From Somniosus microcephalus (lineage: Eukaryota): a DNA stretch of 64,000 nt. The position numbers and the translations under genes are program-made. How positions within the stretch are numbered: position 1 is the stretch's first letter; each line of letters begins with the position of its first letter. A model generated the notes under the pieces. The model saw only the letters and a list, made by a program, of their open reading frames with translations, ran no database searches and had not been told where the DNA came from. Below, in pieces: positions 1 to 64,000 of this stretch. Location: NCBI GenBank assembly GCA_052327205.1, contig CM126212.1:95728001-95792000 (forward strand), in the 5' to 3' direction.

Positions 1-2940
1 TCAATAACCCAGCACCATGTGACTGAAGGAGACAATAACCCAGCACCATGTGACTGAAGGAGACAATAACCCAGCACCCTGTGACGGAAGGGACAATAAC
101 CCAGCACCCTGTCACTGAAGGGACAATAACCCAGCACCCTGTGACTGAAGGAAACAATAACCCAGCACCCTGTGACTGAAGCAGACAATAACCCAGCACC
201 CTGTGACTGAAGGAGTCAATAACACAGCACCCTGTGACTGAAGGAGTCAATAACCCAGCACCCTGAAGAGATATTAACCCGGCACCCTGTGACTGAAGGA
301 GACAATAACCCAGCACCCTGTGACAGAAGAGACAATAACCCAGCACCCTGTGACCGAAGGAGACAATAACCCAGCACCCTGTGACTGAAGGAGACAATAA
401 CCCAGCACCCTGTTATTGAAGAGACAATAATCCAGCACCCTGTCACTGAAGGAGACAGTAACCCAGCACGCTGTCACTGAAGGGACAATAACCCAGCACC
501 TGTGACTGGAGGAGACAATAACCCAGCACCCTGTCACCGAAGAGACAATAACCCAGCAGTCTGTGACTGAAGACACAATAACCCAACACCCTGTGAGTGA
601 AGGAGACAATATCCCAGTACCCTGTGACTGAAGGAGACAATAACCCAGCACCCTGTTACTGAAGAGACAATAACCCAGCACCCTGTGACTGATGGAGACA
701 ATAACCCAGCAGCCTGTAACTGATGGAGACAATAACCCAACACCCTGTGAGTGAAGGACACAATGACCCAGCACCCTGTGACTGAAGAGACAATAACCCA
801 GCACCCTGTCACCGAAGAGACAATAACCCAGCAGCCTGTGACTGAAGAGACAATAACCCAGCACCCTGTCAATGAAGGAGAGAATAACCCAGCACCCTGT
901 GACTGAAGGAGACAATAATCCAGCACCCTGTCACTGAAGGAGACAATAACCCAGCATCCTGTGACTGAAGAGACAATAACCCAGCACCCTGTGACTGAAG
1001 GGACAATAACCCAACACCCTGTGACTGAAGGATACAATAACTCAGCACCCTGTGACTAATGAAGACAATAACCCAACACCCTGTGACTAATGAAGACAAT
1101 AACCCGGCACCCTGTCACTTAAGGAGACAATAACCCAACACCCTGTGCCTGAAGGATACAATAACCAAGCACCCTGTGACTGAAAGAGACAATAACCTAG
1201 CACCCTGTGACTGAAGAGATGATAACCCAGCACCCTGTGTCTGAAGGAGACAATAACCCAGCACCCTGTGACTGAAGGAGTAAATAATCCAGCACACTGT
1301 GACTGAAGGGACAATAACCCAGCACACCGTGACTGAAGGGACAATAGCCCAGCAACCTGTGACTGAAGAAGACAATAACGCAGCACCCTGTGAATCATGG
1401 AGACAATAACCCAGCACCCTGTGACTGAAGGAGACAATAACCCTGCATGCTGTAACTGAAGGGACATTAACCCAGCACCCTGTGACTGAAGGAGATAATA
1501 ACCCAGCACCCTATCACTGAAGGAGACAATAAGCCAGCACCCTGTCACTGAAGTAGACAATAAGCCAGCACCCTGTGACTGAAGAGACAATAACCCAGCA
1601 CCGTGACTGAAGGAGACAATAACCCAGCAGCCTGTGACTGAAGGAGACAATAACCCAGCACCCTGTCACTGAAGGAGACAATAACCCAGCACCCTGTGAC
1701 TGAAGGATGCAGTAACCCAGCACCCTGTGACTGAAGGAGACAATAACCCAGCACCCTGTGACTGAAGGAGTCAATAACACAGCACCCTGTGACTGAAGGA
1801 GTCAATAACCCAGCACCCTGAAGAGATATTAACCCAGCACCCTGTGACTGAAGGAGACAATAACCCAGCACCCTGTGACTGAAGGATACAATAACCCAGC
1901 ACCCTGTGACCGAAGGAGACAATAACCTATCACCCTGTGACTGAAGAGATAATAACCCAGCACCCTGTCACTGAAGGAGACAATAACCCAGCACCCTATG
2001 ACTGAAGGAGACAATAACCCAGCACCCTGTCACTGAAGGAGACAATAACCCAGCACCCTGTCACTGAAGAGACAATAACCCAGCACCGTGACTGAAGGAG
2101 ACAATAACCCAGCACCGTGACTGAAGGACACAAAAACCCAGCACCCTCTGATGGAAGGAGACAATAACACAGCACCCTGCTTCTGAAGAGACAATAACCC
2201 AGCACCCTGTGACTGAAGGACACAATAAGCCAGCATCCTGTGACTGAAGGAGACAATAACCCAGCACCCTGTGACTGAAGGAGACAATAACCCAGCACCC
2301 TGTTTCTGAAGAGACAATAACCCAGCATCATATCACTGAAGGAGACAATAACCCAGCACCCTGTCACTGAAGGAGACAATAACCCAGCATCCTGTGACGG
2401 AAGAGAGAATAACCCAGCACCCTGTCACTGAAGAGACAATGACCCAGCACCCTGTGACTGAAGGGACAATAACCCAGCACCCTGTGACTGAAGGATACAA
2501 TAACCCAGCACCCTGTGACTGAAGGGACAATAACCCAGCACCCTGTCACTGAAGGAGAGAATAACCCAACACCCTCTGTGAAGAGACAATAAACCAGCAC
2601 GCTGTCACTGAAGGGACAATAACCCAGCACCCTGTCACTGAAGGAGACAATAACCCAGCACCCTGTCACTGAAGGAGAGAATAACCCAACACCCTCTGTG
2701 AAGAGACAATAAACCAGCACCCTGTCACTGAAGGGACAATAACCCAGCACCCTGTGACTAATGAAGACAATAACCCAGCACCCTGTGACTGAAGGAAACA
2801 ATAACCCAACAACCTGTCACTGAAGGAGACAATAACCCAGCACCCTGTGACTGAAGGAGACAATAACCCAGCACCCTGTCACTGAAGGAGACAATAACCC
2901 AGCACCCTGTGACTGAAGGATGCAGTAACCCAGCACCCTG

Positions 2941-3292
2941 GGGCAGCACGGTGGCATAGTGGTTAGCACTGTTGCCTCACAGCGCCAGGGACCCGGGTTC
3001 GAATCCAGCCTCGGGTGACTGTCTGTGTGGAGTTTGCACATTCTCCCCGTGTTTGCGTGGGTTTTCTCCGGGTGCTCCGGTTTCCTCCCACAGTCCAAAG
3101 ATGTGCGGGTTAGGTTGATTGGCTATGATAAATTGACCCTTAGTGTTAGGGGGATTAAATACGTGGGGATAGGGTGGGATATGTGTTGGTGAAGGGGTAA
3201 CGGGGATCGGGTGGGATATGTGTCGGTGCAGGCTCGATGGGCCGAAATGGCCTCTATCTGCACTGTGGGGTTTCTGTGATTCTGTGATTCTG
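2941..3292 (+). mobile_element. tRNA-derived SINE, HE1-like (elasmobranch), full length, inserted in the satellite
   Basis: Head GGGCAGCACGGTGGCATAGTGGTTAGC with A box (TGGCATAGTGG) and B box (GGTTCGAATCC). CR1-like 3' end (atgggccgaaatggcctc) and (GATTCTGT)n tail; 352 bp. Confidence 0.9.
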
Positions 3293-4085
3293 TGACTGAA
3301 GGAGACAATAACCCAGCACCCTGTGACTGAAGGAGTCAATAACACAGCACCCTGTGACTGAAGAGACAATAACCCAGCACCCTGTGACTGAAGGACACAA
3401 TAAGCCAGCATCCTGTGACTGAAGGAGACAATAACCCAGCACCCTGTCACTGAAGGAGACAATTACCCAGCACCCTGTGACTGAAGGAGACAATAACACA
3501 GCACCCTGTTTCTGAAGAGACAATAACCCAGCATCATATCACTGAAGGAGACAATAACCCAGCACCCTGTCACTGAAGGAGACAATAACCCAGCATCCTG
3601 TGACGGAAGGAGACAATAACCCCGCACCCTGTGACTGAAGAGAGAATAACCCAGCACCCTGTCACTGAAGAGACAATGACCCAGCACCCTGTGACTGAAG
3701 GGACAATAACCCAGCACCCTGTGACTGAAGGATACAATAACCCAGCACCCTCTGTGAAGAGACAATAAACCAGCACGCTGTCACTGAAGGGACAATAACC
3801 CAGCACCCTGTCACTGAAGGAGACAATAACCCAGCACCCTGTCACTGAAGGAGAGAATAACCCAACACCCTCTGTGAAGAGACAATAAACCAGCACCCTG
3901 TCACTGAAGGGACAATAACCCAGCACCCTGTGACTAATGAAGACAATAACCCAGCACCCTGTGACTGAAGGAAACAATAACCCAGCACCCTGTGACTGAA
4001 GGAGACAATAACCCAGCACCCTGTCACTGAAGGAGACAATAACCCAGCACCCTGTGACTGAAGGATGCAGTAACCCAGCACCCTG

Positions 4086-4437
4086 GGGCAGCACGGTGGC
4101 ATAGTGGTTAGCACTGTTGCCTCACAGCGCCAGGGACCCGGGTTCGAATCCAGCCTCGGGTGACTGTCTGTGTGGAGTTTGCACATTCTCCCCGTGTTTG
4201 CGTGGGTTTTCTCCGGGTGCTCCGGTTTCCTCCCACAGTCCAAAGATGTGCAGGTTAGGTTGATTGGCTATGATAAATTGACCCTTAGTGTTAGGGGGAT
4301 TAAATACGTGGGGATAGGGTGGGATATGTGTTGGTGAAGGGGTAACGGGGATCGGGTGGGATATGTGTCGGTGCAGGCTCGATGGGCCGAAATGGCCTCT
4401 ATCTGCACTGTGGGGTTTCTGTGATTCTGTGATTCTG
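4086..4437 (+). mobile_element. Second HE1-like SINE copy (duplicate of 2941-3292)
   Basis: Same flanks and sequence at offset 1145; one difference seen (G3107 vs A4252). Confidence 0.9.
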
Positions 4438-7400
4438 TGACTGAAGGAGACAATAACCCAGCACCCTGTGACTGAAGGAGTCAATAACACAGCACCCTGT
4501 GACTGAAGGAGTCAATAACCCAGCACCCTGAAGAGATATTAACCCAGCACCCTGCGACTGAAGGAGACAATAACCCAGCACCCTGAAGAGATATTAACCC
4601 AGCACCCTGCGACTGAAGGAGACAATAACCCAGCACCCTGAAGAGATATTAACCCAGCACCCTGCGACTGAAGGAGACAATAACCCAGCACCCTGTGACT
4701 GAAGGAGACAATAAACCAGCACCCTGTGACTGAAGAGACAATAACCCAGCACCCTGTGACCGAAGGAGACAATATCCCAGCCCCCTGTGACTGAAGGAGA
4801 CAATAACCCAGCACCCTGTGTCTGAAGAGACAATAACCCAGCACCCTGTCACCGAAGAGACAATAACCCAGCAGCCTGTGACTGAAGAGACAATAACCCA
4901 GCATCCTGTGTCTGAAGGAGACATTAACCCAGCACCCTGTGACTGAAGAGACAATAACCCAGCACCCTGTCAATGAAGGAGAGAATAACCCAGCACCCTG
5001 TGACTGAAGGAGACAATAATCCAGCACCCTGTCACTGAAGGAGACAATAACCCAGCACCCTGTGACTGAAGAGACAATAACCCAACACCCTGTGACTGAA
5101 GGATACAATAACTCAGCACCCTGTGACTGAAGGGACAATAACCCAGAACCCTGTCACTGAAGGAGACAATAACCCAGCACCCTGTGACGAATGAAGACAA
5201 TAACCCAGCACCCTGTCACTGAAGGAGACAGCAACCCAACACCCTGCGCCTGAAGGATACAATAACCGAGCACCCTGTGACTGAAAGAGTCAATAACCTA
5301 GCACCCTGTGACTGAAGAGATGATAACCCAGCACCCTGTGTCTGAAGGAGACAATAACCCAGCACCCTGTAACTGAAAAGACAACAACCCAGCACACTGT
5401 GACTGAAGGAGACAATAACCCAGCAACCTGTCACTGAAGGAGACAATAACCCAGCACCCTGCGACTGAAAGAGCCAATAACCCAGCACCCTGTCACTAAA
5501 GGAGGCAATAACCCAGCACCCTGCGACTGAAGGAGTCAATAACACAGCACCCTGTGACTGAAGGAGTCAATAACCCAGCACCCTGAAGAGATATTAACCC
5601 AGCACCCTGTGACTGAAGGAGACAATAACCCAGCACCCTGTGACTGGAGGAGACAATAACCCAGCACCCTGTGACTGAAGAGACAATAACCCAGCACCCT
5701 GTGACTGAAGGATACAATAACCCAGCACCCTGTGACAGAAGAGACAATAACCCAGCATCCTGTGACTAATGGAGACAATAACCCAGCACCCTATGACTGA
5801 AGAGACAATAACCCAGCACACTGTGACCGAAGGAGACAATAACCCACCACCCTGTGACTGAAGGAGACAATAACCCAGCACCCTGTTATTGAAGAAACAA
5901 TAACCCAGCACCCTGTCACTGAAGGAGACAGTAACCCAGCACCCTGTCACTGAAGGGACAATAACCCAACACCCTCTGTGAAGAGACAATAAACCAGCAC
6001 CCTGTCACTGAAGGGACAATAACCCAGCAGTCTGTGACTGAAGACACAATCACCCAGCACCATGTGACTGATGGAGACAATAACCCAGCAGCCCGTGACT
6101 GAACAGACAATAACCCAACACCCTGTGAGTGAAGGAGACAATATCCCAGCACCCTGTGACTGATGGAGACAATAACCCAGCACCCTGTGACTGAAGAGAC
6201 AATAACCCAGCACCCTGTCACTGAAGGAGACAATAACCCAGCACCCTGTCACTGAAGGAGACAATAACCCAGCACCCTGTCACTGAAGACAGAATAACCC
6301 AGCACCCTGTTGCTGAAGGAGACAATAACCCAGCACCCTGTAACTGAAGAGACAATAACCCAGCACCCTGTCACTGAAAACACAATAACCCAGCACCCTG
6401 TTTCTGAAGAGACAATAACCCACCACCATGTGACTGAAGATACAATACCCCAGCACCATGTGACTGAAGGAGACAATAACCCAGCAGCCTGTCACTGAAG
6501 GGACAATAACCCAGCACACTATGACTGAAGGAAACAATAACCCAGCAGCCTGTGACTGAAGAGACAATAACCCAACACCCTGTGAGTGAAGGACACAATG
6601 ACCCAGCACCCTGTGACTGAAGGAGACAATAACCCAGCACCCTGTCACTGAAGAGACAATAACCCAGCACCCTGTCACAGAATGAGAGAATAACCCAACA
6701 CCCTCTGTGAAGAGACAATAAACCAGCACCCTGTCACTGAAGAGACAATAACCCAGCACCCTGTCACAGAAGGAGAGAATAACCCAACACCCTCTGTGAA
6801 GAGACAATAACCCAACACCCTGTCACTGAATAGACAATAACCCAGCAACCTATGACTGAAGGAGACAATAGCCCAGCAGCCTGTGACTGAAGAGACAATA
6901 ACCCAACACCCTGTCACTGAAGGAGACAATAACCCAGCACCCTGTCACTGAAGACAGAATAACCCAGCAACCTGTGACTGAAGAGACAATAACCCAGCAT
7001 CCTGTGTCTGAAGGAGACAATAACCCAGCACCCTGTCACTGAAGGAGACAATAACCCAGCACCCTGTCACTGAAGCAGACAATAACCCAGCACCCTGTGA
7101 CTAATGAAGACAATAACCCGGCACCCTGTCACTGAAGGAGACAATAACCCAACACCCTGTGACTGAAGGATACAATAACCCAGCACCTTGTGACTGAAGG
7201 GACAATAACCCAGCACCCTGTCACTGAAGGAGACAATAACCCAGCACTCAGTGACCAATGAAGACAATATCCCAGCACCCTGTGACTGAAGGAGGCAATA
7301 ACGCAGCACCCTGTTACAGAAGGTAACAATAACCCAGCACCCTGTGACTGAAGAGATGATAACCCAGCACCCTGTGTCTGAAGGAGACAATAACCCAGCA

Positions 7401-10400
7401 CCCTGTGACAAATGGAGACAATAACCCAGCATCCTGTGAATGATGGAGACAATAACCCAGCACCCTTTCACTGAAGGAGACAATAACCCAACACCCTGTC
7501 ACTGAAGACAGAATAACCCAGCACCCTGTGACTAATGAAGACAATAACCGAGCACCCTGTGACTGAAAGAGTCAATAACCTAGCACCCTGTGACTGAAGA
7601 GATGATAACCCAGCACCCTGTGTCTGAAGGAGACAATAACCCAGCACCCTGTAACTGAAAAGACAACAACCCAGCACACTGTGACTGAAGGAGACAATAA
7701 CCCAGCAACCTGTCACTGAAGGAGACAATAACCCAGCACCCTGCGACTGAAAGAGCCAATAACCCAGCACCCTGTCACTAAAGGAGGCAATAACCCAGCA
7801 CCCTGCGACTGAAGGATGCAGTAACCCAGCACCCTGTGACTGAAGGAGACAATAACCCAGCACCCTGTGACTGAAGGAGTCAATAACACAGCACCCTGTG
7901 ACTGAAGGAGTCAATAACCCAGCACCCTGAAGAGATATTAACCCAGCACCCTGTGACTGAAGGAGACAATAACCCAGCACCCTGTGACTGGAGGAGACAA
8001 TAACCCAGCACCCTGTGACTGAAGAGACAATAACCCAGCACCCTGTGACTGAAGGATACAATAACCCAGCACCCTGTGACAGAAGAGACAATAACCCAGC
8101 ATCCTGTGACTAATGGAGACAATAACCCAGCACCCTATGACTGAAGAGACAATAACCCAGCACACTGTGACCGAAGGAGACAATAACCCACCACCCTGTG
8201 ACTGAAGGAGACAATAACCCAGCACCCTGTTATTGAAGAAACAATAACCCAGCACCCTGTCACTGAAGGAGACAGTAACCCAGCACCCTGTCACTGAAGG
8301 GACAATAACCCAACACCCTCTGTGAAGAGACAATAAACCAGCACCCTGTCACTGAAGGGACAATAACCCAGCAGTCTGTGACTGAAGACACAATCACCCA
8401 GCACCATGTGACTGATGGAGACAATAACCCAGCAGCCCGTGACTGAACAGACAATAACCCAACACCCTGTGAGTGAAGGAGACAATATCCCAGCACCCTG
8501 TGACTGATGGAGACAATAACCCAGCACCCTGTGACTGAAGAGACAATAACCCAGCACCCTGTCACTGAAGGAGACAATAACCCAGCACCCTGTCACTGAA
8601 GGAGACAATAACCCAGCACCCTGTCACTGAAGACAGAATAACCCAGCACCCTGTTGCTGAAGGAGACAATAACCCAGCACCCTGTAACTGAAGAGACAAT
8701 AACCCAGCACCCTGTCACTGAAAACACAATAACCCAGCACCCTGTTTCTGAAGAGACAATAACCCAGCACCATGTGACTGAAGATACAATACCCCAGCAC
8801 CATGTGACTGAAGGAGACAATAACCCAGCAGCCTGTCACTGAAGGGACAATAACCCAGCACACTATGACTGAAGGAAACAATAACCCAGCAGCCTGTGAC
8901 TGAAGAGACAATAACCCAACACCCTGTGAGTGAAGGACACAATGACCCAGCACCCTGTGACTGAAGGAGACAATAACCCAGCACCCTGTCACTGAAGAGA
9001 CAATAACCCAGCACCCTGTCACAGAATGAGAGAATAACCCAACACCCTCTGTGAAGAGACAATAAACCAGCACCCTGTCACTGAAGAGACAATAACCCAG
9101 CACCCTGTCACAGAAGGAGAGAATAACCCAACACCCTCTGTGAAGAGACAATAACCCAACACCCTGTCACTGAATAGACAATAACCCAGCAACCTATGAC
9201 TGAAGGAGACAATAGCCCAGCAGCCTGTGACTGAAGAGACAATAACCCAACACCCTGTCACTGAAGGAGACAATAACCCAGCACCCTGTCACTGAAGACA
9301 GAATAACCCAGCAACCTGTGACTGAAGAGACAATAACCCAGCATCCTGTGTCTGAAGGAGACAATAACCCAGCACCCTGTCACTGAAGGAGACAATAACC
9401 CAGCACCCTGTCACTGAAGCAGACAATAACCCAGCACCCTGTGACTAATGAAGACAATAACCCGGCACCCTGTCACTGAAGGAGACAATAACCCAACACC
9501 CTGTGACTGAAGGATACAATAACCCAGCACCTTGTGACTGAAGGGACAATAACCCAGCACCCTGTCACTGAAGGAGACAATAACCCAGCACCCTGTGACT
9601 AATGAAGACAATATCCCAGCACCCTGTGACTGAAGGAGGCAATAACGCAGCACCCTGTCACTGAAGGAGACAATAACCCAGCACCCTGTTACAGAAGGTA
9701 ACAATAACCCAGCACCCTGTGACTGAAGAGATGATAACCCAGCACCCTGTGTCTGAAGGAGACAATAACCCAGCACCCTGTGACAAATGGAGACAATAAC
9801 CCAGCATCCTGTGAATGATGGAGACAATAACCCAGCACCCTGTCACTAAATAAGACAATAACCCAGCACTGTGACTGAAGGAGACAATAACCCAGCGCCC
9901 TGTCACTGAAGAGACAATAACCCAGCACCGTGACTGAAGGAGACAATAACCCAGCACCGTGACTGAAGGAGACAATAACCCAGCACCCTGTCACTGAATA
10001 AGACAATAACCCAGCACCGTGACTGAAGGAGACAATAACCCAGCGCCCTGTCACTGAAGAGACAATAACCCAGCACCGTGACTGAAGGAGACAATAACCC
10101 AGCACCCTGTCACTGAAGAGACAATAACCCAGCACCGTGACTGAAGGAGACAATTACACAGCACCCTGTTTCTGAAAAGACAATAACGCAGCACCCTGTC
10201 ACTGAAGAGACAATAACCCAGCACCCTGTCACTGAAGAGATAATAACCCAGCACCCTTTCACTGAAGGAGACAATAACCCAACACCCTCTCACTGAAGAC
10301 AGAATAACCCAGCACCCTGTGACTAATGAAGACAATAACCCAGCACCCTGTGACTGAAGGAGACAATAACCCACCACCCTGTTACTGAAGAGACAATAAC

Positions 10401-13400
10401 CCAGCACCCTGTCACTGAAGGAGACAATAACCCAGCACCCTGTCACTGAAGGGACAATAACCCAACACCCTCTGTGAAGAGACAATAAACCAGCACCCTG
10501 TGACTGATGGAGACAATAACCCAGCAGCCTGTGATTGAAGAGACAATAACCCAGCACCCTGTGACTGAAGAGACAATAACCCAGCACCCTGTGACTGAAG
10601 GAGACAATAACCCAGCACCCTGTCACTGAAGGGACAATAACCCAGCACCCTGTGACTGAAGGATGCAGTAACCCAGCACCCTGTGACTGAAGGAGACAAT
10701 AACCCAGCACCCTGTGACTGAAGGAGTCAATAACCCAGCACCCTGTGGCTGAAGGAGACAATAACCCAGCACCCTGTGACTGAAGGAGACAATAACCCAG
10801 CATCCTGTGACTAATGGAGACAATAACCCAGCACCCTATGACTGAAGAGACAATAACCCAGCACACTGTGACCGGAGACAATAACCCAGCACCCTGTCAC
10901 TGAAGGAGACAATAACCCAGCACCCTGTGTCTGAAGAGACAATAACCCAGCACCCTGTGACTGAAGAGACAATAACCCAGCACCCTGTGACTGAAGGAGA
11001 CAATAACCCAGCACCCTGTGTCTGAAGAGACAATAACCCAGCACCCTGTGACTGAAGAGACCATAACCCAGCAGCCTGTGACTGAAGGAGACAATAACCC
11101 AGCAGCCTGTGACTGAAGGAGACCATAACCCAGCACCCTGTCACTGAAGAGACAATAACCCAGCACCCTGTCACTGAAGAGACAATAACCCAGCAGCCTG
11201 TTGCTGAAGGAGACAATAACCCAGCACCCTGTCACTGAAGAGACAATAACCCAGCACCCTATCACTGAAGAGACAATAACCCAGCACCCTGTCACTGAAG
11301 AGACAATAACCCAGCACCCTGTCACTGAAGGAGACAATAAACCAGCACCCTGTCACTGAAGAGACAATAACCCAGTACGCTATGACTAATGGAGACAATA
11401 ACCCAGCACCCTGTGATTGAAAGAGACAATAACCCAGCACCCTGTTTCTGAAGGAGACAATAACCCAGCAGCCTGTCACTAAAGGGACAATAACCCAGCA
11501 CCCTGTGACTGAAGGAGACAATAACCCAGCACCCTGTGTCTGAAGAGACAATAACCCAGCACCCTGTGACTGAAGAGACAATAACCCAGCACCCTGTGAC
11601 TGATGGAGACAATAACCCAGCAGCCTGTGACTGAAGAGACAATAACCCAACACCCTGTGAGTGAAGGACACAATGACCCAGCACCCTGTGACTGAAGGAG
11701 ACAATAACCCAGCACCCTGTGACTGATCGAGACAAAAACCCAGCACACTGTGACTGAAGGAGACAATAACCCAGCACCCTATCACTGAAGGAGACAATAA
11801 CCCAGCACCTGTGACTGGAGGAGACAATAACCCAGCACCCTGTCACCGAAGAGACAATAACCCAGCAGCCTGTGACTGAAGAGACAATAACCCAACACCC
11901 TGTGTCTGAAGAGACAATAACCCAGCACCCTGTGACTAATGAAGACAATAAACCAGAACCCTGTCACTGAAAAGACAACAACCCAGCACCCTGTTTCTGA
12001 AGAGACAATAACCCAGCACCCTGTGACGGAACGGACAATAACCCAGCACCCTGTGATGGAAGGGACAATAACCCAGCACCCTGTCACTGAAGGAGACAAT
12101 AACCCAGCACCCTGTCACTGAAGAGGCAATAACCCAGCACCCTGTCACTGAAGGAGACAATAACCCAGCACCCTGTCACTGAAGGAGACAATAACCCAGC
12201 ACCCTGTCACTGAAGACAGAATAACCCAGCACCCTGTTGCTGAAGGAGACAATAACCCAGCACCCTGTAACTGAAGAGACAATAACCCAGCACCCTGTCA
12301 CTGAAAACACAATAACCCAGCACCCTGTTTCTGAAGAGACAATAACCCAGCACCATGTGACTGAAGATACAATACCCCAGCACCATGTGACTGAAGGAGA
12401 CAATAACCCAGCAGCCTGTCACTGAAGGGACAATAACCCAGCACGCTATGACTGAAGGAAACAATAACCCAGCAGCCTGTGACTGAAGAGACAATAACCC
12501 AACACCCTGTGAGTGAAGGACACAATGACCCAGCACCCTGTGACTGAAGGAGACAATAACCCAGCACCCTGTCACTGAAGAGACAATAACCCAGCACCGT
12601 GTCACAGAATGAGAGAATAACCCAACACCCTCTGTGAAGAGACAATAAACCAGCACACTGTCACTGAAGAGACAATAACCCAGCACCCTGTCACAGAAGG
12701 AGAGAATAACCCAACACCCTCTGTGAAGAGACAATAACCCAACACCCTGTCACTGAATAGACAATAACCCAGCAACCTATGACTGAAGGAGACAATAGCC
12801 CAGCAGCCTGTGACTGAAGAGACAATAACCCAACACCCTGTCACTGAAGGAGACAATAACCCAGCACCCTGTCACTGAAGAGACAATAACCCAGCACCCT
12901 GCTTCTGAAGAGACAATAACCCAGCACCATGTGACTGAAGATACAATACCCCAGCACCATGTGACTGAAGGAGACAATAACCCAGCAGCCTGTCACTGAA
13001 GGGACAATAACCCAGCACGCTATGACGGAAGGAAATAATAACCCAGCAGCCTGTGACTGAAGAGACAATAACCCAACACCCTGTGAGTGAAGGACACAAT
13101 GACCCAGCACCCTGTGACTGAAGGAGACAATAACCCAGCACCCTGTCACTGAAGAGACAATAACCCAGCACCCTGTCACAGAATGAGAGAATAACCCAAC
13201 ACCCTCTGTGAAGAGACAATAAACCAGCACCCTGTCACTGAAGAGACAATAACCCAGCACCCTGTCACAGAAGGAGAGAATAACCCAACACCCTCTGTGA
13301 AGAGACAATAACCCAACACCCTGTCACTGAATAGACAATAACCCAGCAACCTATGACTGAAGGAGACAATAGCCCAGCAGCCTGTGACTGAAGAGACAAT

Positions 13401-16400
13401 AACCCAACACCCTGTCACTGAAGGAGACAATAACCCAGCACCCTGTCACTGAAGACAGAATAACCCAGCAACCTGTGACTAATGAAGACAATATCCCAGC
13501 ACCCTGTGACTGAAGGAGACAATAGCCCAGCAGCCTGTGACTGAAGAGACAATAACCCAGCACCCTGTCACTGAAGAGACAATAACCCAGCACCCTGTCA
13601 CTGAAGGAGACAATAACCCGGCACCCTGTCACTGAAGGAGACAATAACCCAGCACCCTGTCACTGACGGAGACAATAACCCAGCACCCTGTGACTAATGA
13701 AGACAATATCCCAGCACCGTGACTGAAGGAGGCAATAACGCAGCACCCTGTCACTGAAGGAGACAATAACCCAGCACCCTGTTACAGAAGGTAACAATAA
13801 CCCAGCACCCTGTGACTGAAGAGATGATAACCCAGCACCCTGTGTCTGAAGGAGACAATAACCCAGCACCCTGTGACAAATGGAGACAATAACCCAGCAT
13901 CCTGTGAATGATGGAGACAATAACCCAGCACCCTGTCACTAAATAAGACAATAACCCAGCACCGTGACTGAAGGAGACAATAACCCAGCGCCCTGTCACT
14001 GAAGAGACAATAACCCAGCACCGTGACTGAAGGAGACAATAACCCAGCACCGTGACTGAAGGAGACAATAACCCAGCACCCTGTCACTGAATAAGACAAT
14101 AACCCAGCACCGTGACTGAAGGAGACAATAACCCAGCGCCCTGTCACTGAAGAGACAATAACCCAGCACCGTGACTGAAGGAGACAATACCCCAGCACCC
14201 TGTCACTGAAGAGACAATAACCCAGCACCGTGACTGAAGGAGACATTAACCCAGCACCCTGTGATTGAAGGAGACAATAACACAGCACCCTGTTTCTGAA
14301 AAGACAATAACGCAGCACCCTGTCACTGAAGAGACAATAACCCAGCACCCTGTCACTGAAGAGATAATAACCCAGCACCCTTTCACTGAAGGAGTCAATA
14401 ACCCAACACCCTGTCACTGAAGACAGAATAACCCAGCACCCTGTGACTAATGAAGACAATAACCCAGCACCCTGTGACTGAAGAGACAATAACCCAGCAC
14501 CCTGTGACTGAAGGAGACAATAACCCAGCACCCTGTGACTGAAGAGACAGTAACCCAGCACCCTGTGACTGAAAGAGACAATAACCCAGCACCCTGTGAC
14601 TGAAGAGACAGTAACCCAGCACCCTGTGACAGAAGGAGACAATAACCCAGCACCCTGTGACTGAAGAGACAGTAACCCAGCAACCTGTCACTGAAAAGAC
14701 AATAACCCAGCACCATGTGACTGAAGAGACAATAACCCAGCACCATGTGACTGAAGGAGACAATAACCCAGCACCCTGTGACTGAAGAGGCAATAACCCA
14801 GCACCCTGTCACTGAAGGAGACAATAATCCAGCACCCTGTGACTGAAGTAGACAATAACCCAGCACCCTGTGTCTGAAGGAGAAAATAAGGCAGCACCCT
14901 GTGACTGAAGAGACAATAACCCAGCACCCTGTGACTGAAGGGACAATAACCCAGCACCCTGTGACTGAAGGAGACAATAAGCCAGTACGCTGTCACTGAA
15001 TAAGACAATAACCCAGCACCGTGACTGAAGGAGACAATAACCCAGCACCGTGACTGAAGGAGACAATAACCCAGCACCCTGTGATTGAAGGAGACAATAA
15101 CCCAGCAACCTGTCACAGAAGGAGACAATAACCCAGCACCCTGTCACTGAAGAGACAATAACCCAGCACCCTGTCACTGAAGAGATAATAACCCAGCACC
15201 CTTTCACTGAAGGAGTCAATAGCCCAGCACCCTGTGACTAATGAAGACAATAACCCAGCACCCTGTGACTGAAGGAGACAATAACCCAGCACGCTGTCAT
15301 GGAAGGATTCAATAACCCACCACCCTGTCACTGAAGAGACAATAACCCAGCACCCTGTGACTAATGAAGACAATAACCCAGCACCCTGTGACTGAAGGAG
15401 ACAATAACCCAGCACGCTGTCATGGAAGGATTCAATAACCCACCACCCTGCCACTGAAAAGACAATAACCCAGCACCCTGTTTCTGAAGAGGCAATAACC
15501 CAGCACCATGTGACTGGAGGAAACAATAACCCAGCAACCTGTCACTGAAGGAGACAATAACCCAGCACCCTGTGACTGAGGGAGACAATAACCTAGCACC
15601 CTGTGACTGAAGGATACAATAACCCAGCACCCTGTGACTGAAGGACACAATAACCCAGCACCCTGTCACTGAAGGAGACAATAACCCAGCACCCTGTGAC
15701 TGAGGGAGACAATAACCTAGCACCCTGTGACTGAAGGATACAATAACCCAGCACCCTGTGACTGAAGGAGACAATAACCTAGTACCCTGTGACTGAAGGA
15801 GACAATAACCCAGCACGCTGTCACTGAAGGAGACAATAAGCCAGTACCCTGTGACTGAAGGAGACAATAACCCAGCACCCTGTGACTGAAGGAGACAATA
15901 ACCCAGCACCCTGTCACCGAAGGAGACAAGAACCCAGCACCCTGTGCCTGAAGGAGACAAGAACCCAGCACCCTGTGACTGAAGGAGACAATAACCCAGC
16001 ACCCTGTGACCGAAGGAGAGAATAACCCAGCACCCTGTCACTGAAGGAGACAATAACCCAGCACCCTGTCACTGAAGGAGACAATAACCCAGCACCCTGT
16101 CACTGAAGGAGACAATAACCCAGCACCCTGTGACTGAAGAGACAGTAACCCAGCACCCTGTTACTGAAGGAGAGAATAACCCAGCACCCTGTGACTGAAG
16201 GAGACAATAACCCAGCACCCTGTGACTAATGGAGACAATAACCCAGAACGCTATGACTGAAGAGACAATAACCCGGCACCCTGTGACCGGAGACAATAAT
16301 CCAGCACCCTGTGACTGAAGAGACAATAACCCAGCACCCTGTCACTGAAGTATACAATAACCCAGCACCCTGTGACTGAAGAGACAATATCCCAGCACCC

Positions 16401-19400
16401 TGTGACTAATGGAGGCAATAAGCCAGCACCCTGTGACTGAAGAGACAATAACCCAGCACCCTGTCACTGAAAGAGACAATAACCTAGCACCCTGTGACTG
16501 AAGAGATAATAACCCAGCACCCTGTGACTAATGAACACAATAACCCAGCACCGTGACTGAAAGAGACAATAACCCAGCACCCTGTAACTGAAGAGACAAT
16601 AACCCAGCACCCTGTCACTGAATAGACAATAACCCAGCACCATGTGACTGAAGAGAGAATAACCCAGCACCATGTGACTGAAGAATACAATAACCCAGCA
16701 CCCTGTCACTGAAGGAGACAATAACCCAGCACCCTATGACTGAGGGAGACAATAACCTAGCACCCTGTGACTGAAGGATACAATAACCCAGCACCCTGTG
16801 ACTGAAGGAGACAATAACCTAGTACCCTGTGACTGAAGGAGACAATAACCCAGCACCCTGTGACTGAAGGAGACAATAACCCAGCACCCTGTGACTGAAG
16901 AGACAGTAACCCAGCACCCTGTGACTGAAAGAGACAATAACCCAGCACCCTGTGACTGAAGAGACAGTAACCCAGCACCCTGTGACAGAAGGAGACAATA
17001 ACCCAGCACCCTGTGACTGAAGAGACAGTAACCCAGCAACCTGTCACTGAAAAGACAATAACCCAGCACCATGTGACTGATGAGACAATAACCCAGCACC
17101 ATGTGACTGAAGGAGACAATAACCCAGCACCCTGTGACTGAAGTAGACAATAACCCAGCACCCTGTGTCTGAAGGAGAAAATAAGGCAGCACCCTGTGAC
17201 TGAAGAGACAATAACCCAGCACCCTGTGACTGAAGGGACAATAACCCAGCACCCTGTGACTGAAGGAGACAATAAGCCAGTACGCTGTAACTGAAGGAAA
17301 CAATAACCCAGCACCCTGTGACTGAAGGAGACAATAACCCAGCACCCTGTCACTGAAGGAGACAATAACCCAGCACCCTGTCACTGAATAAGACAATAAC
17401 CCAGCACCGTGACTGAAGGAGACAATAACCCAGCACCGTGACTGAAGGAGACAATAACCCAGCACCCTGTGATTGAAGGAGACAATAACCCAGCAACCTG
17501 TCACAGAAGGAGACAATAACCCAGCACCCTGTCACTGAAGAGACAATAACCCAGCACCCTGTCACTGAAGAGATAATAACCCAGCACCCTTTCACTGAAG
17601 GAGTCAATAGCCCAGCACCCTGTGACTAATGAAGACAATAACCCAGCACCCTGTGACTGAAGGAGACAATAACCCAGCACGCTGTCATGGAAGGATTCAA
17701 TAACCCACCACCCTGTCACTGAAGAGACAATAACCCAGCACCCTGTGACTAATGAAGACAATAACCCAGCAACCTGTGAATGAAAGAGACAATAACCCAG
17801 CACCCTGCCACTGAAAAGACAATAACCCAGCACCCTGTTTCTGAAGAGGCAATAACCCAGCACCATGTGACTGAAGAGACAATAACCCAGTACCCTGTGA
17901 CTGTAGGAAACAATAACCCAGCAACCTGTCACTGAAGGAGGCAATAACCCAGCACCCTGTCACTGAAGGAGACAATAACCCAGCACCCTGTGACTGAGGG
18001 AGACAATAACCAAGCACCCTGTGACTGAAGGATACAATAACCCAGCACCCTGTGACTGAAGGAGACAATAACCTAGTACCCTGTGACTGAAGGAGACAAT
18101 AACCCAGCACGCTGTCACTGAAGGAGACAATAAGCCAGTACCCTGTGACTGAAGGAGACAATAACCCAGCACCCTGTGACTGAAGGAGACAATAACCCAG
18201 CACCCTGTCACCGAAGGAGACAATAACCCAGCACCCTGTGACTGAAGGAGACAATAACCCAGCACCCTGTGACTGAAGGAGACAATAACCCAGCACCCTG
18301 TGACCGAAGGAGAGAATAACCCAGCACCCTGTCACTGAAGGAGACAATAACCCAGCACCCTGTCACTGAAGGAGACAATAACCCAGCACCCTGTCACTGA
18401 AGGAGACAATAACCCAGCAACCTGTGACTGAAGAGACAGTAACCCAGCACCCTGTTACTGAAGGAGAGAATAACCCAGCACCCTGTGACTGAAGGAGACA
18501 ATAACCCAGCACCCTGTGACTAATGGAGACAATAACCCAGAACGCGATGACTGAAGAGACAATAACCCGGCACCCTGTGACCGGAGACAATAATCCAGCA
18601 CCCTGTGACTGAAGAGACAATAACCCAGCACCCTGTGACTAATGGAGACAATAACCCAGCACCCTGTCACTGAAGTATACAATAACCCAGCACCCTGTGA
18701 CTGAAGAGACAATATCCCAGCACCCTGTGACTAATGGAGACAATAACCCAGCACCCTGTAACTGATGAGACAATAACCCAGCACCCTGTGACTGAAGGAG
18801 GCAATAAGCCAGCACCCTGTGACTGAAGAGACAATAACCCAGCACCGTCACTGAAGAGACAATAACCCAGCACCCTGTGACTGAAGAGACAATAACCCAG
18901 CACCCTGTGACCGAAGAGACAATAACCCAGCACCCTCTGTCTGAAGCAGACAAAAACCCAGCACCCTGTGACTGAAGGAGACAATAACCCAGCACCCTGT
19001 CACTGAAGGAGACAATAACCAGCACCCTGTCACGGAAGGAGACAATAAGCCAGCACCCTGTGACTAAGGAAGACAATAACCCAGCAACCTCTGAATGAAA
19101 GAGACAATAACCCAGCACCCTGTGACTGAAGGAGACAACAACCTAGCAGCCTGTGACTGAAGGAGACAATAACCCAGCACCCTGTGACTGCAGGAGACAA
19201 TAACCCAGCACCATGTGACTGAAGGAAACAATAACCCAGCACCCTGTGAGTGAAGGAGACAATAACCCAGCACCCTGTGAGTGAAGGAGACAATAACCCA
19301 GCACCCTGTCACTGAAGGGACAATAACCCAGCACCATGTGACTGAAGGAGACAATAACCCAGCACCCTGTCACTGAAGGGACAATAACCCAGCACCCTGA

Positions 19401-22400
19401 AGAGACATTAACCCAGCACCCTGTGACTGAAGGAGACAATAACCCAGCACCCTGTGACTGAAGGAGACAATAACCCAGCACCCTGTCACTGAAGGAGACA
19501 ATAACCCAGCACCCTGTCACTGAAGAGACAATAACCCGGCACCCTGTGACTGAAGGAAGAATAACCCAGCACCCTGTGACTGAAGGAAACCATAATCCAG
19601 CACCCTGTGACTGAAGGAGACAATAACCCAGCACCCTGTCACTGAAGGAGACAATAACCCAGCACCCTGTGACTGAAGAGACAGTAACCCAGCACCCTGT
19701 GACTGAAGGAGAGAATAACCCAGCACCCTGTGACTGAAGGAGAGAATAACCCAGCACCCTCTGACTGAAGGAGACAATGACCCAGCACCCTGTGACTAAT
19801 GGAGACAATAACCCAGAACGCTATGACTGAAGAGACAATAACCCAGCACCCTGTGACCGAAGGAGACAATAATCCAGCACCCTGTGACTGAAGAGACAAT
19901 AACCCAGCACCCTGTGACTGAAGGAGACAATAACCCAGCACCCTGTGACTGAAGAGACAATAACCCATAAGACTAATGGAGACAATAACCCAGCACCCTG
20001 TGAGTGAAGGTGACAATACCCCAGCACCCTGTCACTGAAGTATACAATAACCCAGCACCCTGTGACTGAAGAGACAATATCCCAGCACCCTGTGACTAAT
20101 GGAGACAATAACCCAGCACCCTGTCACTGAAGGAGACAATAACCAGCACCCTGTCACGGAAGGAGACAATAAGCCAGCACCCTATGACTGAAGGAGACAA
20201 CAACCCAGCACCCTGTGACAGAAGAGACAATAACCCAGCACCCTGTGACTGAAGGAGACAATAACCCCGCACCCTGTAACTGAAGGAGACAATAACCCAG
20301 CACCCTGTGACTGAAGAGACAATAACCCTGCACCGTGACTGAAGGGTCAATAACCCAGCACCCTGTCACTGAAGGAGTCAATAGACCAGCACCCTGTCAT
20401 GGAAGGATTCAATAACCCACCACCCTGTCACTGAAGAGACAATAACCCAGCACCCTGTGAGTGAAGGAGACAATAACCCAGCACCCTGTCACTGAAAAGA
20501 CAATAACCCAGCACCCTGTGACCGAAGAGACAATAACCCAGCACCCTCTGTCTGAAGCAGACAAAAACGCAGCACCCTGTGACTGAAGGAGACAATAACC
20601 CAGCACCCTGTCACTGAAGGAGACAATAACCAGCACCCTGTCACGGAAGGAGACAATAAGCCAGCACCCTGTGACTAAGGAAGACAATAACCCAGCAACC
20701 TCTGAATGAAAGAGACAATAACCCAGCACCCTGTGACTGAAGGAGACAATAACCTAGCACCCTGTGACTGAAGGAGACAATAACCCAGCACCCTGTGACT
20801 GAAGGAGTCAATAACCCAGCACCCTGTGACTGAAGAGACAATAACCCAGCATCCTGTGACTGAAGAGACAATAACCCAGCACCCTGTGACTGAAGGAGAC
20901 AATAACCCAGCACCTTGTGACTGAAGGAGACAATAACCCAGCACCCTGTGACTGAAGGAGACAATAACCCAGCACCCTGTGACTGAAGGAGACAATAACC
21001 CAGCACCCTGTGACTGAAGGAGACAATAACCCAGTACCCTGTGACTGAAGGAGACAGCAACCCAGCACCCTGTGACTGAAGGAGACAATAACCCAGCACC
21101 CTGTGACTGAAGGAGTCAATAACCCAGCACCCTGAAGAGACATTAACCCAGCACCCTGTGACTGAAGGAGACAATAACCTAGCACCCTGTGACTGAAGGA
21201 GACAATAACCCAGCACCCTGTGTCTGAAGGAGACAATAACCCAGCATCCTGTGACTGAAGAGACAATAACCCAGCACCCTGTGACTGAAGGGGACAATAA
21301 CCCAGCACCCTGTGACTGAAGGAGACAATAACCCAGCATCCTGTGACTGAAGAGACAATAACCCAGCACCCTGTGACTGAAGGATACAATAACCCAGCAC
21401 CCTGTGACAGAAGAGACAATAGCCCAGCACCCTGTGACCGAAGGAGACAATCACCCAGCACCCTGTGACTGAAGGAGACAATAACCCAGCACCCTGTGAC
21501 TGAAGGGGCAATAACCCAGTACCCTGTGACTGAAGGAGACAATAACCCAGCACCCTGTGACTGAAGGAGACAATAACCCAGCACCCTGTCACTGAAGAGA
21601 CAATAACCCCGCACCCTGTCACTGAAGGAGACAATAACCCAGCACCCTGTCACTGAAGAGACAATAACTCAGCACCCTGTGACTGAAGGGGCAATAACCC
21701 AGTACCCTGTGACTGAAGGAGACATTAACCCAGCACCCTGTGACTGAAGGAGACAATAGCCCAGCACCCTGTCACTGAAGAGACAATAACCCAGCACCCT
21801 GTCACTGAAGGAGACAATAACCCAGCTCCCTGTGACTGAAGGAGGCAATAACCCAGCACGCTGTGACTGAAGGAGACAATACCCCAGCACCCTGTCAATA
21901 AAGGAGAGAATAACCCAGCACCCTGTGACTGAAGGGACAATAAACCAGCACCTTGTGACTGAAGGGACAGTAACCCAGCACCCTGTGACTGAAGGAACAA
22001 TAACCCAGCACCCTGTGACTGAAGGAAACAATAATCCAGCACCCTGTGACTGAAGGAGACAATAACCCAGCACCCTGTCACCGAAGGAGAGAATAACCCA
22101 GCACCCTGTCACTGAAGGAGACAATAACCCAGCACCCTGTCACTGAAGGAGACAATAACCCAGCACCCTGTCACTGAAGGAGACAATAACCCAGCACCCT
22201 GTGACTGAAGAGACAGTAACCCAGCACCCTGTGACTGAAGGAGAGAATAACCCAGCACCCTCTGACTGAAGAGACAATAACCCAGCACCCTGTGACCGAA
22301 GGAGACAATAACCCAGCACCCTGTGACTGAAGGAGACAATAACCCAGCACCCTGTGACTGAAGAGACAATAACCCATAAGACGAATGGAGACAATAACCC

Positions 22401-25400
22401 AGCACCCTGTGAGTGAAGGTGACAATACCCCAGCACCCTGTCACTGAAGTATACAATAACCCAGCACCCTGTGACTGAAGAGACAATATCCCAGCACCCT
22501 GTGACTAATGGAGACAATAACCCAGCACCCTGTAACTGAAGGAGACAATAAGCCAGCACCCTGTCACTGAAGGAGACAATAACCAGCACCCTGTCACGGA
22601 AGGAGACAATAAGCCAGCACCCTATGACTGAAGGAGCCAACAACCCAGCACCCTGTGACTGAAGGAGACAATAACCCAGCACCCTGTAACTGAAGGAGAC
22701 AATAACCCAGCACCCTGTGACTGAAGAGACAATAACCCTGCACCGTGACTGAAGGGTCAATAACCCAGCACCCTGTCACTGAAGACACAATAACCCAGCA
22801 CCCTGTCACTGAAGAGATAATAACCCAGCACCCTTTCACTGAAGGAGTCAATGGACCAGCACCCTGTGACTAATGAAGACAATAACCCAGCACCCTGTGA
22901 CTGAAGGAGACAATACCCCAGCACCCTGTCATGGAAGGATTCAATAACCCACCACCCTGTCACTGAAGAGACAATAACCCAGCACCCTGTGACTAATGAA
23001 GACAATAACCCAGCACCCTGTGAGTGAAGGAGACAATAACCCAGCACCCTGTCACTGAAAAGACAATAACCCAGCACCCTGTGACCGAAGAGACAATAAC
23101 CCAGCACCCTCTGTCTGAAGCAGACAAAAACCCAGCACCCTGTGACTGAAGGAGACAATAACCCAGCACCCTGTCACTGAAGGAGACAATAACCAGCACC
23201 CTGTCACGGAAGGAGACAATAAGCCAGCACCCTGTGACTAAGGAAGACAATAACCCAGCAACCTCTGAATGATAGAGACAATAACCCAGCACCCTGTGAC
23301 TGAAGGAGACAATAACCCAGCACCCTGTGACTGAAGGAGACAATAACCCAGCACCCTGTGACTGAAGGAGTCAATAACCCAGCACCCTGTGACTGAAGAG
23401 ACAATAACCCAGCACCCAATGACTAATGGAGACAATAACCGAGCACAGTGACTGAAGGAGACAATAAGCCAGCACCCTGTGACTGAAGAGACAATAACCC
23501 AGCACCTTGTGACTGAAGGAGACAATAACCCAGCACCCTGTGACTGAAGGAGACAATAACCCAGCACCCTGTGACTGAAGGAGACAATAACCCAGCACCC
23601 TGTGACTGAAGGAGACAATAACCCAGCACCCTGTGACTGAAGGAGACAGCAACCCAGCACCCTGTGACTGAAGGAGACAATAACCCAGCACCCTGTGACT
23701 GAAGGAGTCAATAACCCAGCACCCTGAAGAGACATTAACCCAGCACCCTGTGACTGAAGGAGACAATAACCCAGCACCCTGTGACTGAAGGAGACAATAA
23801 CCCAGCACCCTGTGACTGAAGGAGACAATAACCCAGCACCCTGTGACTGAAGGAGACAATAACCCAGCACCCTGTGACTGAAGGAGACAATAACCCAGCA
23901 TCCTGTGACTGAAGAGACAATAACCCAGCACCCTGTGACTGAAGGATACAATAACCCAGCACCCTGTGACAGAAGAGACAATAACCCAGCACCCTGTGAC
24001 CGAAGGAGACAATCACCCAGCACCCTGTGACTGAAGGAGACAATAACCCAGCACCCTGTGACTGAAGGGGCAATAACCCAGTACCCTGTGACTGAAGGAG
24101 ACAATAACCCAGCACCCTGTGACTGAAGGAGACAATAACCCAGCACCCTGTCACTGAAGAGACAATAACCCCGCACCCTGTCACTGAAGGAGACAATAAC
24201 CCAGCACCCTGTCACTGAAGGAGACAATAACCCAGCTCCCTGTGACTGAAGGAGGCAATAAACCAGCACCCTGTGAGTGAAGGTGACAATAACTCAGCAC
24301 CCTGTGACTGAAGGAGACAATAACCCAGCAACGTGACTGAAGGAGACAATAACCCAGCACTCTGTAACTGAAGAGACAATAACCCAGCACCCTGTCACTG
24401 AAAAGACAGTAAACCAGCACCCTGTTTCTGAAGAGACAATAACCCAGCACCATGTGACTGAAGGAGACAATACCCCAGCACCCTGTCAATGAAGGAGAGA
24501 ATAACCCAGCACCCTGTGACTGAAGGGACAATAAACCAGCACCTTGTGACTGAAGGGACAGTAACCCAGCACCCTGTGACTGAAGGGACAATAACCCAGC
24601 ACCCTGTGACTGAAGGAAACAATAACCCAGCACCCTATGACTGAAGGAGACAATAACCCAGCACCCTGTCACTGCAGAGACAATAACCCAGCACCCTGTC
24701 ACTGAAGGAGAGAACAACCCAGCACCCTGTGACTGAAGGATACAATAACCCAGCACCATGACTGAAGGATACAATAACCCAGCACCCTGTCGCTGAAGGA
24801 AACAATAACCCAGCACCGTGACTGAAGGATACGATAACCCAGCACCCTGTGACTGAAGGAGACAATAACCCAGCACCCTGTGACTGAAGGAGACAATAAC
24901 CCAGCACCCTGTGACTGAAGGAGACAATAATCCAGCACACTGTGACTGAAGGAGACAATAATCCAGCACACTGTGACTGAAGAGACAATAACCCAGCACC
25001 CTGTGACTGAAGGAGACAATAACCCAGCACCCTGTCACTGAAGAGACAATAACCCAGCACCCTGTCACTGAAGACAGAATGACCCAGCACACTGTGACTA
25101 ATGGAGACAATAAGCCAGCACCGTGACTGAAGAGACAATAACCCAGCCCCCTGTCACTGAAGGAGACAATAACGCAGCACCCTGTGACTGAAGAGACAAT
25201 AACCCAGCACCCTGTAACTGAAGGAGACAATAACCCAGCACCATGACTGAAGGATACAATAACCCAGCACCCTATCACTGAAGGAGACAATAACCCAGCA
25301 CCGTGACTGAAGGATACGATAACCCAGCACCCTGTGACTGAAGGAGACAATAACCCTGCACCCTGTGACTGAAGGAGAGATTAACCCAGCACCCTGTCAC

Positions 25401-26969
25401 TGAAGCTCTGACACATCCAATGGTTTCTTGCTGGAGAGACCCGTCTCGACGGGCTATTGTGGTTAGATGTTTGGACGTCTCGATTACCTGCTCAGCCGAG
25501 CGTATAGCAGCTGTAAAAATGGAGGTCTGAATAGGGAAGAAGATTGGCTAATTGTTAAATTAATTTAGTGCTATCAGAGTTATTTGGTAATTTAATTCTT
25601 GTAGTGGCAACGAGCTTGCTCGGGCTTCTTGCTCACTATGCCACCGGGGAATACCTAGTTGAAAATAGTTTATTTCAAGATTTAAACCTACAATTATGGG
25701 ATGGTTAAATAATTTGGATGAAACTTTTAATACAAGGCGATTGAAGTGTTGTTGCTGAACAAGTGGAATGTGAATTTTGGCCAACAGCACAAGTACGGTA
25801 ATGGAAAATATTCCACGCCAGCCTTTACAGGCTACTTAGTCTTTTTAAAAACATTATTTCACACACAATGGATGAGGAATGTGTTAAATCAGGTAAGTAC
25901 AAAGCGTGTAGAGGGGGTGCATACACAGGACTGCTGACTGTTAGTGCTATGGCACAGTCCACAGGTCATCTCCACTATTTTCCATCATCGAGGCACGGAC
26001 TAGTTGGGGCCTTTTCCCAGGACCTTGACAATTCTTAAGACCGTGTAAAGCTCAGACTTTCAACTCACTCATCAAAACCCTGAACATGTCATTTGCTTAA
26101 AATGCTAACCCGTGCAGCAGTAATTCCACATAAAGTGAGTTAGTGATCTGGCTTTCCGAGGCAGAGTTTCCTGGCAGGCTTTGTTTTTTTCGGTCCGGCA
26201 CGTGTGAATGTGGCAGTGGTGACAGATGCAGAGACTCTGTACTTAATAGTGGGTTTATATCACGAGATTGAAAGATCCATAATCTGGGCGTTGTGCAATA
26301 AGTTTAATTTTACAGACATCAGTGTTCTGCGAACAAAACCTAACGTTTTATTTTTCCATATTTTAAACAATTTTGTTCAAATCTTCTTGTCAGCAAGCAA
26401 TGGTCAAGGCTGTAACATTGAGGATGCATCAGTTATGAAAACAGTGTGGGCTTTAAAAGAGAGTACATTTTGTTACTATACTTAACCTAGCAGTGCCCAA
26501 CCTTCAAATATCTCCCAAAATCAATTGGAACCAGGTAAGTTGCCAGTTGAAGGCACATATTGTATCAGATGATTATTACGGGTTACTGACGCTTTTCCAA
26601 GTGCTTAGAAGTGATGGGCAGTCTGCGGGTACAGAGGGTGAGCTGAACTGGTATGGCCGAGTGTGGAATTGAGAATCAGCTACCACATGGGCTGAAGGAA
26701 GGGCCTCTCCATACACACTGCTTGTTCTAGTTATGCTGCAGCCTGGTGTCGCAACAGTGCTGTGATCCACACCTTCAGCACAATGCCCCAGTGACACTAA
26801 GTGGAGCAGTTTTGGGAACCTGCTTAATAAGTGAAGTAAGCAGGCATCGATGGTTGCAGTAGCTGCTTTCAGCACTGTTGGGCGGCAGAAAGGCAAGATT
26901 CCACACATATTTAGTAAAACACATGCATGGATCTCAACTCATTTGTTTCTGCCTGCAGGCACTAGTACG

Positions 26970-27030
26970 GTGTCAGCCATGGCTCAGTGGGTAGCACTCT
27001 CGCCTCTGAGTCAGAAGGTCGTGGGTTCAC
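26970..27030 (+). mobile_element. 5' (tRNA-like) fragment of a SacSINE1-like DeuSINE
   Basis: tgtcagccatggctcagtgggtagcactctcgcctctgagtcagaaggtcgtgggttca matches the heads at 33931 and 53395. Confidence 0.7.
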
Positions 27031-27164
27031 GTCATGCTGAAGAGACTGGGGTACGAGTACGGGGTGACCGATCCCTCTCGAGTACCTCACGCAAGGTGGC
27101 CATGCTTGAGGTTTGAGCTCAGGGCTGGAGAATCACAGCCGAATCTATTCCTTACCCAACACCC

Positions 27165-27845
27165 ATCTTTAGCTCAGTGGTAACAGTCCTGCCTCTGAGT
27201 CAGAAGGTGCTGAGTTCAAACCCCACTCCAGGCAGACCTGAGGGAGTGCTGCACTGGCACAGGTGCCATCTTTCGGCTGAGATGTAAAACTGAGTTTTAC
27301 AAAAGTACTTTACTCATGACGAGCAACTCATGCTAGTTCTTGTTGCAATAGTCTGTTTTTTTAATAATATACACCCATATGTATTAAAATGTATATTCTG
27401 CTAGATTATTTTGTGTACGTTAAAGGCAAATTATATCTGCCCTCTCATGTGGGCGTAAAAGCTCCTATGACTATTTAAGAGCAGGGGAGATCTCCCCGGT
27501 GTCCTGGTCAATAATTACCCTCAACCAACATCACTAAAACATTATCTGGTTATTATCACATTGCCATGTTTCCTACATTACAACAGCGACTACACTTCAA
27601 AAGCACATCTCTAACTTTTTCCAATTCTGACAAAAGCTCATCGAGCTGAAACGTGAACTCTGTTTCTCTCTGCACAGATGCTACCTGACCTGTTAAGTAT
27701 TTCCAGCATTTTCTGTTTTTATTGCAGATTTCCAGCATCCGCAGTATTTTGCTTTTGCTTCAAAAGTAGTTAATTGGCTGCAAAGCGCTTTGGGACATCA
27801 TGAGGTTGTGAAAGGCGCTATAGAAATGCAAGTTCTTTCTTTCTA
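27165..27845 (+). mobile_element. SacSINE1-like DeuSINE, degraded and interrupted
   Basis: Head, Deu-domain pieces and the tail ...aaaggcgctatagaaatgcaagttctttctttc are collinear with 33931-34385. Interrupted by an AT-rich stretch (~27295-27435) and by the 27604-27757 insert. Confidence 0.75.
27604..27757 (+). mobile_element. Penelope-type terminal-repeat fragment with a degenerate hammerhead core
   Basis: Flanked by the 9-bp duplication CTTCAAAAG (27595-27603 and 27758-27766). Homologous to 31897-32025. Core reads CTGACAA-A-AGCT-catcg-AGCT-GAAA-CGTG. Confidence 0.65.
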
Positions 27846-28834
27846 ATATGGTTAGCTTGGTCTTTAGAATGAAGGGGTGCTGTAATGGGTCGTCTGAGGG
27901 GTTTTAAAATGAGCAGGTAAAGTGTAAAGGTCCACCCGCTCCCCACCCACTGACTATAATTATATGACAGACCACGTGCACTGCCAGTGGTGGGTGTCCA
28001 AAATCCTGCTACAAATTGTGACAATCTGGCGAAGTTATACTGCACCAGAGACCTGCAAAGAAAGAAAATCAGTCCAGCACTAAACCTACAACATAACTGG
28101 GACATTGCACTGACTATTGGCCTATACCGTAAGTGCAGTTATTTAAAAATTATATTAAAAGATTTATTTATTTTAATTTGATTTTATATCAATTATTTAG
28201 AAGCCAAGTGTTATTGTAGATAACAATGTGTGCGTGTGATCTCCTGGTCTGGTTTCCATCGCCTCAGTGGGTTGGAGGGGAATTTTCCAGAGTATTTTTT
28301 CCCTTATTGGCCCCGGGTCTTGGCCTCTCCCAGGAGGTTACATGTCCATGGTGAGTGAAGGGTAGGGAGGAAGTGGATGATGGAGCAGCTGATCTTTTTC
28401 TGCTCGTCTAATAGAGGATGCATTAAAACCCCCTAGGAGTTTGTGAGCTGCCCTCACCTCTTTTGAAGAATTTACCACCACCTCAGATGAGATTAAAGTT
28501 TGGGCCATGTGCAGATTATAAAACAGTATACAGTATTTTAATCATTTATCATGACATAGTAAAAAACCCTCTAGCCCATGATTCAATGACCTATCACATT
28601 TTTAAAAATGAATTCTAATTGTTCAGCTCTGTGGCAGTAATAGTAACAAACTCGCCAGCTCCTGTCAAATCTTCCCCAGATCAACCATCTAATGCTGAGA
28701 AGAGCATGTTATGAAAATCATGTTGAAAGCATTCAACATGTTAAGGAGTGGGGTCATTAAACATCCAGATGTATATTAGTGCCTTTTCTTTTCCCTTGCA
28801 AATTTTCTCTCCTCCCTCGCGCTCCTCTCCAAAA

Positions 28835-29305
28835 CTCTGCTGCCCATGTCCTAACTCACACCAAGTCCCATTCTCCTATCACCCCCTGTGCTCACTGACC
28901 TACATTGGCTTCCGGTCAGGCAATACTCAAATTTAAAATTCTCATCCTTTCAAATCCCTCCATGGCTTTGCCCCTCCCTATCTCTGTCACCTCCTCCAGC
29001 CCCACAACCCTCCCCTACCCCGAGATCTCTGCGCTCCTCTAATTCTGGCCTCTTGAGCATCCCTGATTTTAAGTGCTCCACCGTTGCCGAGGCTCAAAGC
29101 TCGGGAATTCCCTCCCTAAACCTCTCTGTCTCTCCTCCTTTAAGACATTCCTTAAAACCTAGCTCTTTGACCAAGCTTTTGGTCACCTGTCTCCTTACGT
29201 GGCTCGGTGTCGAATTTTGTTTGATAACGCTCCTGTGACGCGTGTTGGGACGTTTTACTATGTTAAAGGCGCTGTATAAATACAGGTTGTTGCTGTTGTT
29301 GTTGC
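28835..29305 (+). mobile_element. L2-clade LINE 3' fragment
   Basis: LTDLHWLPV motif typical of the L2 ORF2 C-terminus. Tail aaaggcgctgtataaatacagg(ttg)n resembles the DeuSINE tail. Confidence 0.75.
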
Positions 29306-31039
29306 GTTGGCTCCTTGCTCAGACGTGGTTATACCAGTGTTATGTGACTTACCCCGCCCAAATGACCATCTGTGAGCCCCGAGAGTAAGTAGGGGCAGGC
29401 TTTAACCTATTTATTTTTAAAGAAGAGCACTGTTATTTGAACCTTACATCTATCTTAAAAGGACATTTCAAAATCACCAGAGGCACTGAGGGACAAAGTC
29501 AAATGTAGAAACTTATTATGCCAAGAGTTAAATAGGATCTTTACACAATAGCAGTCGTAATCTCAACTACTGTTCCTAAATATTTGCAAGACTTTTTGTC
29601 CTACCGCAGTCCTGGCTTACTTTAACATTGATAATTAACTATCAGAATAGGTCACTTAACCAAACCCCTGTGCTGCATCACTTCAAGAAATCTCACTGTC
29701 CACCAGTGTATCTGTTACTGAGCACGTTTCTTACTCTGATATCACACTGTAAAACATACTACCAATGGTTCAAAAATCTACAACGTGATTTTGATTTAAA
29801 TTATGATTAATTTTTTTGAGAATAATTGAGATTTTGACTTCCCTCAAAGAATTGGAACTCGGGGTTGAAATAATTTGGGAGGGCAAAATATCAGTTGCAC
29901 CTTTTCTGTGAATGATAGTTTTTCACTAGCAAGGAGTGAACTTTAAACATATACTGCACCACTGACGTCTGTTTGTGTGGAATGTTTGATTGCTGTTTAA
30001 TCTTTTAACGTTTACATAATTAACAAGCTGTTTTAACAGCAGTGCAGAACTTCATGATGGTGTGCGCCAAAGCAACACTTGTAGAAATAATGGATAAGAA
30101 ACTAAGGAGATTACTTGTTTTTCAATCTGCCCTAAAGCAGGACAGAAGAGCTCATTCCGAGACAGTGAGCCACTTTCGCTGCCTTTGACCTTTTGGTCCG
30201 AATAAATCTTCCACCTTTAGCAGTGCTGCATCAGGTGTGAAAGAACCTGTATCCCTCAATTGGTGCTGGCAAGAGAACTGTTTTAATTCACCAGTTACAA
30301 TTCTAAATGGAAAGCCTATTAATTCCCTGCTGCGTACCAATTCTGCCAGCCTGTTTGGGGTTCTGTTGTAAATATATCTGAGCTGAACAAACTATAACTG
30401 CTAGTCCCTCTGCATTCTAATCCCAGTTCACATGGGATTGTGATGACATGTAACAGGTGCAATTGTTACTTCAGCTTATCTGCAAACAGCTAGGACCAGC
30501 TGGCTAATGGTATTGTTCTAGGTCAATGATTTTCTCCCTGCCTCCCCTCACCCTATTTGAAAATGATTTTTCTCCTCTCTTTCGGACCCCCACCCTCCAC
30601 TCCATTATCTGACTTGATGCATACAACAATCTGCTTCCTGAGAGACCGGCCTTTGCTTAGGGTTTTTTTTTTTTTTTTAAATAAGCACCCCTTCCGTGTA
30701 GGGAAATGCCTTGCCTCTTCTTGGCATCTTCCGCTAATGGAGAGGCCATGGGAGGAGTTGGACCTCACCATGTAGGAGAACGTGTGGCAAACCTGCATCC
30801 TGCTGCTCCACGATGCATTGTGTAGACACGACCCTGACACTACTTTGCCTTGCTTTTTATTCAGTTGAATTGAGCAATTTGTTTTTTTATTCCTGTGCTG
30901 TTTGCATTTTAGTCAGTCATCGCGCTGCACACCGACACAGTGGGACCAAGTTCCAGTTTCGCCAAAGTGTGAGACTAATCACACACTCTCAGCTCCTGTT
31001 GATCTTAAAGAGGGCATTGTGAAGATGAACTTCAATTTC

Positions 31040-31355
31040 ATAGAACATAAAAGGTTAAGGGGAGATTTAATAGAGGCATTCAAAATTATGAGGGATTTTG
31101 ATGGAGTCAATAAGGAGAAACTGTTTCCACTGGCAGGAGGGTCGGTAACCAGAGGAGACAGATTTAAGATAATTGGCAAAAGAACCAGAGGGGAGATGAG
31201 GAGAATTTTTTTATGCAGCAAGTTGTTATGATCTGGAATGCGCTGCCTGAAAGGGTGGCAGATTCAATAGTAGCAGGGGAGTGGGACTAATTGAACACCT
31301 CTTTCAAAGAGCCGGCACAGGCACGATGAGCCGAATGGCCTCCTTGGCTGTATGA
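31040..31355 (+). mobile_element. CR1 LINE 3' fragment
   Basis: RLRGDLIEAFKIM...LFPLAGGSVTRG is the CR1 ORF2 C-terminus; 3'UTR contains gccgaatggcctcc. Confidence 0.85.
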
Positions 31356-31863
31356 AAGTGTGATCTCAAATGATTAAAGCCACTTTTAAGCATATTTAAG
31401 AAAACAAATCCCTTTTCAGTAATTATTGATTTTGACACACAAAAATGCTTTAATTTCTTTAATCTATCATGTTAGGAAACCAGCTTGTAAACCACAGAAC
31501 AAACATAATTGTCTGAAAAATCTTGTTTTTAATCACAATTGACTCGTGGAAATGCAAAGAGAAATATTTTTACATCTCACCTTTGGTTTTAAAACTGTGC
31601 ATAGTGTAAAAGAAAACTATTGTACGATATGTCCTCCTCCTACCAAACTACAGAAATTAAATCTTAAAAATGCCACACAAGACCTATTGCCTTTAAAACT
31701 CAAAGTTTCTCTAAACATGGGGGGGGGGGGATCTACTCTGTGTAATGAAGTTACAAGATCACGTGCACAATGCCCATTCACAATTCGCTTTTCCCCCCTC
31801 ACCCTCTCCCTCCCTGATACAATAATCAGGACAGAAACTTCCAGCACCTTGCAAATAAATAGG

Positions 31864-32210
31864 TGAACAAAATGTAGCATCTGTGGAGCGAGAAACCAGT
31901 TCTGATGAAAGGTCATCAACCTGAAGCGTTAACTCGGTTTCTCTCCCACAGATGTTGCCTGACCTGCTGAGTGTTTCCAGCATTTTCTGTTTTAATCTTG
32001 GATTTCCAACATCCGCAGTATTTTGCCTATGAACAAAATGTAGCATCTGTGGAGAGAGAAACCAGTTCTGATGAAAGGTCATCAACCTGAAACGTTAACT
32101 CTGTTTCTCTCCCCACAGATGTTGCCTGACCTGCTGAGTGTTTCCAGCATTTTCTGTTTTAATCTCGGATTTCCAACATCCGCAGTATTTTGCTTATGAA
32201 CAAAATGTAG
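31864..32210 (+). mobile_element. Tandem dimer (166 + 167 bp) of a Penelope-type terminal-repeat fragment, each unit with a minimal hammerhead ribozyme core
   Basis: TGAACAAAATGTAG occurs three times (31864, 32030, 32197). Cores read CTGATGA-A-AGGT-catca-ACCT-GAA(G/A)-CGTT at 31902-31930 and 32068-32096. Confidence 0.7.
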
Positions 32211-32414
32211 ATGGGCTACAGCAAGTAGGTTTATTTGGAATTAAAATTGCAAAGAAATTGCAACTGTAAAGGGAAAACTAGAACTCCTTTGCAACTTTAC
32301 TTTCAGCAACATGTGCAGCACGGGTGCAGCAGCACTACTGGTCTCAGACTGGTCCGTGTTCAAATGTACAGCAGTTGGGTGGACCAGAGTTATACTGCCA
32401 CTCAGCTATGTTAA

Positions 32415-32800
32415 AATTTAAAAATTCTCATCCTTGTTTTCAAATCCATCCATAGCCACGCATGAGGATGGCCCTATCTCTGTATTATCTCCTCCAGCCC
32501 TGAAACCCTCCCAGGTCTCTGCACTTCTCCAATTCTGGCCTCTTGCGCATCCCTGATTTTAATCGCTCCACCATTGGTGGCCGTGCCTTCAGCTGCTGAG
32601 GCCCTAAGCTCTGGAATTCCCTCCCTAAACCTCTCCACCTCGCTCTCCTACTTTAAGACGCTGCTTAAAACCTACCTCTTTGACTAAGCTTTTGGTCACC
32701 TGTCCAAATATCTCATGTGGCTCGGTGTCAATTTTGTTTTATAACGCTGCTGTGAAGCGCCTTGGGATGTTTCACTACGTTAAAGGTTGTTGTTGTGTTT
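32415..32800 (+). mobile_element. L2-clade LINE 3' fragment
   Basis: Collinear with 28930-29300 (aaaattctcatcctt...aattctggcctcttg...aagcttttggtcacctgtc...gttgttgttg). Confidence 0.75.
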
Positions 32801-33930
32801 TTTTCAGAGCAGTAGAGAAGCTGGTTCAGTTGCTCAGGACATGCACAAACTGCAGACACTGGCATGATGATGCACAGCAGGGATGATGGGTCAGATCATG
32901 CATTATGAAATGTCGGGTGCAAATCTGTTTGAAAAGAACGCGATGGGTGCCACTTTTTGAGCAAAAGAACTGGACTCATTGGTGGGGGGAGAAACAAACC
33001 AAAGATTGCTGTGGACACTCCTAAGCTCCAGTGAGCTGGAGTTATACTGCCAACTGTGGCCTGGAACATGGGTCCAACTGAAGGGGGTTTCTCTCCTCCT
33101 ACTGCAGGGTCAGACTGCGATCTGGCTGGAAAACTGCACCATCACTTTTGCATATCTGTAAAGTCGACACTCCTCTGCATCAATGCATAAGTAGCAGCGT
33201 AGTTGCATCGTAATATAACTGCTGTACCTCGATCTTCTCTTAGAAAAGACGAAAGGATTTAGAAATCAAAAATACATTTTTCCCCTCCATCCCTCCTCAC
33301 AGCTCAGTCTATTTTTTTCAAGAAGCCACTAAATGGTTAATATGCAAGTACTTTCAAAAATCTTCCAGTACATTTAAACGTTGCACTTTACTTTTTGTGG
33401 TTTCAGTTCGATGCTATTATCAATTATGCAAAAATAAAAGGTGTGTTCACTGGGGAATTTGAATGTACCGTAGGTAGTTTGAAATAATTGGAGAGCTATT
33501 CCATTGCTTTTCACAAACAGTTTCAAATGAATAAAGAACAGTAGTGTTTGAGGCAGTGAAATGCAGCATTCTAACACAGCACTGTAAATGGGGTATCGTT
33601 AAATGCTGTGGCCAGCACTGTGTATCGAGGCTAGGGCCAGGTCTTCTTTCCGCAGTGCTGCATGTGTCTCAAATTTACATTTATTTTGCGCTGAAGCAAT
33701 TAGGTAAATGAAACGCTCTCCATTTTCGACAGCACCAAGCACTCCTGGGTCAAGTACAGCATGGGTTAGAAACTGAGCAAATCTCTCAAACCACTGCATC
33801 AACAGTGTGCCTGAATCTTAACTTCAGAAGAGCACAGCAACATTAACAGCTCCATTCCCACATCAGGGCTGTCCAGGTGTGTCTTTCCCCCACCCCTCGG
33901 ATTTTCCCTCCCTCATGCTGGGAGACACAA

Positions 33931-34385
33931 GGTGTTAGCCTTGGCTCAGTGGGTAGCTCGCTCACCTGAGTTAGAAGGTCGTGGGTTCAAGTCCCACTCC
34001 AGGTACTTTGAGCATATAATCTATCCTGACACTCCCAGTGCCAGTACTGAGGGAGTGCTGCACTGTTAAAGGTGTCCTCTTTCAGGTGAGATGTTAAACC
34101 GAGGCTCCGTCTACCCTCTCAGGTGGACGTAAAAGATCCCATGGCTTTATTTTGAAGAGGAGCAGGGGCTCCTGGCCAATATTTGTCCCTCAACCAACAC
34201 CTAAAAACACAGATTATTTGGTTATCACATTGCTGTTTGTGGGAGCTTGCTGTGTGAAAATTGGCTGCCGCATTTCCTACATTACAACAGTGACTACACT
34301 TCAAAAATACTTCATTGGTTATAAAGCACTTTGGGATGCCCTGAGGTCATGAAAGACGCTATATAAATGCAAGTTCTTTCTTTTC
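33931..34385 (+). mobile_element. SacSINE1-like DeuSINE, full length
   Basis: tRNA-like head (tggctcagtgg...ggttcaagtcc), Deu domain (gagatgttaaaccgagg...aaagatcccatggc...cctggccaa) and tail atataaatgcaagttctttc. Confidence 0.85.
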
Positions 34386-35176
34386 TATAATTTCTGCCTT
34401 CCTGTTAATACGGTCAGACTGGAACTAGAACTGAAAAATCTGCGTCCACCCTGTAACGCTGGGTGTGCGTGTACTAATGTTCAGCGCCACCACAATAACC
34501 CCAGCAGGCTGCATTTATATTTTAAAAACACTGATTAAATGTGTAATCTCGAACACTAGCGCAGCTTGGCACTCAGAATTCTCTATCAGCTTTACATTAA
34601 GCAAGGAAAATATTGTACCTTCGCATTATTTTTAACCCAAGGACATATTGTCAAGCCTCGTTATTATAGAAACTACAAAGTGATTTTTTTTTAATGTTCC
34701 ATGAACAAAACCTCTTGTTCTGTCACTACCTCTAAGATCTGTGCTGTTTCAACATTTCGGAATCACTGATGGCAGTGGCCGGAGAGGTTTCCAATTCAGC
34801 ACTCACCAGCTTGCGATTTTCGAGAAAGTCCCAGTTAGTGTCACCTGTTTTTTTTATGGATGCTCAATCCAGCGCAGGCAGCTATTCCCAGGAGAGAGTT
34901 GGTCCCCTTAACATTCCAGGATATTGGTGATGGAGTGGGAATCCCCATTTTTTTTTCCAAGCTGTCAAATTCAACCAGAAATGGTGGTTGGGTGGGGGCG
35001 GGGAGGGGGCACTTCTTAAATCGGCCAGCCACCCAACTCCTTGCAGGCATCACCGAGAGAGGCAGGACTTGCAGGATGGCATCATCCGCCAGTTTCAATT
35101 CCGTTGCCCCCAGCACTAAGTACTCTTGAATGATGTTAATAATTTTGCTGACCTACAGTAGCTCCTGGTCTGGCAA

Positions 35177-35283
35177 TGTTACAACAGTGACCACACTTCA
35201 AAAGTACTTAATTGGCTGTGAAGCACTTTGGGACGTCCAGAGGCCGTCAAAGGCACTATACAAATGCAAGTCTTTACTTTCTT
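35177..35283 (+). mobile_element. 3' fragment of a SacSINE1-like SINE
   Basis: ttacaacagtgaccacacttcaaaagtac...caaatgcaagtctttac matches 34281-34385. Confidence 0.75.
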
Positions 35284-35494
35284 ACCTTTGTTTCGAATTT
35301 ACTCCCGCCCCCCCCGCCAACACATGGGTGTGATGATGTTCAATTTCTCCCTGGGGTCTCTGATACATGACTGAACTGTCTATATCTGCCAACAAGCACT
35401 GCTAGTTTCAGTGTTTGTTAAACTGTGGTAGAGGTAATAACAACTTGAATTATTTACACTGCACCTTTAAATGTAGAAAATGTCACAAGTTGGG

Positions 35495-35850
35495 AAAATA
35501 GGAACAGGAAGGGCCATTCAGCCCCTCGAGCCTGTTCCTTCCTTCAATTAGATCATGGCTGATCTGCACCTCAACTTCATTTACCCACTTTGCTCCATAT
35601 CCCTTGATATCCATACCTAACAAAAATCTATTAACGAAAGCTCCAATTGACCCCCCAGCATCCACGGCCTTTTGGGGGAGAGAGTTCCAGATTTTCACTA
35701 CCCTTTGTGTGAAGGAGTGCTTCCTGACATCACCCCTGAACGGCCTGGCTCTAATTTTAAGGTTATGCCTCCTTGTTCTGGACTCCCCCACCAGAGGAAA
35801 TAGTTTCTCTATCTACCCGACCATTTTAAAAACCTCAATTAGATCACATT
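35495..35850 (-). mobile_element. CR1 LINE 3' fragment
   Basis: GESRTRRHNLKIRARPFRGDVRKHSFTQRVVKIWNSLP (ORF 35483-35791). Confidence 0.85.
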
Positions 35851-35869
35851 TCGATTTTAGAAATTAACA

Positions 35870-38800
35870 AACATAAGAAGTAGGAGCAGGAGTAGGCTAT
35901 TCAGCCCCTCAAGCCTGCTCCGCCATTCAATAAGATCATGGCTGATCTTCGACCTCATCTCCACTTTCCTGCACTATCCCCATAGCCCTCGATTCCCTTA
36001 ATATCCAAAAATCTATCGATCTCTGTCTTGAATATACTCAACGACTGAGCCTCCACAGCCCTCAGGGTTAGAGAATTCCAAAGATTCACCACCCTCTGAA
36101 TGAAGAAATTTCTCATCACAGTCCTAAATGGCTGACCCCTTATTCTGAGACTGTGACCCCTGGTTCTAGATTCCCCAGCCAGGGGAAACATCCTCCCAGC
36201 ATCTACCCTATCAAACCCTGTAAGAATTTTGTATGTTTCAATGAGATCTCTTCTCATTCTTCTAAACTCCAGAGAATATAGGCCTAGTCTACTCAATCTC
36301 TCCTCATGGGACAATCCCCCCAAATATCCCAGAAATCAGCCTGGTGAACCTTGATTGCACTCCCACTATGGCAAGTATATCCTTCCTTAGGTAAGAAGAT
36401 CAAAACTATACACAATACTCCAGGTGTGATCTCACCAGGGCCCTATATAATTGCAGTAAGACGTCTTTACTCTTATACTCAAATCCTCTTGTAATAAAGG
36501 CCAACATACCATTTGCTTTCCTAAATGCTTGCTGTACCTGCATATTAACTTTCAGTGATTCGTGTACAAGGACACCCAGGTCCTTCTGAACGCCAACATT
36601 TCCCAATCTCCCACCATTTAAAAAATACTCTGCTTTTCTATTTCTCCACATTATATTCCATTTGCCATGTTCTTGCTTGTCTATATCCCCTTGAAGCCTC
36701 TTTGCATCCTCTTCACAACTTACATTCCCACCCAACTTTGTATCATCAGCAAACTTGGATATATTACATTTAGTCCCCTCATCCAAATCATTGATATAGA
36801 TTGTGAATAGCTGAGCCCCAAGCACTGATCCTTGTGGTACCCCACTAGATACAGCCTGCCAACCCGAAAATGGCCCGTTTATTCCTACTCTGTTAACCAA
36901 TCCTCAATCCATGCTAGTACATTATCCCCAATCCCATGAACCCTAATTTTGTTTAACAACCTCTTGTGTGGCACCTCAGCGAATGCTTTCTGAAAATCCA
37001 AATACACCACGTCCACTGGTCCCCCTTATCTATTCTGCTAGTTTCAGTCCCATTAATTTCTCCAGTACTTTTTTTTTTTTTTTTTAAACCTACTACTAAT
37101 TTCTTTCAGTTCCTCATTCTCGTTAGACCCTTGGTTCTCCACTATTTCCGTGAAGGTTTTTGCGTCTTCTTCTGTGAAGACAGACACAAAGTATTTGTTT
37201 AATTTCTCTGCCATTTCCTTATTCCCCCATTATAATATTTCCTGTCTCAGCCTGTAAGGGACTCACATTTACTTTTGCTAATCTTTTCCTTTTTACATAC
37301 CTATAGAAGCTTTTACAGTCTGTTTTTATGTCTCTCGCTAGTTTACTCTCATTCTATTTTCCCTTTCATCATCAATTTCTTGGTCCTCCTTTACTGAATT
37401 CTAAAATCCTCCCAATCCTCAGGCTTACTACTCTTTTTGGCAACATTATAAGCCTCTTCTTTTGATCTAATGCTATCTTTAACTTCTCTTGTTAGCCACA
37501 GTTGGACCACTTTTCCTGTGGGGTTTTTGTGCCTTAAAGGAATGTATATTTGGTGTAAATGATGTATTCATTCTTTAAATGCTAGCCAATGCTTGTCTAA
37601 ATCGCCCCTCATGCCTACGTAGTTTACTTTGTTTAGATTTAAAACCCTAGTTTCAGATTTAACCAAATCACTATCAAACTCAATATAAAATCCTATCATA
37701 TTATGGTCCCTCTTCCCGAAAGGCCCCTTTACTACAAGGTTATTAATTAACCCTTTCTCGTTGCACAATACTAGATCTAAAATAGCCTGTTCCCTAGCTG
37801 GTCCCTCAACATACTGATCTAGAAAACTATCCTGCATACATTCCATGAATGTCCTCCACACTATCACTGCACATTTGATTTGCCCAGTCTTTATGTAGAT
37901 TAAAGTCCCCCATGATTATTGTATTACCCTTGTTACATGCACCTCTAATTTCCTGATTTATACTCTGCCCTACATTACAACTACTGTTTGGGGGGGTCTA
38001 TAAACAACTCCCACCAATGTTTTCTGCCCTTTGCTGTTTCTTAGCTCCACCCAAACTGATTCTACTTCTTGATTTTCAGAGCTAAGATCCTTTCTCTCTA
38101 CTGTCTTTATCCCATCCTTTATTACCAAGGCTCCCCCTCCTCCTGTTCCATTTTGCCTATCTCTTCTGAAAGTTAAGTATCCTGGAATATTTAGTTCCCA
38201 ATTTTGGTCACATTGCAATCACGTCTCCGTAATGGCTATTAGATCAAACCTATTAATTTCAATCTGCGCTATTAATTTATCTATTTTGTTGCTAATGCTT
38301 TACGCTTTCCCATATAGTGCCTTTAGCTTTGACTTTTTTCTATTTTTCCCTGATATCACCTTAGTCACTGATGCCTTATTACCTTTGTTACTCTCTGTCC
38401 CTTCCTGACCCACTCAGCTTATTTTTACCCAAAACTCTACTCTGCTCTAGAGCCTTGACATTTCTCTCGCTGCTTTTAAATTTACTCTTTCCTGAATCCT
38501 TCCCCCCGCCCCCCCTCCACCACTTCATTAGTTTAAAGCCCTGTCCACTGCCCTAGTTATTCAGTTCGCCAGGACACTGGTTCCAGCCCGATTTAAGTGG
38601 AGCCCGTCCCAACGGAACAGCTCCCTCTTTCCCCAGTACTGGTGCCAGTGCCCCATGAACTGAAACCCCTTCCTCCCACACCACACTTTCAGCCACGCAT
38701 TTAAACCTCTAATCGGTTTGTCCCTTTGCCAATTTGTGCGTGGCTCAGGTAACAATCCAGAGATTATTACCTTTGAGGTTTTGCTTTTTAATTTGGATCC

Positions 38801-39720
38801 TAGCTCCTCAAACTCCCTCAGCAGAACCTCTTTCCTAGTTCTACCGATGTCGTTGGTTCCTACGTGGACCATGACAACTGGATCCTCCCCCTCCCACTCC
38901 AAGTTCTTCTCCAGCCGCGAGGAGATGTCTTTAACCCTGGCACCGGGCAGGTGACACAACCTTCAGAACTCTCGGTTGCGGCTGCAGAGAACAGTATCTA
39001 TCCCCCTGACCATACTGTCCCCTACCACAACTACATTCCCTTTCACTCCCCCCACTTGAATGGCCTCCTGCACCATGGTGCCATGGTCAGCTTGCTCATC
39101 CATCCTGCAGGCTTTTCCCTCATCCACACAGGCAGCAAGAACCTCATACCTGTTGGACAAGGGCAAAGGCTGAAGCTCCTCCAGCACTGCACCTGGGGTC
39201 CCCTTACCTGCCTGAGTTACAGTCACGCCCTCCTGTCCCTGACCACTAACCAGACCTGTACCACTACTTAACCTAAGGGGTGTGACTGCCTCCTGGATCA
39301 AAGTGGCCAGGTAACTCTCCCCATCCCTGATGCCAGAATCACAGAAACCCCACAGTGCAGATAGAGGCCATTTCGGCCCATCGAGCCTGCACCGACACAT
39401 ATCCCACCCGATCCCCGTAACCCCTACACCAACACATATCCCACCCTATCCCCGTAACCCCACGTATTTAATCCCCCTAACACAAAGGGTCAATTTATCA
39501 TAGCCAATCAACCTAACCCGCACATCTTTGGACTGTGGGAGGAAACCGGAGCACCCGGAGGAAACCCACGCAAACACGGGGAGAATGTGCAAACTCCACA
39601 CAGACAGTCACCCGAGGCCGGATTCGAACCCGGGTCCCTGGCGCTGTGAGGCAACAGTGCTAACCACTATGCCACCGTGCTGCCCACAATGTCTGCACCT
39701 CAGACCCCAGCTCAAAAACT
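35870..39720 (-). mobile_element. Decayed CR1 LINE: ORF1 (SGNH esterase) plus ORF2 (APE endonuclease, RT), with internal deletions
   Basis: In order: VVVGDSMVRG, HVGTND, DGLHLN (esterase); LNIPGY..FRRDR, GVVYRPP, LDLVLCN (endonuclease); [17 protein letters not shown] (RT); then the CR1 3'UTR. Many stops and frameshifts. Confidence 0.9.
39334..39685 (-). mobile_element. HE1-like SINE, full length, nested in CR1 ORF1
   Basis: Near-identical reverse complement of 2941-3292. Confidence 0.9.
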
Positions 39721-39734
39721 CTGAGCTGAAGCTT

Positions 39735-40120
39735 CTCAAGATTTTCTAAACTCAAGGGCTAACAAGCCAAGTTTATGCAACCTGTCTTCATAATTTAACT
39801 CCTTAAGCCCTGGTATCATTCTTGTGAATCTGAGGGAAAGGTCATCGATGAATTTGACAGTAAGGATGAGGATATTAAATTCAATGTGTTGGAAGACAGA
39901 ACTATGGTGAGTCAGCAAGGACCGAGTCCAGGGCAGGATATGAACAGTTGAGTTTTGGATAAGTTGGAGTTCACACAGGGCAGAGAATCAGAGGCCAACA
40001 ACGGGAAACATTAGAGAAATCGAGCCTAGATGTGAGAAAAGCCTGGATAAGGGAACAGGAGCCCAAAAGTTTCACGGCCTGGTTCAGCCTGCCTGAGAGG
40101 CTGGGAATGGGCAGTGAGCA
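39735..40120 (-). mobile_element. Old LINE fragments (a CR1 piece abutting an L2-like piece)
   Basis: RFTRMIPGLKELNYEDRLHKLGL is CR1-like; the adjacent IEFNILILTVK is L2-like. Both degenerate. Confidence 0.55.
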
Positions 40121-40477
40121 AGTGCAGGCAATGTCTGCCCTACTGGAAGGGGGTTAGGGAAACTACAGTACTGTAGTTCTTTCTTAATAGGGCTCTTTTA
40201 CCTTAAGTATGGAAGCTGGGGTAACCCTGCCTCTTAATAATATTCCCTTGTTTTTCTTTCATTGGACAGCAAAGGGAGAAAAACAGCTTTCAATCTCATC
40301 TCAGCTGACATCCCAGGTCAGACAGTTTGCAGGTGGAGGCTCTAAAACCCAGAGTGGCAGGTCTACTGACAGCCACATGTGAAGGGGAGGTGGATTACTC
40401 CAGGCTTCCCAAGCCATGTTACAGGTACCACTAACCTAGCCTTTTCTTTAAAGCGTGTCAGTTTTTGGCACAAAAAT

Positions 40478-40483
40478 TTTATT
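40478..40483 (-). promoter_or_regulatory. Candidate polyadenylation signal for bhlha15
   Basis: AATAAA on the minus strand followed by a T/GT-rich tract. A second AATAAA lies at 40657-40662. Inference only. Confidence 0.3.
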
Positions 40484-40849
40484 GCATTCCCAATAAGAAA
40501 GTCACATTGGCCAGAACACCAAAAATGCACACTATTTAAAAAAAAGTTAAATTCGATAATGTAATTTTTTTTTTTTTTTTTTTAAATGACCAGTTCCCCC
40601 AATTAAAGTGTTCAAGTAAAAATATATTAAATATCTGTACCTTCAAACAGGTCTTTTTTATTTTACTTTACCCATCGCACACATAACAGAGCAAGGTGGT
40701 GCCGGGCAGCACATTACTTAATTGATGCCACATTTTGTGGAAATGCATCGAACACATTTCCTGCAGCAATCTTTGGGATATCACAGTTTGAGAAAAAACA
40801 TGGAGGTGGTTTTGACTGTGGCATCAGTGAGGCGGAGACTGAAATGGTC

Positions 40850-41075
40850 ATAAGAACATAAGAATTAGGAGCAGGAGTCGGCCATACGGCCCCTCGAGCC
40901 TGCTCCTCCATTCAGTAAGATCATGGCTGATCTTCGACCTCATCTCCACTTTCCCGTCTGATCCCCATATCCCTTGATTCCCCATGAGTCCAAAAATCTA
41001 TTTATCTCAGCCTTGAATATACTCAACGACTGAGCATCCACAGCCCCCAGGGGCAGAGAATTCCAAAGAATTTCC
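40850..41075 (-). mobile_element. CR1 LINE 3' end
   Basis: cataagaacataagaattaggagcaggagtcggcc tail, homologous to 35870-36085. Confidence 0.85.
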
Positions 41076-43325
41076 TGAGGGTGTGCAAAATATAGACATT
41101 TTGCTTTTAACCTGTAAGCTTTCAGTTATTAATTGTTGCAATACTGTTAAAAACAGTTGCACAGGTAACTTCAAAATGACCCTGCTCACCAATTTTTTTA
41201 AAGTATAATTATGGAATAGATCTACTCCAGACTGGCGTACTCAACGAGCTGTATCGCACAATACCTGGGTATTGGGATCAACCTACAGGTTGCCTTGGGC
41301 CAGCCTCCCTGATCACGTGCCATTTCTAAGTAGCAGTAGCAAATTACAAGCGCAATAGCAGGTGGCAATTACTGCGTTCAGGAGGGGGAGGGGGGGATCC
41401 CGACAAAACCCTAAACCGCAAGACTTGAAACCATGATCTAAACCCGAGACGACATAAGCTGTCAGTTTCATTCCCGACACCATAATGGACGTTACCACCC
41501 AGGCTACCCTCTGCAGTTAAAAGATTATCAATTGTCATTTATGCTAAGTTGCTGATTAGCAGAAAATAACCCAGGCATGGGGAGCCTCTATTTAATTTGG
41601 CAAAGGCCATTATGATTCAGAACTATCAGTAAATTCTACCCCACGGTCTGGTTAGGCATGTAGCTCTGTACAAATGGAGTGCTAGGACTACTTTGAGATC
41701 AACCAAAAGAACAGCACTGGACTTTGTACCGTCTAAACAAGTCACTGCAGGTACTCATTCTTTAAGAGGAGGGCACCACTAATGCACACACGGTCTATTT
41801 CAACTGATGTATTTACAAAGATAAAGTGAAACTAAATCATGGTCTGTTTCGCCTCGTCAATAATACACCCGGACATTCTGCGCTGCCCACCGATGGTGAA
41901 TAGTCTCAACTTTACCGGCAGACACCGCGTGATCCCTTTCCAAGGCCACCCGGGCACGCACAACAACGTAGGACAGAGGCAGGCACAGCACCCCTGTGGA
42001 TCCCATGCATCCTGCACCTGTGGGTGGCTATTTTTGGCCAGGCTCAGAAGATCAACTGGAAGGTCCTCCTACTTGCCTGTCGTCCCTCCACCCAACGTCC
42101 CAGGGTGGAAAAGATCATAGCTTAGGGCTGAAGTGGAACCAGAAATCTAAGAGCAGTCCCTTTAAATAACACCCTTACATCCCAGATATACATGATAAAC
42201 AGTTTGCTCTAGCCCACCGAATTAAGTGGTAGGCGTGCATTTAAAACAGATAGAATTTTTTTAATATACAATCATCTAAAATGCCCTGGTTTAGTTCTGT
42301 GCTGATAGTTTTAAGACCTTACTTGCAATGCTACCTCTTGCCCTTCTTACATAATAAGCAGCCCGGGAGGAAGACTACCTCTAGGTGCTAGTTCTAGTGA
42401 CATTTTCTCAAGAATGATTTCACCAGAAAAAGCAGCTTCTCATGTTTACCGTGTTCCTGACTTATCAACCGGAGGAAGGCTCACCATCTGATGGCTTGTA
42501 TGAACCGAGATCCAGGAGGACCCATGAACATGAGATACACCACAAGGCATAGGAGACACGTGCAAGGGTTGGACCTTGTAGGGATTAGAGGTTTGAGCTC
42601 CTTAACTACCTGTAACAACAGCAGGGAAGTTATTTACCAAATGTCTGCGATAATGAGGTGGTGCTGCATTTCTTATAAATTAGAAAACTTGAACTACAAC
42701 TGTAAGTATTCAAATAAAACATAGTAATAAAAATATACATGAAAAGAAAACACCTCATTCATTTAAAAAAAATTCATGCTGAATCTCCCAGGTGTGCTGG
42801 CACAAGCATTGGTCCCTGGGGCCTCATTTCTGCACACTTCTAGTTCTGGATAAACCCCCTCCTGTCATTGTCCACTGGCCGATTTTAGCTCCTCAATTAC
42901 AGCCTCTTGTCTCTGCAGCATCAATTAGCATCACAAGGCGGAGGTCAGCAGCTGCACAACATACTTTGTAACAAAAAAAACCTGTTCTTTGTAGAAGTAC
43001 AGTCACATTTTTAGTGTCACCGGAACACTTGCTGAAGGCCCAGGAAGGCACTGTAGGGGTTCCTTTTCAATAATTGACACACGTCGAGAGCTTTGTAGAA
43101 GGTCTGGGTCACCTCTTCTGCAATAGAAGGCCTCCCATCGGTCACATTGGATTCACATTGGCAGCAGAGAGAACCTTGGCAAAAAAAAAGCAACCCTTCT
43201 TTGAAGAGATTCAATGGAGTAAGGCCCAATGATAGGGTCGATTGTCAACAGTCTGTTTGGAAGGCGTAGACTTGATGGGGTTGGTGGTGGTTGGTAGGGA
43301 GCACCAAATTAGGCATCTTCTGGCT

Positions 43326-43928
43326 TCACGCTCGGATGGAGTTGTCCTTGGGGGCGAGATGATGACGGCGGCGGCGGAGGGGGCGCAAGGGTGGGCCGGA
43401 GTCGTTGGTGGGTTGGTCCTGACTGGCAGGAGGCGGTGGCGGGGGGAGGTTGGGTGCCGCTGGCGGGTGCTCCTTGGTCATGCCCAGGATGATGGAGGTG
43501 AGGGACTTGATGTAGTTCTTGGCCAGGGTGAGGGTCTCGATCTTGGAGAGCTTCCTGTCCGCCTCCACGTGGGGGATGACCTCCCGCAGCGCCTGGAAGG
43601 CGTTGTTGAGGTTGTGCATGCGCTGGCGCTCACGCTCGTTGCTCTCAATCCGGCGCAGGTTGCGCTCCCGTGCGTTGGGCGCGTGCCCCCTGCGCCTGCT
43701 GCTCATGCCCACGCCCCCAATACAGCCGCTCCCGCTGCTGCCACTGGCCACACTCACCGTGCAGCCACCGTACCTGCGCACCCCGCGGGGCCGCGCCCGG
43801 CCCCTCACCTGGCAGCAGCTATCGCGCTGGCTGCAGGTGGCCTCGGCCCCCAGGTGCAGCTCCATCTCCGGGGAGTCACCTCCTCCTCCGCCGCCACCGC
43901 GGAATCTGCCTTTTATCTTAGATTTCAT
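43326..43928 (-). CDS. bhlha15: Class A bHLH transcription factor 15 (MIST1), 200 aa, single coding exon
   Basis: bHLH domain [53 protein letters not shown] is nearly identical to recalled MIST1. The start MKSK resembles mammalian MKTK. CpG-rich, with a splice acceptor (ttttgtag) at 44018-44019 and LMTK2 upstream on the same strand. Confidence 0.93.
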
Positions 43929-43975
43929 CCTCTCAGCCCCTGCTTCTTTACGCCGCTTCTCCGCCGAAGATGCAT
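43925..43975 (-). promoter_or_regulatory. Upstream ORF (16 aa, [16 protein letters not shown]) whose TGA overlaps the bhlha15 ATG
   Basis: Read directly on the minus strand: gcgATGCATCTT...AGAGGATGAAATCT. It lies inside the predicted exon, which starts at 44017. Confidence 0.6.
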
Positions 43976-44568
43976 CGCCCGTCAGCCGGTGGCAACCGTC
44001 CAAGGCGTCGGAAACGGCTACAAAACAAAAATACAAAACAAATGCAAATGGGTGCCGAACTACAAAGCAAAAAGTTAGGGACAGAAAAGTTAAACATTTG
44101 AAGTTTAAATCACTATTAACCTGGCCTCTCCATGCGATATAGAAAAAAGATAGCATTTAGGAAATCCAGGTTATTTGCAGGATCACCAACCCCAAGACAC
44201 TGAGGAATGCAACTTAAAATAGATTAAAATATCTCTTTGCTCGATACTTGCATTAAGCCCCACTGCGAAGACCTTATTCTCTAATTTCAAGATAGATTTT
44301 TATAATGAGTACCCAAAACCAAATATGCACCTTCTATCTTCATTTAAATCTAATTTACACGCGTTTAAAATATAATTCTATAATTCTTCCCCGTAACGAT
44401 TCAACAGTTGAGAGATGGACCAATCCAGAGTTTTAAAGGTTGAACCGATTTTACCGACAGGTGCAGAAACAGGTCAATTGCAACAACTTGATCATCGGCA
44501 ACACCGGGGACTAAATGCATCTTTAGCACAGTGTAGATCTTTGAAAACAATCATTGTTTTTAACCTAC

Positions 44569-44900
44569 CTGCGGCAAGGATGGGGGAATATACGGATGAG
44601 AGAGAAATAAAAACACAAAATGTGAATGGATTGGCATCGGTGGACTAGAGTGTCTGTCCCGCAGGCTCCGTTTTGTACACGTACACATTTAGTCTCTTCC
44701 AATGGGAGAGCGGAGGGGCGGATTCCCGGCCCGCAAACAGGATCCGAGTTCCTCCTGCACCGTGACTCGAGTCCAGCTCTGCCTCAATCCGGCCACTATC
44801 CACTTGCTTCGTCGCTTTAACAACCAACTTCGGCTCAGCTGTTGCTGCTCCAAGTCGTCGACATAACTAACCTGCCGCAGGTTTGGTCGAGGGGTGAAGC
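44569..44900 (-). promoter_or_regulatory. Candidate bhlha15 promoter / non-coding first exon
   Basis: Locally CpG-rich, with a GC box (GAGGGGCGG, ~44713), CCAAT (44699-44703) and CAG|GTAGGT at 44569/44568, which would give a 551-bp intron to the 44018 acceptor. Confidence 0.35.
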
Positions 44901-45094
44901 CCAGCTCTGCCCGCTCAGGTGGACATTAAAGATCCCACACAACCCCATCTGAAGATCATGGTTTTACACTGAATTTACAGCACAACAACAAGGTCATTCG
45001 GCCCAACTAGTCAGCTCCACAGGACCCCCTTCGTCTCACCCTATCAGCATAGCCTTCTGTTCCTTTCTTCCTCGTGTGCTTATCTAACTTGGAA

Positions 45095-45429
45095 CCATAG
45101 AATGGTTATGGCACAACAGGAGGTGGCCATTCGGTCCGTTGAGCCCATGCCGGCTCTCTGCAAGAGCACTTCAGCTAGTCCCACTCCCCCCTATCCCTGC
45201 AAATTTTGTTTCTTCAGGTACTTATCCAATTCCCTTCTGAAAGCCATGATCGAGTCTGCCTCCACCACCCTTTCAGGCAGTGTATTTCAGATCTTAACCA
45301 CTCTCTGCATAAAAAAGGTTTTCCTCAGGTGGCCTTTGGTTCTGCTGCTAATCACCTTAAATCTGTGTCCTCTGGTTCTCAACCCTTCCACCAATGGGAA
45401 CAGTTTCTCTCGATCTACTTTGTCCAGAC
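45095..45429 (-). mobile_element. 3' end of a minus-strand CR1 (continues at 47862)
   Basis: Tail aaccatagaatggtt and CR1 3'UTR. Stops at tgtccagac and resumes at ctcatgattttgaacacc. Confidence 0.85.
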
Positions 45430-47863
45430 ATAGAGTGTATTAGGGACGGGTTCCTTGAGCAGTATGTAACTGAACCAACCAGGGGGCAGGCAATCTTAGA
45501 TCTGGTCCTGTGTAATTTGACAGGATTAATAAAAAATGTCCTAGTAAAGGATCCCCTTGGAATGAGTGACCATAATATGGTTGAATTCCAAATTCAGTTT
45601 GAGGGTGAGAGAGTTGGATCTCAAACCAGCGTACTAAGCTTAAATAAAGGAGACTATGAAGGTATGAGAGTAGAATTGACTAAAGTGGACTGGGAAAACA
45701 GATTAAAGTGTAAGACGGTACAAGAGCAGTGGTCTACATTCAAGGAGATATTTCACATCTTTCAAGATAAATATATTCCACTGAGGAAAAAGGGGAGGAA
45801 AAGAAAAGACAGCCATCCGTGGCTTAGTAAAGTAATAAAGGATAGTATTCGACTGAAAACAAGGGCATATAAATTAGCCAAATCTAGTGGGAGGATAGAA
45901 GATTGGGAAGCATTTAAAAGCCAGCAAACAATAACTAAAAGATTAATTAAGAAAGGGAAGATAGATTATGAAAGTAAACTAGCAAAAAATATAAAAACAG
46001 ATAGCAAGAGTTTCTACAGCTATATAAAAAGAAAAAGGGTGGCTAAAGTGAACGTTGGTCCCTTAGAGGATGGGACCGGGAAACTAGTGGTGGGGAACAT
46101 GGAGATGGCAAAGATGCTGAACAAATATTTTGTATCAGTCTTTACAGTAGAGGACACTAAAAATATCCCAACACTGGACAAACAGGGGGCAATGGGGGGG
46201 GGGGGGGGCGGGAGGAGCTAAACACAATTAAAATCACTAAGGAGATGGTACTCAGTAAAATAATGGGACTTAAGGCGGATAAATCCCCCGGACCTGATGG
46301 CCTACATCCTAGGGTCTTGCGAGAAGTGCGGTAGGGATTGTGGATGCATTGGTGATCATTTTCCAGAACTCCCTGGACTCAGGAAAGGTCGCCCGGCCGA
46401 TTGGAAAACTGCTAATGTAACACCCTTATTTAAGAAGGGAAGTAGACAAAAAGCTGGAAACTATAGACCAGTTAGCCTAACATCTGTGGTTGGCAAAATG
46501 TTGGAGTCCATTATTAAGGAAACAGTAACAGAGCATTTGGATAAACATAATTTAATAGGACAGAGTCAGCATGGTTTTACGAAGGGGAAGTCACGTTTGA
46601 CAAATTTGCTCGAATTCTTTGAGGATGTAACATACAGGGTGGATAAAGGGGAACCAGTGGATGTAGTGTATTTGGACTTCCAAAAGGCATTTGACAAGGT
46701 TCCACACAAAAGATTACTGATCAAGATAAAAAATCACAGGATTGGGGGTAATATACTGGCATGGGTGGAAGATTGGCTATCGAACAGAAAACAAAGAGTT
46801 GGGATAAATGGTTCGTTCTCGGGCTGGCAATCAGTAACTAGTGGTGTTCCGCAGGGGTCAGTGCTGGGACCCCAACTCTTTACAATCTATATTAACGATT
46901 TGGAGGAAGGGACCGAGTGCAACATATCCAAGTTTGCCGACGATACAAAGATGGGAGGGAAAGCAGTGAGTGAGGAGGACATAAAAAACCTGCAAAAGGA
47001 CATAGACAGGCTAAGTGAGTGGGCAGAGATTTGGCAGATGCAATATAATGTTGGAAAGTATGAGGTTATGCACTTTGGCAGAAAAAATCAAAGAGCAAGT
47101 TATTATCTAAATGGAGAGAAACTGCAAAGTGCTACAGTACAAAGGGATCTGGGGGTCCTGGTGCCTGAAACACAAAAAGTTAGTATGCAGGTGCAGCAGG
47201 TGATCAGGAAGGCCAATGGAATCTTGGCTTTTATTGCAAGGGGGATGGAGTATAAAAACAGGGAAGTCTTGCTGCAGTTATACAGGGTATTGGTGAGGCC
47301 ACACCTGGAATACTGCGTGCAGTTTTGGTTTCCATATTTAAGAAAAGATATACTTGCTCTCGAGGCGGTTCAGAGAAGGTTCACTCGGCTGATTCCAGAG
47401 ATGAGGGGGTTGACGTATGGGGAAAGGTTGAGTAGGTTGGGACTCTACTCATTGGAGTTCAGAAGAATGAGAGGCGATCTTATCAAAACATATAAGATTG
47501 TGAGGGGGCTTGATCGGGTGGATGCAGTGAGGATGTTTCCACTGATGGGTGAGATTAGAACTAGGGGGCATAATCTTAGAATAAGGGGCTGCCCTTTCAA
47601 AACTGAGATGAGGAGAAACTTCTTCACTCAGAGGGTAGTAAATCTATGGAATTTGCTACCCCAGAGAGCTGTGGAAGCTGCAACATTAAATAAATTTAAA
47701 ATGGAGATAGACATTTTCCTAGCAGATAAGGGAATTAGGGGTTACGGGGAGAGAGCAGGGAAGTGGATGTGAGTCTAGATTCAGATCAGCCATGATCCTA
47801 TTGAATGGCGGAGCAGGCCTGAGGGGCCGTATGGCCTACTCCTGCTCCTATTTCTTATGTTCT
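45430..47863 (+). mobile_element. Young 5'-truncated CR1 LINE (ORF2 from the endonuclease C-terminus through RT, plus 3'UTR)
   Basis: ORFs of 275 aa and 491 aa with [43 protein letters not shown] and FADD. Frameshifts around 46194-46395; tail ttcttatgtt. Confidence 0.95.
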
Positions 47864-50800
47864 CATGATTTTGAACACCTCTATCAAATCTTGTCTCAAC
47901 CTTCTCTGCTTTAAGGAGAACAACCCCAGCTTCTCCAGTCTATCCACGTAACTGAAGTCCTTCATCCCTGGAACCATTCTTGTAAATCTTTTCTGCACCC
48001 TCTCTTAAGGCCTTCACATCCTTCCTAAAGTGCAGTGCCCAGAATTGGACACAGTACTCCAGTTGAGGTCAAACCAGTGTTTTATAAAGGTTCATCATAA
48101 CTTCCTTGCTTTTGCATTCTATGCCTCTATTTATGAAGCCTAGGATCCCGTATGGTTTTTTAACCGCTTTCTCAACCTGCCCTGCCACCTTCAATGATTT
48201 GTGAACATATACCCAGGGATCTCTCTGTTCATGCACCCCCTTTAGAATTGTACCCTTTAGTTTATATTGCCTCTCCTCGTTCTTCCAACCAAAATGTATC
48301 ACTTCGCACTTTTCTGCATTCAATTTCATCTGCCACAAGTCTGCCCATTCCACCAGCCTGTCTATGTCCTTTTAAAGTCTATCACTATCCTCCTCACTGT
48401 TCACAATACTTCCAAGTTTTGTGTCATCTACAAATTTTGAAATAGTGCCCTGTACAGCCACATCTAAATCATTAATATATACAGTATCAAGAAAAGCACT
48501 GGTCCTAGAACCGACCCCTGGGGAACACCACTGTATACATTCATCCAGTCTGAAAAACAACCGTTCACCATTACTCTCTGTTTCCTGTCACTGAGCCAAT
48601 TTCGTATCCATGCTGCCACTGTCCCTTTTAGACCATGGGCTTCAACTTTGCTGGCAAGCCTATTATGTGGCACTTTATCAACGCCTTTTGGAAATCCATG
48701 TACACCACATCAACCGCATTGCCCTCATCAACCCTCTCTGTTACCTCATCAAAAAACTCAATCAAGTTAGTTAAACATGATTTGCCTTTAACAAATCCGT
48801 GTTGGCTTTCCTTAATTAATCCACACTTGGCCAAGTGACTGTTAATTTTATCCCTGATTATTGTTTTTAAAAGCTTCCCCACTACCGAGGTTAAACTGAC
48901 CGACCTGTAGTTGCTGGATTTATCTTTACACCTTTTCAACAAGGGTGTAACATTTGCAATTCTCCAGTCCTCTGGCACCACTCCCGTTTCTAAGGAGGAT
49001 TGGAAGATTATGGCCAGTACCTCCGCGATTTCTTCCTTCACTTCCCTCAGCATCCTAGGATGCATCCCATCTGGTCCTGGTGACTTATCCACTTTAAGTA
49101 CAGCCAGCCTTTCTAGTACTTCCTCTATCAATTCTTATCGCATCCAGTATCTCCTCTACCTCCTCCTTCACTATGTCTATGGCAGCATCTTCTTCCTTGG
49201 TGAAGACAGATGCAAAGTACACATTTAGTACCTCAGCCATACCCTCTGCCTCCATGCGTAGGTCTCCTTTTTGGTCCCTAATCGGCCCCACCCCTCCTTT
49301 TACTACTCTTTTACTATTTATATGCCTATAGAAGCCTTTTGGATTACCTTTTATGTTAGCTGCCATTCTATTCTCATACCCTCTCTTTGCCCCTGTTATT
49401 TTCTTTTTCACTTCTCTGAACTTTCTATATATAGCCTGATTCTCAGATGTATTCGCAACCTGACATCTGTCATACGCGCTCTTTTTCTGCTTCATCTTAC
49501 TCTCTATCTCTTTCGTCATCCCGGGAGCTCTGACTTTAGTTGGCCTACCTTTCCCCCTAATGAGAATGTACCTCGACTGTACCCAAACTAATTTCCTCTT
49601 TAAAGACAGCCCATTGTTCCACTACAGTTTTGCCTGCCAATCTTTGATTCCAATTTACCCGGGCCAGATCCGTTCTCATCCCATTGAAATTTATTTGCTT
49701 TCCTCCAATTAAGTATTTTTACTCTAGATTGCTCCCTGTCCTTTTCCATAGCTAATCTAAATCTTATGTTACTATGATCGCTGTTCCCTAAATGTTCCCC
49801 TACTGACACTTGCTCCACTTATCCCACCTCATTCCCCAGAACTAGATCAAGCAATGCCTCCTCCCTCATTGGGCCGGAAACATACTGATCAAGAACGTTC
49901 TCCTGAACACACTTCAGAAATTCTTCCCCCCTCTGCCCTTTACACTATTACTATCCCAGTCCATATTAGGATAGTTGAAGTCCCCCATTATCACTACTCT
50001 ATAGTTCTTGTATCTCTCTCAGTAATTTCTCTGCAAATTTGCTCCTCTATATCCTTTCCACAAGTTGGTGGTCTACAGAATACACCTACTAGTGTAATGG
50101 CACCTCTACTGTTGCTCAACTCTAACCAAATAGATTCTGTCCTTGACCCAGGACATCCTCTCCCTCTCCAGCACTGTAATATTCTCCTTAACCAATACCA
50201 CCTCCTATCTTTCCTGAACATCTGATATCCAGGAATATTTAATACCCAATCCTGCCCTTTTTTGAGCCAGGTCTCAGTCATTGCTACGACATCATATTCC
50301 CATGTGTCTATTTGCGCCTGCAGCTCACCAACCTTATTTACTATGCTTCGTGCGTTCACATACATACACTGTAAACCCATCTTAGACCATCCTGTGTTCG
50401 CTCTTAGTCTGACCCCACCTAATACCTTACTATTTATTACTTTAGTGCCATCCGTCTCTCTCAATCCTTTGTGCCCTTTATTTCCCCTTTCTAATGCTAC
50501 ATCCTGGTGCCCATCCCCCTGCCAACTTAGTTTAAACCCTCTCCAACAACACTAGCAAACCTCCCGCGAGGATATTGGTCCCGGCTCTATTGAGGTGCAA
50601 CCAGTCAGGCCTGTACAGGTCCCACATTCCCCCAGAACCGGCCCCAATGTTCCAGGAATCTGAAGCCCTCCCTCCTGTACCATCTCGCCAGCCAGGCATT
50701 CATCTGCGCTATCCTCCTCTATCTATACTCACTCGTGCGTGGCACAGGGAGTAATCCAGAGATTACTACCTTCGAGGTCCTATATTTTAATCTCTTTCCG

Positions 50801-51480
50801 AGCTCCCTAAAATCTGCCTGCAGGACCTCATCCCTCTTTCTACCTGTCATTGGTACCAATATGAACCATGACCTCTGACTGTTCACTCTCCCCCCCTCTG
50901 CAGCCGTTCAGTGACATCCTTGACCCTGGCACCAGGGAGGCAACATACCATCCTGGAGTCACGTCTGCGGCTGCAGAAACACCCGTTTGCTCCCCTATCG
51001 AATCCCCTACCACTATTGCTTTCTCTATCTCCCTGCACATATGGTTGTCCAGGAAACAGGAAGGGTCCTGAGTTCCCACATGCCACAAGATGTGTATTCC
51101 ATGGGACTGAGGTGCCCTGCCATGCCTCTATTTAACAGACTATTAATTAACTTAACAGAAATAAACTTAAGACTAAAAGTCTTAAAAGTCGAGCCTACCT
51201 TTATCTCCAGTCACTCCTCTTGCTCTCAAAGTCTTTATTCAAATGATTTATAGTTATATTAATTAGTTTATCTAGTTGTTATTAATTTAATAAAGTAAGT
51301 TATAGTTTTCCTGCTCTTAGATTAAGCCACTGTCCTAGTTTAGAGAGGAAAAAAAATCACGTTAATACTCACCAACCAATCACCTACCTGCTTTCTCTGT
51401 GATGTCACTCCTCTTTTTTGCTGCTGTTTTAGAATTTGCTGGACTTCTACTGCCGCCTCCTTCCAGGTCCGCACTGCCTT
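47862..51480 (-). mobile_element. Decayed CR1 LINE body (ORF2, ORF1 esterase, probable 5'UTR)
   Basis: IVVGDS, CCLPGARVKDV, HIGTND; YVNARS, AMTETWL; [28 protein letters not shown], broken across several frames. Confidence 0.88.
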
Positions 51481-51519
51481 GGCCTCACTCTCCTTATTCT
51501 CTGCCTCCTCCTATGCAGA

Positions 51520-51990
51520 CTCCTTCCAGCTTCCCCTTAAATGCATCTATGTTATTCCACTCAGCCACTCCCTGTGGTAGCGAGTTTCACATTCTCACCA
51601 CTCTCTGGGTAAGGAATTTTCTCCTGAATTCCTATTGGATTGATTAGTGACTATTTTATATTTATAGCCCCTAGTTTTGATCTCCCCCACAAGTGGAAAC
51701 ATCTTCATAATTTTGAAGACCTTCATCTGGTCACCCCTCAGCCTTCTCTTAGGCCCAGTCTGTTCAGTCTTTCCTGAAATACATCAATCTTTGTAAATCT
51801 TTTTTGCACCTTCTCCAGTGCCTCTATATCTGAAGATCAGGGAGTTTTTCTAGGCAATATGCCAGTGTCATTGCTGCATTAGAACAACTTGGCTGGAGAT
51901 GAGCTAGGTCTGGTAGGCAGGTCTTCAGCACTGCAACCAGGATGTTGTCAGGGCTCACAGCCTTTTATATCCAGTGCAATCAGCCACTTC
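51520..51990 (-). mobile_element. Degenerate LINE fragments (CR1 3' part and an older RT-region piece)
   Basis: tccctgtggtagcgagtttcacattctcaccactctctggg is CR1-like. Minus-strand 51860-51990 gives traces of S-P-D-N-I...LKTC. Confidence 0.5.
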
Positions 51991-51997
51991 TTCAGAC

Positions 51998-53013
51998 TTC
52001 AGACCAAGGAGCTCATCGTGGACTTCAGAAGCCACCGAGGGAACCACCGCCCCATCAGCATAGACGGGACACCAGTGGAAGTCGTCAGTTGCTTCCGATT
52101 CCTGGGACTGCAGATCTCCGATGACCTGGCCTGGAACCACAATACCGAGGCCATGCTGAAGGCGGCACACCAGCGCCTCTACCCTCTACGGTGCCTGAGG
52201 AAATGCGGCATAAGCACACAATGGCTTGAGAACTTTTACCGCGGCACCATAGAGAGCGTCCTAACAGGTGGTGTCAATGTGTGGTATGGTAACACCACTG
52301 CACAGGACAGGAAAGCCATCCAGAGGGTTGTGAGGACGGCAGAAAAGATCATCGGGTGTGCACTTCCGCCCATCGAGGAGATCTTCCAGACCAGGTGTCG
52401 GAACAAGGCCTGCTCTATCATCCAGGACCCCAATCACCCTGGGCACGAACTGTTCTCCCTCCTGCGGTCCGGCCGTCGGTGCTGCAGCATCTGAACCAGG
52501 ACCAGCAGGTTCAAGAACAGTTTCTACCCACAGGCAGTGCGCCTACTGAACTGCTAACCGCACTGCCCCATATATCATAGTCACATTCTCCCCCCCACCC
52601 TGGAATTGTATATCACATGAACCATGAGCGCACAAGAACATTCTTGATCACTGGACTGTGTGCACATAGGACTCTTGTACCTCAACCTTAACTTATAAAA
52701 CTTATATAACTTATAACTCATTTGTACATTGCACACTGTATTTTAACTTATACTTATTTATATATAAATATAGATCTTATACTACCATATACTTATCATA
52801 TTACATTACTATTACTTCCAGTGGTAATAGAGGCTTTTTGCACTATTCATCATATCCTGCAACTTGGACTATCATTGCTATACTTATTTGCTTATTGTTT
52901 CTATATTTATACTTGTTTTTACTTTTGCTTTTTCTATTTATATTGTGGGAGTGAGGAGTAAGCATTCCATTGTACCAGTTACATATAGCAATAAAATGGA
53001 TCTTGAATCTTGA
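51998..53013 (+). mobile_element. Rex1/Babar-clade LINE, 3' fragment
   Basis: TKELIVDFR...FRFLG...QRLYPLR...FYRGTIESVLT...WYGN...IQRVVRTAEKIIG...HPGHELFSLL is a Rex1/Babar C-terminus. AT-rich 3'UTR ending AATAAA...(atcttga)2. Confidence 0.8.
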
Positions 53014-53114
53014 AGCCCAAGACATTAAGCTGGGTGACCAACCCTAGTTCAATGGGGAGTGTAGAAAGGCTTGCCAAGAGGCACCAAGCATACCTTAGAA
53101 TGAGGCACCAACGT

Positions 53115-53394
53115 CATAAGAATGTAAGAAATAGGAGCAGGAGTGATTTCTGTGATCTGTGATTTCTGTGAGTAGGCCATTCTGCCCCTCGAGCCTGCTC
53201 CGCCATTCAATAAGATCATGGCTGATCTTCTACCTCAACTCCACCTTCCCGCACTATCCCCATATCCCTTAATATCCAAAAATCTATCGATCAGTCTTTA
53301 ATATACTCAATGACTGAGCATTCACAACTCTCTGTGGTAGAGAATTCCAAAGATTCATAACCTTTGAGTGAAGAAATTTCTTCTCATCTCAGTC
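53115..53394 (-). mobile_element. CR1 LINE 3' end
   Basis: Homologous to 35870-36120; carries a 25-bp insert at 53145-53169. Confidence 0.85.
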
Positions 53395-53850
53395 ATGAGG
53401 CTGGCTCAGTGGGTAACACTACCACAATCAGAAACTGTGGGTTCAAGTCCCACTCCAGTGACTTGAGCACAAAATCTAGGCCGACGCTCCAGTGCAGTAC
53501 TGAGGGAGTGCTGCGCTGTCAGAGGTACCGTCTTTCGGATGAGATGTTAAACCGAGGCCCCAATTGCCTGCTCAGGTGGATACAATAGATCCCATTGCAT
53601 GGCCTTGAAGAGCAGGGGAGTTCTCTCCGGTATCCTGGCCAATATTTGCCACTCAACTAACATCACTAAAAACAGATTATCTTGTCATTTATCACGTTGC
53701 TGTTTGTGGGAGCTTGCTGTGCACGAATTGGCTGCAGCATTTCCTACATTACAACAGTGACCACATTTCAAAAGTGCTTAAATTGGCTGTAAAATGCTTT
53801 GGGACGTCCTGAGGTCACGAAAGGTGCTATGTAAATGCAAGTATTTCTTT
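53395..53850 (+). mobile_element. SacSINE1-like DeuSINE, near full length
   Basis: Collinear with 33931-34385, including gtctttcggatgagatgttaaaccgaggcccc and the aaatgcaag tail. Confidence 0.85.
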
Positions 53851-56284
53851 ACAACACAAGACTACGTACAAGCTGCTTAAGTAAATAGAAGTCATCCTCG
53901 GCAGCCCCCACACCTTTCCATTTGGAGCACGTGTTAAATTAAATGTGTTTTTGTTTGGTAGTTAGAGAACACATGGCAGGTACAATTGAGGCTTTCAACT
54001 TTATTTTTTTTTTTAAATTTAAATAAAAAGATTCCTGAATATTTCCAGTGAAAAGGACCAGCTCCAAATCCTGCAGTGCAGTTGGAGAGGGAGGGGTGCA
54101 GGTGGGGGCATGAGTTTGAATTCCATAACCGCACAAGGTTACAGAACAAAACAACTGAATATATATATAAAAATTAAAAAAGCCCAACATTTCCTGTCCA
54201 TGCGCATCGCACTCAAATTTGTGTCACACCTGAAAAATTATAAAGAAACAAAGGCAGTCATTTGACAGGGGCCGGAATGTCTGTAAACTGAGTGAATTTA
54301 CCAAATCACACAAACACAAAATTGGCAGGTTTATGACCTTGAGCAATTAAAATCCGACCTCACCCAGTGTTTACTCAACAGCAGTTGGATTTTGTGGCCT
54401 TTACTAGGACATAACTTCACTTTAGTGAATACTACATTCGGCATTACATGGCCTGCCTTACACTGAGCAATGCCACGGGAGATCAGCTCGTTCCATAAAC
54501 ATACATAAAATGTGGAAATCTGTAATAGGTCAATTACCTTTCACAAAACGGCTTTGTATTGAATACCAGAGACTGTTAATTCAACAAATTAAATTCTGTT
54601 CCTGAATGGTGTATTCTGCCCATTTCCATCCTCTCCTGTTTCAATATCCTTTCCCAAGATCTCTCATACAATTCAAGCAAGTACTTTCTGCCTGAGGTGT
54701 CTATGTGGACCATGAACTCCTGGGTATAATCAGGATGACTTAAAACAGGATTGAACACAGCGCCTCATTCAGCCATCGGAAAATTTCCTCAGAGCTTTAC
54801 GACCATGCTGAGAAGAGTTTCTGGGTGAGGTCCGTCAATGTTGGTGCTGCTTGACCACGACCTCTTATGAAGTTCTGTCATCCCAAGGAAAAAACAAAAG
54901 CTGGGAGTAACAGACAGGCCAGTGTGTGTTGGATCTACTGCTAATGGGGAGACGTTACACGCCCACTACAAGGTCAATAAGAAAAAAAATTAGCATCACA
55001 AATATATGGCCATTTTGGGAAAATATGATCCCATCAGCCAGTGAAAGGCCAGTTTCGAACCCACTCGGCCACCCCAGTTACCAGATGTATACTTTTGAAA
55101 AGTTACTTCAACCAGGTGATTTTTGCTGATTCGATAAAAGGAGTTAGTCCTTGAGCTACAGTACATGGTCCACTTTAACTGTGGAATAAAAACATACCAA
55201 AATACTTTAATATGCCAACTTCCCTTACATGTAATGGCGGGTGGTGGGTTTAAGATGAACCTACCTTTCAGTTTATGCAGTAAGTATAGGAAGATGTGCT
55301 TCAAGTAATATTGTACTGCTGGAACATACTTTGGTAACTCAGATTACAAATTTCATGAATAACCAGAGTTTATTGTATTCCAGACCCTTTCGCTATTATT
55401 CTAAGGATTTGCTGCAGGTTTCAGGAGTATCCCAGTATCAAAGAAATTAGATCTGATAAATTGGAGTTCCATAGCATTCCCAACAGATTCTGGTGCATTA
55501 CGCTGGGATTTCATTAATGTGGATAAAATGGTTTCATAACACGAAAAGATGATTAAAAAAAATTAACAACGTTTTAAATATTTACCTGACACCTCAGCAC
55601 AAACGATAGCCCTTGTAATTTTAGGCCGCAGCACATCAGCAATTCAATATTCCGTATGTCCTAAAATTGACAAGTTATAGATTGCGGTTTTACAGAAAGT
55701 TGGCAAAATTCTTGCAGTGAGACATGCGTGTTCATACTTACCCAAAATCATCAGTCTCACCACTAAAAATAAACCCCATGAAAATTTAAATAACAGAACT
55801 TTGATGCTACCTCCTCTAAAAAGAATGTTTAAATAGTAGATGGCTAAAACAGCGTGTGTTGTAAAAACCACCCCACCCCCCCAATTTTGGTTTTATCTAC
55901 TTGCCAGGAAAATTACAGGCAAGACTATTTTGCATGTCAACTTGTGCAACAAGTGCAATAAAATTACTTTGTGTATATAATCACCAAAGCAAGTTTCAAA
56001 CTCACAAAACCAGTTTCAGAAACACCGAGCACACCGAGTGCCAAGACTGCTAATATCATCAAGCAGATAAGGCTGTGTATAGGTCAATTTACCATGTAGC
56101 TATGGTCGTCTGAGCATTACGAATGAAGCCGCTGAGTTTTGTCATCTCGCACTGTTAGGTTGTCTGGCTTGTTTATGAAAATACTGTGAAGACACATAGT
56201 AACAATGATCTGATCTCTAAGTTGGAAGGCAAAATTCAAAACTCACCAACAAGATGAAAAAAGAAGTCGGACAAAGTTAAATAT

Positions 56285-59200
56285 GTAAATTAATTCATTT
56301 GACTTTATTTTGAATATTAAATATCCACAGTGCATTTAAATTACAAACAATTTATCGAATTACACTATGCATGGAAATCAAAGTAAAAATATTACATATC
56401 AAAATGTACATATTTCATGGACAGTGACCTGATTTCTTTTTATTAACCGTGATATGTAATCAATAATTTCATAATATATTTTTATTAAATTACAAAAGGA
56501 AACCTTGTACCTATGACTTTGTTACATCATCTCCCATTTACAGACAGAATTAAACACTTATATACATCCAGTACCATCAAACATTAAGTTACACTTCTCA
56601 AATGTGCAAGATAAAGCAATGCATTGAACAAAATAATCTGGTATTTCCATCAATGATTTAAGTAGATTCAAAATAATGTAGAACACGCTACTGTTGACAA
56701 AAAAGTATACACAACTTTAGATTTTAAATGGGATGGGGGGGGGGGCGGAGCATCTTCAATATTTACAAATAATTTTCCAAGCATGAACCCCTACAGGAAG
56801 ATATTTTTAAAGGAACATGCAGTTTTTGATCATTGAGGCACAGTCCCATGGCTCACGTTTACAGGATTAGTCGGACCATACGGTAGTACCATACTGCATC
56901 GTTTAATTGAAAACATCTTAGACTTGTGCAGTAACACAGCAAAACATTCTGCATGCTGGAACCTATATTTGCACTTTGCTTTAATATGTTAGCAACAATT
57001 TATACAGGTTATCTTCGGCACTGCATTCTGAAAACGTTCAGTACTGTTGGAGGTGGGAACTGAGTGAATATTTGTTTAAAAAACAAATCGCCCAACAGCT
57101 GTACTGTTCTGAACAACCCAACTGGAAGCGAGATTAAAATTCATGGTGCGTGGCACAGAATAAAGCTGCTGCACACATAGCAAGACAAGTAATTGCACAA
57201 GTGTTTTTTGCCAGCTGTTGTGCCGGACAAAGAGTTTGGCATATGTGGCTTGCTCGATAACCACATTGCCCTCCATCAATGGTAATGTGGTTAACAGGAT
57301 CGCATTGTTCTTACGCGCATGTTACTTTTTGCCACTTCCTTAAACATCTCACCAGGAAAGTAACCGACTGACTAGCATTGGAAAAGGTACACAGCAACGG
57401 GTACAGACTGCCAACCACAAGAACACAAAAAAATACAAGTCTGCATTATTTTACTTCGCATAAAGAAGAGATAAGTGGGTCACTCACCTCAACTGTGTCT
57501 TCATAAGGCAACAGTCTAGATTGCCACGAAATTGCTGGGTCCCCCCTGGGGCCAATAGAATTGAATTGAAAACAGGTGATTTTGCATTACCTGTCCAAGG
57601 GCCAAATGTTTTTTTCCTAAATTATTTCTACCCTTGGTTGTGAAGAGCTTGGGTTCATAAATAGAAACATGTTTCACTGGAAAATATATATTCTGTACTT
57701 TTCACAAGAAACATGAAAATACTTTTTGCTTTGTACAGTTTTCTCTAGTAACAGCTCACAGCCGTCACAAACTGCTAGATAACAAGAAAGGATTTGTGTT
57801 CACGGTTACGATATTGCACAACTACCAATACTGGTAAAGTTACCAGTTTCAAAGTTAGAATTTGGCTAGTACCTCAATAATGTAATGGAGTATTCCATCG
57901 TAACAAATATGCGTGTACAAGAGAGGTATAGTAGTTTAATCCAAGTGAGAGGTGTGCTCCACTCTATCAAATATATATAGTCAATACGCTGTTTTCTAAC
58001 ATTCGACTGAACCAACAAAGTATTTCTGACTGACATATGACAGGATGCACCTCCATTCTTAACACAAAGCTGTTGTGCTCATCCCATCGCTTGATAAACA
58101 AACGTCCATCATTTTTACAAGATCACCATGGGGGGTGGGCAGACCCCACAGTACTGGAACTACATGCAAGTACAAAATCAACATGCTATATTTTGATGTT
58201 TAAAAAAAAAATTAAATATGTAAACAGTAATGTTGGAGTGAGTTACAAACTGTAAAACACAACCCAGGGATTACAGTAATCATTTATAGATAGCAAATAT
58301 GACTTCCTTGGATAAACGCATGAGACAGGGATGATGTGCAGTGGAGCAAGAATGTTTTGGTCAGGGCACTGCAATTTTTAGAGTGTGTTTATACTGCAAT
58401 TTTAGTATCACAACATGGTTTCTGCTTTGCAGAGGCACTAACTTGCAGTATAACTCGAGTCACAGCCAGTTCCTGGCCCCTGGATGCTTTTCAAACCTAT
58501 CATTTTAAAGCTGGTTTAAATATTTAGACAGCGTGGGACACTCCCACGAGTAGCGGAGCCCTGCAAACGTGTGCAAGGAAGTTAGAGCTATCTCCTGAGC
58601 AGGGGAAGTGCACTCCCTAGGCAGTATAAACAGGATACTGCCTGACCAGAATTTATACTCCAGCAATTGTTCCCAGACTGGTAGGTGAAGAGTAACAGCA
58701 ACAATAGAGAAGAGGTGCAACATTTTCACAATTTTCAAAGGTTCTTTTAAATATTGCTTTAAAATTTAATAAACATGGGGACATTCCACGTGTAAAATGT
58801 GACATTTTTCAAATCCATTACTGCTTCACTGTCCAGAACATCTACATACCTTCAGGCACTGAACTGGAGTGCTCAGGGATTAGCTCTGAATGGTACTGAA
58901 GTCCAGTCATTAATCTATATAGATCTGACATCTTAAGGGGTCATCCATTCTCTCTTTACCCTCTGACCTGATCAAACTCAGAAGGAAAATCCTACAGATT
59001 TCAACATCCAAAATTCAGTGGTGGGATCGGGAGAACTTGTGCTAATTTTACCAGTAATTAACAGACTAAACTCCAATTCCCGTTTCCCTTGTCATCAGCA
59101 TTTTTTTAAATTTAAAAAAGCCAATTACTGATTTTGTCTTACATTGTTCGCTACTGGTTAGTGGCGGTTTTGCTCAAATACATTATTCAATACATTCTCA

Positions 59201-62200
59201 TAAGCCTGAGTGATCAAAAGACCCAGCACTTGCAATTAATTTGATTTCAGAGAGTCAGGGCCTAGATATCAACCCATCAGATAAAACTGATGCCCTGGTC
59301 ATATCCACATTGCTCAATTTAGATAGAAGCAGCCTTCCAGCCAAATAGCCGATATACTTCGGACAAAACACATGCATTTGTTGTTATCCATTATCATCCA
59401 CATATACTATGAGTGAACTCGCCATTCCAAACAGTCTCATGGAGAAGTCTGTATCTTCACGGAGGTTTCTGGGATGAATCTAATTTATCTAACCTGCTTC
59501 CTGGAAAACCATTTTCACAAGGCAATTTTCAGTCCTGCATCAGTCTTTGATGCTTTTGCAACTGAAGAGGAGTCTTATTGATATGATTTTGTATGTCCTT
59601 TTTCCTGATACTGCAAAATATCTTGATGGCATGTCAAGCACCCCTGGCTTGCATCAATTAGGCGGAGCCCTCTGTAAAAGTCTGGACTTTGGTGCCTGCC
59701 CTTGGCTTAATTTCTTGTTATACAGGTCCTTCTAGCATTGCCCAGAAAGGTCACAGAAACGGAGTTCTGCAGATCGAAGGCAGGGCGGCCATCTATGTGA
59801 TTGTTAAAATTTCCACAGCAAAAGCTGGCATTTTCCAATTCTCTGGCAAAACCCGAGCCATAAAAAGCAGTGGGAGGCCAGGACTGCAAGCAGATTTCTC
59901 AACAGCTAGGCTTACTTGAGCTTAAAACCCACACAGCTCAATGTCCTGAAGATTCCTACCTCCCCCGCTCTAAAGTGGTACAATACAAGGTGCAACAGGC
60001 TTCAGTGTTCTTCCTACACCCCCACCCCACCCCACCCTCCAACAGCAAGCTGTCATTCCATCAATACAGGGCACCAGACATCCTGAAGTTGACAGTTCCA
60101 GTTCAAAAAAGTGCTTTCTTTTCTGTGGTGGTATTCCCCAGGACTAGGTAGATTTGTTACATTCCCAAGATCAGGAGCGAGGATGGAGATGTTGGAAAAA
60201 GAAAACACTCTGAATGGATCTGTACTGCGTTGTGCTGAGATGTATAAGGTTGCAGATTTGACCCGTGGCATCTCATGGGTTTGCTGATTTCAGCAGTAGT
60301 TGTCACACGGCTACCATCAGCAATCATGGCCCGGGATAAAGACTATCAAGCAAAGGCTCCTAATCACTAGCTAGTAACCCCCAGCTGGAAGCGTGCGCAT
60401 GTTGATATTGGGGAACGGGTGGGATCAGGATCAGGCTTGGCTGTGATGGATCCCATGATGAACAACTTCCAACGCTTAAAATCTAGGCTTACACATGGCC
60501 AACCTGGGTGAGGTACTAACCACAGGATACTACCTGGCACTTGACGCTTTTAGGATAAGAAAAATAAGGAAATAAAATTGGAGGAAAAATAGAAAATATA
60601 TTTTATACATTCACAGTTCAAATACGGTTTTTCATTCTGAGCACAGACTTTTCCTTGTGACCATCAAAGTTGCTTATCAGTCAACAGGAAACACGCTTCA
60701 ACAATCAACAGGAAACTTAGCTGATTTTCCCTCGGTTTTAATCTCTAAATCTCTGCGGCCAAAAATAAATCTACTATAGCAGCTCTGTCAGATGTTGTCT
60801 GTAGAGGGGCGCAGAATTAATTACAATTTCTGTTTAAGTTAAAGCTGGGATTCGTACCACTGAATAGGCATCGAATGCTCCATTTGGGCAGTCAGACCTT
60901 TTCCACTCTTCTCCAGTATTCACTCTTGGAAAGTCACCACTGTACCTGAAGCACTGTCGATTTACCCTCTCCACTACGCTACCTCGTGCCATACTTGTGC
61001 AACTATTTTGCTATCTGCACGACATGTTTAGTATAACATTTAGTCACTAAAAGTTACACTACTTATGACACCATTACTCAGTCACCATAGCTTTTGTAAT
61101 ATACAAACCCCAACATCACAGAATTGGTGGGCTGTGGATAAGGGCGTAGACACTTGGAGCAGTAACATCTGCCGAGAGCCACAGGCAAGAGGAAGATGGA
61201 CCACAGCTGGCCTCTGGGCTGCAATATATGGCTACAAGGGTACCAGTGACTTACAAAAAAAAAACTATGAAAACACACCACTCACATGGGCCTCAAAATA
61301 AATAGGATCACTAAGAATTTTAGAACTGAAGCACATGAACTATGTACTGTAAATATCAGTTGCTACGTTGTAAAGTTATATCTCTAAAATTATTTGCGTT
61401 TCTTGAATTTTTGAAGGCTTGCATACAGAACGGTTAGTACACACTGGTCACAGCTGTGGGGGGGGTTGTTTCAAAACCAATTATGTCATTTGTAGTGTTC
61501 AAAATATAAAAAGGATTCAGTTGTGTGACACTGATTTCATACAGCTGTTGGCAGGCTGGCTGCAACCTTTGCAAACTCCATTATTGCTGTACATATACAC
61601 TGCGGCCCAGTCTTAAAAGAACAGGAACAATTATCAAAAGGCATATGGAATATTCATGCAGCTAAAAGTATGCATCTGAAAATGACAATCATAAAACAAT
61701 GTTTCAGGCATCCCATCTATATTCCTACTGGAAACTAAGACTGCCACATTGGACAGTAATATCTGCATATGGAGGTGATCGAGAGCTCAGCTACAAAACC
61801 AGAGTACTAGAAAATCACTGGACACATTTTACATAAAGAGCATAATGCAGATTCTGGAACAAAACATCCTTTTAACCTCCAATGCACCTTTCAGGAGACA
61901 TAGCATGAAATCTAGCTTATCGTTTACCCTCTCTCTCTCCCCTACCCCTGAAAAAAGCAAGCATTTACTGGCTAACTATAACACTTCATACAGAAAATTG
62001 CAGATAAAATGTATCATTTTTTTCAAGTCTTCATTACAGTATTTTAAAGGGAACAAAAACCTTAGTGAACAATGAACAATCCTATGTTCTGCCAAACTGA
62101 AGTTATACATAAAGCTGTAAGGAATTCGATAGGAGATTGCCAAGTGTTGTGTCCATAGGCAACTCAAGGTTTTTGCCCAGACTTCTTTTAAGCCCACCTT

Positions 62201-62425
62201 GATCCGACACGGACTGCTGTCCGACAACGACAAAATATCTTTAATATACCATACACAAAAATTCAAACATTTTATACCTTTTTGTGAACTGACTCATTAC
62301 ATTTTCTTGGAAGAGGATTTGGTGATTCATCCATCTTATTTTAAATCTGAACTGGCTTGATCTGTCAAATTGCCCGATTATTAAAAAAAAGGAAAATCAA
62401 TGCACCCTTCCTTCCCTGTTGTGTT
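56285..62425 (-). other. lmtk2: Probable long 3'UTR of lmtk2
   Basis: Follows the stop codon at 62426; AT-rich and repeat-poor. Cluster of minus-strand AATAAA at 56304-56309, 56439-56444 and 56481-56486. The 3' end is inferred. Confidence 0.5.
60240..60545 (+). repeat. Old interspersed SINE-like repeat, family unassigned
   Basis: ggctgtgat...atggccaacctgggtgaggtact also occurs reverse-complemented near 27080-27145 (agtacctcacgcaaggtggccat...atcacagcc). Confidence 0.4.
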
Positions 62426-62454
62426 TCAATCCTTTTCTCCATCTTCACTGCTTC
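62426..62454 (-). CDS. lmtk2: Last coding exon of lemur tyrosine kinase 2; upstream exons lie beyond the right edge
   Basis: Minus strand reads ttttaccctttgttcctAG|GA AGC AGT GAA GAT GGA GAA AAG GAT TGA = (G)SSEDGEKD*, matching the recalled human LMTK2 C-terminus GSSEDGEKD. Strong acceptor and the expected synteny with bhlha15. Confidence 0.85.
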
Positions 62455-63649
62455 CTAGGAACAAAGGGTAAAAACAAACAGAGATTACAGAAGCATTAAA
62501 CTTCACTGACAGACCAGTGAAGTGTTAATTATTCTCATTTTTGTTGGTTTTATATGCAGAGTTAGAGTTGGGGTGGGGGAAGGAGGAGGAGGAGGAGGAG
62601 GAAGTAAACTCTTTTTTTTAAAAAGGGTTGCTCATTGTCATTAACCCTCATCCCAGGAGAATACACTGTGCCACAGCCTTTTAAATCACTGCTTCGCTGC
62701 ACCAAACCACTGCTTCAGATTATCTCATCTTGACTATCATTAATCTCCACACATCTTGCATTATTGGTCGAGACCCTTCACCAAGGCTTCTGAACAAAAG
62801 AAATTGTGAGAGCACGTTTCACCAGTCTTGGGCACTACCCACATACGTCTGTGAAAATATGCACAGGCTGCATCAAGATTGCGTGGGGGAGGGAAGGAAA
62901 GAGGAACTTATATGGAATATTGTATGGAACATAAAATGTTACAGCATTGATGGGGAAAGCGAGGGGTGCAAGTAGGCAATGATGCAGGGTGGGAGAGTGT
63001 GGTCTTGGTGACAGACCGATTGTGGGCGGGGGGACCAAATGAGAGATAAAAAAATCTCGGTAGAGTCTAACGGAACTCGAGAGTTTGCACATCACTAGAT
63101 TCAGCCTGAGCAGCAGCTGGGAAGATTAACAAGAGTCAGATCCGCAGGCAAGTAAGTGGTTGCCAGAGACAAAAAATGATGGCTTTGAACTTGCTGACAT
63201 CTCGCTGAAGAAGTTTTGACTCATCCCAGGATTTGATGTCAGATGAAAAAGCTTTTTCTTTTGAATTTGATGTTACTGGTAGAATTGGGTGTCACAAGTA
63301 CGTGTGGAACTTGACCCTCTTTCTGCTTTACTTTTTTTTTTAAATGGGTAAATAATCCTGGCTTACTTTTGACATTAAAAACAAAATAAGGAGATAGAAA
63401 GGAAATGCTGATCCCCTAGATCATGTCTATTTGGTGGCTATTTTCCTAGTGCAGATACTGCACAGCTGGTGCACTCACACCCATGCATGTGTTCTATTCA
63501 CACTGTTGTTCCAATGATAGCCTTGATAAGCAAAAGAACTTGGCATTAGCTGTACAGCTACAAATTTGGCCCACTGATTGCCCAATGTATACACCCCTGT
63601 GTAAGCCTCAATAGACAAGCGACTGTGAACCTGCTCTGAAAGGCACTGC

Positions 63650-64000
63650 TGAATCATAAAGCACAGGAGGCCATTTGACCCATCGTGCCTGTGCCAGCTC
63701 TTTGAAAGAGCTCTCCAATTAGTCCCACTCCCCTGCTCTTTCCCCACAGCCCTACCAATATTTCCTTTTCAAGTATTCAATTCTCTACTGAAAGTTACTA
63801 TTGAGTCTGCTTCCACTACCCTTTCAGGCAGCACATTCCAGATCATCATAACTCGGGTAAAAAAAAACTCATCTCCCCATTAGTTTTTTTTTGCCAATTA
63901 CCTTAAATTTGTCTCCTCTGGTTACCGACTCTCCTGCCAGCAGAAACAATTTCTCCCTATCTACTCCATCAAAACACCTCAAAATTTTGGCCACCACTAT
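63650..64000 (-). mobile_element. CR1 LINE 3' fragment, cut by the window edge
   Basis: Reverse-complement homologue of 31100-31350 (ggaggccatt...gtgccagctctttgaaagag...ccctttcaggcagcacattccagatc). Confidence 0.8.

Follow-up and report, generated by a model that had tools for sequence, protein, structure and literature searches.

The 64,000-nt window analysed here (the whole stretch of DNA, in whose coordinates positions are given) contains a head-to-tail pair of minimal hammerhead ribozyme motifs, and the question is whether this pair is a working dimeric ribozyme or debris of a mobile element. TRF placed a tandem at 31864-32210 (period 167, 2.1 copies, 96% matches), and together with the landmark positions this confirmed the two 166/167-bp units, each with a minimal hammerhead, of a preliminary description of the locus; unit 1 measures 166 bp and unit 2 167 bp. 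We consider it very likely that the pair derives from a very abundant Penelope-like element (PLE) 3' terminal repeat (pLTR) with a covarying minimal hammerhead, that local duplication between 15-bp repeats doubled a single old insertion, already truncated and in part inverted, and that the result is probably an untranscribed, decaying relic.

The locus consists of two successive blocks, each made of repeat, inverted piece and truncated pLTR, and ends with a third repeat. The 15-bp sequence occurs three times (starts 31863, 32029 and 32196): copy 1 (31863..31877), likely the left target-site duplication, begins with G where copies 2 and 3 have A; copy 2 (32029..32043) separates the units; and copy 3 (32196..32210) is likely the right target-site duplication. 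Copy 1 is followed by a small piece of the pLTR in inverted orientation (31878..31896, minus strand), which pairs with about 31937-31955 and lengthens stem I, and then by unit 1, the 5'-truncated pLTR (31896..32028, plus strand). Behind copy 2 lie the second inverted fragment (32044..32062, minus strand), a 19-bp arm pairing with 32103-32121, and unit 2, likewise a 5'-truncated pLTR (32062..32195, plus strand). Each unit opens with 33 nt of 15-bp repeat plus inverted piece in place of family upstream sequence. The 19-bp inverted repeat, which extends stem I (fold z about -6.5), and the direct repeat present three times had both been missed previously. The unit junction (32000-32085, spanning copy 2) was found in public contigs of two organisms (runs X1 and X3, of which X1 may be the source sample) without a single differing letter, which shows that the tandem did not arise from misassembly. 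Among the pieces listed for organisms C and D (eight per run, low depth) there was no unit-junction contig, which is no evidence for a single unit. Organism C carries A at 31863 (one contig, depth 6), and its left 15-mer is identical to the other two copies. A separate copy of the same family, 86% identical and with a degenerate core, lies at 27621..27757 on the plus strand.

Hammerhead 1 (31898..31934, plus strand, minimal type I) consists of stem I AGTT (31898-31901), CTGATGA (31902-31908), an extra A (31909), stem II AGGT/ACCT (31910-31913 / 31919-31922), GAA-G (31923-31926), CGT-T up to 31930 and AACT (31931-31934), with a predicted cut after 31930. The landmarks of hammerhead 2 (32064..32100, plus strand, minimal type I) lie 166 nt further on, with GAA-A at 32089-32092 and a predicted cut after 32096; its core is full, with the A9.1 insertion, a 4-bp stem II and a palindromic ACGT where stem III would be. 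A change common to both units, at 31918/32084, cuts stem II from five to four pairs. When compared to the minimal hammerhead core (C3 U4 G5 A6 N7 G8 A9 ... G12 A13 A14 A15.1 ... U16.1 H17), unit 2 carried every required base and agreed with every sequence criterion tried, while unit 1 departed from one, having G at 15.1 (31926); the GAAG in place of GAAA reported before is thus real. This G was seen in none of 28 relatives and in one of 84 alignment rows, which is unit 1 itself. The accompanying statement that only the unit 2 core should work was right in that the unit 1 core is impaired but too strong as worded, since mutants at 15.1/16.1 are at least 10-fold slower and not always dead, according to the available part of PMC3088659. 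The hammerhead profile search that had been proposed gave no help: Rfam (E up to 5) returned no hammerhead family over 29000-35000, with three weak unrelated matches. A loose core pattern matched 14 times in the window, 11 of them in a 31-bp satellite. With most loose matches in satellite and no Rfam match, the motif by itself is weak evidence, and its support comes from covariation in the family.

This family was identified through its neighbours. The 135-nt unit body is dispersed (861 DNA candidates in the 6.4-Gb vertebrate genome, which is probably that of a cartilaginous fish, 40 of them scored), an endonuclease protein query gave 75,731 candidates, and five of the six adjoining 10-kb blocks on the right contain a family copy. 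Across 28 loci the 3' end of the copies was fixed and the 5' extent variable, and two copies ran up to a GIY-YIG-type reading frame within 1.5 kb (Pfam E 0.002). At loci returned by the endonuclease protein alone, the repeat lay about 260-370 nt downstream on the same strand in 29 of 30 cases, or in 28 of 29 independent loci once the query's own locus was removed. All three long ORFs scanned (741-804 aa) contained RVT_1 (E 5e-6 to 7e-5) and then GIY-YIG (E 5e-4 to 5e-3), both scoring under the Pfam curated cut-offs. Because the reverse transcriptase (RT) and GIY-YIG frame lies upstream and the repeat follows it at these loci, the body is the 3' terminal repeat of a C-terminal-endonuclease PLE, and the Penelope origin suggested earlier holds. 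The tandem locus itself is without an ORF. A pLTR on both sides of the ORF, as expected of a full-length copy, was sought at eight long-ORF loci of 10 kb. Every one had the repeat downstream; L065 also had a divergent same-strand copy upstream, and the others had none or inverted ones. Inverted partner copies were present at 11 of the 28 family loci, no same-strand second copy was found within 1.5 kb at any of the 28 close family loci, and exact target duplications of 11-15 nt were seen at 7 of 28 other family loci. Two unrelated insertions, L009 and L027, share a nearly identical 14-15-nt target duplication, which suggests that both integrated at an identical position in a different repeat family, or that certain targets are preferred.

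Covariation was assessed in an 84-row alignment, built from 90 candidates minus six junction-truncated and two duplicate rows, plus three window rows. In 82 distinct copies, 93.0% of 981 cells were paired, compared to 88.9% after shuffling and 13-45% in slid-partner controls. Three pairs switched on both sides: 3-8 (C3-G8 in 46 copies, U3-A8 in 31), the first stem I pair 2.1-1.1 (UA 49, CG 20) and the first stem II pair 10.1-11.1 (AU 33, GC 28). The both-sided change counts over the 82 rows were 31, 20 and 28, respectively, and represent a few subfamily events inherited by many copies rather than independent changes. The covarying pairs coincide with those named by the hammerhead model, and the three switches show that the family ribozyme is genuine. 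As judged from these copies, the family was likely selected for the hammerhead fold while mobile, which carries no inference to selection on the copy studied here. The full core was present in 60 of 84 rows and A at 9.1 in 83 of 84; in the 15.1-16.1 segment, AU was found in 79 and CG in 63 of 82 copies, and all 42 copies recovered through the protein had A15.1. The comparison of core and 3' flank, another check proposed beforehand, gave a mixed answer: the core was better conserved over all 84 rows (0.972 vs 0.913; p 0.027, with neither columns nor rows independent), but the difference was non-significant in 34 DNA-query rows (0.99 vs 0.98; p 0.19) and in 42 endonuclease-selected rows (0.958 vs 0.92; p 0.15). 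Such weak conservation of core over flank is expected since copies decay after insertion. Among the endonuclease-selected copies U3-A8 was the majority, and subfamilies in L032-L068 (e.g. L032, L048 and L053) showed U3-A8 cores, GUC or GUU sites and varied loop 2.

How one such terminal repeat became two can be read from the differences between the units. Both share seven departures from the majority of the 28 relatives, three of which occur in 0/28, making it likely that one old insertion was duplicated in place and that the dimer was not built by the element. Between the two unit bodies, 4 of 133 positions are different, compared to 8 or more between them and the nearest relative. Because the relatives were selected for their similarity to unit 2, their majority leans toward it; measured against that majority, the unit 1 body was off at 11 of 133 positions and the unit 2 body at 8 of 134. 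Private substitutions number five in unit 1, or six if the G that opens the left repeat is counted, and zero in unit 2 (two-sided p 0.06). The asymmetry could be a hint of selection on unit 2, and gene conversion between the units could mimic a late duplication. The insertion is old, since both of its junctions were found in organism C, whose left piece has diverged by about 5%. No orthologous site with a single unit, or with none, was directly observed.

In the proposed course of events, the family, placed downstream of the RT and GIY-YIG frame and with its hammerhead covarying, would have belonged to an active element whose RNA was presumably cut by the motif as a dimer through palindromic ACGU, as the literature on these elements implies. 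A single insertion would then have aged to about 5-6% from the family, and unequal crossover or slippage between its two 15-bp repeats would have produced the second unit and the third repeat. Unit 1 has since gained the five private substitutions observed, one of them at A15.1. If the locus is transcribed, each unit would close its own long hairpin first, leaving at most one slow cut, after 31930.

An alternative explanation is that the tandem was made at insertion, by a template jump or more-than-unit reverse transcription of Penelope RNA, and homogenised by gene conversion; it would still be a relic, and we regard this origin as unlikely. The accessible text of PMC8557442 describes partial tandems and inverted, 5'-truncated pieces as usual for PLEs, and eight other head-to-tail junctions exist in the genome, several with family upstream sequence as the spacer. 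At this locus, however, the spacer is the 15-mer that flanks both outer ends plus the repeated inversion junction, the shared changes of the two units are derived, and the other eight pairs have divergent, truncated or rearranged units. An exact search for the head-to-tail pattern gave nine matches genome-wide with nine different spacers, and this is the only one among them in which both units are full and nearly identical and the spacer recurs ahead of unit 1. Likewise, in the 40 scored of the 861 DNA candidates, a match from the 15-mer onward was seen only in the two units. Both searches yield lower bounds; given nine different spacers and no other near-identical full pair, the tandem unit is not a mobile family on present evidence.

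Duplication in place leaves the question of activity. A double hammerhead free of pseudoknots can be drawn in which the units exchange stems I and share a stem III of 4 bp; in it, cleavage after 31930, where the preliminary description had placed the cut, would be the work of the intact unit 2 core. To this extent the proposal of a dimer in cis stands, but a dimer arrangement of the element's own is unsupported, given the spacer of host target-site DNA plus an inverted fragment, the shared private mutations and the 0/28 same-strand partners. The lowest-energy fold consists of two separate hairpins (-38.6 and -39.2 kcal/mol) with the core mispaired, and the dimer lay above the free ensemble by +13.5 kcal/mol with the inverted arms and +17.6 kcal/mol without them. 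We infer from the modelled folds that the early hairpins might act as a kinetic trap against the dimer. The inverted arms were also considered as a thermodynamic block to the dimer and rejected as such, the dimer minus open monomers being 8.6 kcal/mol with arms and 8.4 kcal/mol without. Tertiary terms are absent from the energy model, which can therefore neither rule out the dimer nor demonstrate a block by the arms.

In a second alternative, plus-strand transcription of the pair would yield an RNA that cleaves itself in cis as a double hammerhead and might serve, for instance, as a read-through terminator toward the neighbouring bHLH gene or as a young non-LTR retrozyme. We find this quite unlikely. 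The nested fold with its long swapped stems I, the complete unit 2 core free of private substitutions, the presence of the tandem in two organisms and its position between two convergent gene ends are all consistent with it. However, apart from the energy gap, hairpin 1 can form before unit 2 is transcribed, and G15.1 in unit 1 is predicted to impair the second cut; as 15.1 mutants are slow, a monomer or circle would hardly be released. Published activities point the same way, with minimal PLE hammerheads having low activity even as dimers in the sections available of PMC4209133, and also in a review that cites Lunse et al. on dimer cleavage, and with cleavage in one of nine frog tandem dimers in the part of bioRxiv 2026.07.22.740005 that could be consulted.

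The surroundings bear on transcription as well. The bHLH ORF (43326..44156, minus strand; Pfam HLH E 9e-19) lies 11.1 kb from the tandem on the opposite strand, as had been described, and belongs to a gene which, judging from synteny, is probably bhlha15; its link to the tandem is proximity only. The gene on the other side has a Hyd_WA exon at C11:95,674,188 (plus strand) and its likely last coding exon at 95,683,558, and is presumably tecpr1, judging from the Hyd_WA match and the end of the protein. No plus-strand gene was found near the tandem, the nearest plus-strand coding exon found being this last one, 76 kb upstream, so that a pair likely to work in vivo is unsupported. Nor does this distance support placing the tandem inside an intron of the plus-strand neighbour gene or close to where that gene ends on its 3' side. 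A long 3' UTR or another transcript may span the tandem. The end of the plus-strand Hyd_WA gene is separated from the tandem by an array of the 31-bp satellite, which occupies 2-25405 of the window (834 copies) and extends on to about C11:95,690,215, about 63 kb in total.

A bolder version combines these elements into a retrozyme at birth: target-site-repeat recombination would have made a two-unit array, the inverted arms would clamp the swapped stems I (about 20 extra bp) into an unusually stable cis double hammerhead with a single cut after 31930, and the unit 2 core would be kept by selection as a read-through terminator toward the bHLH gene. We rate this as very improbable. That the hammerhead likeness arose by chance, or the tandem from misassembly, is scarcely credible, for the missing Rfam hammerhead, the commonness of the loose core pattern and the lack of a significant core-flank difference within either copy subset would fit it, but the both-sided switches at three core-flanking pairs, the place of the motif in a PLE terminal repeat and the junction contigs in two organisms largely refute it.

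Known systems provide close comparisons. The motifs are PLE minimal hammerheads, a known kind: the accessible parts of Cervera and de la Pena (2014, PMC4209133) describe a base inserted at 9.1, the palindromic segment and cores with U3-A8 in metazoan PLEs. As in that account, as far as it was available, the motifs studied here are type I with a 4-bp stem I, an extra base between 9 and 10.1 and a palindromic 15.2-16.2 without loop 3; the terminal repeat follows RT and GIY-YIG, copies are mostly single and truncated, some with close opposite-strand partners, and C3-G8 switches to U3-A8. In contrast to the same sections, the subfamily here has A10.1-U11.1 instead of the typical G-C and a stem II of 4-5 bp, an inverted piece derived from the insertion adds to stem I at this locus, and 166 nt separate the two motifs, compared to about 3 kb. 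The features expected of PLEs, namely 5' truncation, inverted 5' pieces and partial tandems, were all found in the family. A literature search on Penelope hammerheads in sharks gave nothing pertinent; the supplements of PMC4209133 or bioRxiv 2026.07.22.740005 may list the family.

The vertebrate non-LTR retrozymes are the closest comparison for the tandem as a whole. The available portion of bioRxiv 2026.07.22.740005 already reports tandems of PLE-derived hammerheads from various vertebrates, one cartilaginous fish among them, and proposes that PLE ends were amplified locally into tandems. Judging from that portion and from the part of Cervera and de la Pena (2020, PMC7229834) at hand, both share with our locus a tandem PLE terminal repeat, a type I hammerhead, a unit of about 170 nt and an intergenic position. 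The tandem differs from them in having just two units, one with a broken core (G15.1 in unit 1), while the 'active' class requires two complete motifs in the text seen of bioRxiv 2026.07.22.740005. It also differs in that host target DNA and an inversion form part of its unit, which was seen at a single locus, with no dispersed mobile tandem unit detected in searches that give lower bounds. The double hammerheads of newt satellite 2 and avocado sunblotch viroid (Forster et al. 1988, as reported in the accessible parts of PMC6155905 and PMC6765202) resemble the drawn structure in their two-motif fold and inter-copy stem III; in contrast to the present pair, those are expressed, multimeric and assayed RNAs.

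Overall, the tandem probably represents commonplace genomic debris and not a functional RNA switch. As one among tens of thousands of Penelope remnants it matters little as such, and it would gain greater importance only if its RNA is made and cut in vivo. The locus nevertheless offers a concrete route, duplication between target-site repeats, from a single Penelope end to a tandem, which is the first step assumed by the retrozyme-origin model. The family provides a large natural set for testing which minimal hammerheads cleave, with one lineage switching C3-G8 to U3-A8 together with both core-flanking pairs.

Further observations were made along the way. Additional head-to-tail neighbours within the family, with two hammerhead regions about 130-170 nt apart, were seen at L081, L083, L084, L086 and L089; L083 and L084, which retain most of both cores, may be better natural dimer candidates. 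A second exact match of the loose core pattern lies at 59083-59098 (minus strand), with just 5 nt between the boxes. Several decayed LINE-type reverse-transcriptase fragments, assigned to the LINE type by eye, occur at 35870-37915, 45121-49621 and 51883-52494, the longest ORF among them encoding 502 aa (46264-47772). Finally, the Hyd_WA exons at C11:95,674,188 (plus strand) and 95,949,642-96,013,539 (minus strand), about 275 kb apart, resemble one tecpr1-type gene, with a 500-N gap in L074; the split could reflect an inversion, faulty scaffolding or partial duplication.
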